Source: an uncultured Acidobacteriota bacterium (GTDB taxonomy: Bacteria > Acidobacteriota > Thermoanaerobaculia > UBA5066 > DATFVB01). Taken from it: DNA of 64,000 nt. The stretch covers positions 32,001 to 96,000 of the forward strand of contig CAWEYG010000004.1 in assembly GCA_963813155.1 (NCBI GenBank), written 5' to 3'. The translations under genes were made by a program, and so were the position numbers. Shown here piece by piece: positions 1 through 64,000 of this stretch (positions within the stretch are counted from its first letter, which is position 1; each line of letters begins with the position of its first letter). The notes below the pieces were generated by a model. That model ran no database searches. It was not told the origin of the DNA and saw nothing but the letters and a program-made list of their open reading frames with translations.

Positions 1-1207
1 AGCCCGCCTGCGCCGGCGACCAGGTCGCGCCCGCGTCGTCGCTGCGCATGACCCCGCCGCCTCCGGTACCGGCGTAGATCGTCGGTGTATTTCCGTCCAC
101 GATCAACGAATTGACGACCGTTCCGCGAACGCCGTCGTTTTCCTGCCGCCACGAGACTCCCGCGTCCACGCTCTTGAGCGTGCCGATGCTGGATCCCGCG
201 TAAACCGTGGCCGGCGCGGAGGGGTCGAGGAGGATCGCGAAGACCGTCGTGTTTCCCGCGCCGCCGCCGGCTCGGGCCCAGGTCGCTCCGCCGTCGCCGC
301 TCTTCAGCACGCCGGAATCGAGTGTGCCCACGTAGAGGGTTTGAGAAGCCGGATCGCTCGCGATCGAGAAAACTCGCGAGTTCGCCGGTTCGAGGGCGAG
401 AGCCGTCCAATGTGCGCCGCCGTCGACGCTCTTGTACGCGCCGGACGAGTAAGTTCCGGCGTAGATCGTGGACGGAGACAGGCGATCGATCACGATGTCG
501 AAAACGTAGGCGTCGCCGGGTCCGTCGCCGGCGGGCGCCCAGGAGAGTCCGGCGTTCCCGCTCGCGAAAATTCCCCGTCCCGCCGTTCCGGCGTACACGA
601 GCGAGGGGGCAGCGGAGTTGACGGCGATCGAGTAGATCGGGACGCCCGCGAGCTCCTGTCCCGCAGAAACCCACGAGCCGCCGCCGTCCGCCGACTTGAA
701 AATCCCTCCGGCCTGAGTTCCCGCATAGATCGTTCCGGCCCGGCCGGGATCCGCGGCGATCGCCAGGACGACCGTGTCGGAGAGACCGTTGTTCGCGAGA
801 GTCCACGACCGGCCGCCGTTGGAGGTCTTGAGAATTCCGTCGCCCGTCGCCGCGTAAAACGTGCCGGCCGCCTGCAGATCGGCCGCGAGACCGTTGACGA
901 CCGCGCCGCTCGTGCCCGTGTCGAGCGCGGACCAGGACTGACCCGAGTCGGTGCTCTTGAAGAGCCCGCCGCCGTAGGTCCCCTCGTAGATCGTCGTGGG
1001 CGACGCCGGGTCGATCGCGAGGGAGCTGACGAGCGCTCCTTCCGGTCCGAGGCTCGACCACCCGTTCGGGTTTGCGGTCGCGATCCCGGAAATCAGAGAG
1101 GCCGCCGCCGCTGCCATGACGAGGCACAGGGAGGCCCTTCCGTTTCGCCCGATATTGGATTTCTGGGTTACGTGGCGGAGGGTGCGGAAGAATCTTGCTC
1201 GCCCCAT
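1..1207 (-). CDS. Secreted BNR/Asp-box repeat beta-propeller protein, runs off the window start (absent from ORF track)
   Basis: Manual minus-strand translation from ATG 1207: MGRARFF...LCLVMAAAAASLISGIATANPNGWSSLGPEG, then repeated IDPxxPxTIYAGT..GG.FKS.DGGxxW units (LFKSTDSGQSW, AYKSVDGGAHW, VLKSGDGGATW, VMRSDDAGATW). Confidence 0.85.
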   Translation of the reverse strand, partial: MGRARFFRTLRHVTQKSNIGRNGRASLCLVMAAAAASLISGIATANPNGWSSLGPEGALVSSLAIDPASPTTIYEGTYGGGLFKSTDSGQSWSALDTGTSGAVVNGLAADLQAAGTFYAATGDGILKTSNGGRSWTLANNGLSDTVVLAIAADPGRAGTIYAGTQAGGIFKSADGGGSWVSAGQELAGVPIYSIAVNSAAPSLVYAGTAGRGIFASGNAGLSWAPAGDGPGDAYVFDIVIDRLSPSTIYAGTYSSGAYKSVDGGAHWTALALEPANSRVFSIASDPASQTLYVGTLDSGVLKSGDGGATWARAGGGAGNTTVFAILLDPSAPATVYAGSSIGTLKSVDAGVSWRQENDGVRGTVVNSLIVDGNTPTIYAGTGGGGVMRSDDAGATWSPAQAG

Positions 1208-1220
1208 GAGAGGTGGAGAT

Positions 1221-1236
1221 TGCATAAACCGTGCCG
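1221..1236 (-). promoter_or_regulatory. sigma54 (-24/-12) promoter of the BNR-repeat gene
   Basis: Minus strand CGGCACGGTTTATGCA: GG-N10-GC, close to consensus TGGCACG-N4-TTGCA, 13 nt upstream of the ATG. Confidence 0.7.
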
Positions 1237-1319
1237 TGTTGGTGACGGCGCTACCACCAGCAGATACTTGGGATTAGGAGTTTGCGGCGGCGGGGGCGCG
1301 GATTAGTCTCTCCTCCAGG

Positions 1320-2535
1320 GTGAAAAATCGAGCTCCCAACGCCGATGCTCGGAACGCGCTGATCGCCGGTTTTCTCGGCTGGACTCTCGACGCGTTCGAC
1401 TTCTTCGTCCTGACTTTCGTGCTCGTTCCCGTTGCCCACGAGTTCGGAAAGTCCGTTCCCGCGATCGCTCTCACCCTCACGGCGAGCCTCGCCATGCGCC
1501 CCATCGGCGCGCTGATCTTCGGGCTGATGGCCGACCGGTACGGGCGGCGGATTCCTCTCATGCTGGACGTGCTGTTCTATTCGATCGTCGAGGTTCTCTC
1601 CGGCTTCGCGCCGACGTACACGGTCTTTCTCGTCCTCCGCCTTCTCTACGGCATCGGCATGGGAGGCGAGTGGGGCGTGGGAGCTTCTCTGGCGATGGAA
1701 TCGGTTCCGGCGCGATGGCGGGGATTCCTTTCGGGGATTCTCCAGGAAGGCTACGCGTGCGGGTTTCTCCTCGCGGCGATCGCCTACGGATTCGTGTTTC
1801 CGCGATTCGGATGGCGCGCGCTCTTTTTTCTCGGCGGCGCCCCGGCGCTTCTCTCGCTTTTCATCCGGGCGAGGGTGAAGGAACCGGAGGCGTGGAAGGA
1901 GTCGAGAACCGACTGGACGAGCTACGGGCGATCGATCGCCCGCAACGCGAAGTTGTTCTTCTACCTGGTCCTGCTCATGGCGATGATGAACTTCATCTCG
2001 CATGGAACGCAGGACCTCTATCCCACGTATCTGCAGAAGCAGCGCGGCTTGAGCCCGCACACGACAGCGCTCGTGACGGTGATCTCGATGGTCGGCGCGA
2101 TTTTCGGGGGGTTGATCGTCGGCCACCTCTCGGACCGTTGGGGCCGGAGGCGCGCGATGGTCGCTTCGGTGCTGGCGGCCGTCGTTCTCGTTCCGTTGTG
2201 GATCGCCGCGCCGAACCTGTGGCTGATCGCCGCCGGCGCTTTCTGCATCCAGTTCATGGTGCAGGGAGCGTGGGGCGTCATTCCGGCTCACATCAACGAG
2301 CTCTCGCCCGCTGGCGCTTCGGGGATTCTTTCCGGGGTTTGCGTACCAGGTCGGCGTGCTCGTGGCTTCGACGATCACGTACGCCGAGGCCGTGCTCGCG
2401 GAGCATTTCAGCTACGCGCAGGCGATGGGATCCCTGGCCTGCGCGGTCCTCCTCGTCGGCGCGCTCGTGATCTGGCTCGGGCCGGAGGCGCACGGCGTCT
2501 CCTTTCGAGGCGAAACGAGAGAAACGCCGGGCTGA
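1320..2535 (+). CDS. MFS transporter, sialate/carboxylate:H+ symporter (SHS/JEN1-like); frameshift near 2310
   Basis: GWTLDAFDFF, G.MADRYGRR, GMGGEWG, ISHGTQDLYPT, GAWGVIPAHINELSP; C-terminus continues in another frame (PGFAYQVGVL...GPEAHG...TGA 2535). Confidence 0.88.
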
Positions 2536-2536
2536 G

Positions 2537-4789
2537 TCACAGGCGGATACGGCGAGTCACGAAGCTCGCGTCGCCGGTCTGGCTCGGGACCGCGGTCGGG
2601 GGACGCGCCGCGAGAATCTCCGAGCCCGACGCCGGGATTCCTTCCGTGCGATCCACGAGGATGAAAGTCGGGGAGCCGGCGGACACCTCGCCCGCGATCT
2701 CCACTCCGGCTGCCGGAAGGGTGACGCAGGAATAGCTGCTCCATCCGTTGCTACGGGCAAGGGCGCGTGCCGAGAGGGACGGGACGAGGACGCCCCCGAT
2801 CGAGAAGCGCTCGACGCGGGCGGCCGGAGGAAACGAGATCCGCGCGAAACGGGCGCCGCGGGGCGAAACGATCCTTCCGCGAAATCTCACCCGGCCATTT
2901 GCCTCCGTCCTCTCCTCGAGGCGGAACTCCGGCCCCGCCACGACCTCGGGAGGTGCGGCAGCCTCAAGCGCACGCAGCGGCGACCAGGGAAAAGGAGATC
3001 CGGGGACACGGCCGAACTTTCCGGCGGCGGAGAGCGCGAGAGGCACCGGCGCGCCGTCGAGGATCCACTCCGCGCGGCCCGAATCCGCGTCCTGGTGCCA
3101 GAAGATCGTGAGCCGCTCGGGCGAATCGGCGGTATACGGCGCGAGCCCGATCGAGGCAAGGAGCAGCGCCGCGCTTCCCGCGCCGAGACCGAGGAGAAGG
3201 ACTCTCCGGGACGGCGCGCCGAGTCGGGCGGCGAACGGAACGAGAGTCGTCGCGGGAAGTGCGACGGCCACCGCGATCACCGCGACGCCGCCGAAACCGA
3301 GCGCCTCCCACAGGCGCCACGCCATGGGCAGCCAGAGGAACGCCGCGACGGGGGGAGCGACCAGAGCCGTGCCTCTTTCGGGGTCGAGCGCGGAGGGGAT
3401 CCCGACCGCCGCGACCAGCGGAACGAGAAACAGAAAGCTCATTCCCGGGAGCGCCGCCGCGGCGGCGACTCCGAGCAGTGCCCATGCGGTCCAGACTCCG
3501 GCCGAGAGGCCCGCGGGGCGGATCCGCCGCGCGGCCGGAAGCGCGATCGCCCAGACCGCCGCGAGCGCGAGGAGCCACAGGCCGGCGAGCGGCGCGACCG
3601 GATGCGCCGTCCAGGAGGAAGGCAGGATTCCCGCGCTCTTCAGGAGGGAGCCCGCGGCGAAAGCGGCGAGGGCAGGGACGGCGATCATTCCCGCGAACAG
3701 GGCAAGAGCCGCCAGCCATTCCGAGACTCGGAGAGCTTTCCTTCGAAAGAAGAGAGCCAGTCCGAGCGCGAGCAGGAGAGTCGTCGCGACGGCGATGGGC
3801 AACGTCCAGGCTTCCGGCCAGCCGACGATTTTCACGCCGAACACGTCGAAGAAGACGGCATCGCCTTTCGGTCCGGGCCCCGCGCTCTCCGCGGAGAGCG
3901 ACAGCGATTCCACCATGGCGAGCGCATTCTCGCCCTGATGCTGCAGCGTCGCGAGGCTCGCGTGAGCCAGATCGTCCCGCGGCGTGTGGTAGTGGGAGAC
4001 TCCGCCGATGCAGGCGAAATTTACCCCGGCCATTCCCTGCCGCCGGAAGACGGTGAGGTCCGTGTCGTTCGGGAGCATCCGGTAGATCGCCGGAAAGACG
4101 GAGCTCGAGACCGGATGGGGAATGGCGCTCGCCGCCTCGATCAGCCACCGGTTGTCGTGGCTCGTTTCGAAAAGAAGGCTCGCGCCTGACGTCCCTCTCG
4201 CCTCGAGGTTGACGACGGCGGAGATATCCCGGGCCCACGGGTGCTTCGTCGCGAATGCCTCCGCGCCGAGGAGGCCCTGTTCCTCGCCGTCGTCGAGGAG
4301 AAAGACGACGGGCCGCGTGCGAGGGGGAGCCGACCCGAGGATTCGCGCGATTTCGAGCGCGCTGGCGACACCGAGGCCGTCATCGGACGCTCCGGGCCCT
4401 GCTTCGACGGAATCGTAGTGGGCCGAGAGCAGAACGGCCCCCCGCTCTTCCCGTCCCGGCCGGCGCGCGAGGACGTTTCGCACCGTCCCGCAGGTGCCGT
4501 AGCTCCCGCAGACGAACTCTTCCTGGATCGAGGGCGAATAGCCCATTCCGGCGAGCGCCGCGACGATTCGGGACTCGACGAGCGCGTTTTCTGCGCTGCC
4601 CTCGGGATGCGGAGTCTCCGGCTCGAGCACCGAACGAAGAAGATTCCTCGCGCGGGAAGCCGAGAAGAGCTCCGGCGGAGCGTTCGCGGGAGCGGGGGAG
4701 GGCGGACCGTTTCGGGCGAGACCGGCCGTGAAGAGCAGCGCGCAGAGGGCGGAGACGAAGAGGAGCCGGGGGCCGGGTCGCGAAGCCAC
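2537..4789 (-). CDS. Membrane-bound M28 family aminopeptidase
   Basis: SAHYDS, GASDDG, DGEEQGL, NLEARG, YHTPRD zinc motifs followed by multiple TM helices. Confidence 0.9.
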   Translation of the reverse strand: MASRPGPRLLFVSALCALLFTAGLARNGPPSPAPANAPPELFSASRARNLLRSVLEPETPHPEGSAENALVESRIVAALAGMGYSPSIQEEFVCGSYGTCGTVRNVLARRPGREERGAVLLSAHYDSVEAGPGASDDGLGVASALEIARILGSAPPRTRPVVFLLDDGEEQGLLGAEAFATKHPWARDISAVVNLEARGTSGASLLFETSHDNRWLIEAASAIPHPVSSSVFPAIYRMLPNDTDLTVFRRQGMAGVNFACIGGVSHYHTPRDDLAHASLATLQHQGENALAMVESLSLSAESAGPGPKGDAVFFDVFGVKIVGWPEAWTLPIAVATTLLLALGLALFFRRKALRVSEWLAALALFAGMIAVPALAAFAAGSLLKSAGILPSSWTAHPVAPLAGLWLLALAAVWAIALPAARRIRPAGLSAGVWTAWALLGVAAAAALPGMSFLFLVPLVAAVGIPSALDPERGTALVAPPVAAFLWLPMAWRLWEALGFGGVAVIAVAVALPATTLVPFAARLGAPSRRVLLLGLGAGSAALLLASIGLAPYTADSPERLTIFWHQDADSGRAEWILDGAPVPLALSAAGKFGRVPGSPFPWSPLRALEAAAPPEVVAGPEFRLEERTEANGRVRFRGRIVSPRGARFARISFPPAARVERFSIGGVLVPSLSARALARSNGWSSYSCVTLPAAGVEIAGEVSAGSPTFILVDRTEGIPASGSEILAARPPTAVPSQTGDASFVTRRIRL

Positions 4790-4800
4790 GCCTCTTCCCT

Positions 4801-5625
4801 TCAGCGGAATTTTTGGCGCATGCCGAAATCCATCAGGCGATCGGGAAGAAGGCGCTTCGCGAGCGCACCGATTTTCGCGGGCGCCGTCACGAGGATGCGG
4901 GCAGGGGGGTTACGGCTCCGGACGGCGCGCAGGACCTCGCGGGAGACCGCCTCGGGCGGAAGCGCTCCGGCCGTGGTCTCCTTGTGGAACAGATCGAAGG
5001 CGTTCGCGTACGCCGAGTGGTAGGGGGAATGGGGATCGGCGCCGAACGGTTCGGCGCGGTTCTCCGCGGTTTCCGCGAACCGGGTTTGAATGGGCCCCGG
5101 CTCGAGGAGGACGACCCGAATGCCGAACGGGCGCACCTCGAGGCGGAGGGCGTCGGAAATCGCCTCGATCGCGAATTTCGACGCGCAATACGCGCCGCCG
5201 AACGGATAGGAGATCCTCCCGCCGATGGAACCGATCATCACGACGGTTCCGGAACCCTGCCGGCGCATCACGGGAAGCACGGCCTGTGTCATCTCGATCG
5301 TCCCGAACACGTTCACGTCGAATTCCTCGCGCCATTTTGCGATCGGCAGGTCTTCGACCGTGCCCATCTGGCCGTAACCGGCGTTGTTGACGAGAACGTC
5401 GATTCGACCGGCGCGGGAAAGGACTTCCCCGGTCGCCTTCCGGATCGAGGCCGGATCCGTGACGTCGAGCGGCAGCGCCTCGACGCCGGAGAGCGCCCCG
5501 AGCGACTCCGGTTTCCGTGCCGTCGCGAAGACTCGATTCCCGGCGGCCGCCGCGGCCTCGGCGGTCGCGCGCCCGATGCCCGAAGAGCAGCCGGTGATCA
5601 GAAAGACGAGAGGTGGGTTCGCCAT
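4801..5625 (-). CDS. SDR family oxidoreductase
   Basis: TGCSSGIG, VNNAGYG, YCASK; start placed at MANPP (5625). Confidence 0.92.
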   Translation of the reverse strand: MANPPLVFLITGCSSGIGRATAEAAAAAGNRVFATARKPESLGALSGVEALPLDVTDPASIRKATGEVLSRAGRIDVLVNNAGYGQMGTVEDLPIAKWREEFDVNVFGTIEMTQAVLPVMRRQGSGTVVMIGSIGGRISYPFGGAYCASKFAIEAISDALRLEVRPFGIRVVLLEPGPIQTRFAETAENRAEPFGADPHSPYHSAYANAFDLFHKETTAGALPPEAVSREVLRAVRSRNPPARILVTAPAKIGALAKRLLPDRLMDFGMRQKFR

Positions 5626-5666
5626 GCCCGTAATGTATCGCGAGTCGAAAGTCGTACAATCGGCCC

Positions 5667-6317
5667 GTGACATACGCGGAGAAGCAGCTCGCCCCCGGGG
5701 AGCGCATCCTGTATCGGGCGCGCTACCACTGGATTTTCTTCGGAAAGGCGATCCTCCTGCTGCTTCTTTCGATCGTGCTGTCGGGAATCGACCTGTGGAT
5801 GGCCCAGAAGGGGGTCGACGCCGCCGCCGTCGGCGTCCTGAAATGGGCGGCGGCGACCGTTCTCGTGTTCGCGCTCGTCTTTCTGCTCGCGAGGTCGATC
5901 CGGGCAGCGGCCGACGAGTTCGTCGTCACCGATCGCCGGATCATCCACAAGCTCGGGTTCTTCTCCCACGAAACGCGGCAGTGCCCGCTCGCGCGGGTTC
6001 AGGACATCACCGTGGACCAGTCGTTCGGGGGACGGCTGCTCGGGTACGGAGACCTCGGGATCGAAACCGCATCGGAGGGAGGGCAAATCCTCTTTCCGAC
6101 GATCTCGAATCCCGAAGCGCTACGAACGGCGATCTGGACGCACGTCGGAACGGGTGGTGTCTCTGCCGCTTCGCCGGCGGCGCCGGCCGCCGCGGGGTCT
6201 CCCCACACTCCCGCTCCCTCCGATCGCCTCGCGAAACTGGCGGAATTGAAGAACCAGGGCCTCATCACTCCGGAAGAGTACGAGCAGAAGCGGCGGGACA
6301 TCGTCCGGGAGCTTTGA
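5667..6317 (+). CDS. Membrane protein with bacterial PH domain and C-terminal SHOCT domain
   Basis: 2 TM helices; FVVTDRRII..G, VDQSFGGRLLGYGDL (bPH); LAKLAELKNQGLITPEEYEQKRRDI (SHOCT). Confidence 0.85.
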   Translation: MTYAEKQLAPGERILYRARYHWIFFGKAILLLLLSIVLSGIDLWMAQKGVDAAAVGVLKWAAATVLVFALVFLLARSIRAAADEFVVTDRRIIHKLGFFSHETRQCPLARVQDITVDQSFGGRLLGYGDLGIETASEGGQILFPTISNPEALRTAIWTHVGTGGVSAASPAAPAAAGSPHTPAPSDRLAKLAELKNQGLITPEEYEQKRRDIVREL

Positions 6318-6362
6318 TGTGCCGTAAAGATGTGCCGTAAACCCCGGCGCCGCCCGCTCGTC
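6316..6362 (+). promoter_or_regulatory. ECF-type promoter GTAAAC-N16-CGTC overlapped by a 13-bp tandem repeat
   Basis: GATGTGCCGTAAA x2 (6316-6341); GTAAAC 6337-6342; CGTC 6359-6362; GTG start of the sigma gene at 6371. Confidence 0.6.
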
Positions 6363-6370
6363 CAAATGGC

Positions 6371-6985
6371 GTGAGGGCATTGAAGATCGTCACCCCTGCC
6401 GAAGCCGAACCCGTCGACGAAAACCGCGTCCTCGAGCGGGTCCTGGCCGGGGACGCGGACGCGTTCGGGTACTTCGTCCGCGCGTACCAGAGGAGGGTCT
6501 ACGGTATGGCGCTCCGGTTTCTCCGGGACCCGGGCGAGGCGGAGTGCGTCGCGCAGGAATCCTTCCTCAAGGCGTACCAGGCGCTCGGCGATTTTCGCGG
6601 CGGCAGCACGTTCGAGACGTGGATCACGAGAATCGCGATCAACGGGTGCCGCGACCGGCTGAAAAGGAAGCGCCTCGTCGTCTATTTCCACCAGGCTGCC
6701 GCGCCCGATCCGGATGGCGACGACCCGGAAGATCGCGCCCCGTCGCCCGATCCGTCCCCCGAGCGCCTCCTCCACGCGAAGCAGATCCAGGAGCGGATCC
6801 GGCAGGCCGTCGGCGATCTCTCTCCGCGCCAGCAGGCGGTCTTCGTTCTGAAGCACATGGAGGAGAGATCGATTCCCGAGATCGCGAACCTGCTCGGGCT
6901 CGATTCCGGAACCGTCAAGTCTCACCTGTTTCGAGCTGCGAACAAGGTCCGCGAGAAACTTCGCGACATGAGGAGAACTCCATGA
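6371..6985 (+). CDS. ECF sigma-70 family RNA polymerase sigma factor
   Basis: Region 2 (AQESFLKAY...FETWITRIAIN) and region 4 (LSPRQQAVFVL...EIANLLG...GTVKSHLFRA). Confidence 0.93.
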   Translation: MRALKIVTPAEAEPVDENRVLERVLAGDADAFGYFVRAYQRRVYGMALRFLRDPGEAECVAQESFLKAYQALGDFRGGSTFETWITRIAINGCRDRLKRKRLVVYFHQAAAPDPDGDDPEDRAPSPDPSPERLLHAKQIQERIRQAVGDLSPRQQAVFVLKHMEERSIPEIANLLGLDSGTVKSHLFRAANKVREKLRDMRRTP

Positions 6986-7482
6986 CCGATCGAAGGCCGC
7001 GCGAAGAGCACCTGCGCGCCGAGGACTATCTTTTTCTCGTGCTGTCTCCCACGGGCGAGCCGGAGCCGCTTCCCGCGCACCTGTCCGCCTGCCCGGCGTG
7101 CGCGCGCCGGTTCGCCGAGTGGCGGTCCGCCGCGGAGGGACTGGCGGCGGGCGGCGAGAGCCCGCCGCTCGATTTCGAAACGAACGTGATGGCGCGCGTT
7201 CGGGCGATGGCGATCCCGCGCAGTCGCCGGCGGCAGCGACGCTGGGCCGCCGGCCTTTCGGCGGCCGCGTGCCTTCTCGCCGCGTTCTGGCTCGGCACCC
7301 GCGCCGGAACGAGAACCGGGCCGGGTTCCCCCGCGGTTCGCGTGACCGTCACGTCGATGAGCGAATCGGACCGCGCGGACGACGAGTTGTTGCGCGACGT
7401 TTCGCGTCTCGTCTCGTCCGAGGACGAGACGAACTGGAGGTCGCTGGCGCCGTTGCCGCCGGCGCCGGGAGGAACTTCGTGA
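6982..7482 (+). CDS. Zinc-finger (HxxxCxxC) membrane anti-sigma factor
   Basis: ATGA overlap with sigma gene; HLSACPAC motif; single TM helix. Confidence 0.8.
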   Translation: MTDRRPREEHLRAEDYLFLVLSPTGEPEPLPAHLSACPACARRFAEWRSAAEGLAAGGESPPLDFETNVMARVRAMAIPRSRRRQRRWAAGLSAAACLLAAFWLGTRAGTRTGPGSPAVRVTVTSMSESDRADDELLRDVSRLVSSEDETNWRSLAPLPPAPGGTS

Positions 7483-7940
7483 AGCGATTCGCTGCATTCA
7501 CCGCGCTCCTGCTCGCCGCGGCCCTCGCCGCCGCGGGCCCGATGGACGGCATGCCGGACGGAAAGTGGTGGAAGAACCCCCGCGCGGTCCGGCTGCTCCG
7601 TCTCACCGACGCGCAGGTCGACCAGATCGAGAGGATTTTCCTGCGCGTTCGCCCGCAGCTCATCGACCTGCGGGCGGACCTGGAGAAAAAGCGTCTCGTT
7701 CAGAATTCCCTGATGGAGAAGCCGGCCGTGAAGACGGAGGACGCCGCGAAATCGATCGACGACACGGAGATGGCGCGCTCCCGGCTCGAGAAGGCGCGCG
7801 CAATGATGTTCCTCGAGATCCGCCAGGTGCTGACTCCCGAGCAGCGGGCGGCGCTCGTGGAGCGACGCGAGGAGATTCGCGAGCGTCGCATGGACCGCCA
7901 GCGCCGGCTCCGCCCCGGCGAAGCTCGATCGCCGGACTGA
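7479..7940 (+). CDS. Spy/CpxP-like (LTxxQ) periplasmic protein
   Basis: Signal peptide; LRLTDAQ and VLTPEQR motifs; helical body. Confidence 0.8.
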   Translation: MKRFAAFTALLLAAALAAAGPMDGMPDGKWWKNPRAVRLLRLTDAQVDQIERIFLRVRPQLIDLRADLEKKRLVQNSLMEKPAVKTEDAAKSIDDTEMARSRLEKARAMMFLEIRQVLTPEQRAALVERREEIRERRMDRQRRLRPGEARSPD

Positions 7941-7978
7941 CGGAATATCGATTTCACCCTTTCGGTTAAACTCGCGGG

Positions 7979-9715
7979 GTGAAGGACCGGAGCGTTTTTT
8001 TCTCGTTTTTTCGGCCCTACCGCGCGCAAATCGCGATCGGAACGGTCTGCGTTCTCCTCTCGACCGGGATCTCCCTGATCGCGCCTTCCGTCGTCGGCCG
8101 GGCGATCGACGACCTCAAGCACGGGGTTTCGAGCGCGGCGGTGTTTCGATTCGGGGCCCTCATCCTCCTGATCTCCGCCGTGTCCGGCGCGTTCCTCTTT
8201 TTTCAGCGCCGCATCCTCATCGGCATTTCCCGCGACATGGAGTTCGACATCCGCAACGACTTCTTCGATCACCTCACGAAGCTCCCGCTGGATTTCTACC
8301 GCGGGCATCGCACGGGGGATCTCATGTCGCGGGCCGTCAACGATCTCACGGCCGTGCGAATGATGCTGGGGCCGGGGCTGATGCAGTCTTTGAACACGAT
8401 CGTCACGGCGTCGATTGCGATCGCGCTGATGGTGCGGGTCGACTGGTCGCTGACCTTGCTCGCGCTCGCGACCCTTCCCCTCACGGCGGCGTCCACGAAG
8501 ATCGTCGGGCAGAAAATCCACGTGCTGTTCGAGAAGGTCCAGGAGTACTTTTCCGAGATGTCGGCCCGGGCACAGGAGAATTTTGCGGGCGCCCGGGTCG
8601 TGCGGGCATTCACCCGCGAGAACTCGGAGATCGAACTGTTTCGGGCGGCCAACCACGAGTACATGCAGAGAAACCGGAAGATCATCAAGGTGTCGGCGCT
8701 GTTCTACCCCCTGCTGCAGACGCTCGTCGGCCTCTCGTTCGTGCTGGTTCTCTGGAGGGGAGGCCGGCTCGTCCTCGCGGAGAAGATCACGGTCGGCAAG
8801 TTCGTCGAGTTCAACCTCTACCTCGTCGAAATGGTCTGGCCGATGATCGCGCTGGGCTGGGTCGTCAACCTCCTGCAGCGCGGCGCGGCGTCCTGGAATC
8901 GAATGCGCGAGATCCGCGACACGGAACCGTCGATCCGGGACGTGCCGCCCCTGGCGACGGGCTTCTCGCCGAGGGGGGAGATCGAATTCCGGGGGCTGTC
9001 GTACTCGTCCGGGGGCGCGCGAATCCTGTCCGACATCGACCTGAAGATCCGGGCCGGGTCCTTCGTGGGGATCGTCGGTCGGACCGGCGCCGGCAAGACG
9101 ACTCTCGTCTCGCTCATTCCCCGGCTCCTCGACCCTCCGCCCGGGACCCTGTTCTTCGACGGTCTCGAAGTCCACCGGATCCCGGTCGCCGACCTTCGGC
9201 GAGAGATCGGGATGGTCACGCAGGACACGTTCCTGTTCTCGGAAACGATCGCGGGAAACCTCGCCTACGGGGTCCCCGACGCCGAAACCGAGGCGGTCGA
9301 GCGCGCGGGAGAGATCGCGGGCCTGACGCCGGACATCGAGGGTTTCCCGGAGCGGTGGAACACCCAGATCGGGGAGAGGGGCATCACGCTTTCCGGAGGA
9401 CAGAAGCAGAGGGCCGCGATCGCGCGCGCGATCCTTCGGGCGCCGAAGATCCTGATCCTCGACGACTCGCTCTCGGCCGTCGATTCGGAGACGGAAGCGA
9501 AGATTCAGAACCGTTTGCGGGACGTGGTCGCGAAAAGGACGACGCTGCTGATCGCGCACCGCCTTTCTTCCCTGCGGGACGCCGACGAGATCGTCGTGCT
9601 GGAGGAGGGCCGCATCGCGGAGCGGGGCTCCCACCGTGAGCTCGTCGCGCGCGGCGGGCTCTACGCGGGGATGTGGGAACGCCAGCGCCTCGAGGAAGAG
9701 GTCGAGAGCGCGTGA
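7979..9715 (+). CDS. ABC exporter permease/ATP-binding subunit (MdlA-like)
   Basis: TM domain; GRTGAGKT; LSGGQKQR; ILDDS (degenerate Walker B). Confidence 0.92.
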   Translation: MKDRSVFFSFFRPYRAQIAIGTVCVLLSTGISLIAPSVVGRAIDDLKHGVSSAAVFRFGALILLISAVSGAFLFFQRRILIGISRDMEFDIRNDFFDHLTKLPLDFYRGHRTGDLMSRAVNDLTAVRMMLGPGLMQSLNTIVTASIAIALMVRVDWSLTLLALATLPLTAASTKIVGQKIHVLFEKVQEYFSEMSARAQENFAGARVVRAFTRENSEIELFRAANHEYMQRNRKIIKVSALFYPLLQTLVGLSFVLVLWRGGRLVLAEKITVGKFVEFNLYLVEMVWPMIALGWVVNLLQRGAASWNRMREIRDTEPSIRDVPPLATGFSPRGEIEFRGLSYSSGGARILSDIDLKIRAGSFVGIVGRTGAGKTTLVSLIPRLLDPPPGTLFFDGLEVHRIPVADLRREIGMVTQDTFLFSETIAGNLAYGVPDAETEAVERAGEIAGLTPDIEGFPERWNTQIGERGITLSGGQKQRAAIARAILRAPKILILDDSLSAVDSETEAKIQNRLRDVVAKRTTLLIAHRLSSLRDADEIVVLEEGRIAERGSHRELVARGGLYAGMWERQRLEEEVESA

Positions 9716-11583
9716 GCGAAGCCGCCCACCACGAAGAGGAGGTCCTCGGGAAGGCCTACGACGCTCGTCTCGCGCGCCGCCTGCTCCACTACGTTCGACC
9801 CTACCGCGGAAGTCTGATCGCCGGGACCACCCTGATCCTGTTCGGTTCGTTCTTCCAGCTCCTCGGGCCGGCGATCACCGCGGCGGCGCTGGATTTCGCA
9901 ATCGCTCCGAAACCGGGCTCCCGGACCTCGGTCCTGGCGAGAATCGTCGCTGCGCTCGCGACCCGCCTCCATTTGAACGTCGCCGGGAGGGCCGGCCTCG
10001 ATCTGTTCGCCGGAGCGTTTCTGGCGTCGCTCCTGTTGTCGTTTTTCCTCATCTACGCGCAGGTCTGGATCGTCAACTGGATGGGGCAGCGAATCATGTT
10101 CGACCTGCGGGCGGAAATCTTCGAGAAGCTGCAGCGCGCGGACGTGGCCTACCTGGATCGGAATCCCGTGGGCCGGCTCATGACGCGGCTGACGACCGAC
10201 GTCGATGCGCTCAACGAGCTGTTCACTTCGGGAATCGTTTCCATGGTGGGGGACGTCTTCTCGCTCGCGGGGATCGTCGTCGCGCTCTTCCTGCTCAACC
10301 CGCCGCTCGCCTGGGTGACGTTCCTGACGATCCCGCTGATCGTGGGCCTGACCGCCTGGTTTCGAAAGCGGGCCCGCGAGACCTATCGCGACATCCGGGT
10401 CCGGATCGCGCGAATCAATGCGTTCCTGCAGGAGCACATCACGGGAATGCCCGTCGTGCAACTCTTCAACCGCGAGGAGAGGGCCCGCCGCGATTTCGCC
10501 GGCATCAACGACGCGCACCGCGTGGCCTACGTCCGCGCGATCTTCTATTACTCCGTGTTTTATCCCGGCGTCGAGTTCCTGTCCGCGCTCGGCCTCGCTC
10601 TGATCGTCTGGTATGGCGGCTCCGAGGTGATCCGGGGCGCTCTTTCCCTCGGCGTCCTCGTCGCGTTCATCCAGTACGCGCAGCGGTTCTTTCGCCCGAT
10701 CGCGGACCTCTCCGACAAATACAACACGCTGCAGTCGGCGATGGCGTCCTCCGAGCGGATCTTTCGCCTTCTGGACATGGAGCCGGAAATCGTGACCCCG
10801 GGCGGAGCGGACGCGCCGGGGCGAATCGGAAGCCTCGCTCTGGAGAACGTCACGTTCCACTACAAGCGCGGCGAGGAAGTCCTCAGGAACGTCTCGTTCC
10901 GGGTCGAGCCCGGGGAGCGCGTCGCTCTCGTCGGGCACACGGGGGCCGGGAAGACGACGATTGCGTCGCTGTTTCTCCGGTTCTACGACGCGCAGACGGG
11001 CGCCGTCCGCGTCGACGGGATCGACGTTCGCCGTTTCGCCCTCGACGACCTGCGCGGCCGATTCGCGATCGTCCTGCAGGACCCGTTCCTGTTCACGAGC
11101 TCGATCGCGGAGAACATCCGTCTCGGGAACCGGGCGATCTCCGACGAAAGGATTCGATCCGCCGCCCTCGAGGCGCGCGCCGCGGGCTTCATCGAAAAGC
11201 TCCCGAAGGGATACGACACGGTTCTGCAGGAGCGCGGCGGAGGCCTTTCCGCCGGGCAGAAGCAGCTGATTTCGATCGCGCGGGCCTTCGCGTTCGATCC
11301 GGAATTCCTCGTCCTCGACGAGGCGACGGCGAACATCGACACGGAGACCGAGCTGGAGATCCGCGAAGGCCTATCGCGCCTGTTGAAGAGCCGGACGTCG
11401 CTCGTGATCGCGCACCGGCTCTCGACGATCCGCCAGGCGTCGCGGATCGTTGTCCTGCACAAGGGAGAGGTCCGGGAAAGCGGGACCCATGCGGAGCTGC
11501 TCGAGCGCGACGGGCTGTACGCGAAGCTCTACCGGCTGCAGTACCGCGACCAGGAGCTCCGGCCCGAGGCAGTCTCGGAGTAA
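9712..11583 (+). CDS. ABC exporter permease/ATP-binding subunit (MdlB-like), heterodimer partner
   Basis: GTGA overlap; EEEVLGKAYDARL start; GHTGAGKT, LSAGQKQL, VLDEAT. Confidence 0.92.
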   Translation: MSEAAHHEEEVLGKAYDARLARRLLHYVRPYRGSLIAGTTLILFGSFFQLLGPAITAAALDFAIAPKPGSRTSVLARIVAALATRLHLNVAGRAGLDLFAGAFLASLLLSFFLIYAQVWIVNWMGQRIMFDLRAEIFEKLQRADVAYLDRNPVGRLMTRLTTDVDALNELFTSGIVSMVGDVFSLAGIVVALFLLNPPLAWVTFLTIPLIVGLTAWFRKRARETYRDIRVRIARINAFLQEHITGMPVVQLFNREERARRDFAGINDAHRVAYVRAIFYYSVFYPGVEFLSALGLALIVWYGGSEVIRGALSLGVLVAFIQYAQRFFRPIADLSDKYNTLQSAMASSERIFRLLDMEPEIVTPGGADAPGRIGSLALENVTFHYKRGEEVLRNVSFRVEPGERVALVGHTGAGKTTIASLFLRFYDAQTGAVRVDGIDVRRFALDDLRGRFAIVLQDPFLFTSSIAENIRLGNRAISDERIRSAALEARAAGFIEKLPKGYDTVLQERGGGLSAGQKQLISIARAFAFDPEFLVLDEATANIDTETELEIREGLSRLLKSRTSLVIAHRLSTIRQASRIVVLHKGEVRESGTHAELLERDGLYAKLYRLQYRDQELRPEAVSE

Positions 11584-11599
11584 GCAAGGCTCGCTCGCC

Positions 11600-11848
11600 G
11601 GCGACCGGGGCCAAGCCCCAGCACTCCGCTCGGCAAGTCTTCTCGACCCTCGGCCGCAGTTCGCTTTCCCTCGGGATCTCGAAGACCAGCCTGCGCGGAG
11701 CGCGTTAGCCCGGGCCGCTCCGCCGTTTTCGCGGGCGGGTGGCGTGGGAGGAGACCCCTGTTGCCGCTCGCGGCGCGGAGTCGTAGCAAAGTCCTCAAAC
11801 CGCAGCGAGCGGAACAGCGGGTCGAGTCCCGTGACAGGACCCGCCCGC
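11600..11848. repeat. Two adjacent long imperfect hairpins (palindromic element or structured RNA)
   Basis: CTCCGC/GCGGAG and GTCTTC/GAAGAC in hairpin 1; GCGGGCGGGT/ACCCGCCCGC, GACCC/GGGTC, CTGTT/AACAG, CCGCTCGC/GCGAGCGG in hairpin 2. Confidence 0.55.
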
Positions 11849-11853
11849 CGGAT

Positions 11854-12726
11854 CTAGTCCGCGCGCCCGAGGTCCGCGGGAGCGAGGCGCTTCCCGGAGA
11901 AACCGGCGAGCGCGACGATCGAAAGGACGTAGGGGAGGAGTAGAAGGGCCTGCGAGGGGAGATGGAAGAATCCCGCGGCCTGGAGCTGGTACTGGATCGC
12001 CTGGAGAACCCCGAAAATCAGGGCCGCTCCCGCAACCGCGATCGGATTCCAGCGCCCGAACGCGACGAGCGCGAGGGCGAGGAAGCCGCGGCCGGCCGAC
12101 ATTCCCTCGACGAAGGAATCGGAGAGCTCGAGCGCGAGTGAGGCGCCCGCGAGACCGCTCAGCAATCCGCCGGCGAGCGCCGCGCCCGTTCGGTAGGCCG
12201 CCGCCGGGATCTTGAGCGCCGAGGAGTCGCCGAGCGACTCGCCGACCGCCCGGAGGCGCAGTCCCCAGGAGGTCCGAAAGAGAAAAGCAAACGCGGCGAA
12301 GGGAATCGCGAGCGCGGCGAGATCGAGCCCCGTCAGCGGCCCGAGCCGCGGCGTGAGGAGCACCGGAGGGCGGAGCACCCATCGCTCCGGCATGGCGCGA
12401 AGGAGGAGACCGGTCGCGCCGAGCGCCAGAAGGTTCACGGCGGTGCCCGTGACGATCTGATCTCCCTTCCAGCGGATCGACGCGATCGCGAAGATCGCGG
12501 ACGCGAGGACCCCGGCGGCGGACGCGGCGACGATCCCGGCGGCCGCGGAGCCCGTCGCGCGCGAGATGCCGAAGGCGGCGAACGCGCCGAAGAGCATCTG
12601 GCCCTCGATTCCGATGTTGATCATTCCGCCTTTCTCTCCGAGCGTCTCGCCCGACGAAGCGAAGAGCAGCGGCGTCGCGGCCGTCACGCCCGACTCGAGA
12701 ACGGCCAGCAGAAGGGAAGCGCTCAC
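11854..12726 (-). CDS. Nucleoside/sugar ABC permease (NupC-like)
   Basis: ATPLLFASSGE...GMINIGIEG; GRGFLALALVAFGRWNP; LPYVLSI; APADLG. Confidence 0.88.
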   Translation of the reverse strand: MSASLLLAVLESGVTAATPLLFASSGETLGEKGGMINIGIEGQMLFGAFAAFGISRATGSAAAGIVAASAAGVLASAIFAIASIRWKGDQIVTGTAVNLLALGATGLLLRAMPERWVLRPPVLLTPRLGPLTGLDLAALAIPFAAFAFLFRTSWGLRLRAVGESLGDSSALKIPAAAYRTGAALAGGLLSGLAGASLALELSDSFVEGMSAGRGFLALALVAFGRWNPIAVAGAALIFGVLQAIQYQLQAAGFFHLPSQALLLLPYVLSIVALAGFSGKRLAPADLGRAD

Positions 12727-13593
12727 GACGCGGCCCCGGGCCGCAGGGCCCGCCTCCAGCGGGGCAGGCCGAGGACGGCGAGCAGCAGCAGGGCTTCCGC
12801 GGCCATCGCCGAGACGGCCGAGATCCCGAGGCGCCGCTGGACGAGAGTCGCCGCTCCCTGCAGAAATCCGAACGCGAGCGACGCCGCCGCGGCGCCGCCC
12901 GGCGAGAGCCCTCCGACGACCGCGGCCGCGAGGCCGATGAAGCCGTATCCCGACGAGAATGAGTCGAAGAGCCTTCCCGTGACGCCGAGGAGCTCGGCGG
13001 CGCCGCCGAGCCCCGCGATACCCCCCGCGGCGACGAACGCGAGTGACCCGGACTTTTCGCACCGGGATCCCGGCGACTTCGGCGGCGGCGGGATTCGCCC
13101 CGGTCGCGCGCAGGCGAAACCCGCTTCGGGTTCGGAGACGGAAGATCGCAAGCGCCGCGCAGAGGACGGCCGCGAGGGCGATCCCCGCGTGAACTCGCGT
13201 GCCGGCCCACAGAATCGGAAGCCTCGCGGCGTCGGGAACCGGATCGCTCTGGGGAAAGGTTCGCGCCCGTTCCTGGAGAAAGCCGTGGACGGCGATCGAG
13301 ACGGCTCCCGCGGCGATGAAATTCAGCAGGATCGTCGCGAGGACGTCCAGCACCCTGCGCTTTTCGGCGAGCCAGGAAGCGATCGCCGCCCACGCAGCGC
13401 CGCCGGCAGCTCCCGCCAGGAGAGTCAGCGGCGCTCCCGCCGAAAATCGCGTGCACGCGAGCGCGGCCGCGAGAGCGCCGGTCAGGAACTGCCCCTCCGC
13501 TCCGATGTTGACGACCCCCGCGTCCCGCGCGAGCAGAAACGAAAGGGCGCAGAAGAGGATCGGGGCGCCCTTGACGGCCGCGTCCGCGATCAC
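12723..13593 (-). CDS. Nucleoside/sugar ABC permease (NupB-like); frameshift near 13040; N-terminus appears short
   Basis: AGVVNIGAEGQF, LATILLNFIA, GFRLRATGANP; then GGIAGLGGAAELLG...GYGFIGL in the next frame. Confidence 0.8.
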
Positions 13594-15017
13594 GGAAGGC
13601 CCGCCTGCGCGGCCGAAGCCGCTTCGGCGCGGCGAAGGCCCGCCATCGCCCGGCCCACGGCCGCGGAAGGTTCGTCCGGCCGAAACGGACCGGCGAGCCG
13701 CCCGCGGTACAGGACGAACATCGTGTCCGCCAGCTCGCGGGCTTCGTCCAGATCGGAGGTCACGAGCAGGACCGCCGCTCCCGAGCCGGCCGCGTCGCGA
13801 ATGGCGCCGCGCGTCATACGGGTGCTCGCGAGATCGAGCCCGCGGGTCGGCGAGACCGCGAGCAGGAAGCGCGGTTCCCGCGAGAGCTCGCGCGCGAGCA
13901 CGACTTTCTGCTGGTTTCCTCCCGACAGAGACCGGGCCGGCGCGCCGGGCGCCGGCGGATCGATTCCGAATCGCTCGATGAGGGAGCGGCTCCGTGCCGG
14001 TTCCCGGACGGGGATGGGCTCGGCAAGCCTCAGATTTTCCTCGACGGTGAAATCGAGAATCAGTCCCTCGCGCCGGCGGTCGCCCGGGATGACGGAGGTC
14101 TTCTGCCGCCGAAACTCCCGCGCCGGAGACCGGCCGCCCGAAGAGGGTCGCGGAAAACGGAGCCGCGCCCTCGCGGCCGGCGACCGCGCGGGTCGCTTCT
14201 TCTTGCCCGTTGCCGTCCACGCCGGCCAGCGCGACGATCTCACCCTCGCGAACGACGAGCGGAACCTCCGAATCCGAACCGAAGCTTCGGAAGCCGTCGA
14301 GCCGGAGCACGTCGGAGCCCGGAGCCCGCGGCGAGGAGCGGGGGGAGCGTCCCCCTCGAGGAACTCGGCGGCGAGCGACGCGGGGGTCGCTTCGGAGGCA
14401 AGGCGGCTGGAGACGAGCCTTCCGCGCCGCAGGACGGACACCCGGTCGCAGAACCCGAAGATCTCGGCGAGCTTGTGGGTGATGAAGACGACGGCGGCGC
14501 CGTTGGCCGCCGTTTCCCGCACGGACACCATGAAGCGATCGACTTCCGGAGGCGCGAGAACGGCAGTCGGCTCGTCGAGGATCAGAAGGTCGGGGTTGCT
14601 CGCCCGAGCCCGGGCGAATTCCAGGCGCTGGCGCGCGCCGACGGCCAGGCGCGCCGCTTCGGCGTCCGGCCGCCCGAGATCGAGCCCGACGCGGGCCTCG
14701 ATCTCTCGAAATCGGTCGCCGAGGCGCGCCGGGGTCGCCAGGCGGAGTCCCGGTTCTTCGAGCGCGAGGCACTCCGCGGAAGTGAGGCCCGGCGGGAGAG
14801 CGAAGTGCTGGTGAACGTGGCCGACGCGGCCGGCGATGCGGACGCGGCCCGAGTCGGGAACGAGAATTCCCCCGAGCACGTTGCCGAGCGTCGACTTTCC
14901 GGCCCCGTTTTCGCCGAGAAGGGCATGGACCTCTCCGGGCCGGAATTCGAGCGAGACTTCCGAGAGGGCAACGGTCTCTCCGAAACGAACCGAGATTTGT
15001 TCGACCGAAAAGGTCAG
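13590..15017 (-). CDS. Two-domain sugar/nucleoside ABC ATPase (NupA-like), internal frameshifts; start uncertain
   Basis: GENGAGKST, ILDEPTAVL, FITHKL, LAGVDGNGQEE (shifted frame), LSGGNQQK, PTRGLD. Confidence 0.85.
   Translation of the reverse strand: MTFSVEQISVRFGETVALSEVSLEFRPGEVHALLGENGAGKSTLGNVLGGILVPDSGRVRIAGRVGHVHQHFALPPGLTSAECLALEEPGLRLATPARLGDRFREIEARVGLDLGRPDAEAARLAVGARQRLEFARARASNPDLLILDEPTAVLAPPEVDRFMVSVRETAANGAAVVFITHKLAEIFGFCDRVSVLRRGRLVSSRLASEATPASLAAEFLEGDAPPAPRRGLRAPTCSGSTASEASVRIRRFRSSFARVRSSRWPAWTATGKKKRPARSPAARARLRFPRPSSGGRSPAREFRRQKTSVIPGDRRREGLILDFTVEENLRLAEPIPVREPARSRSLIERFGIDPPAPGAPARSLSGGNQQKVVLARELSREPRFLLAVSPTRGLDLASTRMTRGAIRDAAGSGAAVLLVTSDLDEARELADTMFVLYRGRLAGPFRPDEPSAAVGRAMAGLRRAEAASAAQAGLP
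13598..13645. repeat. REP-like palindrome (CGCTTCGGCGCGGCGA family)
   Basis: GCCGAAGC-C-GCTTCGGC stem; 16-mer 13620-13635 identical to 30129-30144. Confidence 0.5.
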
Positions 15018-15982
15018 AAGTTTCCCCGCGGGACGATGAGTTGGCCGGCCGCAATCTTTCCCTTCGCGTCTTCGACGAGATCGCTGACGTCCTTCGGCAC
15101 GCGGGAGGCGAGGCCGGGGTTCCACACGAACGAAATCACGCCGTCGTGGAGACCGAAGCGGATCGATCGCGGGCGGAACGATCCGCCGCGGACTTCGCGG
15201 GCGACCTCGACGAACGCTTTCGGAATGTCGATCACTGCCGACGCGAGCACCGTGTCGGGCGCGATCGCGTTTTGATCCTTGTTCGTTCCGAATGCGTAAA
15301 TCTTTCGCTCGCGGGCGGCCTGAAAGACGCCCGCTCCGGCCGCGTCCGCGTTGTGGATCAGGAAGTCGCAGCCCTGGTCGGCGAGGGCGAGAGCCGCCTG
15401 CCGGCCCGCGGCCACGTCGTCGAACGAGCCCGTGTACACGACCTTCACGCGCGCCGAGGGATTCGCCGCCTTCACGCCTCCCTCGAACGCGAGGATCGTC
15501 GAGGCGACCGACGGAATCTCGGTGCCGCCGACCGCTCCGACCGATCCCGTTCGCGTCATCTTTCCCGCGACGAGACCGCACAGGTAGGTGGCCTGCTCCA
15601 GCTCGAAGACCATCGGAGAGAGGTTCGGCCCGATGCGCGAGCCCGACGTCGTGATGAAGACCGTTTTCGGATAGGCCCGCGCGGCGCTCGCCGCGGCGTC
15701 CTGGAATTCGAATCCGTGTCCGAAGACGAGCCACGCGCCGTGCGAAGCGAAATCGCGGAACTGCTCCTCGAACTCCGACGGCGTCTTGACCTGGACGTGC
15801 GCGACCGGGACGCGAAGCTGATCCCGGATCTCGATGAGGCCTTCGTAGGCGGCGGCGTTCCAGCCGCGGTCGGAGATCGGGCCCGGGGTCAGGAGGCCGA
15901 CGCCGGCGGATTTCCCCCCGCAGGAGGAAAACGCTAGGGCGGCGGCGATAGCGGAGGCGGCGGCGAAAATTCGGGTCTTCAA
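15014..15982 (-). CDS. BMP family ABC substrate-binding lipoprotein
   Basis: Lipobox-like AFSSC; DRGWNAAAYEGL; GHGFEF; TTG start at 15982 chosen because TAAACT lies just upstream. Confidence 0.9.
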   Translation of the reverse strand: MKTRIFAAASAIAAALAFSSCGGKSAGVGLLTPGPISDRGWNAAAYEGLIEIRDQLRVPVAHVQVKTPSEFEEQFRDFASHGAWLVFGHGFEFQDAAASAARAYPKTVFITTSGSRIGPNLSPMVFELEQATYLCGLVAGKMTRTGSVGAVGGTEIPSVASTILAFEGGVKAANPSARVKVVYTGSFDDVAAGRQAALALADQGCDFLIHNADAAGAGVFQAARERKIYAFGTNKDQNAIAPDTVLASAVIDIPKAFVEVAREVRGGSFRPRSIRFGLHDGVISFVWNPGLASRVPKDVSDLVEDAKGKIAAGQLIVPRGNF

Positions 15983-16047
15983 GATTTCCGCGCAGTTTAG
16001 CACTGCGCGCTCCGGCCGGAATCGCGGAGCTTGATAAGATCGGGAAA

Positions 16048-16593
16048 ATGAATTCGATCGGCGACTGGCTGCGAAAGATCGCGCGAGCTCTCGAGCTCGA
16101 CCGCCTGTTCGACGGCGAAACGGGGTTTTTCGTCCGACATGGGGGTTCGCCGCGTCCTTCGCCGGAACCCGGAGAAGGTTCGGCCTCCTCTTTGGAGCCT
16201 CCCTCGCTCGAGATTCGCGTCGGGTCGCCGTTCATTTCGCCGGCCGTTTCCCCGGCTTCGGACGGCGCATCGCGCTCGGGCTCGCCTTTCGCAACGAGCT
16301 TCGTCGCGACCTGGCGTCCCGTGCCGACCCCGCCGGATCGCTGGATCCAGTTCCTGCGGGAGGCGCCGTTCGGAACTCAGACCACGACTGCCCGCGAGCT
16401 CCGCTGGAACGGAAAGGAGATCTCGATCGAGCGCGTTACCGAAGGGGAGATCGAGGCTTTCGTCTCCCGGATGGACGAGTGGGCCGAATACGCGAATCGC
16501 GAGTTCGCCGGCTGGCAGGCCACGCCCGAGGTCCGGGCGAATTTCGAAGCACAGTCCCGCGCCCGCCAACTCCAGGAGAAGCTCCGGCGCTAA
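16048..16593 (+). CDS. Hypothetical protein with Pro/Ser-rich internal segment
   Basis: Clean ORF preceded by TAAGAT; coding-like composition; no family recognised. Confidence 0.65.
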   Translation: MNSIGDWLRKIARALELDRLFDGETGFFVRHGGSPRPSPEPGEGSASSLEPPSLEIRVGSPFISPAVSPASDGASRSGSPFATSFVATWRPVPTPPDRWIQFLREAPFGTQTTTARELRWNGKEISIERVTEGEIEAFVSRMDEWAEYANREFAGWQATPEVRANFEAQSRARQLQEKLRR

Positions 16594-16598
16594 TCGGG

Positions 16599-17150
16599 AT
16601 GGACGAGTCCGGGCGCAAGCAGGTCCTCGACTACGTCAAGCCGCTGTCGGTCGGACTGGACGGAGTCACGAATTTCGGCGACGTCGAACGGATCGTGCGG
16701 GCCTGCCTGGCCATCGCGGCCGATCGGTCCGATCTCGACGGGGACCGGCTTTTTCTGCTGGCCGTGTTTTCCGGTCAGGACAAGTGGGTGGGGAAGTTCG
16801 GGCATGGCACGCGAACGGAGCTGTTCCTTTCTTCGGTCGGCGTTCCGGCGGAGGAATTCCGGCGGCTGCTGCGCTCCCTGTCCCGCTTTCGAGAGGACCC
16901 CCGCACAGGCGAGGAAGAGGTCGTTCACGACGCCGTCCGGCTGGAAGAGCTCGGCGCCTACGGGATCGCTCGCATCGTCGCGGAGGGCGCTCACGACCGG
17001 ATGGACTTCCGGGAGCTGGCGGGCGCGATCGAGAGTGACGCGCGCGACGACTTCCGAACGGAGCGCGGGCGCGAGCTCGCGACTCCCCGGATCGCGCTGA
17101 TGCGGCAATTCGCCGCGCGGCTGCGAGGAGAAGTCGAAGAGTTCGGTTAG
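16599..17150 (+). CDS. HD-domain-like protein lacking the metal ligands
   Basis: VVHDAVRLEELGAYGIAR and FRTERGRELATPR match the YedJ-type HD C-terminal pattern. Confidence 0.65.
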   Translation: MDESGRKQVLDYVKPLSVGLDGVTNFGDVERIVRACLAIAADRSDLDGDRLFLLAVFSGQDKWVGKFGHGTRTELFLSSVGVPAEEFRRLLRSLSRFREDPRTGEEEVVHDAVRLEELGAYGIARIVAEGAHDRMDFRELAGAIESDARDDFRTERGRELATPRIALMRQFAARLRGEVEEFG

Positions 17151-17903
17151 AACAGCGAGCGGCCGCCGTCGAGGACGACGACCTGGCCGGTCAGGAAGCG
17201 CGGGCCCCTCGCAGAGAAAGCGCACGGTCTGGGCGACTTCCTCCGGCGTTCCGAGGCGCTGCAGCGGAATCTGGGCGACGAGCTTCTCGGTCTCGGCTTT
17301 CGCCATGGACTCCGGCGGCAGGATCGTGCCGGGCGCGATCCCGTTCACGGAAACTTCGGGCGCCATCTGGCGCGCGAGAACGCGGACGACCATCTCCAGG
17401 GCCGCCTTCGAGATCGCGTGCGCGGAATAGTCCTTCCAGACGCGGTGCGCGGCCAGGTCGGAGAGGAGCACGATTCTTCCTCTCCGCTTCCGGAGCTCCG
17501 CCTCCGCCGCTCGCGCGAGGAGGAAGTTCGCTCGCGCGTTGACGTTCATCGCTTCGTCCCAGACGAGCGCGGTCGTTTTCGAGAACGGAACGCGAAGGAA
17601 GTTCGCGGCGGAGCCGACGAGAACGTCGAGGCGCCCCATCGAGCGAAGAGCCCTGTCGACGAGCCGGGGAGCCTCGCTCGATTTCGCGAGGTTCGCTTTC
17701 ATTTCCGCGGCGCGCGCTCCGAGGGCGCGAACCTCGCGCGCGAGCTGCTCGGCGGAGGCGGACGAGGACCGGTAGTGGAGGACGAGGTCGTAGCCCGCCG
17801 TCGCGAGCTCGAGCGCGATCGCTCGGCCGACGCGGACGGCGCTTCCGGTCACGAGTGCGACCTTTCGGGTCCCGGGTCGGGCGGGCGCGCGGACGGAGCT
17901 CAT
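17147..17903 (-). CDS. SDR, pteridine reductase/FolM-like; C-terminal frameshift
   Basis: TGSAVRVGRAIA, LHYRSS, VNGIAPG; ends FLTGQVVVLDGGRSLF* in shifted frame. Confidence 0.8.
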
Positions 17904-19646
17904 TTCCAGAAACTATAGGCGTATCCGGGCGCCGCGTAGGCCGCGTCCGAAATCGCGGTCAGGTCGGCGTCCCGGTCGTGGTCCATTTCCTTGAGACTGC
18001 CGACGATGCGGTGCCGCGCTTCGCGCACGAAGACCTTTGCGAGCCGGATCTCGTCGGCGGCCTTTTCCGCTCCCTTTTGCCGGATCTCGGCCGTCACCCG
18101 GGACAGCGTCGCGAAGCCGGCGAAGAGCTCGATCGCGGCGCTCGCGAGCCGTTCCTGGTGGTACTGCTTTTCGACGACCCGCTTGCCGTATTTTCGCAGG
18201 AGCGTCTCGACGGCGTTCGCGAGCGCGGCCGAATACCGCACGAGCATCTCTCCCTCCGCGGCGAGCTCGGGCGCGACGCCGGCGAGGTGGCCAGGCTTGA
18301 CGACCCGCTTGATCCGCGTTCCGGCGAAGCTCGACAGGATTCCAAGGGAGCTGAGCGGCGCCTTGAGCGCTTCGCCGACGCCTTTCATGTACTCGCCGAC
18401 GTCGCGCACGCCGGACAGGGCGATCAGCATCCGGAGAATCTCGTTCGTCCCCTCGAAGATCATGTTGATCCGCGAGTCGCGGAGGGCCTTCTCGTAGGGA
18501 TATTCCTCCATGAAGCCGTTGCCGCCGGCGATCTGCAGCGCGTCGTTGATGTTCCTCCAGACGATTTCCGTCCCGAAGACCTTGCAGCAGGCGCCTTCGA
18601 GCGAATAGTCCTCGACGCCCGAATCGATGAGCCCCGTGGTGAAGTACACCATCGATTCGAGCGCGTAGGTGTCGACGACCATCCGCGCGAACTTCGTTCG
18701 GATCATTTCGAAGTGTGCGATCGGCTTTTGAAACTGCTTTCGCTGAGTCGCGTGGAGCGCGGCCGCGCGGAGCATCGCCTTCGATCCGCCCACGCACCCG
18801 GCCGCAAGCGACGTCCGGCCGGTGTTGAGCACCTCGACGGCGATCTTGAACCCCTGTCCGCGGGCGCCCAGCACGTTGGCCTCCGGCACGCGAAGGTTCT
18901 CGAAGTGGATCTGGCACGTGGAGGAGCCCTTGAGGCCGAGCTTGTTTTCCTCCTTGCCGCGGGTCAGCCCGGCGAGGTCCGACGTCACGACGAATGCGGT
19001 GATCTTTCGGTGCGCCTCGGCCGCTTCGAGGTTCTCGTCGCGAGCGAAGACCGTGAAGAAGGAGGCAAAGCCGCCGTTCGAGATCCACTGCTTCGTTCCG
19101 TTGAGGACGAACTCCTTCTTCGCGGCGTCGTAGACCGCCGTGGTTTTCTGCGCCGCCGCGTCGGAGCCGGCTTCCGGCTCGGTGAGGGCGAACGCGGCGA
19201 TGAGCTCGCCCGAGGCGAGCCGGGGAAGCCACTTCCGTTTCTGTTCCTCCGTGCCGAACAGCATGAGACCCTTGCATCCGATGGACTGGTGGGCTCCGAC
19301 GACGATCGCGAGCGAGGCGTCCGCGATGCCGACCTCCTCCATCACCCGGCAGTAGGCCGACGCCGAGAAGCCGTATCCGCCGTACTCTTCGGGAATCGAC
19401 ATTCCCATCAATCCAAGCTCGGAGATTCCGCGGATGACGTCGTCTCCGACCGTGTGCTCGCGTTCGATCCTCGCCGGATCGACGTTCGCCGCGGCGAACT
19501 GCCGGAACGAATCGATGAACGTCGAGACCGTCTCGCGCTCCTCCGGGCGCGATCGCCGGGTAGGGGAACAGGACGTCCTCGTCGATTTCGCCGGCGAACA
19601 GCGACCTCAGGAACGTGCCGGAGCGGGTCGGCGTTTTTCGCGGCAT
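17900..19646 (-). CDS. Acyl-CoA dehydrogenase (VLCAD/ACAD9-like); 5' frameshifts
   Basis: FLRSLFAGEI...VLFPYP; GAHQSIG, AFALTEPEAGSD, KQWISNG, RINMIFEGTNEILR. Confidence 0.92.
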
Positions 19647-19657
19647 CCGGGCCTCCT

Positions 19658-21797
19658 TCAGGCGTCGGGGTGGAACTTTTTCTTGTCGTTCGCCATCCGA
19701 ACGAGAAGCGGCGACGGCTCGAACCGGGGGCCGAGCCGCTCTTCGAGATCCTCGAGGCGGTTGACGACGCGGTCGATTCCGAGATCGTCGGCGTAGCGGA
19801 GCAGGCCCCCGCGAAACGGCGGAAACCCGGTTCCGAAGATCATCGCGAGGTCGAGCTTGGCCGCGGAGGGCACGATCCCGTCGTCGAGGCAGAACGCGGC
19901 TTCGTTGACCATCGGCATGAGCAGCCGGGCCTGGAGGACCTCCGGGGGGAGAGGCGACTCGCTCGGCGGCCGCAGATTCAGCAGGCCGTAGGCGGACCGG
20001 TCCGGGCCGGTGCGCGTGGAGCCTTTGTAGAGGTAGAAGCCGCGCCCGGTCTTTCGGCCGAGCCGCTTCGCGTTCGCGAGGCTCTCGAAGTTGTCGGCGA
20101 CCGGAAGGCGTTTCGGAAACGCCTCGGCGAGGGTCTGCCCGGCCTTGATGGCGACGTCGATCCCGACGTCGTCGAGCAGCGCGAGCGGTCCCACCGGCAT
20201 TCCGAAATCGACCATCGAGGAATCGACGTCTTCGATCCGGCAGCCGTCCTGGAGGAGCCGCACCGATTCCGACAGGTACGGCGCGAGAATCCGGTTGACG
20301 AGAAACCCGGGGGCGTCTCGCACGACGACCGGGGTCTTGCCGAGACGGCGGGCGAGGTCGAAGACCGTCGCGATGGCCTCGTCCGAAGAGCGCTCTCCGC
20401 GGATCACCTCGACGAGCGGCATCTTGTGCACGGGATTGAAAAAATGCATCCCCACGACGCGCGCCGGCTGGGCGGCCGCGCTCGCGATTCGCGCGATCGG
20501 AATCGTCGACGTGTTCGAAGCGAAGATCGGATCGTCGCCGGCCGCGCGCTCCCATTCCCGAAGAACCGCCTGCTTGACCGCGAGCTTTTCGACGACCGCT
20601 TCGATCGTCACCTCCGCGGCGGCGAATCCCGAGTAATCGAGGCCTCCCGAGAGAAGGTCCATCTTTGCCCGGAACTGCGACGGCGTGAGGCGCCGCCGCT
20701 TCATCCGATCTTTCCAGACGGCCGCCGCGGCCTGGAACCCGTGGGCGAGCGGCTCGGGCGCGATGTCTTTCATCCGGGCGGGAATGCCCTTGTCGGCGGC
20801 GAGCTGGGCGATTCCGCCTCCCATCACGCCGGCTCCGAGAACCCCGACGCGCGTGACGGCGCGGGGCGAGAAGCCGGGATCGAGGGTTCCGGTCTCCTTC
20901 TTGATCTCCTCGGTCCAGAAAAAAATCCGCATGAGGTTCTTCTGGATCGGCGTGCCGATCAGATTGCCGAGATGAGCGTTTTCGATCGCGAGCGCCTCGC
21001 CGATCTTTCGCGGGTATCCCTCTTCGACGGCGGCGAGGGCCTCGAGCGGCGCCGGGTAGTGGCCGTGCGTCCGCGCGAAGACCGCCTGGCGCGCTTTTCG
21101 AAACACGAGCGCGCGGCCGAGCGGGTTTCCCTCGAGAACGAAAAGGGCGGGCGACGGCCGGAGCCTCCGGCCCCGCGGCTTGCGGGTTCGAAACTTCGAC
21201 CGCGCGAACTTCTCCGTCCATTCCCCGAAGATCGGCTCCGGGACGACAGCGTCGGCGAGCCCGATTTTCAGCGCGCGCTTACCGTCGAGCGCTTTGCCGG
21301 TCAGGATCATGTCGAGCGCCGCGGACACGCCCACGAGGCGGGGAAGGCGCTGCGTTCCGCCCCATCCGGGGAGGATGCCCAGGTTGACTTCCGGCAGGCC
21401 GATCACCGCTTTCGGGGAGTCCGACACGACGCGGTAGTCGCACGCGAGCGCGAGCTCGGTGCCGCCGCCGAGGCACGCGCCGGCGATCGCGGCGACGGTC
21501 GGAAAGGGGAGGCGGGACCATCGGTCGAAGATCTGCTGGCCGATCGGCGGACTTCATCCTGCCTTCCTCGGGCGAACCGATGTTCTCGATCTCGCGAACG
21601 TCGGCGCCGGCGATGAAGATGTCCTTCTTCGCGGAGAGAAAAAGCAACGCCGCGATTCCGTTCGCGGCGGAGAGCCTGTCGGTCAGGCTGCTCAGCTCTT
21701 CCATCACGGACGTGGAGAACTTGTTGACCTTCTCGTCGAGATCGAAAGTGACGACGGCCAGGGAATCGATGAGGGCCAGGCGGAAGGCGTTGCCCAT
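19658..21797 (-). CDS. fadJ: Fatty acid oxidation complex alpha subunit (enoyl-CoA hydratase/3-hydroxyacyl-CoA dehydrogenase); frameshift near 21545
   Basis: [71 protein letters not shown]. Confidence 0.88.
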
Positions 21798-21820
21798 CGT
21801 CCGGCAGTATATCCGCACGC

Positions 21821-21848
21821 AAAAGAACGCCCCGGCGAAACCGGGGCG
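21821..21848 (-). terminator. Intrinsic terminator downstream of the FecR-domain gene
   Basis: CGCCCCGG/CCGGGGCG stem followed on the minus strand by TTCTTTT. Confidence 0.75.
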
Positions 21849-21873
21849 AAGGAGATCTCGAAGGTCGCGCCGG

Positions 21874-23844
21874 TCAGCGGTGCGGCCGGTCGTCTCGGCT
21901 TGGCGGAGCGGAACGCTGCTGGGCTCTCGGCGGCGGCGCTGCGGAACGCGGAGCCGGACTTTCATGCCGCGGGGCCGCCTCGGAGCGTGGACGGGGCGGA
22001 GGCTCGAAGTTTCGCGGCGAACCCTCGATCCTCCGCGGAGACTCGTAGCGCTGAGGCGGAGGCCCTTCGAATCGTCGCGGCGAGCCGTCGTACCGCTGCG
22101 GGATTTCCCGCGGGTTCGGTTCGACGCGCCTTCCGCGGTCGATCCCCTCGATCACTCGCTGGGCCGGAGGGGCGCTGGAGCGCCCCCTCCAGCTCTCGGT
22201 GGAAAACGTCTCGGCCCGGGAACGGGAATCCGGTCGGGGCGACCCGGGCTCGAAGCTGCCCGGTCCCGCGGGAGCGATGCGCGAGGAGGGACGTTCTCGC
22301 CAGTCGGACCGCGCCGCGAGATTCCGCGGCGCCGAAGGAACTGCCCGGGTTCTCGGATCGAGCGCGCGATCGTCTCCCTGCAGCGTTCTCCAGGCCTCCT
22401 GCCGGGGGCCCGGGATCGAGCGCGGCGAATCGGATCGCGGGCTGCCGACGCGCGCGGAGCTCTCCTGCGCGAGCGCCTGGATCGTCGCGGGCGGCAACGT
22501 TCGTTCCCTCGCGAGGAAGGGCGTGAGCGCGGCCGACTGAGTCGACGTGGTTTGCCGCGAGATCGCCTGGGGCGCCGAGCGAGCGAAGGACTTGAGCAAC
22601 GCGGGCGCCATCCCGGCCCTTCCGGAAATCGGCACGACGGCGGGTTGCGAAGTGACCGCGAGACTCGTGCCGAGCCGTCCGGCGATCGACCGCCCGGAAA
22701 GAATGGACCGCCGGTCGAACGGCTGGCCGAATTTGTCGACGCCGAGGAAACGCCATCCCCGGCCGATGTCGATGCGGGCGGTGTCGAAGACCCCGTTGAT
22801 CGGGACGTTCCGGCCCCACCGTCTGCCGTTAGAGCCCCCGTAGTAGCCGGCCGGGCACCATCCCACGTAAGAGCCGGTATAGCCCCAGTAGACCCACGCG
22901 GGAGAGAACAGATACGCCGGGGACCAGCACCACGAGTTGAAGGCCGCGTCGAAGAACCAGTTTCCGTAGTGATGGGGAAACCATCCCCACGGCTCGTACG
23001 AAACCCAGGAAGCGCCGACCGGCGTGTAGTACCAGTATCCCGAGCTGTAGGGCGACCAGTCCGCCGAGACGGTGGGCCGCCACACTTCCTGCTGGTAGGT
23101 GGGGGAATAGTCCCACTGGCCGTAGTCGTCGAGGACCGCCACGTCTTCGTCGTAGTCGCTGCCTTCCACGTATTTGGCCGACGCGGAGTTGTACGCCGCG
23201 AGCGTCGAATCGGTCCGGTCCGCGACCCACACGTCGAAGCGATCCCGCGAGAAGGATCCGCGCTCGACTTCCGGCTGCTCGCCGCCGCGGATCAGGAGAT
23301 AGCTGCCCTGATCCACCGTCGTCGAGCCAGCCCGCGTTCGGATTTCCGCGGAACCGCGCCGGACGACGACCGAGGTGCCCCGGGCGGCCTCGATGTTGAT
23401 CCGGGCCTGCGACTGCGCGGGGAGATAGACCGATGCGTCGGGTGTGTCGATTCGAAGCGCCGAGTCGCCCCCCGTGAGGGATTCTGCGGCCACGGAGCCT
23501 TCCAGGACGTTGAGCGACGATTCCGACGCCGAGGATCCCTCCTGGCTCGCAACGGCGTCGAGGCGAACGCGCGACTCGCCGGCGACCTGGAAGCGGTTGC
23601 CGTCGGCGAGCTCGATTTCGGCCCGGCCGCCGGCGTTGGTGACCACCTGGTCGCCTTCGGCGAGCGGAAGATTCACTCTGGCGTCGACTTCTCCGTTCGC
23701 CTCCGAAGTCACGGAAGCGGACCCCTCGACGGCGGTCAGATGGGAATAGCCGTTTCGCTGGGCGCGCGCGGGCAGCGCGAAGAGCCCGAGCGCAACAAGA
23801 ATGACGAGGACGAATGCCGGGCGCTGAAAGAATTTGCTGCTCAT
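21874..23844 (-). CDS. Secreted FecR-domain protein with aromatic-rich (DUF6600-like) repeats and Pro/Arg-rich tail
   Basis: Signal peptide; NLPLAEGDQVVT.AGGRAEI (FecR); LDDYGQW, WSPYSSGYW, WVSYEPWGWFPHHYGNW, FSPAWVYW. Confidence 0.85.
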   Translation of the reverse strand: MSSKFFQRPAFVLVILVALGLFALPARAQRNGYSHLTAVEGSASVTSEANGEVDARVNLPLAEGDQVVTNAGGRAEIELADGNRFQVAGESRVRLDAVASQEGSSASESSLNVLEGSVAAESLTGGDSALRIDTPDASVYLPAQSQARINIEAARGTSVVVRRGSAEIRTRAGSTTVDQGSYLLIRGGEQPEVERGSFSRDRFDVWVADRTDSTLAAYNSASAKYVEGSDYDEDVAVLDDYGQWDYSPTYQQEVWRPTVSADWSPYSSGYWYYTPVGASWVSYEPWGWFPHHYGNWFFDAAFNSWCWSPAYLFSPAWVYWGYTGSYVGWCPAGYYGGSNGRRWGRNVPINGVFDTARIDIGRGWRFLGVDKFGQPFDRRSILSGRSIAGRLGTSLAVTSQPAVVPISGRAGMAPALLKSFARSAPQAISRQTTSTQSAALTPFLARERTLPPATIQALAQESSARVGSPRSDSPRSIPGPRQEAWRTLQGDDRALDPRTRAVPSAPRNLAARSDWRERPSSRIAPAGPGSFEPGSPRPDSRSRAETFSTESWRGRSSAPPAQRVIEGIDRGRRVEPNPREIPQRYDGSPRRFEGPPPQRYESPRRIEGSPRNFEPPPRPRSEAAPRHESPAPRSAAPPPRAQQRSAPPSRDDRPHR

Positions 23845-23885
23845 CTCTCTCTCCCCGGACGCCGGAGCGTCCATGGTATCGATGG

Positions 23886-23901
23886 AGCGAGATCAATGCC
23901 A
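23886..23901 (-). promoter_or_regulatory. Putative sigma54 promoter
   Basis: Minus strand TGGCATTGATCTCGCT (GG-N10-GC), with an AT-rich tract upstream. Confidence 0.55.
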
Positions 23902-24006
23902 GAGTTTATCGTTTGTTTTCTGATGATTAGACAGCGCCCTCGTCCTGTATTCGTGACAGCCGCGGATCGGGGAGGACACGGACGGCGGCCTGCTAAGATC
24001 CGGGGA

Positions 24007-24714
24007 ATGGCCGAACAAGAAGGTCCGGGGAGGGCGGCGCTCGAGCGCTCCGCCGAAGAAGCGAGACTCGCGGGCCGCGAGAAGGAGGCCCTCTCCCTTT
24101 TCGAGGACCTCGTTCGGGCAGACCTGCGGGCCGGGCAAATCGCGCGGGCCGTGTCGGTCTATCAAAAAATCGTGCTGTGGAAGCCGGAGCTCCGGGACCT
24201 GCATCGCCGCCTTGCGCAGCAGATCGGAGACGCGCGGGAATCCACGCTACCCGGAAGGCCTTCTGCGGCCGCGCCCGGTTCCGCGCTTCCGGAGAGCCCC
24301 CTTTTCCAGGGAATTCCGGCCGAGCAGCTGCCCGATGTGCTTCAGAGCATGCAGCCGAGGAAATTCGCCGCCGGCGACGAGGTCGTCCGCGAGGGCGATC
24401 CGGGCGACTCCCTCTTTCTGATCACGGAGGGAAGCGCGTCGGTGCACACCCGGGACGAAGAAGGGCGGGAGGTCCCGCTCGCCACGCTCGGCATCGGGGA
24501 TTTCTTCGGGGAGGTCTCGCTGCTCACGTCCCGGCCCCGGACGGCCACCGTGCGCGCGGACTCCGCCGTCGGCGTCCTCGAGCTCGACCGGGAGCGCCTC
24601 GCGCTGCTGCGCGCCCGATTCCCCGGCGTGGACCAGGCCCTTTCCGACTTTCACCGCCTGCGCGCGCAGAGGACGATCGAGTCGATCCTGGCCCGGCGCC
24701 GCCGGCCGTCGTGA
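24007..24714 (+). CDS. TPR-like + cyclic nucleotide-binding domain protein
   Basis: VVREGDPGDSLFLI..G, GDFFGEVSLLTSRPRTATVRA; helical N-terminus. Confidence 0.85.
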   Translation: MAEQEGPGRAALERSAEEARLAGREKEALSLFEDLVRADLRAGQIARAVSVYQKIVLWKPELRDLHRRLAQQIGDARESTLPGRPSAAAPGSALPESPLFQGIPAEQLPDVLQSMQPRKFAAGDEVVREGDPGDSLFLITEGSASVHTRDEEGREVPLATLGIGDFFGEVSLLTSRPRTATVRADSAVGVLELDRERLALLRARFPGVDQALSDFHRLRAQRTIESILARRRRPS

Positions 24715-24727
24715 AGCTGCCGCGGCC

Positions 24728-25228
24728 GTGATTCGCGAGATCGTCAAGTACGGGGACCCTCGCCTGCACGGGAGGAACGAAGAGGTCGTGGATTTCGGCG
24801 CCGACCTCCGGGAGCTCGTCCGCGATCTCGTCGAGACCTGCCATGCCGCGCCCGGCCTCGGTCTGGCGGCGCCGCAGATCGGCGTCAACCTTCGTGTCGC
24901 GATCGTCGATCTGTCGATCGGAGCGGAGCCCTCCAGCGTGGTCGTTCTCGTCAACCCGGTGCTGCTCTCGTCCGAAGGAGAAATTCGAGAGGACGAAGGA
25001 TGCCTGTCGATCCCGGGCCTCTCCGAACCGTTGACGCGCCCGGCGAAGGTGGTCGTCGAGGCCGCGGACGCGGGCGGGACGCGAAGAAGGGTTGAGGGGG
25101 AGTCGCTGTTCGCGCGGGCGCTGCTCCACGAAACCGATCATCTGGATTCCCGCCTTTTCGTCGACCGGCTCCGCGGGCTGAAGGGGGAGCTCGTCCGGCG
25201 CAAGATCGCGCGCAAATTCAGGCGATGA
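24728..25228 (+). CDS. def: Peptide deformylase
   Basis: GLGLAAPQIG, EGCLSIP, HETDHL. Confidence 0.95.
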   Translation: MIREIVKYGDPRLHGRNEEVVDFGADLRELVRDLVETCHAAPGLGLAAPQIGVNLRVAIVDLSIGAEPSSVVVLVNPVLLSSEGEIREDEGCLSIPGLSEPLTRPAKVVVEAADAGGTRRRVEGESLFARALLHETDHLDSRLFVDRLRGLKGELVRRKIARKFRR

Positions 25229-25970
25229 CGAGGCGGCTCGGGCCTTCCGCGGGCTCGGCCCGCCGGATCCCGGCGAGGAGCAGCTCGCTCAATTCGACGA
25301 GCCGCGAGGATTCGTCCGCGTCGCAGGGCGCCTCCCGGTGGAGCCGGAAGATGGAGTCGCCGGCCCGGGGGATCTCGACCGCGACCGGCGCGGCGAGGTT
25401 GCCCCAGGAATAGATCGGCCGGCCGTGGGCGGAGATCGAAACGCCGTCCGCCTCGTAGGCTTCCGCGATGTCGGCCATCAGCTCGGCGATTCGCGGCGCG
25501 AGCGAGCCGAGGTCTTCCTGCTGGGAGAGCGACCGCGAGATGCGGAGGCATCGCTCGTAGAATCGGCCGCGGATCCGCAGCTCTTCGAGGAGCGACCGCG
25601 TCCGAAGCGCGTTGCGGAGACGGGCGCGAAGCTCGCGCGGCCGGAAGGGCCGCACGAGAAAGTCGAACGCGAGCGACGCGAACCCCTCCAGCACGTCCTC
25701 GGCTCGGTGCCGCGCCGTCACGAACAGGATCGGGATCTCGGACATCGCCGGGTCTGCCTTGAGAGAGCCGCAAAGCTCGTAACCGGAATTGTCGGGCATG
25801 AGGATGTCGAGGACGATCGCGTCGAACTGCCGCTCCGCGGCGAGCCGCCGGCCCTCGGCGCCGGACCCGCACCAAACGAGCTCCGCGGAGAGCCCCTCGA
25901 CGATGGAAGAGACGAGTTCCTGTTCCGAGTTGTCGTGATCCACGACGAGGATGCGGCGCCGGGACTTCAT
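25218..25970 (-). CDS. Response regulator receiver with coiled coil and short GAF-like tail
   Basis: ILVVDH, IVLDILMP, GYELC, IPILFVTA; no DNA-binding or enzymatic output seen. Confidence 0.8.
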   Translation of the reverse strand: MKSRRRILVVDHDNSEQELVSSIVEGLSAELVWCGSGAEGRRLAAERQFDAIVLDILMPDNSGYELCGSLKADPAMSEIPILFVTARHRAEDVLEGFASLAFDFLVRPFRPRELRARLRNALRTRSLLEELRIRGRFYERCLRISRSLSQQEDLGSLAPRIAELMADIAEAYEADGVSISAHGRPIYSWGNLAAPVAVEIPRAGDSIFRLHREAPCDADESSRLVELSELLLAGIRRAEPAEGPSRLVIA

Positions 25971-26006
25971 TGAATTCAGAATAGCACAGGGTAAACTTCC
26001 GGGGAG

Positions 26007-27413
26007 ATGCCGACACTCGAAGTTTTCAACACGTTCGGGCGAAAGCTCCAGCCGCTCGTTCCGATCGAGCCGGGTCACGTTCGGATGTATACGTGCGGGC
26101 CGACGATCTACAACGACGTGCACATCGGGAACCTCCGGACCTTCCTCTGGGAGGACGTCCTGCGAAGGACGCTCAGGCGATTCGGGTACCGAGTGACGCA
26201 GGTGATGAACCTCACCGACGTCGACGACAAGACCATTCGAGGAGCGTCGGAAGCGCGGATGGATCTGCGCGCTTTCACCGAGAAGCACGCCGAGTCCTTC
26301 TTCCGGGATCTCGAGACGCTCGGCGTCGAGCGGGCGGAATTCTACCCGCGAGCGACGGATCACATCCCGGAGATGATCGCGATAGCGGAGAAGCTTCGGG
26401 ACCGCGGCCACACGTACGAGAGCGACGGCTCGCTGTGGTTCAAGATCTCGACGTTCGCGCCCTACGGCCGCCTCTCGGGGATCGACCTTTCGCAGGCGAG
26501 GCAGGGGTCCCGCGTCGCGGACGACGAATACGAGAAGGACGACCCGAAGGATTTCGCGCTCTGGAAGGCCGCGAAGGAAGGGGAGCCGGCGTGGGACTCG
26601 CCGTTCGGCCGAGGCCGGCCCGGATGGCATCTCGAATGTTCCGCGATGTCAATGAAGTATCTCGGCCCGCAATTCGACATTCATACCGGCGCCGTCGACA
26701 ACATCTTTCCGCACCACGAGAACGAGATCGCCCAGAGCGAGGGAGCGACGGGCGAGCGCTTCGTCAACTTCTGGCTGCACGCCGAGCACCTGATCGTGGA
26801 CGGCGAGAAAATGTCCAAATCGAAGGGGAACTTCTATCTCCTCCGCGACGTTCTCGCGAAGCGAAACGACCCCTCCGCCCTGCGCTACATGTTCCTCTCC
26901 GTTCCCTACCGAAAGAAACTCAACTTCACGTTCGAGGCGCTCGCGGGAGCCGGGACGGCCGTCGAGAGGATTCGCGCGCTGGATCGGCGGCTCGGCGATC
27001 TCGAACACGCGGCGGGCCGCGCCGCGGCAGCGCCGTTCGACGCCGAGTCCCGGGCCGCGAAGTTCGAAAGCGACTTCGACGAGGGGTTGGCCGACGATCT
27101 CAACACGGCGCGGGCGCTCGCCTCGCTGTTCGACTTTCTTCGGGACGTCAATCTCGCGGCCGACGGGAATGCGCTCGACGCCGCAGGCGCGGCGATGTGC
27201 CGGGCCGCGCTGCGGCGTTCGGACTCGGTGCTTGGAATTCTTCCGGCGGGAGACGATTTGCTGCCGGCCGAGATCGAGCGCCTTCTCGCGGAACGGTTGG
27301 AGGCCCGGAGAAAGCGCGATTTCGCCCGCTCCGACGCGATCCGGGACGAGCTCGTCGGCAACGGCATCCTCCTCGAGGACACTCCGCAGGGGACGCGCTG
27401 GAAGAAGGCGTGA
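26007..27413 (+). CDS. cysS: Cysteinyl-tRNA synthetase
   Basis: YTCGPT, HIGN, GRPGWHLECSAM, FPHHENE, KMSKS. Confidence 0.97.
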   Translation: MPTLEVFNTFGRKLQPLVPIEPGHVRMYTCGPTIYNDVHIGNLRTFLWEDVLRRTLRRFGYRVTQVMNLTDVDDKTIRGASEARMDLRAFTEKHAESFFRDLETLGVERAEFYPRATDHIPEMIAIAEKLRDRGHTYESDGSLWFKISTFAPYGRLSGIDLSQARQGSRVADDEYEKDDPKDFALWKAAKEGEPAWDSPFGRGRPGWHLECSAMSMKYLGPQFDIHTGAVDNIFPHHENEIAQSEGATGERFVNFWLHAEHLIVDGEKMSKSKGNFYLLRDVLAKRNDPSALRYMFLSVPYRKKLNFTFEALAGAGTAVERIRALDRRLGDLEHAAGRAAAAPFDAESRAAKFESDFDEGLADDLNTARALASLFDFLRDVNLAADGNALDAAGAAMCRAALRRSDSVLGILPAGDDLLPAEIERLLAERLEARRKRDFARSDAIRDELVGNGILLEDTPQGTRWKKA

Positions 27414-27420
27414 GGCTGGC

Positions 27421-27502
27421 TGTCATTGCGAGGAGCATCGCGACGAAGCAATCTGACCTTCGGATCAGATCGCCACGCCCGCTTCGCGGGCTCGCGATGA
27501 CA
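27421..27502. repeat. Palindromic repeat element (GTCATTGCGAG...CTCGCGATGAC family)
   Basis: TGTCATTGCGAG / CTCGCGATGACA terminal arms; internal hairpins TCTGA-CCTTCGGA-TCAGA and GCCCGC-TTC-GCGGGC. Confidence 0.8.
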
Positions 27503-27507
27503 GCGCC

Positions 27508-30111
27508 ATGACCCTCTCCGCCGGGACCCGGCTCGGGCCCTACGAGATCGTTTCGCCGCTCGGCGCGGGCGGCATGGGCGAGGTGTACAAGGCGCGCGAC
27601 ACGCGACTCGGGCGCGAAGTCGCCGTCAAGGTCCTGCCGGAGACGTTCGCGCGGGATCCCGAACGTCTCACGCGCTTCGAACGCGAGGCGCGCGCGGCGT
27701 CCGCCCTGTCCGATCCGCACATCGTCGCGGTGTACGACGTCGGCCGCGAAGGCGAAACGCACTTTTTCGTGAGCGAGCTCGTCGAGGGCTCGGACCTTCG
27801 AAGCCGGCTGGAATCGGGAGGCCTGCCGGCGAAAAAGGCTCTCGAGCTGGCCGAGCAGATCGCGAGCGGCCTCGCGGCCGCCCACGAGAAAGGAATCGTC
27901 CATCGCGATCTCAAGCCGGAGAACATCCTGATCACGAAATCCGGACTGGCCAAGATCGCCGACTTCGGGCTCGCGAAGCTCACGGAGTCTTCGGAGGCGG
28001 GCGTTTCGGAGCTGCCCGACTTCCGACGGGCATCAGACGACGGCCGGCGTCGTCATGGGAACGGTCAGCTACATGTCGCCGGAGCAGGCTCGCGGAGGGA
28101 CGGTCGATTTCCGGTCGGATCAGTTTTCCTTCGGGTCGATCCTCTACGAGATGCTGACCGGAAAGCAGGCCTTCAAGAGGGGCAGCGCGCCGGAAACGAT
28201 GTCCGCCATCATCCGGGAGGAGCCGTTGCCCGTGGCGGAGATCGCGCCGGGCGTCGCGGCGCCGCTGGCCTGGCTCGTCGAGCGATGTCTGGCGAAGGAC
28301 CCTCAGGAGCGATTCGCCTCGACCCGCGACCTCGCGCGCGACCTCGCGAGCCTGAGTCAGCATTTGTCGGCATCGGCCACCGGTCTCCGCCGACGCTCGC
28401 CGCGGCATCGAATCGACGTCCGCTCGCCCTGCCTCTCGCGGCGGCGGCGATCGTCGCGGCCGGCTGTTCTCGGCGCGCTTCTCGCGCGGCAGCAGCGGCG
28501 CGCCCCGACTGCCGACTCTCCAGCAGCTCACGTTTCGCCGCGGAGTCGTGACCGGCGCCCGTTTCACGCCGGACGGCCGGAGCATCGTCTACTCGGCCCG
28601 CTGGGGCGGCGGCCAGAGCGGCGATCTACTCGGTCCGGCCCGCGAGCCCGGAATCGCGGTCGCTCGAGATTCCGGGAGCGACACTCCTGGCCGTCTCGTC
28701 GAACGAAGAGCTCGCGATCAAGCTTCGCCCGAAGCTGTGGAGCGGGTTTCTGCACGGCACGCTCGGGCGCGTGCCGTTCGGCGGCGGCGTTCCGCGCGAG
28801 GTGATGGACAACGTTCAGGACGCCGACTGGACGCCCGACGGCAGCTCTCTCGCCGTTCTTCGTTTCGGTCTCTCGGCGGCGGTGCGCTGGGTGATCGAGC
28901 TTCCGCCCGGGAAAACGCTCTACGAAGATCCCTCCGCGCCCGTCATCGGGGTCCGGATATCGCCCGACGGCTCACGCCTCGCGGTGGCGGAGGGAGGGTT
29001 TCTCGGGCTTCCGACGGCGATCCGTCGTCGTCGACCGAAGCGGAAAAGCCCGCGTGCTCGCGGAGGCGGTCGTGACCGGCGTCGCCTGGTCGGCTGGCGG
29101 CGGAGAGATCTGGTTTTCGCAGGACGACGGCGTCGGCTCGAGCAGTTTGTGGGCCGTCGACTCTCTCGGGCAGGAAGCGCCTGATCCTTCGCCACGCGGG
29201 AGCGATGATCCTGCGGGACATCTCCCGCGACGGAGCCGTTCTCGCCACCGTCGGGCATCCGCAACTGAGCGTGATGTTCAAGGGCCCGGGCGACTCGGCG
29301 GAGCAGGATCTGGCGTGGCTCGACGGCTCGCAGGCCGTGGCGATCTCGGAGGACGGGAAGACGCTGCTTCTCAACGAAACGGGTGTCGGCGCGGGACCGG
29401 GGGGAGCCTTCTATCTTCGGAGCCACCGACGGCTCGCCCGCCGTCCGGCTCGGCGAGGGCATCGCAAACGCGCTCTCGGCCGACGGAAAATGGGTCACGG
29501 CGAGGCCTCGGGAGTCTCGCGACCGCGTCATGGTCGTGCCGACCGGCGCCGGGCAGACCCGCACGATCCGGCTCCCTTACGGCTGCGATCAGTGGTGGTT
29601 CTTTCCCGACGGCAAGCGGCTTCTCGTCAACGGCGTGCTTCCCGGGAGCAACGCGCCCGGGATCAGCTCGATCGGGCTCGACGGGCAGAATCCGAAGCGA
29701 ATCGCGCCGGATGGATGGGACAGCTTCTTCGGCGAGGTGCCGATCTCGCCCGACGGGAAATGGATCGACAGCCAGAGCGGCGGGTTGGACGACGTTTCCC
29801 TTCGGCTCTATCCGACGGACGGAAGCCTCGCTTTCCGGACCGTGCCGGGCTTCGAGTCGGACGACGTCGTGATGCGCTGGACGCCCGACGGCCGGGGCCT
29901 CTACGTTTTCAAGCGCAACGAGCTGCCGGCCAGGGTCTTTCGCCTCGACATCGAAACCGGAAAGAGGACGCTCCTGTTCGCTCTGAAACCGGAGGACGGC
30001 GCGGGCGTGACGAGGATCCCGATCGTCGTGATGACTCCCGACGCAAAGTCGTACGCCTACAACATCACGCGCGAGCTTTCGGACCTGTATTTGATTCGAG
30101 GGTTGAAATGA
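27508..30111 (+). CDS. Hanks Ser/Thr kinase + TM + TolB/WD40-like beta-propeller; several frameshifts
   Basis: [31 protein letters not shown]; xSPDG/TPDG repeats across ORF fragments 27508, 28055, 28771, 29205, 29383. Confidence 0.88.
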
Positions 30112-30148
30112 CCCGTCTTCGCGATCCTCGCTTCGGCGCGGCGAGCCC
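30112..30148. repeat. Short REP-like palindrome between the two kinase genes
   Basis: CTCGC...GCGAG stem; shares CGCTTCGGCGCGGCGA with 13620-13635. Confidence 0.5.
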
Positions 30149-30151
30149 ATC

Positions 30152-32733
30152 ATGAGCCTATCGGGCGGCACACGTCTCGGACCTTACGAGATCCTCTCGC
30201 CGCTCGGCGCCGGCGGGATGGGCGAGGTTTACCGGGCGCGCGACACGAAGCTCGATCGCGGCGTGGCGATCAAGATCCTCCCGGAGCGCCTTGCGACCGA
30301 TGAGGACGCCCTCGAGAGGTTCGAGCGCGAGGCGAAGGCGGTCGCGGCGCTCAACCATCCCAACATCCTGGGGATCTACGACTTCGGAAAAGAGGGGAGC
30401 GTCTCGTATGCCGCGATGGAGCTTCTCGAAGGCGAAACCCTTCGGGAGAAGCTCGGTTCTCCTGTTCCCGTTCGAAAGGCGATCGAATACGCGGTCCAAG
30501 TTGCCCAGGGCCTCGCGGCTGCCCACGAAAAGGGGATCGTTCACCGTGACCTAAAACCCGAAAACCTGTTCGTCACAAACGACGGCCGCGTCAAGATCCT
30601 CGACTTCGGTCTCGCGAAGGTCGTTGCGGCCGAGATTCCGGGAACCAACGCGCCGACCGCCGCCCTCGGCACCGAACCCGGTGTCGTGATGGGGACGGTC
30701 GGCTACATGTCTCCCGAACAGGTGAGGGCGCGGCCGGCCGACCACCGCTCGGACATTTTTTCCTTCGGCGCGATCCTCTACGAAATGCTCTCGGGCAAGC
30801 GTGCCTTCCGCGGCGACTCCGCCGCCGAGACGATGGCCGCCATCGCGAACACAGACCCGCCGGAGCTTTCGACGACGAGTGCGAACGTCTCGCCGACGCT
30901 CGACGGGATTGTCCGGCACTGTCTCGAGAAGAGCCCGTCGGAACGCTTTCAGTCGGCTCGCGACCTTGCCTTCGACCTGCAGGCATCCTCGACATCATCG
31001 GCGCGAAGCGGAACCACGGCGCGCTTCGCGGGCCGCGGCGTTCGCATTCCCACGCTCGCGGCGGCGGTCGCGGCGGTCGCGGTGGTTCTCGCGCTCTCGG
31101 CGGCGTTTCGGGTGGGGTCGGCCGTCGGCGAGCGGCGGGCCCGGTCGCATCCTCCGAGTTTTCAGCGGCTGACGTTCCGCCGGGGGACGGTCCTGGACGC
31201 GAGATTTTCGAGCGACGGAAAGACTCTGGTGTATTGCGCCGCGTGGCAGGGAGAGCCTCCGTCGCTCTACTCGGCTCGCGCGACGGCCCCGCAGTCCCAG
31301 AAGCTCGATCTGCCGCCCGCGACTCTCTTCTCGATTTCGCGGTCGGACGAAGTGCTCGATCGGCCTCGGCTGGCACTTCACGATCGGCTACACGTCCGAA
31401 GCGACGCTCGCGCGGGCGGGGATCTCGGGGGGAGCGCCGAAACCGATTGCCGAGCGCGTCGTTTCGGCGGACTGGAGCCCGGATGGCCAGACGATGGCGA
31501 TCTCCCGGTTCGTGGGCGAGAGCAACGTTCTCGAGTATCCGATCGGGCACGTCCTCTATTCGACGGTCAACTGGATCGACAACGTTCGAGTTTCGGCCGA
31601 CGGAAATCGGGTGGCTTTCGCCGACCACGACGTCCGGGGCGACAGCGCGGGAGACGTGGTCGTGATCGACCGGCAGGGCAAGACAAGGAAGATCATCCGG
31701 GCGGCGAAGAGCATCGCCAATCTCGTGTGGTCGCCCGACGGACGCGAGATCTGGTGGAGCGGCGACCGAACGGGCAACGCCAACGTGGTCGAAGCCGTCG
31801 ATCTCTCCGGCCGCGAGCGCGCGGTTTTTGGGAGCGGAGCGAGCAGTGTCGTGTCGGACATTTCCGCGACCGGGGGAGCGCTCATGATTCAGTCCAGCGC
31901 CCGGCGCGAGTTGAGTCTGGTGACGCGGGAGTCGCCCGCCGAGCGCGACCTGTCGTGGCTCGACTGGTCCTTCCCGACCGATCTCTCGGCGGACGGCCGC
32001 CGGGTCCTCATCTCCGAGCAGGGCGACGCGACGAAGGTGGATTACATTCTCTTTCTTCGCCCGACCGATGGATCGTCCGGCATCGAGGTCGGCCTCGGTC
32101 TCGGCTCGACGATCTCGCCCGATGGCAGGTACGTCGTATCGGTGCGCCGCGCGGGCGACGAGTACCTGATGGTTTATCCAACCGGCATCGGTCAGCCGAA
32201 GGAGATCGCGTTTCCCGGCCTCAAGCCGATCTGGGCCTGCTGGTTTCCCGACGGCCGCCGCCTCCTCGTGAGCGCGGATTCGACCGAAGCGTCCGGCCGG
32301 CTTCTACGAGAAAGACCTTCAAAGCGGAGCCCTCCGTCCGGTAGCGTCGCCGCCGCTCAATCCCTTCCATTTCCGCGTCTCTCCGAATGGCGAGACCGTG
32401 GCGGGCATGTCGCCGGACGAAAAGATCACGCTCGTGTCGCTTCGGACGGGCGTATCGCGAACTTTTCCCGACGACCTGCTGGCCGGCGACGTGCTCGCCT
32501 GGAGCGCCGACGGCCGCTCGCTGTATTTCTCGGACCGAATGCCGATGCCCGCGAGCGTCTATCGCCTCGACATCGCTACGGGCCGGCGGGAGCTCGTCCG
32601 GGAAGTCGTGCCGCAGGATCGCGCCGGCGTTCAGGCGATCGCGCCCGTGTTCACGACGCCCGACGGCGGGACGATCGCATTTTCGTTTCGGCGAATTCTC
32701 GACGACCTGTTTCTCGTCGACGGATTAAAGTAG
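30152..32733 (+). CDS. Hanks Ser/Thr kinase + TM + TolB/WD40-like beta-propeller (paralog); frameshifts
   Basis: Same kinase motifs; [23 protein letters not shown] repeats, ends LFLVDGLK. Confidence 0.9.
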
Positions 32734-33816
32734 TTACATCCGGACGAGGCCGGCGCCCCAGTGAAGCCCCGCGCCGAGCGCGGTGAAGCAAACGAGGTCG
32801 CCGGCCTTCACTTTGCCAGCCTCCTTCGCCTCGTGGAAGACGAGCGGGAGCGTCGCGGCCGTCGTGTTGCCGTACTTCTGGATGTTGTTGAAGACTTTCT
32901 CGTCCGGAAGGCCAAGCGCCTTCTGAACCGCTTCGTTGATGCGGAGGTTCGCCTGGTGCATCAGGAGGAGCGAGATGTCTTCCACGGCGAGCCCGTGCTT
33001 CGCGGCGATCTCGCGAACGATCGCGGGCATCGCGGTCGTCGCGAGCTTGAAGACCTGCCGGCCTTCGACGATCGGGATTTCCCGGTGGGCGTCGAGGGCG
33101 TCCTTCGTCACGTAGGGAAAGGAGGCCGAGCCGAGCGAGGGAACGTAGAGCTTGTCCCAGTGGTGGCCGTCCGTCCGCATCTCGAATCCGAGGAAGCCCC
33201 GGCCGTCGCCGGAGTCGTTCGCTTCGAGCAGAAACGCGCCGGCGGCGTCGCCGAAGATCACGGCGCGGTCGCGGATGGAAGTGCCGAACGCGTAGGTTTC
33301 GGGGGAAGGCGCCTCCTCCGTCTCCCCGAACAGGATCCGCCATTCGGTATCGCTCCAGGGATAGAAGGCGGCGTGGCATTCGGCGCCGACCAGGAGAACC
33401 CGGCGATACGTTCCCGAACGGATGAACGCGTCGCTGACCTGCAACCCGGAGAGAAATCCGGCGCATTGCATGCGGATGTCGAGAGCGGGCGTGCCCGAGA
33501 GTCCGAGTCTCGCGGCGACGATTCCTCCGTTTCCCGGAAAATAGTGGGCCGGCGTCATCGTCGCGAAGACGATCAGGTCGACGTCGGACGCCGCCAGCCC
33601 GGCGGATTCGAGCGCCCGCTTCGCCGCCTCGTAGCCCAGGTCCGCGGAGGAGGTCCCCTTCCGGGCGTAGTGGCGCTCGCGGATTCCCGTCCGCTGCTGG
33701 ATCCACTCGTCGTTCGTGTCCATCAGGCGGGAGAGGCGCTCGTTGGTGACCACGCCGTCGGGCACGAAGAGCCCCGAGCCCCGGATCACGGATTGGACGG
33801 ACGGGGAAGGAATCAT
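32734..33816 (-). CDS. fabH: 3-oxoacyl-ACP synthase III
   Basis: WIQQRTGIRER, QCAGF, IFGDAAGA, HQANLRI, YGNTTAA (C-H-N triad). Confidence 0.9.
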   Translation of the reverse strand: MIPSPSVQSVIRGSGLFVPDGVVTNERLSRLMDTNDEWIQQRTGIRERHYARKGTSSADLGYEAAKRALESAGLAASDVDLIVFATMTPAHYFPGNGGIVAARLGLSGTPALDIRMQCAGFLSGLQVSDAFIRSGTYRRVLLVGAECHAAFYPWSDTEWRILFGETEEAPSPETYAFGTSIRDRAVIFGDAAGAFLLEANDSGDGRGFLGFEMRTDGHHWDKLYVPSLGSASFPYVTKDALDAHREIPIVEGRQVFKLATTAMPAIVREIAAKHGLAVEDISLLLMHQANLRINEAVQKALGLPDEKVFNNIQKYGNTTAATLPLVFHEAKEAGKVKAGDLVCFTALGAGLHWGAGLVRM

Positions 33817-33820
33817 CGGC

Positions 33821-34324
33821 TCAGGCGTCGAGTGCCATTCGGATCTCCGGGCTCCGGCGCAGTGTCTGGTAGACGACGCAGTAGCGTTCGGTGAGCTCGA
33901 TCAACCTGCGCTGCTCTTCGGGGGACGCGTCGGAGTCCAGCTCGATGAAGAGGCGGATCTCGCGGAAGCCGACGGGCGCGTCCTTCGAGACCGCGAGGGT
34001 TCCCCGAAAGTCGAGATCGCCCTCGGCTCGGAGCTTCCCGCCGCGAACCGAAAGACCGAGCGAGGTCGCGACGGCCGAAAGCGTCACGCCGGCGCACGCG
34101 ACGAGCGCCTGCAGGAGCATGTCTCCGGAGCAGGCCTGGAGGCCCGTTCCTCCCGTCGCGGGATGCAGGCCGGCTTCGACGAGCGCGCGGCCCGTCGCGA
34201 CACTGCACGAAACGTTTTCTCCGAGAGTGCCCTCGGCTCGCAGCGTCACGAGGGCGCCATCGGGCTCCTCCCTGTAACGCGCTTTGAGCGGCGCCTGCAG
34301 TCCTTGAAGCTCTTCGCGGTTCAT
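33821..34324 (-). CDS. OsmC family protein
   Basis: ACSGDMLLQALVACAGVT, GDLDFRGTL, TERYCVV. Confidence 0.9.
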   Translation of the reverse strand: MNREELQGLQAPLKARYREEPDGALVTLRAEGTLGENVSCSVATGRALVEAGLHPATGGTGLQACSGDMLLQALVACAGVTLSAVATSLGLSVRGGKLRAEGDLDFRGTLAVSKDAPVGFREIRLFIELDSDASPEEQRRLIELTERYCVVYQTLRRSPEIRMALDA

Positions 34325-34359
34325 GCGAAAGAAGAATTTAGCACGGCTAGAATAAGGAT

Positions 34360-37300
34360 ATGAGTTTGACGACCGGCGCTCGCCTGGGTCCCTACGAAAT
34401 CGTCGCTCCTCTCGGCGCCGGAGGCATGGGAGAAGTGTACCGGGCGAGGGACGTGCGCCTCGGCCGCGAAGTGGCGGTCAAGGTATTGCCCGAAGAGTTC
34501 GGGCGGGATCCCGAGCGCCGGCAGCGATTCGAGCGGGAAGCTCGCGCCGCTTCCGCCCTGTCCAGCCCTCATATCGTGACGGTCTTCGACGTCGGCCAGG
34601 AGGCCGAGGTCTGTTTCCTCGTGACCGAGCTCGTCGAGGGCGGTGACCTGCGCTCCCTCATCGGCAGTTCCGGTCTCACGGTCGAAAGAGATCGTCGCTC
34701 TCGCGCACCAGATCGCCGTCGGCCTTTCCGAAGCGCACGAGAAGGGAATCGTCCATCGCGACCTGAAACCGGAGAACGTTCTCGTCTCGAAATCGGGGGC
34801 GGCGAAGATCGCCGATTTCGGTCTTGCGAAAGTGTCGGCGAACGACGGAGACGACCTGTCTCAAATGTTGACGACCGACCGGGAGATGACCAGCCAGGGG
34901 GTCATCCTGGGGACGCTGCCCTACATGTCCCCCGAACAGGCGCGCGGAGAGAGAGTCGACTTCCGGTCGGACCAGTTCGCGCTCGGCGCGATCATCTACG
35001 AGCTCTTGACGGGGTCTCGCCGTTCAAGCGCCCGACGGCGGTGCTGACTCTCTCCGCGGTGATGGACCACGATCCACCGGCGCTGGGGGAGCATCGCAGC
35101 GGGCTGCCGGCTCGGTTCGAGAGAATCGTCCGTCGCTGCCTGGCAAAGGACAGGGAAGCGCGGTACCACTCGACGAAGGACCTCGCGCGGGACCTTCTCG
35201 ACGCGTCCCGGCCCACGGTCGCGCCGTCGAAATCCGCGGCCTTGCCGCCCAGCCCGACTTTCGGGCGGACCCGCGAGCTCGAGGGGCTTCGGGCCCTTCT
35301 CGAACGAAGGGACGTTCGCCTGCTGACGCTGACGGGCCCGGCCGGGATCGGAAAGACACGCCTCGCTCGCCAGGTCGCCTACGAGCTCGCGTCCGATTTC
35401 CCGGGCGGTGTGGAGTTCGTGTCTCTCGCGACTCTCAGCAATCCTTCGCTGCTGATTTCGGCCATCGCGAAATCGCTCGGGGTCGGCGAGCAGCCGGGCC
35501 GGCCGCTCGACGAGTCCCTTCGGGAGCATCTGGCCGGCCGGGCCGGGGGCGCGACGCTCCTCGTTCTGGACAACTTCGAGCATCTCGTCTCGGAGGCCGG
35601 AGCGCTTCCGCCCATTCTCGACGCGGCGCCCGGGGTCAAGATTCTCGCGACGAGCCGCTCGGTGCTTCGCCTCTACGGCGAGCAGGAATTCCCGGTTCCG
35701 CCGCTCGAAACTCCGCGAGCGGGTGGCCGCGCCACGCCGGAGGCTCTCGAGACCATCGCTTCGGTCGAGCTCTTTCTCCAGAGGGCGCGCGCCGTGGCGC
35801 CGGATTTCTCGCTGACCGCCGAGAATGCGTCCGAAATCGCCGAGATCTGCCGGCGCCTGGAAGGAGTGCCCCTCGCGTTGGAGCTCGCCGCCGCGCGGGT
35901 CAAATTGTTCGCTCCCCGGACCCTGCTGGGACGCCTGGAGAAACGGCTCGATCTTCTGACGGGCGGTCCGCGGGACTCGCCCGGCCGCCTTCAGACGCTG
36001 CGGGCGGCGATCGATTGGAGCCACGATCTGCTCGACGATTCGGAGAGGACGCTCTTTCGCCGGATCGCGGTCTTCCGGGGCGGTTTCACGCTGGAGGGCG
36101 TCGAGGCGGTGTGCAACGCGCGCGAGGACCTGAGCCTCGACGTTCTGGAAGGAGTTGCTTCGCTCCGGGACAAGAGTCTCCTTCTCCGAATCGAGGGTGA
36201 GGAGGAGGAGCCGCGTTTCGCCCAGCTGGAGACGATTCGCGAGTACGGGTCGGAGCAGTTGACGAAGAGCGCGGAGCAGGAGTCGGTCTGCCGCTGTCAT
36301 GCGGCGTATTTCCTGGTTCTCGCCGAGGAGGCCGACGCGAAGCTGACGGGCCCCGAGGGCCCGGCGTGGTACACGCGCCTGAAGCAGGAGGAGGCCAACC
36401 TGCGGGCAGCCGTGGATTGGTTGACGCTCGGGAACGAGCCGGTCTGGGGCCTGCGTCTCGGCGCGGCCCTGCTTCGGTACTGGGAGAGGCAGGAGTATTT
36501 CTCCGAGGGACGCGCGCAGCTCGAGGGCCTGCTCGCCGTGGCGGGCGCGCAGGTCCGGACGCGGGAGCGCGCGAGAGCCCTGCTCGCGGCGGGCATCCTG
36601 TCCTTCGCCCAGGGCAACCTTGCCGCGGGAACCGCCCGCGCTCAGGAGAGTCTCGAGATCTTTCGCGAAGTCGGCGATCGCCGAGGATGGGTCGCGGCCT
36701 TGAACGATCTGGCGGTCGGCGCGTTTTCCCGGGGCGAGTACGCGACGGCGGCTCCTCTGTTCGAGGAAGCGATCCCGATTCTGGAAGAGATCGGCGACCG
36801 CCTCGCCGCGGAGCGCACGCGGATGAACCTTGCGGACACACTGCGGGCTTCGGGAGACGAGGAACGCGCCCGCGCGCTATTCGAGCGGTGTGTTCAGGCA
36901 TTCACCGATCTCGCGGACTTCGACGGCCTGGCGTGGACGATGAGTCATCTCGCCAGGATGGAGAGCGACCGCGGGGGCCGCGTCGAGGCAAGACAACTGC
37001 TGACCCACAGCCTTTCCCTTTTCGAGAAGACGGGGGATTTCGTCGGGGTCGCCAATTGCCGGAGCGACTTGAGCAGGATTGCGGGAGGGGAGGGCGATTT
37101 TCCGGCCGCCCGCGAGCACCTTCGCAGCGGTATTCTCGTGGCGAGACGCGAGGGACTGCGGAGAAGCCTTGCGCGCCTCGCCGACGACGCCTGCGCGATG
37201 GCCGTCGCCGAGGGGCGATCCGAGGCAGCGCGTCCGCCTGGCCGCATCGGTCGAATCGTTTCGGAGGAGCAGCGGCTTTCCCGCGCCCGCAGGTGGAACG

Positions 37301-37445
37301 GACCGATTTCGACGGGACTCTTTCGAGGGCGAGGGCGGCCCTGAGTGAATCGCGCGCGGAAAGCGCTTGGCGCGACGGCGCGTCGATGTCGATCGACGAC
37401 GCGCTCGAGGAAACCCTGGCTATTCCGCCGTCGTCGGATCGATGA
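34360..37445 (+). CDS. Ser/Thr kinase - STAND/NB-ARC-like ATPase - TPR protein; frameshifts
   Basis: Kinase N-terminus; [54 protein letters not shown]; TPR-like C-terminus. Confidence 0.88.
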
Positions 37446-37694
37446 GGTTGCGAACGAGCGAGATTCGGCTTGCCGGAAAGCCGGATCTCGCGCGGCGTGC
37501 TGCTTGATGAGGTCTTCGTCGGGCGCGAGATAGACGCAGTAGAGCCTGTCGTCGGTCACGAAACTCTGCAGCCACTGGATGTTGGGTCCCAGCTCTTTCA
37601 GGGTCGCGAGCGATTTCTGGGCCGCGGCCTGCAACTCCGAGGGGGACATCTTTCCGGCTCCGGGGATTTCCCGTTCGATGACGAATTTCGGCAT
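37420..37694 (-). CDS. DUF4242 family protein; 3' frameshift
   Basis: MPKFVIEREIPGAG...IQWLQSFVTDDRLYCVYLAPDEDLIKQHA..SGFPASRIS. Confidence 0.85.
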
Positions 37695-37743
37695 CCTGAC
37701 CTCCGGCTTTCCGCCCAATTGTAGCAGGCTGGGCGGAACCTCC

Positions 37744-37772
37744 TTGACAGGGGACGGGGGCTCGACTAGAGT
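37744..37772 (+). promoter_or_regulatory. sigma70 promoter of the aro-trp operon
   Basis: TTGACA (37744-37749) - 17 nt - TAGAGT (37767-37772). Confidence 0.85.
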
Positions 37773-37781
37773 TCCGGCTCG

Positions 37782-37835
37782 ATGAAGATCGGCTTTTCGC
37801 CCAGCTGGTATTGGTATAACGAGGCAACTCGGTAG
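37782..37835 (+). CDS. Attenuator leader peptide MKIGFSPSWYWYNEATR
   Basis: ATG...TGG TAT TGG TAT...TAG, lying between the promoter and the terminator upstream of the aromatic operon. Confidence 0.85.
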   Translation: MKIGFSPSWYWYNEATR

Positions 37836-37895
37836 GGCGAAGCTCGCCCTGCCGGAGAAATTCGGGCGGGGCGATCGAGAGAGCGGATTGAATCG

Positions 37896-37928
37896 AAACC
37901 CCCGGCCGAACCGGGGGTTTTGAATTTT
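37896..37928 (+). terminator. Attenuator terminator
   Basis: AAACCCCCGG-CCGAA-CCGGGGGTTT then TGAATTTT; competing antiterminator arm TTCGGGCGGGG at 37861-37871. Confidence 0.85.
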
Positions 37929-39443
37929 GGAACGGCCGCTTCCCCATCCCGCGTTCATCGCGTCGATCGCGCCGGCGGATTTCGACGACGCGAAACGGCT
38001 CGTGTCGCTCGTTCCCGAGGGGGCGAACGCGATCGAGTACCGTCTGGATCTCGCGGCGGGGCGCATCTCCTCGAGGGCGCTCCTGGAGCTCGACCCGCGG
38101 TGCGCGATCGTGACCTACCGCACCGAGCGGGAAGGGGGAAAGTTCGGCGGGACCCTCGACGAGTACCGGCGATCCGTTCAATCGGCCTACGAAGCCGGGG
38201 CCGCCGTCGACGTCGAGCTGGAGAGCGCGACACTGGAAGATCGCGCCTTTCTTCCGGACCGGCGGCGCGTCATCGGCTCGCGGCACGCCGCGGGCGAGGG
38301 CGGCTGGCCGGACGCGGAGGTGTCCCGCTACCTGTCGGCGGACGTCGGCGCGGTCAAGCTCGTGCGCACGAACGTGAGCTCGATTTCCGACGGGTCGGCC
38401 TGCCTCGCCGCCCTGAGACGCCATTCCGGATCGCGGCCGTTCTCCTGCTTCGCGACCGGAACGCGCGGCACGTTCACCCGGATCGTCGGCGCCCGGTTCG
38501 GGTCGGCGCTGACGTACGGGAGCGTCGGAGCGCCGACGGCGGACGGGCAGGTTTCCGTCGCCGACCTCCGGGACGTCTATGGCGTCGGCCGGCCGGATCC
38601 GCCGACGAGAATCTTCGGCATCTACGGCGCCGACGTGTCGCGGTCGCTCTCGCCCGTCATCCACAACGCCCTCTTCGCCCGGCGCGGCCTTCCTTCGCTC
38701 TACCTTCCCCTGTCCGCGTCGGACGGAGCTCCGGGCGGGGACGTCCTGCGGCGCGATCTCGAAGCTCTCGCGTCGGCGGATCTCCTTCCCGCCGGGTTGT
38801 CCGTCACGAACCCGTTCAAGTCGGCGTTCGAGTCGATCGTGGAGGCGATCGACGAGGACGACGCGGTCGCGCGCACGGGCGCCGCGAACACGCTCGTCCG
38901 GATCGACGTCCCGGAGGACGGGCCGCGATATCTCGCGCGGAACACCGATGCGGAAGCGGTCCTCGAGGTCCTCTCCGGCCTGCGGCTCGCGGGACGCACG
39001 GTCGTCGTCCTCGGCAACGGCGGAGCGGCGCGCGCCGCGGCCTACGCTGCCGGCCTGGCCGGGTGCGCGGTCTTCCTGGCCGGGCGCGACCTTCGGAAGG
39101 TCAAGCCGGTCGCCGACCGGTTCGGCGCGAACGCGATCGCCGTGGGCGATCTCTCGGGCCTGGAGGCGGACGTGCTCGTCAACGCGACTCCGCTCGGGAC
39201 GGATCGAGGACGACCCGATCCCTTTCCCGCGCTCGTTGCTCGGCCCGGAAGCCGGCCGTCATCGATTTCGTGTACCGGCTCTCGGGAGAGACACCGCTCG
39301 TCCGCGAGGCCCGGGAGCGCGGCTGCGACACGGCGGACGGCCGCGAGCTCCTCGCGCGCCAGGCCGTCGGGCAGGCGAAGCTCTTCGGCGCGGAGGGAGT
39401 TTCGTACGAGGAGATCGACGCGATCCTCCGGGAGCACCGGTGA
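37927..39443 (+). CDS. Bifunctional type I 3-dehydroquinate dehydratase / shikimate dehydrogenase (AroD-AroE); frameshift near 39200-39250
   Basis: IEYRLD, TYRTEREGG, VIGSRH, AVKL; SLSPVIHN, SVTNPFK, NTD, GNGGAARA, NATPLG. Confidence 0.88.
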
Positions 39444-40847
39444 CGCGCGTCGTCACGCGGACGCTGCTCGCGGACACGACGACGCCCGTCGCCGTCATGC
39501 GAAAGCTGCTCGCCTCGGGCGGGGAGTCCTTTCTGCTCGAGAGCGTCGAGGGAGGCCGAAACGTCGCCCGCTACTCGTTTCTCGGCACGGCGCCGAAGGC
39601 GCGCATCGTGTTCCGGGACCGGGAGATCTCCGTCGAGGGAGACGGGGCGGAGCAGCCGGCGTTCGACGGCCGCGATCCCCTCGGGGTCGTCAGCCGGCGC
39701 GTGGTGCGGCCGGGCTTTCGCCGGGAGGAAGGGCAGCCGCCGTTTTCGGGTGGCGCCGTCGGTTACCTCTCGTACGACGCGGTCCGGATGTTCGAGCGGA
39801 TTCCCTCCCGGCACCCGCGCGTCTCCCGCATGCCGGACGCCCTGTTCCTCGTGTTCGATTCGACGATCGCGTTCGACCACGCGAAGGGGATCATGGTCCT
39901 CCAGTCGCTGGCCGAGGACTCGGAGGCCGACGCGGCCGCGGAATCGCGGCTCGACGTTCTCGAGAGGATCGTCGGGGCGCCCGCTCCGCCGGAAGACGGG
40001 CCGGCCGCGGCTCCTCCGGACTTCACGGAACGAACCTCGCGGGAGGGGTTCCTCGCGTCCGTCGACCTCGCGAAGGAACGGATTTCCGCGGGCGACATCT
40101 ACCAGATCCAGATCTCCCGGAGGTGGTCCGGCCGGCTCGAGAGCGATCCGTTCGAGGTCTATCGCGCCCTCCGGAGGGTGAACCCTTCGCCTTACCAGTT
40201 CTTCCTGCGCACTCGCGAAGCCGATATTCTCGGAGCGTCGCCGGAGATGCTCGTCCGGATCCGGGCCGGACGGATCGAGACCCGTCCGATCGCCGGAACG
40301 TATCCCCGCGGAGCCACTCCGGCGGAAGACCGGGAGCTCGAGGAGCGGTTTCTCTCCGACCCGAAGGAGAAAGCGGAGCACATCATGCTCGTCGACCTCG
40401 CGCGAAACGATCTCGGCCGGGTGTGCGAGAGCGGCAGCGTCTCGGTGCCGGAGTTCTTCCAGGTCGAGAAATACTCGCACGTGCAGCACCTCGTCTCCTC
40501 CGTCGTCGGGCCGCCTCAAGCCGGGCGTCACGGCTCTCGAGGCTCTCGCCGCGTCGTTTCCCGCGGGAACTCTGACCGGCGCGCCGAAGATCCGCGCGAT
40601 GGAGCTGATCGACGAGCTCGAGACGAGCCGACGCGGGATCTACGGAGGCGCGATCGGATACCTGGACGCGTCGGGCGATCTCGACTCGGCGATCGCGATC
40701 CGCACGATGGCCGTCGAGGACGGGGAAGCCCGAATCCAGGCGGCCGCCGGGATCGTCGCCGACTCGGTGCCGGAGCGTGAGGCGCGGGAGACGGAGATCA
40801 AGTCCGGCGCGTTGTTCCGCGCGGCGCGGGAGGCGTGCGGCCGATGA
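39440..40847 (+). CDS. trpE: Anthranilate synthase component I; frameshift near 40510
   Basis: FLLESVEGG, GDIYQI, NPSPY, RPIAGT, EHIMLVDLARND, FPAGTLTGAPK, YGGAIGY. Confidence 0.93.
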
Positions 40848-41419
40848 TCCTGATGGTCGACAACTACGACTCGTTCACGTTCAACCTCGTGCAGGCGATC
40901 GCGGTGCTCGATCCCGACGTTCGAGTCGTCCGGAACGACGAGTTCGACGTCGCCGAGGAAATCTCCCGGAAGCCGGCGAGGATCGTGATTTCGCCGGGGC
41001 CGGGCAGGCCCGAGGACGCGGGCAGGACGATCGAGACGATCCGGGCCGCGGAGCGGGAGCGGATTCCGCTGCTCGGGGTCTGCCTCGGGCACCAGGCCAT
41101 CGCGGTCGCGCACGGCGCGACGGTTTCGCGCGCTCCGGTGCCCGTGCACGGAAAGACTTCGCGGATCTCGCACGCCGGGATCGGCATCTTCGCCGGTCTC
41201 TCGAACCCGTTCGAGGCCACGCGTTACCATTCCCTCGCGGTCGCGGAGCGGACGCTTCCGGAGGAGCTCGTGACGACCGCGCGTTCCGAGGACGGGCTCG
41301 TGATGGGAATTCGCCATGCGTCGCTGCCGGTCTTCGGCGTCCAGTTCCACCCCGAGTCGATTCTTTCGATCGAGGGACCGAAGCTGATCGCGAACTTCCT
41401 GCGCGGGAGCTTCGAGTGA
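40844..41419 (+). CDS. trpG: Anthranilate synthase component II (glutamine amidotransferase)
   Basis: DNYDSFT, ISPGPG, GVCLGHQ, QFHPES. Confidence 0.95.
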   Translation: MILMVDNYDSFTFNLVQAIAVLDPDVRVVRNDEFDVAEEISRKPARIVISPGPGRPEDAGRTIETIRAAERERIPLLGVCLGHQAIAVAHGATVSRAPVPVHGKTSRISHAGIGIFAGLSNPFEATRYHSLAVAERTLPEELVTTARSEDGLVMGIRHASLPVFGVQFHPESILSIEGPKLIANFLRGSFE

Positions 41420-42426
41420 GCCTCCCGGACGCGCTCCGTCTGCTCGCGGAACGCCGGCCGATGAGCGGGGAGACGGCAAAGGGGGCGTTCCTCGACCTGA
41501 TGGAGGGCCGGGCGACGGACGCGCAGAAGGGCGCGCTCCTGCTGGGGCTCGCGGCGCGGGGCGAAACGCCGGAGGAGGTCGCGGGAGCGGTTTCCGCGTT
41601 GCGGGAAAAGATGACGGCGGTGGTTTCGCGCCGGTCGCCGCTCGTGGACACGTGCGGAACCGGCGGCGACGGCGCGGCGACGTTCAACGTCTCCACGGCG
41701 GCGGCGCTCGTCTGCGCCGGGGCCGGAGCGGCCGTCGCGAAGCACGGCAACCGCGCGGTGTCGTCGCGCTGCGGATCGGCGGACGTTCTCGAGGCGCTCG
41801 GCGTTCCTCTGGAAACGACGGCCGAGGAGGTCGCGAGGGACCTCGAGTCCCGGGGATTCGCGTTCCTCTTCGCGCCCGCGTTCCATCCCGCGATGAAGGA
41901 AGCCGCCGCCGTCCGCCGACAGCTGGGCGTGCGCACGATATTCAACCTGATCGGTCCTCTCGCGAACCCGGCGCGACCGTCGCGGCAGCTGATCGGCGTC
42001 GGACGATTCGAGGTCGCGGACCTGCTGGCCCGGGCGATGGCGCTCCTCGAAAGCGAGCGGACGATCATCTTCCATTCCGAAAACGGCCTCGACGAGCTGA
42101 CCCCGGGAGTTCCCGCGATCGGTTTCGAGATCCGCGGGCCGCGCGTCGACCCCTGGAAATTCGATCCCGGCGTGCTGGCGCAGCGCGCCGTCGCCCGCGA
42201 GGAGCTGGCGGGAGGCGACGCCCGCGAGAACGCCGCCGCGCTCGTTCGCCTCCTCGGGGGCGAGCGGGGCCCCTTGCGGGAAACCGTTCTCCTGAACTCC
42301 GCCGCGGGACTCTGGGTCGCGGGGACGGCGGCGACGCTGCACGACGGGTATGACCTCGCGTGCGATTCGATCGACGGCGGCCGCGCGGGCGCGGTTCTCG
42401 AGGCGGCGCAGCGGAGCGCGGCATGA
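41416..42426 (+). CDS. trpD: Anthranilate phosphoribosyltransferase
   Basis: DTCGTGGD, KHGNRAVSS, GSADVL, GLDE. Confidence 0.95.
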   Translation: MSLPDALRLLAERRPMSGETAKGAFLDLMEGRATDAQKGALLLGLAARGETPEEVAGAVSALREKMTAVVSRRSPLVDTCGTGGDGAATFNVSTAAALVCAGAGAAVAKHGNRAVSSRCGSADVLEALGVPLETTAEEVARDLESRGFAFLFAPAFHPAMKEAAAVRRQLGVRTIFNLIGPLANPARPSRQLIGVGRFEVADLLARAMALLESERTIIFHSENGLDELTPGVPAIGFEIRGPRVDPWKFDPGVLAQRAVAREELAGGDARENAAALVRLLGGERGPLRETVLLNSAAGLWVAGTAATLHDGYDLACDSIDGGRAGAVLEAAQRSAA

Positions 42427-43199
42427 GCGCCGGGGTGCTCGACGCGATCGTCTCCGCGACGCGACGCCGCGTTCGGGAGGGCGGGTATTCTCCCGCGGCG
42501 AAGGCCGGACCCTCGCCGCGCGGGGATCTGTTCCTCGCGTCTCTGCGGGAGCCGGGGACCCGGATCATCGCCGAAATCAAGGCGAAGTCCCCGTCGGCCG
42601 GGGAGATCGTGCGGGACTGCGGCCGAAAAGTCGAAACCCTCGCGCTCGCGTACCGGCGAGGCCACGCGGCCGCGATCTCGGTCGTCACGGAACGGGAGTA
42701 TTTCGGCGGGGATCCGGACTGGATCGCGAGGGCGAAAAAGATCTCCGGCCTGCCCGTGTTGATGAAGGACTTTGTGGTCGAGGAGGCCCAGCTGGACTTC
42801 GCGGCTTCGCACGGAGCCGACGCCGTGCTCCTGATCGCCTCGATTCTCGACGAGTCGGAACTGAGACGGCTGCGGGAGGCGGCGGAAGCCCGGGGATTGG
42901 CGGCCCTCGTGGAGACGCATTCGGAAATCGAAATTGAGAGAGCGATCGCCGCCGGGGCGACGATCGTCGGGGTCAACGCGCGCAATCTTCAGTCCTTCGC
43001 CGTCGGGCTCGAAGACCTCGTTTCCCTCGCCCCGCGAATCCCTTCTCCGAGGGTTCGGGTTGCCGAGAGCGGAATCCGGACCCGCGGGGACGTCGAGACG
43101 CTCGCCGCCGCCGGATACGGCGCGTTTCTCGTCGGCGAGACGCTGCTGCGCTCGCACGAGCCCGAAGTCGTCCTCCGAGGCCTGCGGGGCGAGCCGTGA
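42423..43199 (+). CDS. trpC: Indole-3-glycerol phosphate synthase
   Basis: [33 protein letters not shown]. Confidence 0.95.
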
Positions 43200-43803
43200 C
43201 CGGCGTCAAGATCTGCGGGTTGACGCGGCCCGGGGACGTCGCGCTGGCGGCGGCCCTCGGCGCGAGCCACGTGGGCTTCAATTGTTCCCCGCGGAGCCCG
43301 AGGCGCGCCGATCTCCGGATCGCGGCCGAGCTCGCGCGGGAATCGGGAAACGCGAAGCGCGTCGGCGTGTTCGTCGACGAGACGGCGGAAGAGATTCGCC
43401 GGGCGGTCGACGCCCTCCGGCTGGACTTCCTTCAGATCCATCGCGCCCTTCGAGCTTCGGACCTGGATCACGGCCTGCCGGTCGTCGCCGTCGCCCGGGT
43501 CGACGGCGAAGCGGCGGAGGTGCCCGAGACGGCGCTTCTGCGCCGGTGCCGGGCGATTCTTTTCGATACCGCCGATCCCGGGAGGCCGGGCGGCACCGGG
43601 AATTCCTTCGACTGGAGGCTCCTCGAACGGATGACCTTCCCCGTGCCGATGTGGCTGGCAGGCGGCCTGCGCGCCGACAACGTGGGGGAGGCGATCCTTC
43701 GCGGGCGGCCCGAGGTCGTCGACGTCGCGTCCGGAGTCGAATCGTCTCCCGGCGTCAAAGACAAGGCGAAGCTCGAAGCTTTCTTTCTCGCGGCGAGGCG
43801 GGC

Positions 43804-43807
<4 letters not shown>
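43196..43807 (+). CDS. trpF: Phosphoribosylanthranilate isomerase
   Basis: [28 protein letters not shown]. Confidence 0.95.
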
Positions 43808-44978
<1,171 letters not shown>

Positions 44979-44982
<4 letters not shown>

Positions 44983-45788
44983 CGGCGTCGCGCCTCGCCG
45001 GGAAGTTCGAGGCCGCGCGGCTGGACGGCCGCGCCTGCTTCATTCCTTACCTGACGGCCGGCGACCCGGATCTCGCGACGACCGTCGCGCTCGCGCGGGA
45101 GCTCGATCGGTCCGGCGCGGACGTGCTCGAGCTCGGCGTTCCGTTCTCCGACCCGATCGCCGACGGACCGACTCTCCAGCGGGCCGCCGCCCGCGCGCTG
45201 GCCGGCGGAACGACGCTCGCGGGCGTGCTCGAATGCGCGGCCGAGATTCGCCGCTCCACCCGTCTCGCGCTCGTGCTCTTTTCGTACGCGAACCCGCTCT
45301 TCGCGCCGGGGTTCGCGCGCGCGATGGACAGGTCGGCCGCGGCCGGTTTCGACGGCGTCCTGCTGACCGACGTTCCGGCGGAAGAGGCGGACGATTTCCT
45401 GCCCGCGATCGCGGCCTCGGGCCTCGACCCGATCTTCCTCGTGTCGCCGACGTCACCCGAAGAGCGAATGCGAAGAGCCTCGCGCCTCTCGCGGGGTTTT
45501 CTGTACGTCATCTCGCGGACCGGGACGACGGGGGAGAAGAAGTCGCTCGCGAGGGATCTCGCGCCGACGGTCCGGCGCGCCCGCCGCTGCTCCCCGGAGC
45601 TGCCGGTCGCCGTCGGGTTCGGCATTTCGACGGCCGCCGATGCGGCGCGCGTGGCCGCCCTTGCGGACGGCGTCATCGTCGGCTCGGCGCTCGTCCGGCT
45701 CGTCGAGTCGAGCGGACGGGACGCCGTCCCGGCGGCGGGACGGTTCGTCCGCGAAATGAGCGCGGCCTGCCTTCGAGCGCGGCGATGA
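44979..45788 (+). CDS. trpA: Tryptophan synthase alpha chain
   Basis: [32 protein letters not shown]. Confidence 0.96.
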
Positions 45789-46078
45789 GCGTCAGCGAGT
45801 TGGAGCGCCTGAGGCAGGCGATCGACGAGCTCGATCGCGTGATCGTGAAGCTCCTGAACCAGCGCGCGAAATACGCGATCGAGATCGGCCACGCGAAGAA
45901 GACTGTCGCGCTGCCGGTGTATTCGCCCGAGCGGGAGCGCGAAGTTCTTCGCAACGTCGAGGACGAGAACCGCGGCCCGCTCTCCGCCGACGGAATCCGC
46001 CGGCTCTACGAACGCATCATCGACGAGTCGCGGCGAATCGAGCGCCAGGCGAAAGAAGAAGAACGGGAAGAGGAGTGA
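45785..46078 (+). CDS. Chorismate mutase (AroQ type)
   Basis: LRQAIDELDRVIVKLLNQRA, PERE. Confidence 0.92.
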   Translation: MSVSELERLRQAIDELDRVIVKLLNQRAKYAIEIGHAKKTVALPVYSPEREREVLRNVEDENRGPLSADGIRRLYERIIDESRRIERQAKEEEREEE

Positions 46079-46085
46079 GGAACCC

Positions 46086-47099
46086 ATGTTGATCGTGATG
46101 AAGCCGAACGCGGGCGAAGCCGAAGTCGACGCGGTGATCGCGCGGCTCGTCGAAAAGGGGTTCGACGTCCACCGGTCGACGGGAGCGGAGCGGACCGTGC
46201 TCGGCGCGGTCGGACACGTCCAGAACAGCGACCCGCGGTTCTTCGAGGACATGGCCGGCGTGTTCGAGGTCGTCCGGATCAGCGAGCCGTACAAGCTTGC
46301 CGGGCGCACGTTCCAGCCGCGCGACAGCGTCGTGTCGGTTCGCGGGGTGCCGGTCGGCGGCGACGAGGTCGTCGTGATGGCGGGGCCGTGCACGATCGAG
46401 ACGCGCGAGCAGGTGTACGAGAGCGCGAAGGCGATCGCCCGGGCGGGCGCGAAGATCCTGCGCGGGGGCGCGTACAAGCCGCGCACGTCCCCGTATTCCT
46501 ACCAGGGGATGGGCGTCGATGGCTGGAAGATCCAGAGGGAAGTCGCCGACGAGTTCGGCCTCGCGACCGTGTCGGAGGTCATGGACTCCTCGCAGATCGA
46601 GGACGCGCTGGAGTACGTGGATCTCCTGCAGGTCGGCGCGAGGAACATGCAGAACTTCACGTTCCTGAAAGAGCTCGGCAAGATCCGCAAGCCGGTTCTC
46701 CTGAAACGCGGTCTCTCCGCGACGATCGAAGAATGGCTGTTGTCCGCCGAATACATCATGGCGGGCGGCAACCGCGACGTCATCCTGTGCGAGCGGGGAA
46801 TCCGCACGTTCGAGCGCTACACGCGCAACACGCTGGACATCTCCGCGATCCCGGTCATCGAGAAGCTCTCGCACCTGCCCGTCGTCGCCGACCCGTCGCA
46901 CGGCACGGGGCACCGCGAGCAGGTCGCGCCGATGGCGCTCGCCGCGGCGGCCGCGGGCGCGGACGGCCTGATCATCGAGGTGCATCCCGATCCGGACAAC
47001 GCGCTGTGCGACGGCCCGCAGTCGCTGCTGCCGGAGCAGTTCACGAGGCTGATGGATCAGCTCAGAATCATCGCCCCGGCCGTGGGGAAGCGGATTTGA
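46086..47099 (+). CDS. aroF: DAHP synthase (type I-beta, N-terminal regulatory domain)
   Basis: [43 protein letters not shown]. Confidence 0.93.
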
Positions 47100-47104
47100 G
47101 CTAC

Positions 47105-47165
47105 TCCCTCTCCCGGCGGGAGAGGGGTGGGGACCGGGGGGATGTCATTCCCGCGAAAGCGGGAA
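47105..47165. repeat. Two REP-like palindromes: CCCTCTCCC-GGC-GGGAGAGGG, and GTCATTCCCGCGAAAGCGGGAA|TC (split by the IS)
   Basis: Read directly; the second palindrome is completed by GAATC at 48203-48207. Confidence 0.75.
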
Positions 47166-48155
47166 GGTGGATTCACATTTGAAGTGCAACAGATGAGAGA
47201 AGACCTCGGCCGGGGTTTGGAAGTCAAGGCATTTCCTAGGTGTGTGATTGTAGAGTTGGGCAAGGCGGAGGATTTGGCTCGTGGGAAGGACTGCCAGGTC
47301 GGTTTTTCGGGGGAGGAAGCGACGAAGCCGGCCGATGGCATTTTCGACTCCGCCCTTCTGCCAAGGAGACCGTGGATCGCAAAAGAATGTTTCGACTCCG
47401 AGGGTTTTTCCCAGGCGGTGATGGAAAGCGAACTCGGTTCCGTTGTCGAAGGTCACGGTGCGGCGCAGGGACGGGGGAAGAGGTCGCAGAAGATTTTCGA
47501 TGGTAGAGACAAGAGGTGCGGCGGCCTTGCTTTGTTGACGCAGGATAACCGTCAGTCGAGAAGTACGTTCGTGAAGGGCCAAGACGGCCTGCCCATAGGT
47601 GGCAAAGAGCATGAGATCGGCCTCCCAATGGCCAGGGTTGGTTCGGTCACTGGCTTCTGGGGGTCGCAGAGCAATGGGGACACGGTTTTGGATGTGCACG
47701 GTCGAGTTGCCGTGTTTTGGGGAGCGTCGGCCGCGCTTGCTCTTGCCGCGGGGGAGGTAGAGCCGCCAGGAGTAATCCTTGGTGCGAGCGATCTGAGCGG
47801 CGATGAAGCGATAAATGGTTTCATGACTGACAACCGGCCGGCCTTCTTCGCGCGCGAGCCTGCCGGCGACCTCCTGCGGCGACCATCCCTGACTGAGGCG
47901 GTCCAAGACCAGAGCCTGGAGGTCGGGCCGACGCAACAGTTTGCTGCCGGTCCAGCGCCGTGCCTTGGCCTGTTGACCGGCGTAAACGGGCTGATACCCG
48001 CCCGACGTCGTGCTGTTGCGCTTCAGCTCCCGAGCAACGCTCGATGGCGCGCGATCCAGACCTGCCGCGATTTGCCGGATCGATTGCCCGGCGCAGCGAC
48101 GCCGGGCAATCTCACACCGTTCCTGGATCCCAAGCTGCCCGTATTGGCGCCCCAT
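47145..48155 (-). CDS. IS30-family DDE transposase
   Basis: HTH (SIRQIA..LDRAPSSVARELKRN), WSPQEV, SHETIYR, GHWEAD, TFDNGTEF, PWQKGGVEN. Confidence 0.95.
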   Translation of the reverse strand: MGRQYGQLGIQERCEIARRRCAGQSIRQIAAGLDRAPSSVARELKRNSTTSGGYQPVYAGQQAKARRWTGSKLLRRPDLQALVLDRLSQGWSPQEVAGRLAREEGRPVVSHETIYRFIAAQIARTKDYSWRLYLPRGKSKRGRRSPKHGNSTVHIQNRVPIALRPPEASDRTNPGHWEADLMLFATYGQAVLALHERTSRLTVILRQQSKAAAPLVSTIENLLRPLPPSLRRTVTFDNGTEFAFHHRLGKTLGVETFFCDPRSPWQKGGVENAIGRLRRFLPRKTDLAVLPTSQILRLAQLYNHTPRKCLDFQTPAEVFSHLLHFKCESTFPLSRE

Positions 48156-48202
48156 CGCAGCACCCCCATCAGAAGGTGTTGCACTTCGTTTGTGAAATCA
48201 AA
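47166..48202 (-). mobile_element. IS30-family insertion sequence (~1037 bp)
   Basis: Imperfect 26-bp IRs GGTGGATTCACATTTGAAGTGCAACA / TGTTGCACTTCGTTTGTGAAATCAAA; GAA duplicated at 47163-65 and 48203-05; lower GC than flanks. Confidence 0.9.
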
Positions 48203-48236
48203 GAATCGCTCTGGCGTGCCCGTGTAAAATCTCCCG

Positions 48237-49358
48237 ATGTCATCCCCCCTCCCTCCCGTCGCGATCGTCGGAGCCGGGCCGACCGGAATCGCGTGCGCGA
48301 TCGAGCTCCAGCGTGTCGGCCGCGAGGCGATTTGCTACGACCGCGGCGGGATCCTCGATTCGATCTACCGCTTTCCGGAGGAAATGGTCTGGTTTTCCAC
48401 GCGCGACCTGCTGGACATCGGCGGAATCCCATTCGCGACGCCGCACGCCCACCCGACGCGCCTCGAGACGCTCGCGTATTACCGGGGTGTCGCCGAGAAG
48501 TTCGGCGTGAAGATCGAGGCGGAAACCGAAATCGAAAGGATCGAAAAATCGAGCGGAGGGAACTTCCGCTTCCTCGCGCGTCGTCGCGGCGAGACGGTTT
48601 CGTTCGAGGCCTCCGCGGCCGTGCTCGCGACCGGGTTCTTCCATAACCCGAAAAAGCTCGACGTGCCGGGATGCGACCAGGCTCACGTTCATTCTCGGTA
48701 CGTTTCGGCGTATCCGTACCACGGCCGTGACGTCGTCGTCGTGGGTGCGAAGAACGGGGCCGCGGAAGCGGCGCTGGACCTGTACCGCCACGGCGCCCGT
48801 GTGACGCTCGTCGCGCGAGCGGGCGAGATCTCCGACCGCGTGAAGTACTGGGTGAAGCCCGACATCGAGAACCGCATCCGAGAGGGGGCGATCCACGCGT
48901 TGTTCCACGCCTCGATCGTCGAGATCGGCTCTGATTCCGTTGTCGTCCGGGCGCGGTCCGGCGGGCAGACCTCGCGGCCGCGTGCTTCGCACACCGAGCT
49001 GAGCGGCCGCTCACTTCCAACCGAGGGGAAGGTTCCCCTCGATCTCCCCTCTCCAACTGGAGAGGGGTGGCCGTCAGGCCGGGGTGAGGTCAAGATCCCC
49101 GCGGACGCGGTTTTCGCCCTGATCGGCTACGAACCGGATTTTTCTCTCCTGGAGAGATGCGGTGTTCGGCTGGAAGGGGAGAAGAGAGTCCCCGCGCACG
49201 ACCCGGAGACGTTGGAGTCGAACGTGCTCGGGCTCTATCTCGCGGGCGCGCTCCTCACGGGCACCGAGACGGGCCGCATTTTCATCGAGAACAGCCGCCA
49301 CCACGCCGCCCAGATCGCCCGCGCGATCGCGCACCGGATCCCCGCGGCTCATGCCTGA
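48237..49358 (+). CDS. YpdA-family FAD/NAD(P)H disulfide oxidoreductase with ~40-aa in-frame insertion
   Basis: GAGPTG, SIYRFP, PTRLETLAYYR, VKYWVKPDIENRI, GYEPD, IFIENSR. Confidence 0.88.
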   Translation: MSSPLPPVAIVGAGPTGIACAIELQRVGREAICYDRGGILDSIYRFPEEMVWFSTRDLLDIGGIPFATPHAHPTRLETLAYYRGVAEKFGVKIEAETEIERIEKSSGGNFRFLARRRGETVSFEASAAVLATGFFHNPKKLDVPGCDQAHVHSRYVSAYPYHGRDVVVVGAKNGAAEAALDLYRHGARVTLVARAGEISDRVKYWVKPDIENRIREGAIHALFHASIVEIGSDSVVVRARSGGQTSRPRASHTELSGRSLPTEGKVPLDLPSPTGEGWPSGRGEVKIPADAVFALIGYEPDFSLLERCGVRLEGEKRVPAHDPETLESNVLGLYLAGALLTGTETGRIFIENSRHHAAQIARAIAHRIPAAHA

Positions 49359-50031
49359 GGCGACCGAGAGGGAGCTGCTCCGGCTGCTCGCCGGGATGGA
49401 CGTTTCCCCGGAACGGATCCGCCAGCTCCTGGGAGACCGCGATGCCCGGCGGCTCCACGTCGTTCGGCGCATTCTCGCCGCGCACCCGAAGACTCCCCGG
49501 GCCGACGCGCTCGCTCTCGTGCCGACGCTCTACTGGCGGGACCTCGCGTGGATTTCCTCCGAGGCGCGTGCCCATCCCGCGATCCGGCAGGCCGCCGACC
49601 GGGAGATCCTTCGCCGGGCGCCCGGGCTCGCGGTGGCCGAGCGATGCGCCGTCGCGCAGCTCTCCGGGCGCGGAGTGATCGCGGCGCTTCGCCGGGACGC
49701 CGACGGCGCGGTTCTGCGAGCGCTCCTCCGAAACCGGCTGACCGTCGAGTCGGACGTCGTTTTCATCGCGGGCACGTCCCGCGACCCGGACCTGCTCGTT
49801 TCTCTGCTTTCGGCGCCTGTGTGGGGCGTCCGCGTCGCCGTCCGGGCCGCGATCGCCCGGAATCCCTTCACGCCCGAAGACGAGGCGGTTCGGCTCTTTC
49901 CGTCCATCCCGCTCGCGGACCTGCGCGAGATCTGCGGGGAGGGCCGCCGCCCGGTCTCCTTCCTGTTTCGCGCCCGCCAGGCGCTGGCCGAGAGGGTCGA
50001 AGGGCGTGACAGCTGCACGCGAGTGGTCTAG
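49351..50031 (+). CDS. Hypothetical helical-repeat (LRV/HEAT-like) protein
   Basis: VRRILAAHPKTP, VLRALLRNRLT, VRAAIARNPFTP repeats. Confidence 0.7.
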   Translation: MPEATERELLRLLAGMDVSPERIRQLLGDRDARRLHVVRRILAAHPKTPRADALALVPTLYWRDLAWISSEARAHPAIRQAADREILRRAPGLAVAERCAVAQLSGRGVIAALRRDADGAVLRALLRNRLTVESDVVFIAGTSRDPDLLVSLLSAPVWGVRVAVRAAIARNPFTPEDEAVRLFPSIPLADLREICGEGRRPVSFLFRARQALAERVEGRDSCTRVV

Positions 50032-50047
50032 CATGTACCGAACATCA

Positions 50048-50826
50048 ATGGCCGATTCGGGCGAGGTCGGGTTCGGCGAAGAATTGCGGCGCAACCGCCT
50101 GGTGCGCGAAGTGTCCCTGGAAAGCATCGCGAGCGCAACGAAGATCTCGAAACGGCATCTCGAGGCGCTCGAGAGGGGCGATTTTTCGCGTCTTCCGGCG
50201 CCGGTCTTCACGCGGGGCTTCATTCGCGCCTACGCGGGATACCTCGGGCTCGACCCCGAAGAAATGGTGAATGCCTATCTTTCCGACACGGTGAATGCGT
50301 CCCCGCGGGCAGATGCGAGATCCGAGGCGTCGATCTCCCGTCGTCCGCGTTCCGTCGCGATCCTGCCCGTTGCGGCAGCTGTTCTCGGCATCGGATCGTC
50401 CTGGCGGGCGTCGCCTGGCGGGCGGCGCATCGCGCTCGCCCGGCGTCGGCGAAGACGACCGTTCTGCCGCCCGTGTCGGCTTCTCCTTTCATTCGTGAAA
50501 TTCCGAAGTCCACCTCCGCGCCCGCGCCGGGGATCTCCGGCGGCGCGCCGGCCGCTCCCCTGGCCCTGACTCTGAGGTTTCAGGAGGACTGCTGGATCGA
50601 GCTCTTCGGCGACGAGAGGCTCCTCTTCTCGGGGATGTTGAAGAAGGGCGAAGACCGGACCTTCGAAGCGCAGAGCGACTTCCGCCTCACCCTGGGAAAC
50701 GCGCGCGCGGTGGCCGTCGCCGTCAACGGCCGGTTGCTGCCGCCGCTCGGCGGAGCGGGGCAGGTCGTCCGCGATCTTCGCATCGACGCCGCCCATCTGG
50801 ACGAGCTCGTTTCCCGCCGGAGCTAG
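50048..50826 (+). CDS. RodZ-like protein (HTH + TM + DUF4115); frameshift near 50400-50470
   Basis: FGEELRR, IASATKI, LEALERG, FTRGFIRAYAGYLGLD; EDCWIEL, LTLGNARAV.V.VNG. Confidence 0.85.
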
Positions 50827-50827
50827 C

Positions 50828-51886
50828 CTGGCAGGGGGGCCGATCTCGCCGGATCGCGATTTTACCGTCGCGTCTCTTCTCGACGGCTCGGCCGACCGAG
50901 TCCTTCGCCTGTTCGGCGCAAAGGCCCTTCTTCCGCTCGGGATCGAGGACCGGCTTCGAATTCTGCTGAGCTGCCGGAACGATACCGACGCGGAAATCGC
51001 GGGAGAGGCGGCCGCCTCGATCGCGAAAGTGCCTCCGGAGGAGTGGCTGAGCTTTCTGGACTTCGGCGAGCTCTCGGGAGGAGAGATTGGAGTCCTCGCG
51101 ACCTCCACCGACGATCCTTCGGTCCTGGAGCGGCTGGTGCGCCACCGGGCGACGCCCGACGCGGTGCTCGTCCGCCTCGCGCGCGAGGCTCCGGCGGCCG
51201 TTCTGGAGGCGCTCGTCGTGAACCAGAAGAGACTTCTGGCGCATCCGGCGATCATCGACGCCGCGGAAGCCAATCGCGCCCTTCCCCCCGATTGCCGCAG
51301 GCTCCTTCGGGAGATCCGCGAAGAATTCTTCGAGAAGGAATCCCGGCGGCGGGACGCCGCGGAGGCCGCGGCGCCGCTCGAGTCCGCACCCGAGGAAGCC
51401 GCGGGCCCGGCCGACCCCGAGACGCCGGCGTCCGGGGAGGTCGAGGCGGGCGAGACCGAGGAAGAGCACGAGCGCCGGATGGCGATCAACCAGCGAATCG
51501 CTTACATGAACGCGGCGGAGAAAATCGAGACGGCGCTCAAGGGGACGCGCGAGGAGAGGCGGATCCTGGTCACCGACGTGAACAAATCCGTGTGGGAGTC
51601 GGTTCTCAAATGCCCTTACCTCACGGACGTCGAGCTCGAGGCCTTCGCCTCGATGCGCAACGTGGACCCGGGGGTCTTTCGGCTGATGGCGCTGAAACCC
51701 GACTGGATGCGCAAGTACGGCGTCGTGCACAAGCTCGTGAACAACCCGATCGTTCCCAACGAGATCAGCATGGGACTGGTGAAATTCCTGCGGATGCGGG
51801 ACCTCCGGCTCGCCATGAACGACAAGAATCTCCCGGAACCCGTCCGAATCACGGCGCGGAAGATCTACCTCATCCGGCGCGCCTAA
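50828..51886 (+). CDS. Hypothetical helical-repeat protein; frame open from ~50828, start uncertain
   Basis: LVRHRATP, NQRIAYMNAAEKI, ALKGTREERRILV, VHKLVNNP. Confidence 0.7.
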   Translation: MAGGPISPDRDFTVASLLDGSADRVLRLFGAKALLPLGIEDRLRILLSCRNDTDAEIAGEAAASIAKVPPEEWLSFLDFGELSGGEIGVLATSTDDPSVLERLVRHRATPDAVLVRLAREAPAAVLEALVVNQKRLLAHPAIIDAAEANRALPPDCRRLLREIREEFFEKESRRRDAAEAAAPLESAPEEAAGPADPETPASGEVEAGETEEEHERRMAINQRIAYMNAAEKIETALKGTREERRILVTDVNKSVWESVLKCPYLTDVELEAFASMRNVDPGVFRLMALKPDWMRKYGVVHKLVNNPIVPNEISMGLVKFLRMRDLRLAMNDKNLPEPVRITARKIYLIRRA

Positions 51887-51953
51887 GCTCTCTCCTTCGA
51901 GGGTCTTGCGCAATCCATCGGAATTGCCGGATAATTGTCGAAGAAACCGAAGA

Positions 51954-52577
51954 ATGGCAGAGACGGTCAACCAATACGATGTGCTCGGCGTCCCGCGGAG
52001 CGCGACGACGGAGGAAATCCGAAAGCGATTTCGCGACCTCGCGCGCGAGCGCCATCCCGACCGGAGTTTGCCGGGCGAGAAGTCGCGCGCCGAAGCGGAG
52101 TTCCAGGCGCTCACGGCCGCCTACAACGTGCTGATGAGCCCGGTGAGGCGGGCGGCGCTGGATTTCGACCTCGACAACAAGGTCGTCTCCGAATCCGACC
52201 CGAAGGCGATCGCCCAGGCGTACCTCGCCAAGGGAGTGGAGGAATACCGGGAGGGGAGGCTGGACTCGGCGTTTTCCAATTTCGAGCTCGCCCTCCATCA
52301 CGACGCGGAAAACGCCGTGATCCAGCACCACTACGCGCTTTCCGCCGCGCGATCTCCGAACCGGCTTCGCCATGCGATCGCGGCGATCGAGAAATCGATC
52401 CGGATCGACCCCCACAACGCGGGCTTCCTCCGGGACGCCGGGACGATCTTTCGTCAGGCAGGGCTTTGGACTCGCGCCGAAAAGTGTTACCTTGAGGCAT
52501 TGAGGTGGATGCCCGACTCGCCGGAGATCCGGCGAGGCCTGGAAGACGCGCGGAACCATCGGGCTCCGCAACAGTGA
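51954..52577 (+). CDS. DnaJ-domain + TPR protein
   Basis: YDVLGV, EIRKRFRDLARERHPD, AYNVL; TPR-like helices. Confidence 0.9.
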   Translation: MAETVNQYDVLGVPRSATTEEIRKRFRDLARERHPDRSLPGEKSRAEAEFQALTAAYNVLMSPVRRAALDFDLDNKVVSESDPKAIAQAYLAKGVEEYREGRLDSAFSNFELALHHDAENAVIQHHYALSAARSPNRLRHAIAAIEKSIRIDPHNAGFLRDAGTIFRQAGLWTRAEKCYLEALRWMPDSPEIRRGLEDARNHRAPQQ

Positions 52578-52584
52578 ATTTCGA

Positions 52585-53367
52585 ATGACGATGACGTTTC
52601 GCGCATTCGGTTTGACCGATATCGGCCGGAAGCGAAAGCACAACGAAGATTCCTTCGTGATCGACCTCGGCGAGGGACTGTTCGTCGTCGCGGACGGAAT
52701 GGGCGGCCACGCCGCCGGCGAGGTCGCCGCCAAGATCGCCGTCGACACCATCGAAGAATTCATCAGCGACACGAGCCAGAAGTTCGAAAGCACGTGGCCT
52801 TTCCAGTACAACCACCAGTGGCGGTTCAACAGCAACCGTCTCGCGGTCGCCGTCGAGAAAGCCAACGAGAGGGTGATCTCCGCGGTCGCGAAGCAGCCCG
52901 CGCTGAAAGGCATGGGGACGACCCTCGTCGGCGCCATCCTCAACGGCTCGGGCATGTCGCTCGCCCACGTCGGAGACAGCCGCGCCTACCGCTTCCGGGG
53001 CCGCGAGCTGCGCCGCCTGACCGACGACCATTCGTGGGTTCACGAGCAGATCGTGACGGGCATCCTCACCGAGGAGGAGGCGAAATCGCACCCCCTGAAG
53101 AACGTCGTGACCCGGGCTCTCGGCGGCGGTCCGACCGTCATGCCGGAGCTTCAGGAGCTCGACCTGCAGCCCGGCGACCAGTACCTCTTCTGTTCCGACG
53201 GTCTGACGACGATGCTTTCCGACGAGGAGGTCGGGCAGGTGCTCGTCGCCGAGGGCGATCCGGAAGCCTCCTGCCGGGAGTTGATCGAGAAAGCCAACGA
53301 AAAGGGCGGGCTCGACAACATCACGGTGATCATCGTCGAGGTCCGCGAGAACTCGCAGCCCGCCTGA
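52585..53367 (+). CDS. PP2C-type Ser/Thr protein phosphatase
   Basis: GRKRKHNED, VADGMGGH, GTT, HVGDSR, CSDGL, GGLDNIT. Confidence 0.95.
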   Translation: MTMTFRAFGLTDIGRKRKHNEDSFVIDLGEGLFVVADGMGGHAAGEVAAKIAVDTIEEFISDTSQKFESTWPFQYNHQWRFNSNRLAVAVEKANERVISAVAKQPALKGMGTTLVGAILNGSGMSLAHVGDSRAYRFRGRELRRLTDDHSWVHEQIVTGILTEEEAKSHPLKNVVTRALGGGPTVMPELQELDLQPGDQYLFCSDGLTTMLSDEEVGQVLVAEGDPEASCRELIEKANEKGGLDNITVIIVEVRENSQPA

Positions 53368-53478
53368 GTCTCCCGGCGGAATGAAACGCCGGAGCCCGGT
53401 GTTCCGTAAACGTAACAGCGCATTGGTCTCGACTGCGAGAAAGGCTATCGTCGCGCATGGTCCTGTAGATTCAGACAT

Positions 53479-54942
53479 TTGCCTGTCGCGGCAGTGCTGC
53501 TGATGACGGCGTTTGTGCCGCCGTCGTCTCTCCGGGCTTCTCCCTGGCAGCGGCGCGAGCTGCTGCGCTCTCCTCTGGCGATCAACCTGCACCATCCGGA
53601 CCTGCGATTTCTCGACGACGCGGGGCCGGGCGACCTCTCGCTGTGGGGAGGCAAGCTGCGCGTCCGCGCCCCCGGTGTCAGCGCGGAGACGGTCGCGTCG
53701 ATCGCTCCGGCCATCGAGGCGAGACTCCGCGGCTCGCTCGATTCGTGGGACGTTCCGTTCTCGGCGAGCGACCCGATCCGCCTGCTGATCGTCGCCTCCG
53801 GCGAATCCCCCTTCTCGGAGGTTTTCAGCCTCGCCGGAGAAGGCGGCGCCGACCGCGAGCCGGTGATCGCGTTGAACGTCACGGGGCAGACGGACGTCGA
53901 GATCGCGGCCGAGGTGGTCCGCGACGTGGGGTCTTTCGTGCTTCGGCGCCTGGCTCCCGGCGCGGACGAGGCGCTCGTCTTCGCGGCCGCCCGCGCCGTG
54001 TCGATTTCCGGCGACCTTCTCGACTCGGATCGACAGGAGATCCGCGAGGCGGGATCTTCGCCGGTCAACAGCCTCGAGCGACGCGAAGGAGAGATCTTCG
54101 CCGCGGCCTGGATCGACGAGATGGCGGCCGGGGCGGGGTCGAGCTTCGTTTCCTCCGTCTGGACCAGCCGCGTCGCCACGGGCGAGAGCACGCTGCTCGC
54201 GTTCGCCCGGGCCTACGCGGAAGCGACGCACCAGTCGCCGTGGGACGCGCTCCAGCGTTCACTGGAGCGAGATTACAGCCGGACGGAAGTTTTCGGCGAT
54301 CTCTCCCGCCTCACCGATCGCGATCGGGAGGCGGGCGTTCTCGACGCGTCCAGCCCGGCCCCGCTTTCCTGGAGGTTCTTCAGCGCCGACATCGACCCCG
54401 CCGCCGGAGCGTCGGCCGGCCTGAACGTCTCCTGGCCCGGCGACGCGGCGCGAGGGTTCGCCGTGCTCCACTACGAAGACTCCCTTCCGAGCGACGTCAT
54501 TCGTTTCGCGCCCGGAGAGTCGAAGACGCTGCCCCTCTCGGGCGTCTCGAGGATCGACTGGATCGTCGCGGGAGGCGACCGCGCGGGTTCCGCGCTGGCG
54601 TCGCCGGTGCCGATTTCTCCCCTCGAGAATTTTCCGCTTTCCGGGCTTTCGGCCCGCGCCGTCGCCGAGCCCGGCCAGGGTGTCTCGCTCGAATGGAGCA
54701 CGGCCCGCCAGCTCGACGTCGGCGGATGGGCGATCTTTCGGGCGGAAGTGGACGAGTCCGGCAGGATCGCGAAGTCCGCTCCGCAGTGGCTTCCTTCTTC
54801 GAGCGGGCCGCAGCAGCACTCGCTGTATTCGTTCGTCGATTCCACGGCCGTTCCCGGCCGTTACTATCGCTACGATGTCTGGGCCGTCACGGAAGACGGC
54901 GCCCTCTCCCGTTCGTTCCGGGAGACCGTTCAGGCGCGGTAA
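53479..54942 (+). CDS. Hypothetical exported protein with C-terminal FN3-like domain
   Basis: Hydrophobic N-terminus; VSLEWST..., YSFVDST..PGRYYRYDVWAVTEDG; start uncertain. Confidence 0.65.
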   Translation: MPVAAVLLMTAFVPPSSLRASPWQRRELLRSPLAINLHHPDLRFLDDAGPGDLSLWGGKLRVRAPGVSAETVASIAPAIEARLRGSLDSWDVPFSASDPIRLLIVASGESPFSEVFSLAGEGGADREPVIALNVTGQTDVEIAAEVVRDVGSFVLRRLAPGADEALVFAAARAVSISGDLLDSDRQEIREAGSSPVNSLERREGEIFAAAWIDEMAAGAGSSFVSSVWTSRVATGESTLLAFARAYAEATHQSPWDALQRSLERDYSRTEVFGDLSRLTDRDREAGVLDASSPAPLSWRFFSADIDPAAGASAGLNVSWPGDAARGFAVLHYEDSLPSDVIRFAPGESKTLPLSGVSRIDWIVAGGDRAGSALASPVPISPLENFPLSGLSARAVAEPGQGVSLEWSTARQLDVGGWAIFRAEVDESGRIAKSAPQWLPSSSGPQQHSLYSFVDSTAVPGRYYRYDVWAVTEDGALSRSFRETVQAR

Positions 54943-54972
54943 TCCGGATCTCGCTTTCGACGGCGATCGCCG

Positions 54973-56253
54973 TCAGATCGCCTCGACGACGACCGCTCCG
55001 CCCTGTCCCCCTCCGATGCACATCGTGGCGACGCCGAGCGCGACGTTTCGCCGCCGCATCTCCTTCAGGAGCGTCAGCACGAGCCGTGTGCCGCTCGACC
55101 CGACCGGGTGTCCGAGCGCGATCGCTCCGCCGTTGACGTTCGTCCGGTCGAAGTCGATCTCGCCGATCGGGCCGTCGAGCCCGTTCTTCTTCGCCCAGTC
55201 GGCAGAGCTCCACACTTTCGCGCACGCGAGCACCTGCGCGGCAAACGCCTCGTTGATTTCGAGCAGGCCGACGTCCTTCCACGCGACGCCGGCGCGCTTC
55301 AGGGCCAGCGGAGTCGCGACGACGGGCCCGAGGCCCATCCGAGCGGGGTCGGTGCCGGCGAAACCGAAGGACAGGATTCGGCCGATCGGCTTGAGCCCGA
55401 GGCCCCGGGCTGCTTCTTCGGACATCACGAGCGTGGCAGCTCCGCCGTCGGTGATCTGGGAGGAGTTCCCGGCGGTCACGGTTCCGAATTTCCGGTCGAA
55501 GTAGGGCTTCAGCTTCGCGAGCGCTTCCAGGGTCTGATTTTCGCGGATGCCGTTGTCCTGGACGGCGAGCCGGCCGTAGTCGGGCGGAATCGGGACGGGA
55601 ACGATTTCCTCGGCGAGCTTCGAGCGGGCAGCGGCCGCGCGCTGATGCGATCGCAGGGCGAAGGCGTCCTGTTCCTCCCGCGTGATGTGGAATTCCTTCG
55701 CGAGGATTTCCGCGGTCTGTCCCATGTTGAGATCGCAGATCGGGTCGGTCAGGCCCAGCTCGAGTCCGACGACCGGCCGGAAATCGGACGGGCGAAACCG
55801 AAGGAGCGCGCCGAGCCGCGCGCCCGCGCTCTTCGCGCCGAACAGGGCGAAGAACTTCCGCTTCGCCGCCTCCGAAAAGAGCAAAGGGATCTGCGACATC
55901 GATTCGACTCCGCCCGCGGCGACCGCTTCGTTGAGTCCCGCCTGGATCCGCAGAAAACCGTCCGCGATCGACTCCGCGCCGGAGCCGCAATTCCTCCCGA
56001 CGGTGAACGCGGCCACCGAGCGAGGAACCCCCGAGCGCAGCGCGATCACCCTTGCGATGTTCGCCGAATCCGCGGGAGTCGCGATGTTCCCGAAGATGAC
56101 CTCGTCGAGGTGCGCGGGGTCGAATCCGGTCCGGGCGAAGAGCTCCACGAGCGCGGCCCGTCCCAGGTCCGCCGCCGAGAGGTCGCGAAGGTCGGTGTTC
56201 GCGCGGCAATACGGTGTTCGCACGCCGTCGACGAGAACGACGCTACGCGGCAT
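54973..56253 (-). CDS. Acetyl-CoA C-acyltransferase (thiolase, FadI/FadA-like)
   Basis: RNCGSG, GGVESMS, TAGNSSQITDGG, NEAFA, GHPVG, MCIGGGQG. Confidence 0.93.
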   Translation of the reverse strand: MPRSVVLVDGVRTPYCRANTDLRDLSAADLGRAALVELFARTGFDPAHLDEVIFGNIATPADSANIARVIALRSGVPRSVAAFTVGRNCGSGAESIADGFLRIQAGLNEAVAAGGVESMSQIPLLFSEAAKRKFFALFGAKSAGARLGALLRFRPSDFRPVVGLELGLTDPICDLNMGQTAEILAKEFHITREEQDAFALRSHQRAAAARSKLAEEIVPVPIPPDYGRLAVQDNGIRENQTLEALAKLKPYFDRKFGTVTAGNSSQITDGGAATLVMSEEAARGLGLKPIGRILSFGFAGTDPARMGLGPVVATPLALKRAGVAWKDVGLLEINEAFAAQVLACAKVWSSADWAKKNGLDGPIGEIDFDRTNVNGGAIALGHPVGSSGTRLVLTLLKEMRRRNVALGVATMCIGGGQGGAVVVEAI

Positions 56254-58018
56254 GCGCCTTCTCTTCGTACATTCGGTCGATGAGGGTCTTGTATCTCTCG
56301 TCGATGACCTTGCGCTTGATTTTGAGCGTCGGCGTGATCTCGCCGGCTTCGATCGTCAGCTCGCGCGGGAGCAACGCGAACGCGCGGATCTGCTCGTGGT
56401 GGGCCTTGCCCGCGTTGTAACGGTCGATCTCGCTCTGGATTCCGGCGCGGAGCGAGGCGTCCCGATCGAGAGCGGCGGCATCGCCGGGCGCGGCGGAGGT
56501 CTTTCCGAAGTTCGGCACGATCAGCGCGGAGAGGAACTTTCGCCGGTTTCCGATGACGATCGGGAGGGAAATCCAATCCGATTGCTTCAGGGCGTTTTCG
56601 ATCGGCTGCGGGGCCGCTTTCTTGCCGCCGGAAAGCACGATCAACTCCTTCTTCCGGTCGGTGATCCGGAGAAAACCCTCCGAATCGAGCTCGCCGATGT
56701 CGCCGGTCGCGAACCATCCGTCGGCGTCGATGACCTTCGCGGTTTCTTCCGGCTTGCCGTAGTAGCCTTTCATGATGTGCGGCCCGCGCGTGAGGATCTC
56801 CCCGTCCTCCGCGATCTTCACCTCGACGCCGGGGACAGGTTTCCCGACCGTCCCGAGCCTCCACCGCCCCGGGCCGTTGACCGCGATCACGGGAGACGTC
56901 TCGGTCAAACCGTATCCCTCGTAGATCGTGACGCCCGCGCCCCAGAAAAATTCCGCGAGCTCCTGCGAAAGGGGGGCTCCGCCCGAAATCGCGAACTGGA
57001 AATTCGGTCCGAGGCGCGCCCGGAGCTTCGAAAAGACGAGCCGGTCGGCGATGCGGATCCCGAGGGAGGTCGGATCGGTCTCGCCGCCTTCGAGGCGGCG
57101 AAGGCGTTCGCGGCCCTTCCCGGCAGCCCAGCCGAAGATCGCGCGCTTGAGCGGCGATTTCGCCGCCTTCTCCCGGACGGCCGCGTAGATCTTCTCGTAG
57201 ACGCGCGGGACTGCCCCGAAGACGCCGGGCTTCACGATGGCGAGGGCGTCGCGGACCTTGTTGACGTCGTCGAGATAGGCGATGCGGCTTCCCTTGTACA
57301 GGTACGCGTAGTCGATCATCCGCTCGAAGACGTGCGACAGGGGAAGGAAAGAGAGGGCGACCGTGTCGCTGGGAAACGGAACGACTTCGCAGCAGGCAAG
57401 CACGTTGGACGCGAAGTTTCCGTGCGTCAGCACGGCGCCCTTCGGTTCGCCAGTTGTGCCCGAGGTATAGATGATCGTCGCGGGGTCTCCGGCGCGGATC
57501 CGTTTTGCGCGCGTCTCGAAGACGGTCGAGCCCATCTCGAGATTTCCGCGCCCCCGGTCCACCGTGCGCAGCCAGCTGTCGTATCCCGCCTCGGCCGGAG
57601 GTTCGGGGTCGATGGAAAGGACGTGCTCCAGCGAGGGACACTTTTCCCGGATCGACACCAGTTTCTCGAGCTGTTCCGACGTCGAGACGACGGCGATGCG
57701 CGCGCCGGAATCGTTCAGGATCTGGACGATCGGCTCCGCCGGGAGCGTGGGGTAGATGGGAACGGTCAGAGCGCCGCCGCACACGATCGCGTAGTCGGTC
57801 ATCGCCCACTCCGGCCGGTTTTCCGAGAGGATCGCGACCCGGTCTCCCGGCTGCATCCCGAGCGCGTTCAAGCCCAGGGAGAGGGCGCGGACCGTGAAGG
57901 AGAAGTCGCGCGACGCGATCGGTTTCCACTTCTCGCCGTCGCGGGCGAAGAGAAGATCCGGCCGGTCGGACCGCGCGGCAATCTCGAAGATGTCGTACAG
58001 CGTTTCGATCTCGGGCAT
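56243..58018 (-). CDS. Long-chain fatty acid-CoA ligase
   Basis: YTSGTTGEPKG, FLPLSHVFER, YEGYGLTET, TGDIG, ITDRKKEL. Confidence 0.93.
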   Translation of the reverse strand: MPEIETLYDIFEIAARSDRPDLLFARDGEKWKPIASRDFSFTVRALSLGLNALGMQPGDRVAILSENRPEWAMTDYAIVCGGALTVPIYPTLPAEPIVQILNDSGARIAVVSTSEQLEKLVSIREKCPSLEHVLSIDPEPPAEAGYDSWLRTVDRGRGNLEMGSTVFETRAKRIRAGDPATIIYTSGTTGEPKGAVLTHGNFASNVLACCEVVPFPSDTVALSFLPLSHVFERMIDYAYLYKGSRIAYLDDVNKVRDALAIVKPGVFGAVPRVYEKIYAAVREKAAKSPLKRAIFGWAAGKGRERLRRLEGGETDPTSLGIRIADRLVFSKLRARLGPNFQFAISGGAPLSQELAEFFWGAGVTIYEGYGLTETSPVIAVNGPGRWRLGTVGKPVPGVEVKIAEDGEILTRGPHIMKGYYGKPEETAKVIDADGWFATGDIGELDSEGFLRITDRKKELIVLSGGKKAAPQPIENALKQSDWISLPIVIGNRRKFLSALIVPNFGKTSAAPGDAAALDRDASLRAGIQSEIDRYNAGKAHHEQIRAFALLPRELTIEAGEITPTLKIKRKVIDERYKTLIDRMYEEKAHAA

Positions 58019-58069
58019 CGCGCCTCCGGTTCGAACGATTGTAGCAGGGTGGGTTATTCTCTCGGACCG

Positions 58070-58611
58070 ATGGCGATCGCGCTTCTCCTCGTGACCGGCG
58101 CCGCGGCGGCCGGCTTCCTCGTGTCGTCGTATTTCGGCTTCGTGCTCGCAGCTCACGGGGCCCACGATCCGATGGTGAGGGCGCTCGTGACGCGCCACGT
58201 GCTGTATTCGATTCCGGCGGTGATGCTCTCTCTCTTCTCGCAGTCGATGGTGATCTTCTATTTCATCGGGACCGGCAGGCTCGTGAAGGACGAAGTGGAG
58301 AACTTCCCGGAGGCGAAGAAGCTGCCGGTGCTGCGAGCCCTCCGCCGATTCAAGGCCCGTACCTCGCCGCCCGCGACGTTTTCGATGCTCGCGGCGATCT
58401 TCGTCTTCGTCGTCGGGGGATGGGTGCACACGGCCCCGCCGGGAACGCGCGCCGTCGCGCACTGGACGCACCTGGGAGCGAGCGTGCTTGCGGTCGTCCT
58501 TCACCTCTGGGCCCTTTTCGCCGAGTACCCCGTGTTCGTCGAGAACAACGAACTGATGGCCGATCCGACGGCGTATGCAGCCGCGGGGGCAGGCGTCTCC
58601 CGTGGCCGTGA
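58070..58611 (+). CDS. Hypothetical 4-TM membrane protein; probable 3' frameshift
   Basis: MAIALLLV...; SQSMVIFYFIGTG; His-containing TM helices; TGA 58611 overlaps the next GTG. Confidence 0.65.
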
Positions 58612-59003
58612 AAAAGGGCGTCGTCGTCGCGGCGGCGATTTCCGTGCCGTTCCTCGCGATCGCCGCCCGGGAGGCCTCGAAGCTCCTGGCGGGGCTCTCG
58701 GACCCCGCGAAGTCGAGCCCCGCGTCGATTCTCTGGATCTTCGCGATCTTCGTCGTCCTCGCGCTGCTCTGGGTTTCGGTGTACGCGATCTCGCGGCGCG
58801 CGCAGCCGGCGTCGGACAGGCTTCCGTTCGCCGCGGCCGCCGCGATCGCGATGCGCGAGGCGAAGAAGCGCCCGCCGGCGGCAAAATGCCCGCGCTGCGG
58901 CCGCGCGCGGATCAGCGACAGCGTTTCGAAATGCCTCTATTGCGGGGCGGAGTTCGGTGGGCCACCGACGCCGGTGACCGGGCACGAAGCTCCTCGGGCA
59001 TGA
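58608..59003 (+). CDS. Membrane protein with C-terminal zinc ribbon
   Basis: 2 TM helices; CPRCG...CLYCG. Confidence 0.65.
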   Translation: MKKGVVVAAAISVPFLAIAAREASKLLAGLSDPAKSSPASILWIFAIFVVLALLWVSVYAISRRAQPASDRLPFAAAAAIAMREAKKRPPAAKCPRCGRARISDSVSKCLYCGAEFGGPPTPVTGHEAPRA

Positions 59004-59014
59004 AGCGATAAAAC

Positions 59015-59048
59015 TTCCTTACTTGTGGTAAGGAATCTGTGGTAAGAT
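59015..59048 (+). promoter_or_regulatory. vapBC promoter/operator
   Basis: Inverted repeat TTCCTTAC-N5-GTAAGGAA; extended -10 TGGTAAGAT 7 nt before the ATG. Confidence 0.65.
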
Positions 59049-59055
59049 CGCGGCC

Positions 59056-59304
59056 ATGTCGAGCGCGAAGATGACGAGCAAAGGCCAGATCACTGTCCCC
59101 AAGAGGATCCGCGAAACGCTGCGGCTCGAGCCCGGAGACAGGATCGAGTTCAGCGCGAGTGCTTCGGGCGAGGTCGTGGTGCGGGCGAAGACTCGCTCGA
59201 TCACAGAGCTCTATGGCGCGCTGAGGCGCCCCGGCCGGCGGCCGGTGTCTCTCGCGGAAATGGAGCGGGCGATCCTCGCGGCGCACGGCAAATCGTCCAC
59301 GTGA
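59056..59304 (+). CDS. vapB: AbrB/MazE/SpoVT-family antitoxin
   Basis: AKMTSKGQITVPKRIRETLRLEPGDRIEF. Confidence 0.9.
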   Translation: MSSAKMTSKGQITVPKRIRETLRLEPGDRIEFSASASGEVVVRAKTRSITELYGALRRPGRRPVSLAEMERAILAAHGKSST

Positions 59305-59727
59305 TTGGTCTCGACACGAATGTCGCTGATCCGGCTGCTCGTCGAGGATGACGCGCGCCAGGCGAGGGCCGCGAAAGAACTGATCTCGAGCGCAGTGGCC
59401 CGCGGAGAACTACTGCGAGTCGATCCGGTCGTGCTGTGCGAGGTCGTGTGGGTTCTTCGGAGCGCGTATCGCGTGCCGAAAGCTCGGATCGCCGACGTTC
59501 TGGAAGGGTTGCTTTCGGCCGGCGAGCTCGAGATCGGAGACGCGGACCCGGTGCGCGACGCGCTCGAGGACTTTCGAGTGGGGAAGGGCGACTTCGCCGA
59601 CTACGTCATCGCTCGCCGCAACCAGGCTGCGGGCTGCGGGGTCACGGCAACCTTCGACCGCTCGCATTCCGGCGATTCGTCTTTTCGCGTGATCTCGCCG
59701 GGTCACCGAAAGCGCGGTGGAGGCTGA
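59301..59727 (+). CDS. vapC: PIN-domain toxin; frameshift near 59325
   Basis: VIGLDTNV..LIRLLVEDD, VLCEVVWVL, GDFADYVI, TFD. Confidence 0.88.
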
Positions 59728-59789
59728 GGTCGTTGCGGGCCTGGCGCGACGTCCCCGTGATCCGCGCCCGAAGCCCTCGGGCGTTTCGC

Positions 59790-60109
59790 TTACGTCCGGA
59801 GCGGCTGGAACCCGGTGATCGAGACCTTGTCCGCTACGCGGTCCTTGCCGTCGAGGTGGTACGTCACCGTAACTTCGTCTCCCACCTTCAGGTCTGACCA
59901 GGTCGCCTTTTTCTCGCCAATCAGGTAGGTCGTCTCAGCGGAGGTCTTGTAGCTCGATTCCTTGGTCTTCCATTTCAACGTGAAGGTCTTGGACGCATCG
60001 TTGACCGCGCTCACTTTACCGCCCTGCGGGGGCTCGAACGCTGCAACGACCCGCTGACCGCGAACAGGCAGAGGCAGACGAGAAGTCCCCAGGTCATGAT
60101 CTTTCGCAT
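59790..60109 (-). CDS. Small exported OB-fold-like protein; frameshift after the signal peptide
   Basis: RBS AGGAGG; MRKIMTWGLLVCLCLFA; GKVSAVN...TFTL, LKVGDEVTVTY. Confidence 0.65.
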
Positions 60110-60401
60110 ACGAGCCTCCTCTCTGAAAATCATCATCGCCAGTATACCCGCCGGGTGCGCGGTCACGGTCGAGGTGGTACTCGGACGACCCGCCGCGCAA
60201 AGTCTCGGTCAGGTACTCAAGCGTTGAAGGCGTTCGGTATGAGCTGACGCTGTCCGTCGTCAAGTCCGAACACGACCACCGGCCGTATTTGCTCATCCAG
60301 GATTGGCAGACCAGGGAGCTTGGAGGGCAACTCAGACGTCTCTCGCGCGCGGTGACGGCGCGGTGACCGACTACCTGACCTCCTCGCGTGCGCGCCGGTT
60401 T

Positions 60402-60450
60402 CCGTTTGACCGTAGTTTGACCCGGACACACGTCAAACTGGGGTCAACGG
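60402..60450. repeat. Direct + inverted TTTGAC repeats (integrase arm-site-like)
   Basis: GTTTGACC at 60404 and 60415; GTCAAAC at 60432; GGTCAAC at 60442. Confidence 0.55.
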
Positions 60451-60475
60451 GGGCCGTGTTCACACGGTGCACGCA

Positions 60476-60510
60476 GAAGAAAAGAGGCGGGCCGTTAGTT
60501 TCGGCCCGCC
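60476..60510 (-). terminator. Intrinsic terminator downstream of the tRNA
   Basis: GGCGGGCCG/CGGCCCGCC stem with a T-tract on the minus strand. Confidence 0.7.
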
Positions 60511-60539
60511 GATATTGGCGTAAAACCCTTGTCTTGAGG

Positions 60540-60616
60540 TGGTGGCGGCGGGGGGAATCGAACCTCCGACATGGCGCTTATGAGACGCCCGCTCTAACCA
60601 TCTGAGCTACGCCGCC
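60540..60616 (-). tRNA. tRNA-Met (CAT), probably elongator
   Basis: GGCGGCGTAGCTCAGATGGTTAGAGCG GGCGT CTCATAA GCGCC ATGTCGGAGGTTCGATTCCCCCCGCCGCCACCA; G1-C72 pair argues against initiator; Ile2 not fully excluded. Confidence 0.93.
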
Positions 60617-60695
60617 CGGAGCGCCTTTTATCACAGGCACGGACCATCCTCTCCCGCGACGCGCTGCCGGCCTCATACCCCAGCGACGTGCTTGC

Positions 60696-61022
60696 TCAGT
60701 ACGCCTCGGGCCCGTTGGGCTCGGGCGCTCGTCGCGCCGTCCGCGCAGTTGAAGTCAGTGAAGTGCTGGCGGCCGCGCGCCGGCGGACGAGGACGATGTT
60801 TCGGATGTAGACGAAGAAGCCGAATGCCTGCCCCGAGATGAAGACGGGATCTCTCCGCTCGATCGAGTAGGCGAGAAGGAGCGCGGCCCCCGCGAGAGAG
60901 AAATACCAGAAGACCATCGGTATGTGGCTTTCGCCTTTCCGTTCGGAGGAGATCCACTGGACGAAGAAGCGTAGGAAAAATGCGATCTGGCCGGCGAACC
61001 CCACGACAATCCACGCGCTCAT
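60696..61022 (-). CDS. Lipid A biosynthesis N-terminal (LAB_N) domain membrane protein
   Basis: GFAGQIAFFLRFFVQWISSE, FWYFSLAG, DPVFISGQ, VYIRN. Confidence 0.88.
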   Translation of the reverse strand: MSAWIVVGFAGQIAFFLRFFVQWISSERKGESHIPMVFWYFSLAGAALLLAYSIERRDPVFISGQAFGFFVYIRNIVLVRRRAAASTSLTSTARTARRAPEPNGPEAY

Positions 61023-61750
61023 AGTTCCTCCCACTCGGAATGGACACGCCGCCGCAAGAGCCATCTCAAGCCCGCCAGGTCCGCGGCGGGCGAGAGGAGG
61101 CGATTGAAGAGCCCGTACTTCGCGCGCCCGTGGATGCGGGGGCGGTGGCGAATCGGAACTTCCTCGACGCGCCCGCCTTCCCGTCGAACGAGCGCCGCGA
61201 TGAATCGATGCATTCCGTTGAAGCGAACGATCCGCCGGGCCATTTCCGCCCGGATCGCCCAGAGGCACGTCCCGCCGTCGTGCGCGCCATCCCGCAGAAC
61301 CGTGCGCCTCACGGCGTTGGCAAGGCGTGAGCTGAGCCGCCTCACGAGAGGGTCGTTTCGCGCGGTTCGAACGCCGAGTGCCGCATCGGCCCTCGCCAGA
61401 GCCGCCAAAAGAAGCTTGATGTCCGCGGGGTCGCTCTGGAGGTCTGCGTCCATCACGACGATTCGATCTCCCCGTGCCGCATCGATGCCGGTGACGGCGG
61501 CGGCGGACTTTCCCTCGCGTCTCTCCCGGCGGAGCACTCGAAGCGCAACACCGGGCCTGCGGGTACGCCAGGCGAGAGCGCGGCGCGCGGTTGCGTCCGT
61601 CGAACCGTCGTCGACCAGGAGGATTTCGGCACTGGTCCCGCCCGCGCTCAATTCAGCGGTGAGCTCATCGAGGAGCGGCTCGAGGTTATCCTCCTCGTCG
61701 TAGGCCGGAAGCACGATCGAGACCTCGGGAGCCCGGAGGTCGGTGTTCAC
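61019..61750 (-). CDS. GT2 polyprenyl-phosphate glycosyltransferase
   Basis: SIVLPAYDE, VDDGSTD, MDADLQSDP, GMHRFI, HRPRIHG.AKYG. Confidence 0.92.
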   Translation of the reverse strand: MNTDLRAPEVSIVLPAYDEEDNLEPLLDELTAELSAGGTSAEILLVDDGSTDATARRALAWRTRRPGVALRVLRRERREGKSAAAVTGIDAARGDRIVVMDADLQSDPADIKLLLAALARADAALGVRTARNDPLVRRLSSRLANAVRRTVLRDGAHDGGTCLWAIRAEMARRIVRFNGMHRFIAALVRREGGRVEEVPIRHRPRIHGRAKYGLFNRLLSPAADLAGLRWLLRRRVHSEWEEL

Positions 61751-63450
61751 TGTTCCCCCGGAAGTCCGACGAGCGCGACACTGGCATTCCAGATCCGGAA
61801 GTCTTGCTCATCCCGATGTGACGGGATCCTGTCGACGACGTCTTTCCCCGTCAACACGAGCGTCGGTTGCTGCGGGCGGACGAGCGATTCCGGCAGAGCA
61901 GTCTCGCTGGCGAGGTTGTAAATCCTGACGCCATGCAGTCCCTGAAGGTACCATCGCGCCTCACACCAGACTCCGGGGACTTCGCCGGTGGGAGCGAGAG
62001 ACGGGAAATTCCAGAACGTCACCGCGTTTCCATAGGAGGGCGCGATCGCTTCGATTCGCCTGGCCAGAAGCTCGGAATTCAAGACTTCTCCGCCCAGGCG
62101 AAGCGGCGCCAGCGCGAAGGCTGCGGAAACCGCCGTCAGCTCGGCGACGAGAAGCGTTCGCCCCCAGCGGGGCCGCAGGAGGATCAGGCACACCAGTAGC
62201 ACTCCGAGCGCGATCGGCAGGATCAGTACGGCTCCCGTTGACACGAACCGGATGCTTGCGCCCGTCCAAAGCCAGAGGAAACAGTCGCTGCTCCATCGCG
62301 GTCGGAAGAGGAGCGCCCCTGCGGCGAGCGCGCCCGCTGCCGTCGTCAGAGCGACGCTGTGGCGCCCGGCCGCAAGAAGCCTCTGGACGAAGACGCCGAT
62401 CAGAATCGCGACGGCGGGGTAGAAAGGGTAGCCGTACCAGGCCGTCGGGTTGGTGGCGGCGAGCATGCCGGCCGCGTACAGGCCGATCCAGCCCGCGCTC
62501 AGGGCCCGGTCATCGTGTCTCCACTCCGGCAGCCTCCGCAAGACCCACGCGATGATCAGCGGCGCAAGGAGGCTCCAGGGGAAGAACCCGTCAAAGAGCG
62601 TTCGCGCCAGAACGCCGACCCGGCCGGACAACGGCCGCGGGGTCTTCCATGGCAGAGGTCTCCCGCCGCCCAAATTGAACCGTCCCAGGTTCTCCCGCAA
62701 GAGGAACACTTCCGCGAACGCCCGGCCATGCAGGATCAGCATCGCCGCCGGCCAGGCCACGGAAAGCGCGAGGAGCATCGCCGTGGCGCCCCAGATCAGG
62801 CGGGGGGGAATTGGAGGATTCGCCCTGCGCGTCGCAAAGAGATGGATTCCAACGAGGGCGGCCGCCGGGAGGCCCAGGAAGTTCTTCGTCAGACTGGCGA
62901 GCCCGAATGCGATGCCCGCGAGTATCAGAAGCCGCGGGTGCGCTCTGCGAGAAACGACACACAGCATTCCGAGCGCGATCCAGAACGTCGCCGTCGGATC
63001 GAGGCAGCAATTGCGAGCTCCATGGTAATAGACGAATCTTGCTGACGTCGCCAGGGCCAGCGCCGCGAAAACTCCCGCCCGGGCCCCGAAGAGACGACGC
63101 CCGATCAGCCCGGTCAACAGCACGGTCCCGGCGCCGGCGGCACCCGACCAGAAGCGCAGAGCGAGGTCCGTTTGCCCGACGACGAGGAACGTACCGGCAG
63201 TAAGCCAGAAATAGAGCGGCGGCTTCGTGTAACGGAAACCGCCATTCAGACGGGGCGTGAGCCAGTCTCCGGTCTGAAGCATTTCCCGTGAGGTGAGCGC
63301 TTCGATCGCTTCGTCGCTGTCCTTCAGGCTGGGCGCGCCCAGACGATAGAAATTGAGCGCGAGCGACAGGACGGCGACCGCGAGCATGCCGATTACGAAA
63401 AAGCGGCGGTCGCGCCGGGCCGAATCGAGCGTCTCGGCCACGTCCGTCAC
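61747..63450 (-). CDS. ArnT-like (GT-C) membrane glycosyltransferase
   Basis: DSDEA, GDWLTPRLNG, KPPLYFW, LASLTK, FFPWS; many TM helices. Confidence 0.88.
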   Translation of the reverse strand: MTDVAETLDSARRDRRFFVIGMLAVAVLSLALNFYRLGAPSLKDSDEAIEALTSREMLQTGDWLTPRLNGGFRYTKPPLYFWLTAGTFLVVGQTDLALRFWSGAAGAGTVLLTGLIGRRLFGARAGVFAALALATSARFVYYHGARNCCLDPTATFWIALGMLCVVSRRAHPRLLILAGIAFGLASLTKNFLGLPAAALVGIHLFATRRANPPIPPRLIWGATAMLLALSVAWPAAMLILHGRAFAEVFLLRENLGRFNLGGGRPLPWKTPRPLSGRVGVLARTLFDGFFPWSLLAPLIIAWVLRRLPEWRHDDRALSAGWIGLYAAGMLAATNPTAWYGYPFYPAVAILIGVFVQRLLAAGRHSVALTTAAGALAAGALLFRPRWSSDCFLWLWTGASIRFVSTGAVLILPIALGVLLVCLILLRPRWGRTLLVAELTAVSAAFALAPLRLGGEVLNSELLARRIEAIAPSYGNAVTFWNFPSLAPTGEVPGVWCEARWYLQGLHGVRIYNLASETALPESLVRPQQPTLVLTGKDVVDRIPSHRDEQDFRIWNASVALVGLPGEQ

Positions 63451-63503
63451 AGAGGGAGATTAGCACCTTGGGGTCCGCTCGCGCGACTCGCGGGCAACGC
63501 GGA

Positions 63504-63914
63504 TTATTTCTTGTAGAACGCCTCGACGACCTTCTTGATCTCGTCGTCGGCCGAGCCCTCGGCCTTCATCTTCCCGGCGAGCTCCGCTTCGCCGCGGCAG
63601 ATTTCGCACCCCGTCGCGTGGAGCGACGTGTAGCAGGTGAGAAGCGACCTATGGTGCAGGTTCGGGCTCTCCTCGCAGCCGCAATAGCAGTGGATCTTGT
63701 CGATCGTTTCCGGATATTTCTTCGCGGCCGCGTAAGCCGGGCGCGATTCCGCGTCCTCATCGCCCAGCTCCGCCGGGTCGAGGAGCGGCTTGGTTTCGCG
63801 GCACGCCGCGCATCCGTTGGATTTCGGCGATTCCTTCTTTGGCGCGGTTTTGTCGGCGAAGGCGATGGCGCCGGCGAGGAGCAGCGCGCCTCCGGCCGCG
63901 AGAATGAGTTTCAT
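63504..63914 (-). CDS. PCYCGC-motif-type exported protein
   Basis: Signal peptide; HCYCGC, HRSLLTCY, HATGCEIC; extra CAAC. Confidence 0.85.
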   Translation of the reverse strand: MKLILAAGGALLLAGAIAFADKTAPKKESPKSNGCAACRETKPLLDPAELGDEDAESRPAYAAAKKYPETIDKIHCYCGCEESPNLHHRSLLTCYTSLHATGCEICRGEAELAGKMKAEGSADDEIKKVVEAFYKK

Positions 63915-63937
63915 GATTTCTCCATCAACGGAAGGGT

Positions 63938-63963
63938 AACGTTTCCCCGCTTTCGATTGTTCC
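63938..63963 (-). promoter_or_regulatory. ECF-type promoter GGAAC-N17-CGTT
   Basis: Minus strand GGAACAATCGAAAGCGGGGAAACGTT, 23 nt upstream of the ATG, with RBS GGAG. Confidence 0.55.
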
Positions 63964-64000
63964 AGAATTCGAGCGCTTCGGCGTAGAAAGAAGAGGCTTC

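What the first reader, a model, noticed from the sequence alone, without database searches (positions are those of the whole stretch)
37744..37929. Mixed Trp/Tyr(/Phe) leader-peptide attenuator (WYWY) ahead of an aro-trp supra-operon
Seen: TTGACA-17-TAGAGT promoter; 9 nt later an SD-less ORF MKIGFSPSWYWYNEATR* (37782-37835) using T-ending TTT/TAT codons in a GC-rich genome; terminator 37896-37928. A relay of exclusive pairings is present. GGGCGA (37835-40) can pair with TCGCCC in the leader (37797-802) or at 37844-49. 37844-53 can instead pair with 37865-74, which sequesters the antiterminator arm 37861-71; that arm pairs 10/11 with the terminator 5' arm and loop (37900-10). Established: trp leaders use tandem Trp codons for ribosome-stalling attenuation. 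Inference: alternating W/Y codons would let one attenuator sense both Trp and Tyr, fitting an operon that also has DAHP synthase, AroDE and chorismate mutase. The terminator 3' arm (GGGGG) may also hide the SD of the TTG start at 37927. I am not aware of this architecture being described for this lineage, but cannot verify that.
Basis: partly seen in the sequence, partly recalled or inferred. Interest (0 to 1): 0.82.

Follow-up and report, generated by a model that had tools for sequence, protein, structure and literature searches.

The report
Trp/Tyr leader-peptide attenuator of trp operon
A tiny 17-codon gene with alternating tryptophan and tyrosine codons, followed by a switchable transcription stop signal, most likely turns a tryptophan-synthesis operon of an uncultured soil acidobacterium up when these amino acids run short; it is a new variant of a textbook mechanism.

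Summary
The promoter, the SD-less mini-ORF MKIGFSPSWYWYNEATR*, the competing helices and the terminator are all at the stated coordinates. Such an ORF arose in 2 of 200,000 shuffles.

It is a ribosome-mediated transcription attenuator of aroDE-trpEGDCFBA-CM-DAHPS in an uncultured Thermoanaerobaculia (Acidobacteriota) genome. A homologous promoter, leaderless mini-ORF and terminator precede aroDE in all 84 relatives that had upstream DNA.

Leader codons track operon content:
- Trp only: aroDE-trp, 42 of 42.
- Trp interleaved with His: a complete his operon sits inside, 33 of 33.
- Trp interleaved with Tyr: only in the window's family, the only one with CM-DAHPS appended, 4 of 4 known.

These associations rest on about 3 his events and 1 Tyr event on the tree.

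Eight of 8 metagenome contigs found by the RNA scaffold alone also carry alternating Tyr/Trp codons.

The key hairpin is a 10-bp helix that includes the last Arg codon and the UAG stop. The leader-internal TCGCCC pairing, the T-ending codons and any Phe role are not conserved.

One puzzle remains: this family shows no detectable tyrA, pheA or hisD, so why Tyr is read is unexplained.

There is no experimental evidence. The scan earlier noted the His/Trp form and other mixed aromatic leaders on other DNA. I rate it a new variant of a known kind.

The parts
37744..37772 (+). Sigma-70-type promoter: TTGACA, 17 nt, TAGAGT
   Evidence: A -35/-10 pair ending 6-10 nt (mode 9) before the leader start codon was found by regex in 63 of 84 related leaders.
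37782..37835 (+). Leader ORF MKIGFSPSWYWYNEATR*. There is no SD and the ATG lies 9 nt after the -10 box, so it is probably translated from a leaderless or near-leaderless transcript.
37806..37817 (+). Regulatory codons TGG TAT TGG TAT (Trp-Tyr-Trp-Tyr)
   Evidence: The alternation is conserved in 6 of 6 family genomes and 8 of 8 metagenome contigs.
37830..37839 (+). Segment B, CGGUAGGGCG: the last Arg codon, the UAG stop and 4 further nt. It is the 5' arm of the protector hairpin B:C.
   Evidence: B:C -21.0 kcal/mol.
37844..37856 (+). Segment C, UCGCCCUGCCGGA. It pairs either with B (37845-54) or with D (37844-53 plus 37855-56).
   Evidence: C:D -23.9 kcal/mol.
37861..37875 (+). Segment D, UUCGGGCGGGGCGAU. 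It pairs either with C (the anti-antiterminator) or with E (the antiterminator; 10 of 11 positions, 37861-71 with 37900-10).
   Evidence: D:E -16.8, or -22.6 with the inner hairpin.
37896..37929 (+). Intrinsic terminator: E arm 37896-37905, loop 37906-10, F arm 37911-20, then a U-rich tract. The GGGGG of the F arm lies 9 nt before the aroD TTG start at 37927, which sits inside the U-tract.
37927..39443 (+). aroD-aroE fusion (type I dehydroquinase plus shikimate dehydrogenase). The reading frame changes at about 39246-39249.
39440..45788 (+). trpE (to 40780), trpG (40835-41419), trpD (to 42426), trpC (to 43199), trpF (43196-43807), trpB (to 44982), trpA (to 45788). Several starts are approximate.
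   Evidence: Pfam; synteny.
45785..46078 (+). Chorismate mutase (AroQ / CM_2). Its ATG overlaps the trpA stop (ATGA).
46086..47099 (+). DAHP synthase, type I-beta, with an N-terminal ferredoxin-like domain. It is the last gene of the operon and a GC-rich hairpin follows it.

Best explanation
This is a ribosome-mediated (leader-peptide) transcription attenuator of the his-type relay design. Transcription starts at or within about 3 nt of the leader AUG.

The RNA behind the leader can fold in two near-isoenergetic ways:
- B:C plus D:E, which gives read-through.
- C:D plus E:F, in which E:F is the terminator and also buries the GGGGG Shine-Dalgarno of the aroD UUG start.

Segment B contains the last sense codon and the UAG stop.

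When charged tRNA is plentiful, the ribosome runs to the stop and unwinds or covers B. C then pairs with D as D emerges, E stays free, and the terminator forms.

When the ribosome stalls at the Trp/Tyr codons 37806-37817, its front edge stops short of B. B:C persists, D pairs with E, the polymerase reads into aroDE-trpEGDCFBA-CM-DAHPS, and the SD is exposed.

Interleaving the codons of two amino acids puts both kinds of stall site into the same narrow positional window, so the element acts as an OR gate.

Shown: the sequence anatomy, its conservation, and the link between leader codons and operon content. Inferred: stalling, the switch itself, and the sensing of Tyr. My odds are about 0.9 that it is a Trp-responsive attenuator and about 0.6 that the Tyr codons are also functional stall sites.
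For: 1. Anatomy and chance.

2. Conservation.
- 30 of 30 upstream regions of aroDE in the order carry a Trp-containing mini-ORF plus terminator.
- 8 of 9 further loci do too.
- 84 of 90 rows in the wider set have a leader. The other 6 had no upstream DNA.

3. Both folds are kept in 22 sequences.
- 90.4% of cells pair for C:D plus E:F, and 88.3% for B:C plus D:E.
- This falls to at most 68.7% and 61.4% when partners are slid by one column.
- Family f2 has the same four-helix relay built from different sequence.

4. Energies are balanced: B:C+D:E is -37.8 kcal/mol (D:E improves from -16.8 to -22.6 if its inner hairpin forms) and C:D+E:F is -42.4.

5. Folds of the transcript cut before the terminator's 3' arm, with ribosome masks.
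- Stalled at the first or last regulatory codon: antiterminated in 22 of 22 f1+f3 leaders at every footprint.
- At the stop with footprint +7 to +11: terminator-permissive in 17 of 22, including the window.

6. Leader codons track operon content.
- W-only leaders go with aroDE-trp: 42 of 42 known.
- W+His leaders go with his genes inside the operon: 33 of 33 known.
- W+Tyr leaders go with CM after trpA: 4 of 4 known.
- W-only leaders have no CM: 32 of 32 known.
- G016 lacks the his genes and the His codons, while its congeners G034 and G028 have both.

7. Tyr codons behave as selected codons.
- The registers vary (WYWY, YWYW, WYWYW, YWY) and there are synonymous TAT/TAC changes.
- The N-terminal part of the peptide has diverged.
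- 8 of 8 metagenome contigs found with a pattern that excludes the leader codons carry the alternation.

8. trpA-CM overlap (ATGA) and an 7-nt gap between CM and DAHPS place both genes in the operon.
Against: - There is no expression or termination data. The only RNA-library contig covers 37600-37705, not the leader.
- Covariation is weak because the core helices are invariant. 54 and 41 of 500 shuffles reach the observed covariation score.
- Full-length equilibrium folds keep the terminator core under every mask. All terminator pairs hold in the 6 f1 leaders, and at least about half in all but one fold of the f3 leaders (L009, stalled at the first codon).
- The at-stop state stays antiterminated in 11 of 22 leaders at footprint +13 and 18 of 22 at +15. 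In f2 it does so in 6 of 8 at all footprints. The switch therefore has to be kinetic.
- Without any ribosome the truncated transcripts fold antiterminated in 24 of 30, unlike E. coli trp.
- The codon/operon association rests on few independent events. There are 3 changes for his (2-3 independent pairs, sign test p = 0.5) and 1 change for Tyr.
- In f3 the residue between Trp codons can be Arg or Cys (WRW, WCW), so an interleaved residue need not be a sensor.
- The family with Tyr codons has no detectable prephenate dehydrogenase, prephenate dehydratase or Phe hydroxylase. Inducing this operon would not obviously relieve Tyr starvation.
Confidence: 0.6

Rival explanations
1. A Trp-only attenuator. 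The element works as described, but only the Trp codons are sensed. The Tyr codons are kept for another reason, such as spacing the Trp codons, tuning basal ribosome speed, nascent-peptide properties or local RNA context.
For: - f3 leaders show W-x-W with x = Arg or Cys.
- No tyrA, pheA or Phe hydroxylase is detectable in the 7 genomes of the family.
- CM plus DAHPS together match the B. subtilis-type bifunctional DAHPS/CM model (NF009239). CM may therefore be a regulatory partner of DAHPS rather than a Tyr/Phe branch enzyme.
- There is only one evolutionary event for Tyr codons.
Against: - Strict Tyr identity with synonymous TAT/TAC changes in 14 of 14 f1-type sequences, while neighbouring residues drift.
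- L196 keeps two Tyr codons but only one Trp.
- The exactly parallel W/His interleaving goes with his genes in 33 of 33 rows and is lost with them in G016.
Confidence: 0.27
2. Translational control only. The hairpin 37896-37920 mainly hides the GGGGG ribosome-binding site and UUG start of aroD, and the leader ORF controls its opening without much transcription termination.
For: - The first in-frame start after the G-run is a TTG 7-9 nt downstream (mode 8) in most rows. The script called TTG in 66 of 84. The 5 f1 rows it flagged 'nostart' show TTG 9 nt after the G-run in the printed sequence.
- The hairpin was not listed by the simple terminator scanner.
Against: - The hairpin is followed by a U-rich tract (UUUUGAAUUUUG here, UUUUUGUUUU in relatives) in all aligned sequences. 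This is the signature of an intrinsic terminator.
- The two modes are not exclusive.
Confidence: 0.06
3. A nascent-peptide (arrest-peptide) sensor of free amino acid, as in tnaC, rather than a sensor of tRNA charging.
For: The C-terminal part of the peptide (R-E-x-x-R-stop in f3, x-x-T/S-R-stop in f1) and the stop codon are conserved.
Against: - That conservation is explained at RNA level. CGG-UAG is the base of helix B:C, and f2 uses other residues and other stop codons with another helix.
- The sensed residues change with operon content, as expected for codon-level sensing.
Confidence: 0.04
4. A chance ORF and an ordinary terminator or repeat with no regulatory role.
For: None beyond the lack of experimental data.
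Against: - 2 of 200,000 shuffles give such an ORF.
- The element is single-copy in the genome.
- It is conserved in 84 of 84 loci with upstream DNA, across families whose AroDE is 34-60% identical.
Confidence: 0.02

Closest known systems
E. coli / Salmonella trp operon attenuator (trpL; Rfam Trp_leader RF00513)
   Same: A short leader ORF with Trp codons, an antiterminator and terminator that exclude each other, and control of trpE and the genes downstream by ribosome position (general knowledge; abstract of PMC1183508 seen).
   Different: - No sequence or structure match to the Rfam model.
- Four competing helices instead of three.
- Leaderless, SD-less start.
- Tyr codons interleaved with Trp.
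- The stop codon lies inside the first helix.
- Without a ribosome the predicted default is read-through.
- The operon also holds aroDE, CM and DAHPS.
Salmonella / E. coli his operon attenuator (hisL; Rfam His_leader RF00514)
   Same: A relay of alternative helices (A:B, C:D, E:F against B:C, D:E) in which a stalled ribosome flips the whole chain. This is recalled from general knowledge and was not tested here.
   Different: - No Rfam match.
- The regulatory codons here are Trp/Tyr, or Trp/His in relatives, not a run of seven His.
- An A:B helix is not conserved.
Corynebacterium glutamicum aroR leader peptide upstream of aroF (DAHPS)
   Same: A leader peptide with mixed aromatic codons (Phe-Tyr-Phe) controlling a DAHP synthase operon by attenuation. 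I saw this in passages of the review PMC11802643. The review states that only Phe limitation, not Tyr, affected transcription.
   Different: A different phylum, a different amino-acid pair (Phe/Tyr, not Trp/Tyr), and a different operon. Here the trp genes come first and DAHPS comes last.
Multi-amino-acid leaders of thr (Thr/Ile) and ilv (Leu/Val/Ile) operons of enterobacteria
   Same: One leader reads the codons of several amino acids, giving multivalent attenuation (recalled general knowledge).
   Different: Those amino acids are all products of, or linked to, the controlled pathway. Here no Tyr-forming enzyme is detectable in the family.
aro-his-trp supra-operon with His/Trp leader in other Thermoanaerobaculia
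   Same: It belongs to the same family of elements. My searches found it independently in families f2 and part of f3, on a homologous promoter, leader and terminator layout in front of aroDE.
   Different: The window's family has lost the his genes and the His codons. It carries Tyr codons and an appended CM-DAHPS instead.

Membership tests
Ribosome-mediated (leader-peptide) transcription attenuators | A short ORF with clustered codons for the amino acid made by the downstream operon | tested here: met
   Two Trp codons lie before a complete trp operon. The cluster is conserved in 84 of 84 relatives with upstream DNA. For Tyr the cognate pathway is not detectable.
Ribosome-mediated (leader-peptide) transcription attenuators | An intrinsic terminator between the leader ORF and the first structural gene | tested here: met
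   A 10-bp GC-rich stem plus a U-rich tract at 37896-37929. 98.6% of cells pair across 22 sequences. It was not listed by the simple scanner.
Ribosome-mediated (leader-peptide) transcription attenuators | An antiterminator that excludes the terminator, and whose formation depends on ribosome position | tested here: met
   This was tested in silico only. D:E pairs 10 of 11 positions. The masked folds switch in 17 of 22 leaders at footprints +7 to +11 and less at larger footprints.
Ribosome-mediated (leader-peptide) transcription attenuators | Read-through rises when the cognate charged tRNA is limiting | not testable with these tools
   The organism is uncultured. No RNA reads cover the leader.
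Rfam Trp_leader (RF00513), His_leader (RF00514) and other leader or T-box models | A match to the family covariance model | tested here: not met
   A cmscan of 36500-39000 at E up to 10 returned no leader, T-box or riboswitch family. It returned only weak unrelated hits.
Leaderless leader ORFs (as reported for actinobacterial attenuators; recalled) | The start codon lies at or within a few nt of the transcription start, with no SD | tested here: inconclusive
   The -10 box ends 9 nt before the ATG here and 6-10 nt before it in 63 of 84 relatives by regex. The transcription start itself was not mapped.

The most novel reading that the evidence does not exclude
One attenuator scaffold has been re-coded in evolution as a programmable two-input OR gate. 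Interleaved codons (W, W/H, W/Y) are rewritten whenever genes enter or leave the operon. In the window's family the Tyr input reports a Tyr-linked function of the appended CM-DAHPS pair. That would imply a non-canonical prephenate-to-tyrosine route, or a deliberate use of Tyr-tRNA charging as a proxy signal, in bacteria that lack tyrA, pheA and hisD.
Probability: 0.2. Interest if true: 0.75.

Novelty: new variant of a known kind. Interest (0 to 1): 0.55.

Why it matters
- Leader-peptide attenuators are textbook in Proteobacteria and Actinobacteria. [quoted passage not shown]
- I found no paper holding Thermoanaerobaculia, tryptophan and attenuat* together.
- One homologous scaffold carries three codon programmes that follow operon content. 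This is a natural codon-swap experiment showing how attenuator specificity evolves.
- It gives testable predictions for mixed Trp/Tyr and Trp/His sensing.
- It flags a metabolic puzzle: chorismate mutase and Tyr codons in a family without tyrA or pheA.
- The mechanism itself is not new.

Tried and rejected
- Rfam scan of the region: no known leader, T-box or riboswitch.
- Full-length equilibrium folds with ribosome masks: the terminator core stays in place whatever the mask, so they are uninformative. I replaced them with truncated-transcript folds.
- Covariation statistics: not significant, because the cores are invariant.
- Tree-based independent pairs: 2-3 pairs, all concordant, p = 0.5, too few for a test.
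I rejected it as a conserved part.
- T-ending codons as a feature: 4 of the 6 family genomes use TAC.
- Phe as a third input: the single TTT is not conserved.
- Repeat or mobile-element origin: the element is single-copy.
- A separate Tyr/Phe leader before DAHPS in f3 and f2: none was seen in 9 upstream regions.
- The gene after DAHPS as a hidden Tyr enzyme: it is a YpdA-family disulfide reductase.
- Public runs: 20 runs hold small parts of the stretch. Four were laid. The one RNA-library contig covers only 37600-37705, the divergent upstream gene, so there is no evidence about the leader transcript.
- Other orders of the class: among the 10 loci looked at, 8 gave an aroD hit whose upstream region I could examine. 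Only L171 shows a Trp/His leader.
- Not tried: I built no covariance model and did no class-wide RNA search.
Full report
OBSERVATION

- Promoter: TTGACA 37744-49, 17 nt, TAGAGT 37767-72. It is the only + strand promoter-like site in 36500-39000 (shuffles mean 0.1).
- Nine nt later comes an ORF without a Shine-Dalgarno: ATG...TGG TAT TGG TAT AAC GAG GCA ACT CGG TAG (37782-37835, MKIGFSPSWYWYNEATR*).
- The terminator is a GC-rich hairpin at 37896-37920 followed by UUUUGAAUUUUG.

The simple terminator scanner did not list the hairpin, but RNAfold forms it in every fold. The region folds better than 200 of 200 shuffles (z = -4.1).

An ORF holding at least four consecutive TGG/TAY codons, at least two of them TGG, arose in 2 of 200,000 dinucleotide-preserving shuffles of the 231-nt intergenic region. 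The element is single-copy in its genome. No Rfam family matches it.

CONTEXT

Downstream lie, tightly packed (Pfam; NCBIfam):
- an aroD-aroE fusion,
- trpE, trpG, trpD, trpC, trpF, trpB, trpA,
- a 97-aa AroQ chorismate mutase, whose ATG overlaps the trpA stop (ATGA),
- a type I-beta DAHP synthase with a ferredoxin-like N-domain, starting 7 nt after the CM stop.

The next conserved gene is a YpdA-family disulfide reductase. In G004 a 289-nt gap separates it from DAHPS, so the operon ends at DAHPS.

Record titles of related contigs place the lineage in Acidobacteriota, class Thermoanaerobaculia. All are uncultured MAGs.

CONSERVATION

- With the AroDE N-terminus as probe, 39 of 41 genomes of the order had a match.
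- All 30 upstream regions fetched carry a promoter, a Trp-containing mini-ORF ending 88-106 nt before aroD, and a terminator. 29 of these 30 have an in-frame start; the exception, L022, comes from a genome whose aroDE is also split.
- Eight of 9 further f2 loci also have the mini-ORF. None was found in the 520 nt examined of L048.
- A scan of one genome per species returned 80 more loci. With 10 added rows this makes 90 rows. Of these, 84 have a leader (L080 by eye) and 6 had no upstream DNA. No two rows had identical AroD segments.
- The family of the window (f1) has only 7 species genomes. Six carry the element and the seventh is 51% complete.
- G002 and G008 are unpublished. G002 supplies one of the six f1 leaders (YWYW) and G008 one f3 leader (WW). 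No conclusion depends on them.

LEADER CODONS TRACK OPERON CONTENT

Synteny comes from tblastn with the window's proteins and with the his proteins of L044. Pfam confirmed hisZG, D, C, B, H, A, F, IE.

| Leader type | Operon | Count among known rows | Unknown |
|---|---|---|---|
| Trp only (WW, WWW, WRW, WCW, single W) | aroDE followed directly by trpE | 42 of 42 | 3 |
| Trp only | no CM within more than 1.5 kb after trpA | 32 of 32 | 13 |
| At least 2 His in the last 11 residues (HWHxHH, WHWHH, WHWHWHH, HHWHH) | complete his operon between aroDE and trpE | 33 of 33 | 1 |
| At least 2 Tyr (WYWY, YWYW, WYWYW) | trpE next | 5 of 5 | 0 |
| At least 2 Tyr | CM(-DAHPS) after trpA | 4 of 4 | 1 (G002 contig ends) |

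Within one genus, G034 and G028 have the his genes and HHWHH / HRWHH. G016 has neither: its leader reads GNGWRNEV.

On an AroD tree of 81 rows (quick LG+G4), his genes change state 3 times and His codons 3 times, at the same places. Independent pairs number 2 on starred branches and 3 on all branches, all concordant. The sign test gives p = 0.5, which is too few events for statistics. Tyr codons change once. The association is therefore perfect but rests on few events, and on only one event for Tyr.

FURTHER TEST OF THE TYR CODONS

I scanned metagenome contigs with a 33-nt pattern taken from segments C-D of the six f1 leaders, without any leader-ORF codon. It gave 8 contigs. All 8 carry alternating Tyr/Trp codons: YWYW, WYWYW and, in L196, GYWYNEATR with two Tyr and one Trp. 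That makes 7 distinct peptides, one of them equal to G003's.

Across the 14 f1-type sequences the N-terminal residues differ freely and the register shifts. Tyr is TAT in the window, G001 and L196, and TAC elsewhere. This pattern points to selection on Tyr codons as such.

STRUCTURE

The alignment of 22 f1+f3 leaders shows invariant blocks: CGGUAGGGCG (B), CGCCCUGCCG (C), GG.CGGGG (D), ACCCCCGGCC (E) and GGGGGUUUU (F).

| Helix | Positions | Energy (kcal/mol) |
|---|---|---|
| B:C | 37830-39 with 37845-54, 10 bp | -21.0 |
| C:D | 37844-53 with 37865-74, plus 2 bp | -23.9 |
| D:E | 37861-71 with 37900-10, 10 of 11 positions | -16.8, or -22.6 with an inner hairpin |
| E:F | terminator | -18.5 |
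| B:C + D:E | | -37.8 |
| C:D + E:F | | -42.4 |

- Both folds are kept across the 22 sequences. 90.4% and 88.3% of cells pair, against at most 68.7% and 61.4% when slid by one column.
- Covariation is weak. 54 and 41 of 500 shuffles reach the observed score.
- A few compensatory cases exist in B:C: GGGCA/UGCCC in L007, and a different, longer hairpin in L019.
- Family f2 builds the same four-helix relay from unrelated sequence. I count this as the strongest structural support.
It is not conserved in G002-G005.

MECHANISM (INFERRED)

B contains the last sense codon and the stop. A ribosome that finishes the leader must unwind and cover B. C then pairs with D, E stays free, and the terminator forms. 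A ribosome stalled at 37806-37817 ends short of B, so B:C and then D:E form and the polymerase reads through.

Folds of transcripts cut before the F arm, with the ribosome footprint masked, gave the following. Counts are the number of leaders that fold antiterminated.

| Ribosome position | f1+f3 (n = 22) | f2 (n = 8) |
|---|---|---|
| Stalled at first regulatory codon, any footprint | 22 | 8 |
| Stalled at last regulatory codon, any footprint | 22 | 6-8 |
| At stop, footprint +7 to +11 | 5 | 6 |
| At stop, footprint +13 | 11 | 6 |
| At stop, footprint +15 | 18 | 6 |

- The window is terminator-permissive at footprints +7 to +11 and antiterminated from +13.
- With no ribosome, 24 of all 30 transcripts fold antiterminated.
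- Full-length equilibrium folds keep the terminator core under every mask, fully in the f1 leaders.
- The thermodynamic support is therefore partial. The decision must be kinetic, as in classical attenuators.

The -10 box ends 6-10 nt (mode 9) before the leader start in 63 of 84 leaders found by regex. This suggests leaderless translation.

The first in-frame aroD start after the G-run is a TTG in most rows, usually 7-9 nt downstream (mode 8). The script called TTG in 66 of 84. The five f1 rows it flagged 'nostart' show TTG 9 nt after the G-run in the printed sequence. The terminator's 3' arm can therefore double as the ribosome-binding site, and the U-tract holds the start codon.

THE PUZZLE

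- hisD (PF00815) was found only inside the operon of G017 and G034. It was not found in G000, G016 or G010 (controls 14 of 14).
- In f1 I found no prephenate dehydrogenase: PF02153 in 0 of 4 genomes, PF20463 in 0 of 7, and the G016 TyrA protein in 0 of 7.
- In f1 I found no prephenate dehydratase: PF00800 in 0 of 4 and the G016 protein in 0 of 7.
- In f1 I found no Phe hydroxylase: PF00351 in 0 of 7, with a weak control that rings in only 1 of 14.
- G016 (f3) and G017 (f2) have both PDH and PDT.
- In f3 and f2 the FXD-type DAHPS stands alone without a leader. A second DAHPS sits next to a CM-PDT gene.
- The f1 CM scores as a P-protein-type CM domain (68.6 bits, cut-off 69.55). Together with the DAHPS it matches the bifunctional DAHPS/CM model NF009239.

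The family that reads Tyr codons therefore seems unable to make Tyr by known enzymes. There are three possibilities: a non-canonical route exists, Tyr-tRNA charging serves as a proxy signal for aromatic supply, or the Tyr codons serve another purpose. 'Not found' refers to the genomes searched. G000 is 90.8% complete, and G004 is one contig at 98%.

COMPARISON WITH WHAT IS KNOWN

The logic is that of the trp and, more closely, the his attenuator (general knowledge).

Mixed leaders are known:
- thr and ilv (recalled).
- C. glutamicum AroR, with Phe-Tyr-Phe before aroF, where only Phe limitation had an effect (review PMC11802643, passages seen).
- Seliverstov et al. 2005 found no conserved RNA elements before his, Phe or Tyr operons in Actinobacteria (PMC1262725, passage).
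- Naville and Gautheret 2010 noted that almost no predicted attenuator in Acidobacteria had a function (PMC2965389, passage).

Searches for Acidobacteria plus leader peptide, attenuator and trp operon, for Thermoanaerobaculia plus tryptophan plus attenuat (0 papers), and for leader peptide plus 'histidine and tryptophan' plus attenuation gave nothing on this element. Subscription papers and supplements were not searchable.

This scan itself had already noted the His/Trp aro-his-trp operon in other Thermoanaerobaculia (e1-1925861, e1-1202639) and mixed aromatic leaders in other phyla (e1-2304896, e1-4720364, e1-4060351, e1-4398468).

VERDICT

This is a real, conserved leader-peptide attenuator and a new variant of a known kind. 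Three things are new here:
- the Trp/Tyr interleaved form;
- the demonstration that one scaffold is re-coded (W, W/H, W/Y) as genes enter or leave the operon;
- the mismatch between the Tyr codons and the apparent lack of Tyr synthesis.

Confidence is about 0.9 for a Trp-responsive attenuator and about 0.6 for Tyr sensing. There is no experimental evidence: the only RNA-library contig near the site covers the upstream gene.

Noticed in passing
window 39246-39249: The aroE part of the aroD-aroE fusion changes reading frame here. The G004 protein aligns to frame 1 up to 39246 and to frame 3 from 39249. G001 has a similar break at residue 215. This is probably an assembly indel, but it could be a real frameshift.
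   Followed up: partly
G000, G016, G010 (whole genomes); L033, L044, L055 and others: In this order histidinol dehydrogenase was found only inside the aroDE-his-trp operon. Genomes without the his insert (the window's own, G016, G010) gave no hisD hit at all, so they are probably histidine auxotrophs.
   Followed up: partly
G000-G006 (family f1, whole genomes): No prephenate dehydrogenase, prephenate dehydratase or Phe hydroxylase was detected in the family, yet an apparently intact chorismate mutase is kept in the trp operon. The fate of prephenate is unknown.
   Followed up: partly
L171 (G044, another order of the class), about 75-170 nt upstream of aroD: A leader ORF ending ...GWWGFVHHHVE* sits in front of aroDE-hisZG. 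It carries Trp and His codons in blocks rather than interleaved, so the principle reaches beyond the window's order. Seven other loci of other orders with an examinable upstream region showed no such leader.
   Followed up: partly
window 47100-48236: About 1.1 kb lies between DAHPS and the YpdA-family gene and has no Pfam or NCBIfam hit. The ORF 47127-48227 starts in lower-GC sequence. In G004 the same two genes are only 289 nt apart, so this may be an insertion.
   Followed up: no
window 37918-37929 and the related loci: The aroD start is a TTG embedded in the terminator's U-tract. In most relatives the first in-frame start after the G-run is also a TTG, usually 7-9 nt downstream. The U-tract constraint may explain the rare start codon.
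   Followed up: yes
window 34360-37344 (+): A 994-aa protein with an N-terminal protein-kinase domain, a STAND/NACHT-type NTPase and TPR repeats lies upstream of the divergent SCO4226-like gene (37420-37697, minus strand).
   Followed up: no
window 38246-38290 (-): A weak match to Rfam M23 RNA (31.6 bits, gathering score 41.2, E = 0.0012) lies inside the aroD coding region. It is below threshold and probably due to GC-rich chance.
   Followed up: no
L016, L018-L021, L023-L030 and many loci: In f2 and part of f3 the attenuator follows directly behind the 3' end of a gene whose product ends ...LEDTPQGVRWKRK*. I take it to be cysS, but I named it by eye and did not test this. Several of these leaders have a TGATAT-type -10 box and no clear -35.
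   Followed up: no
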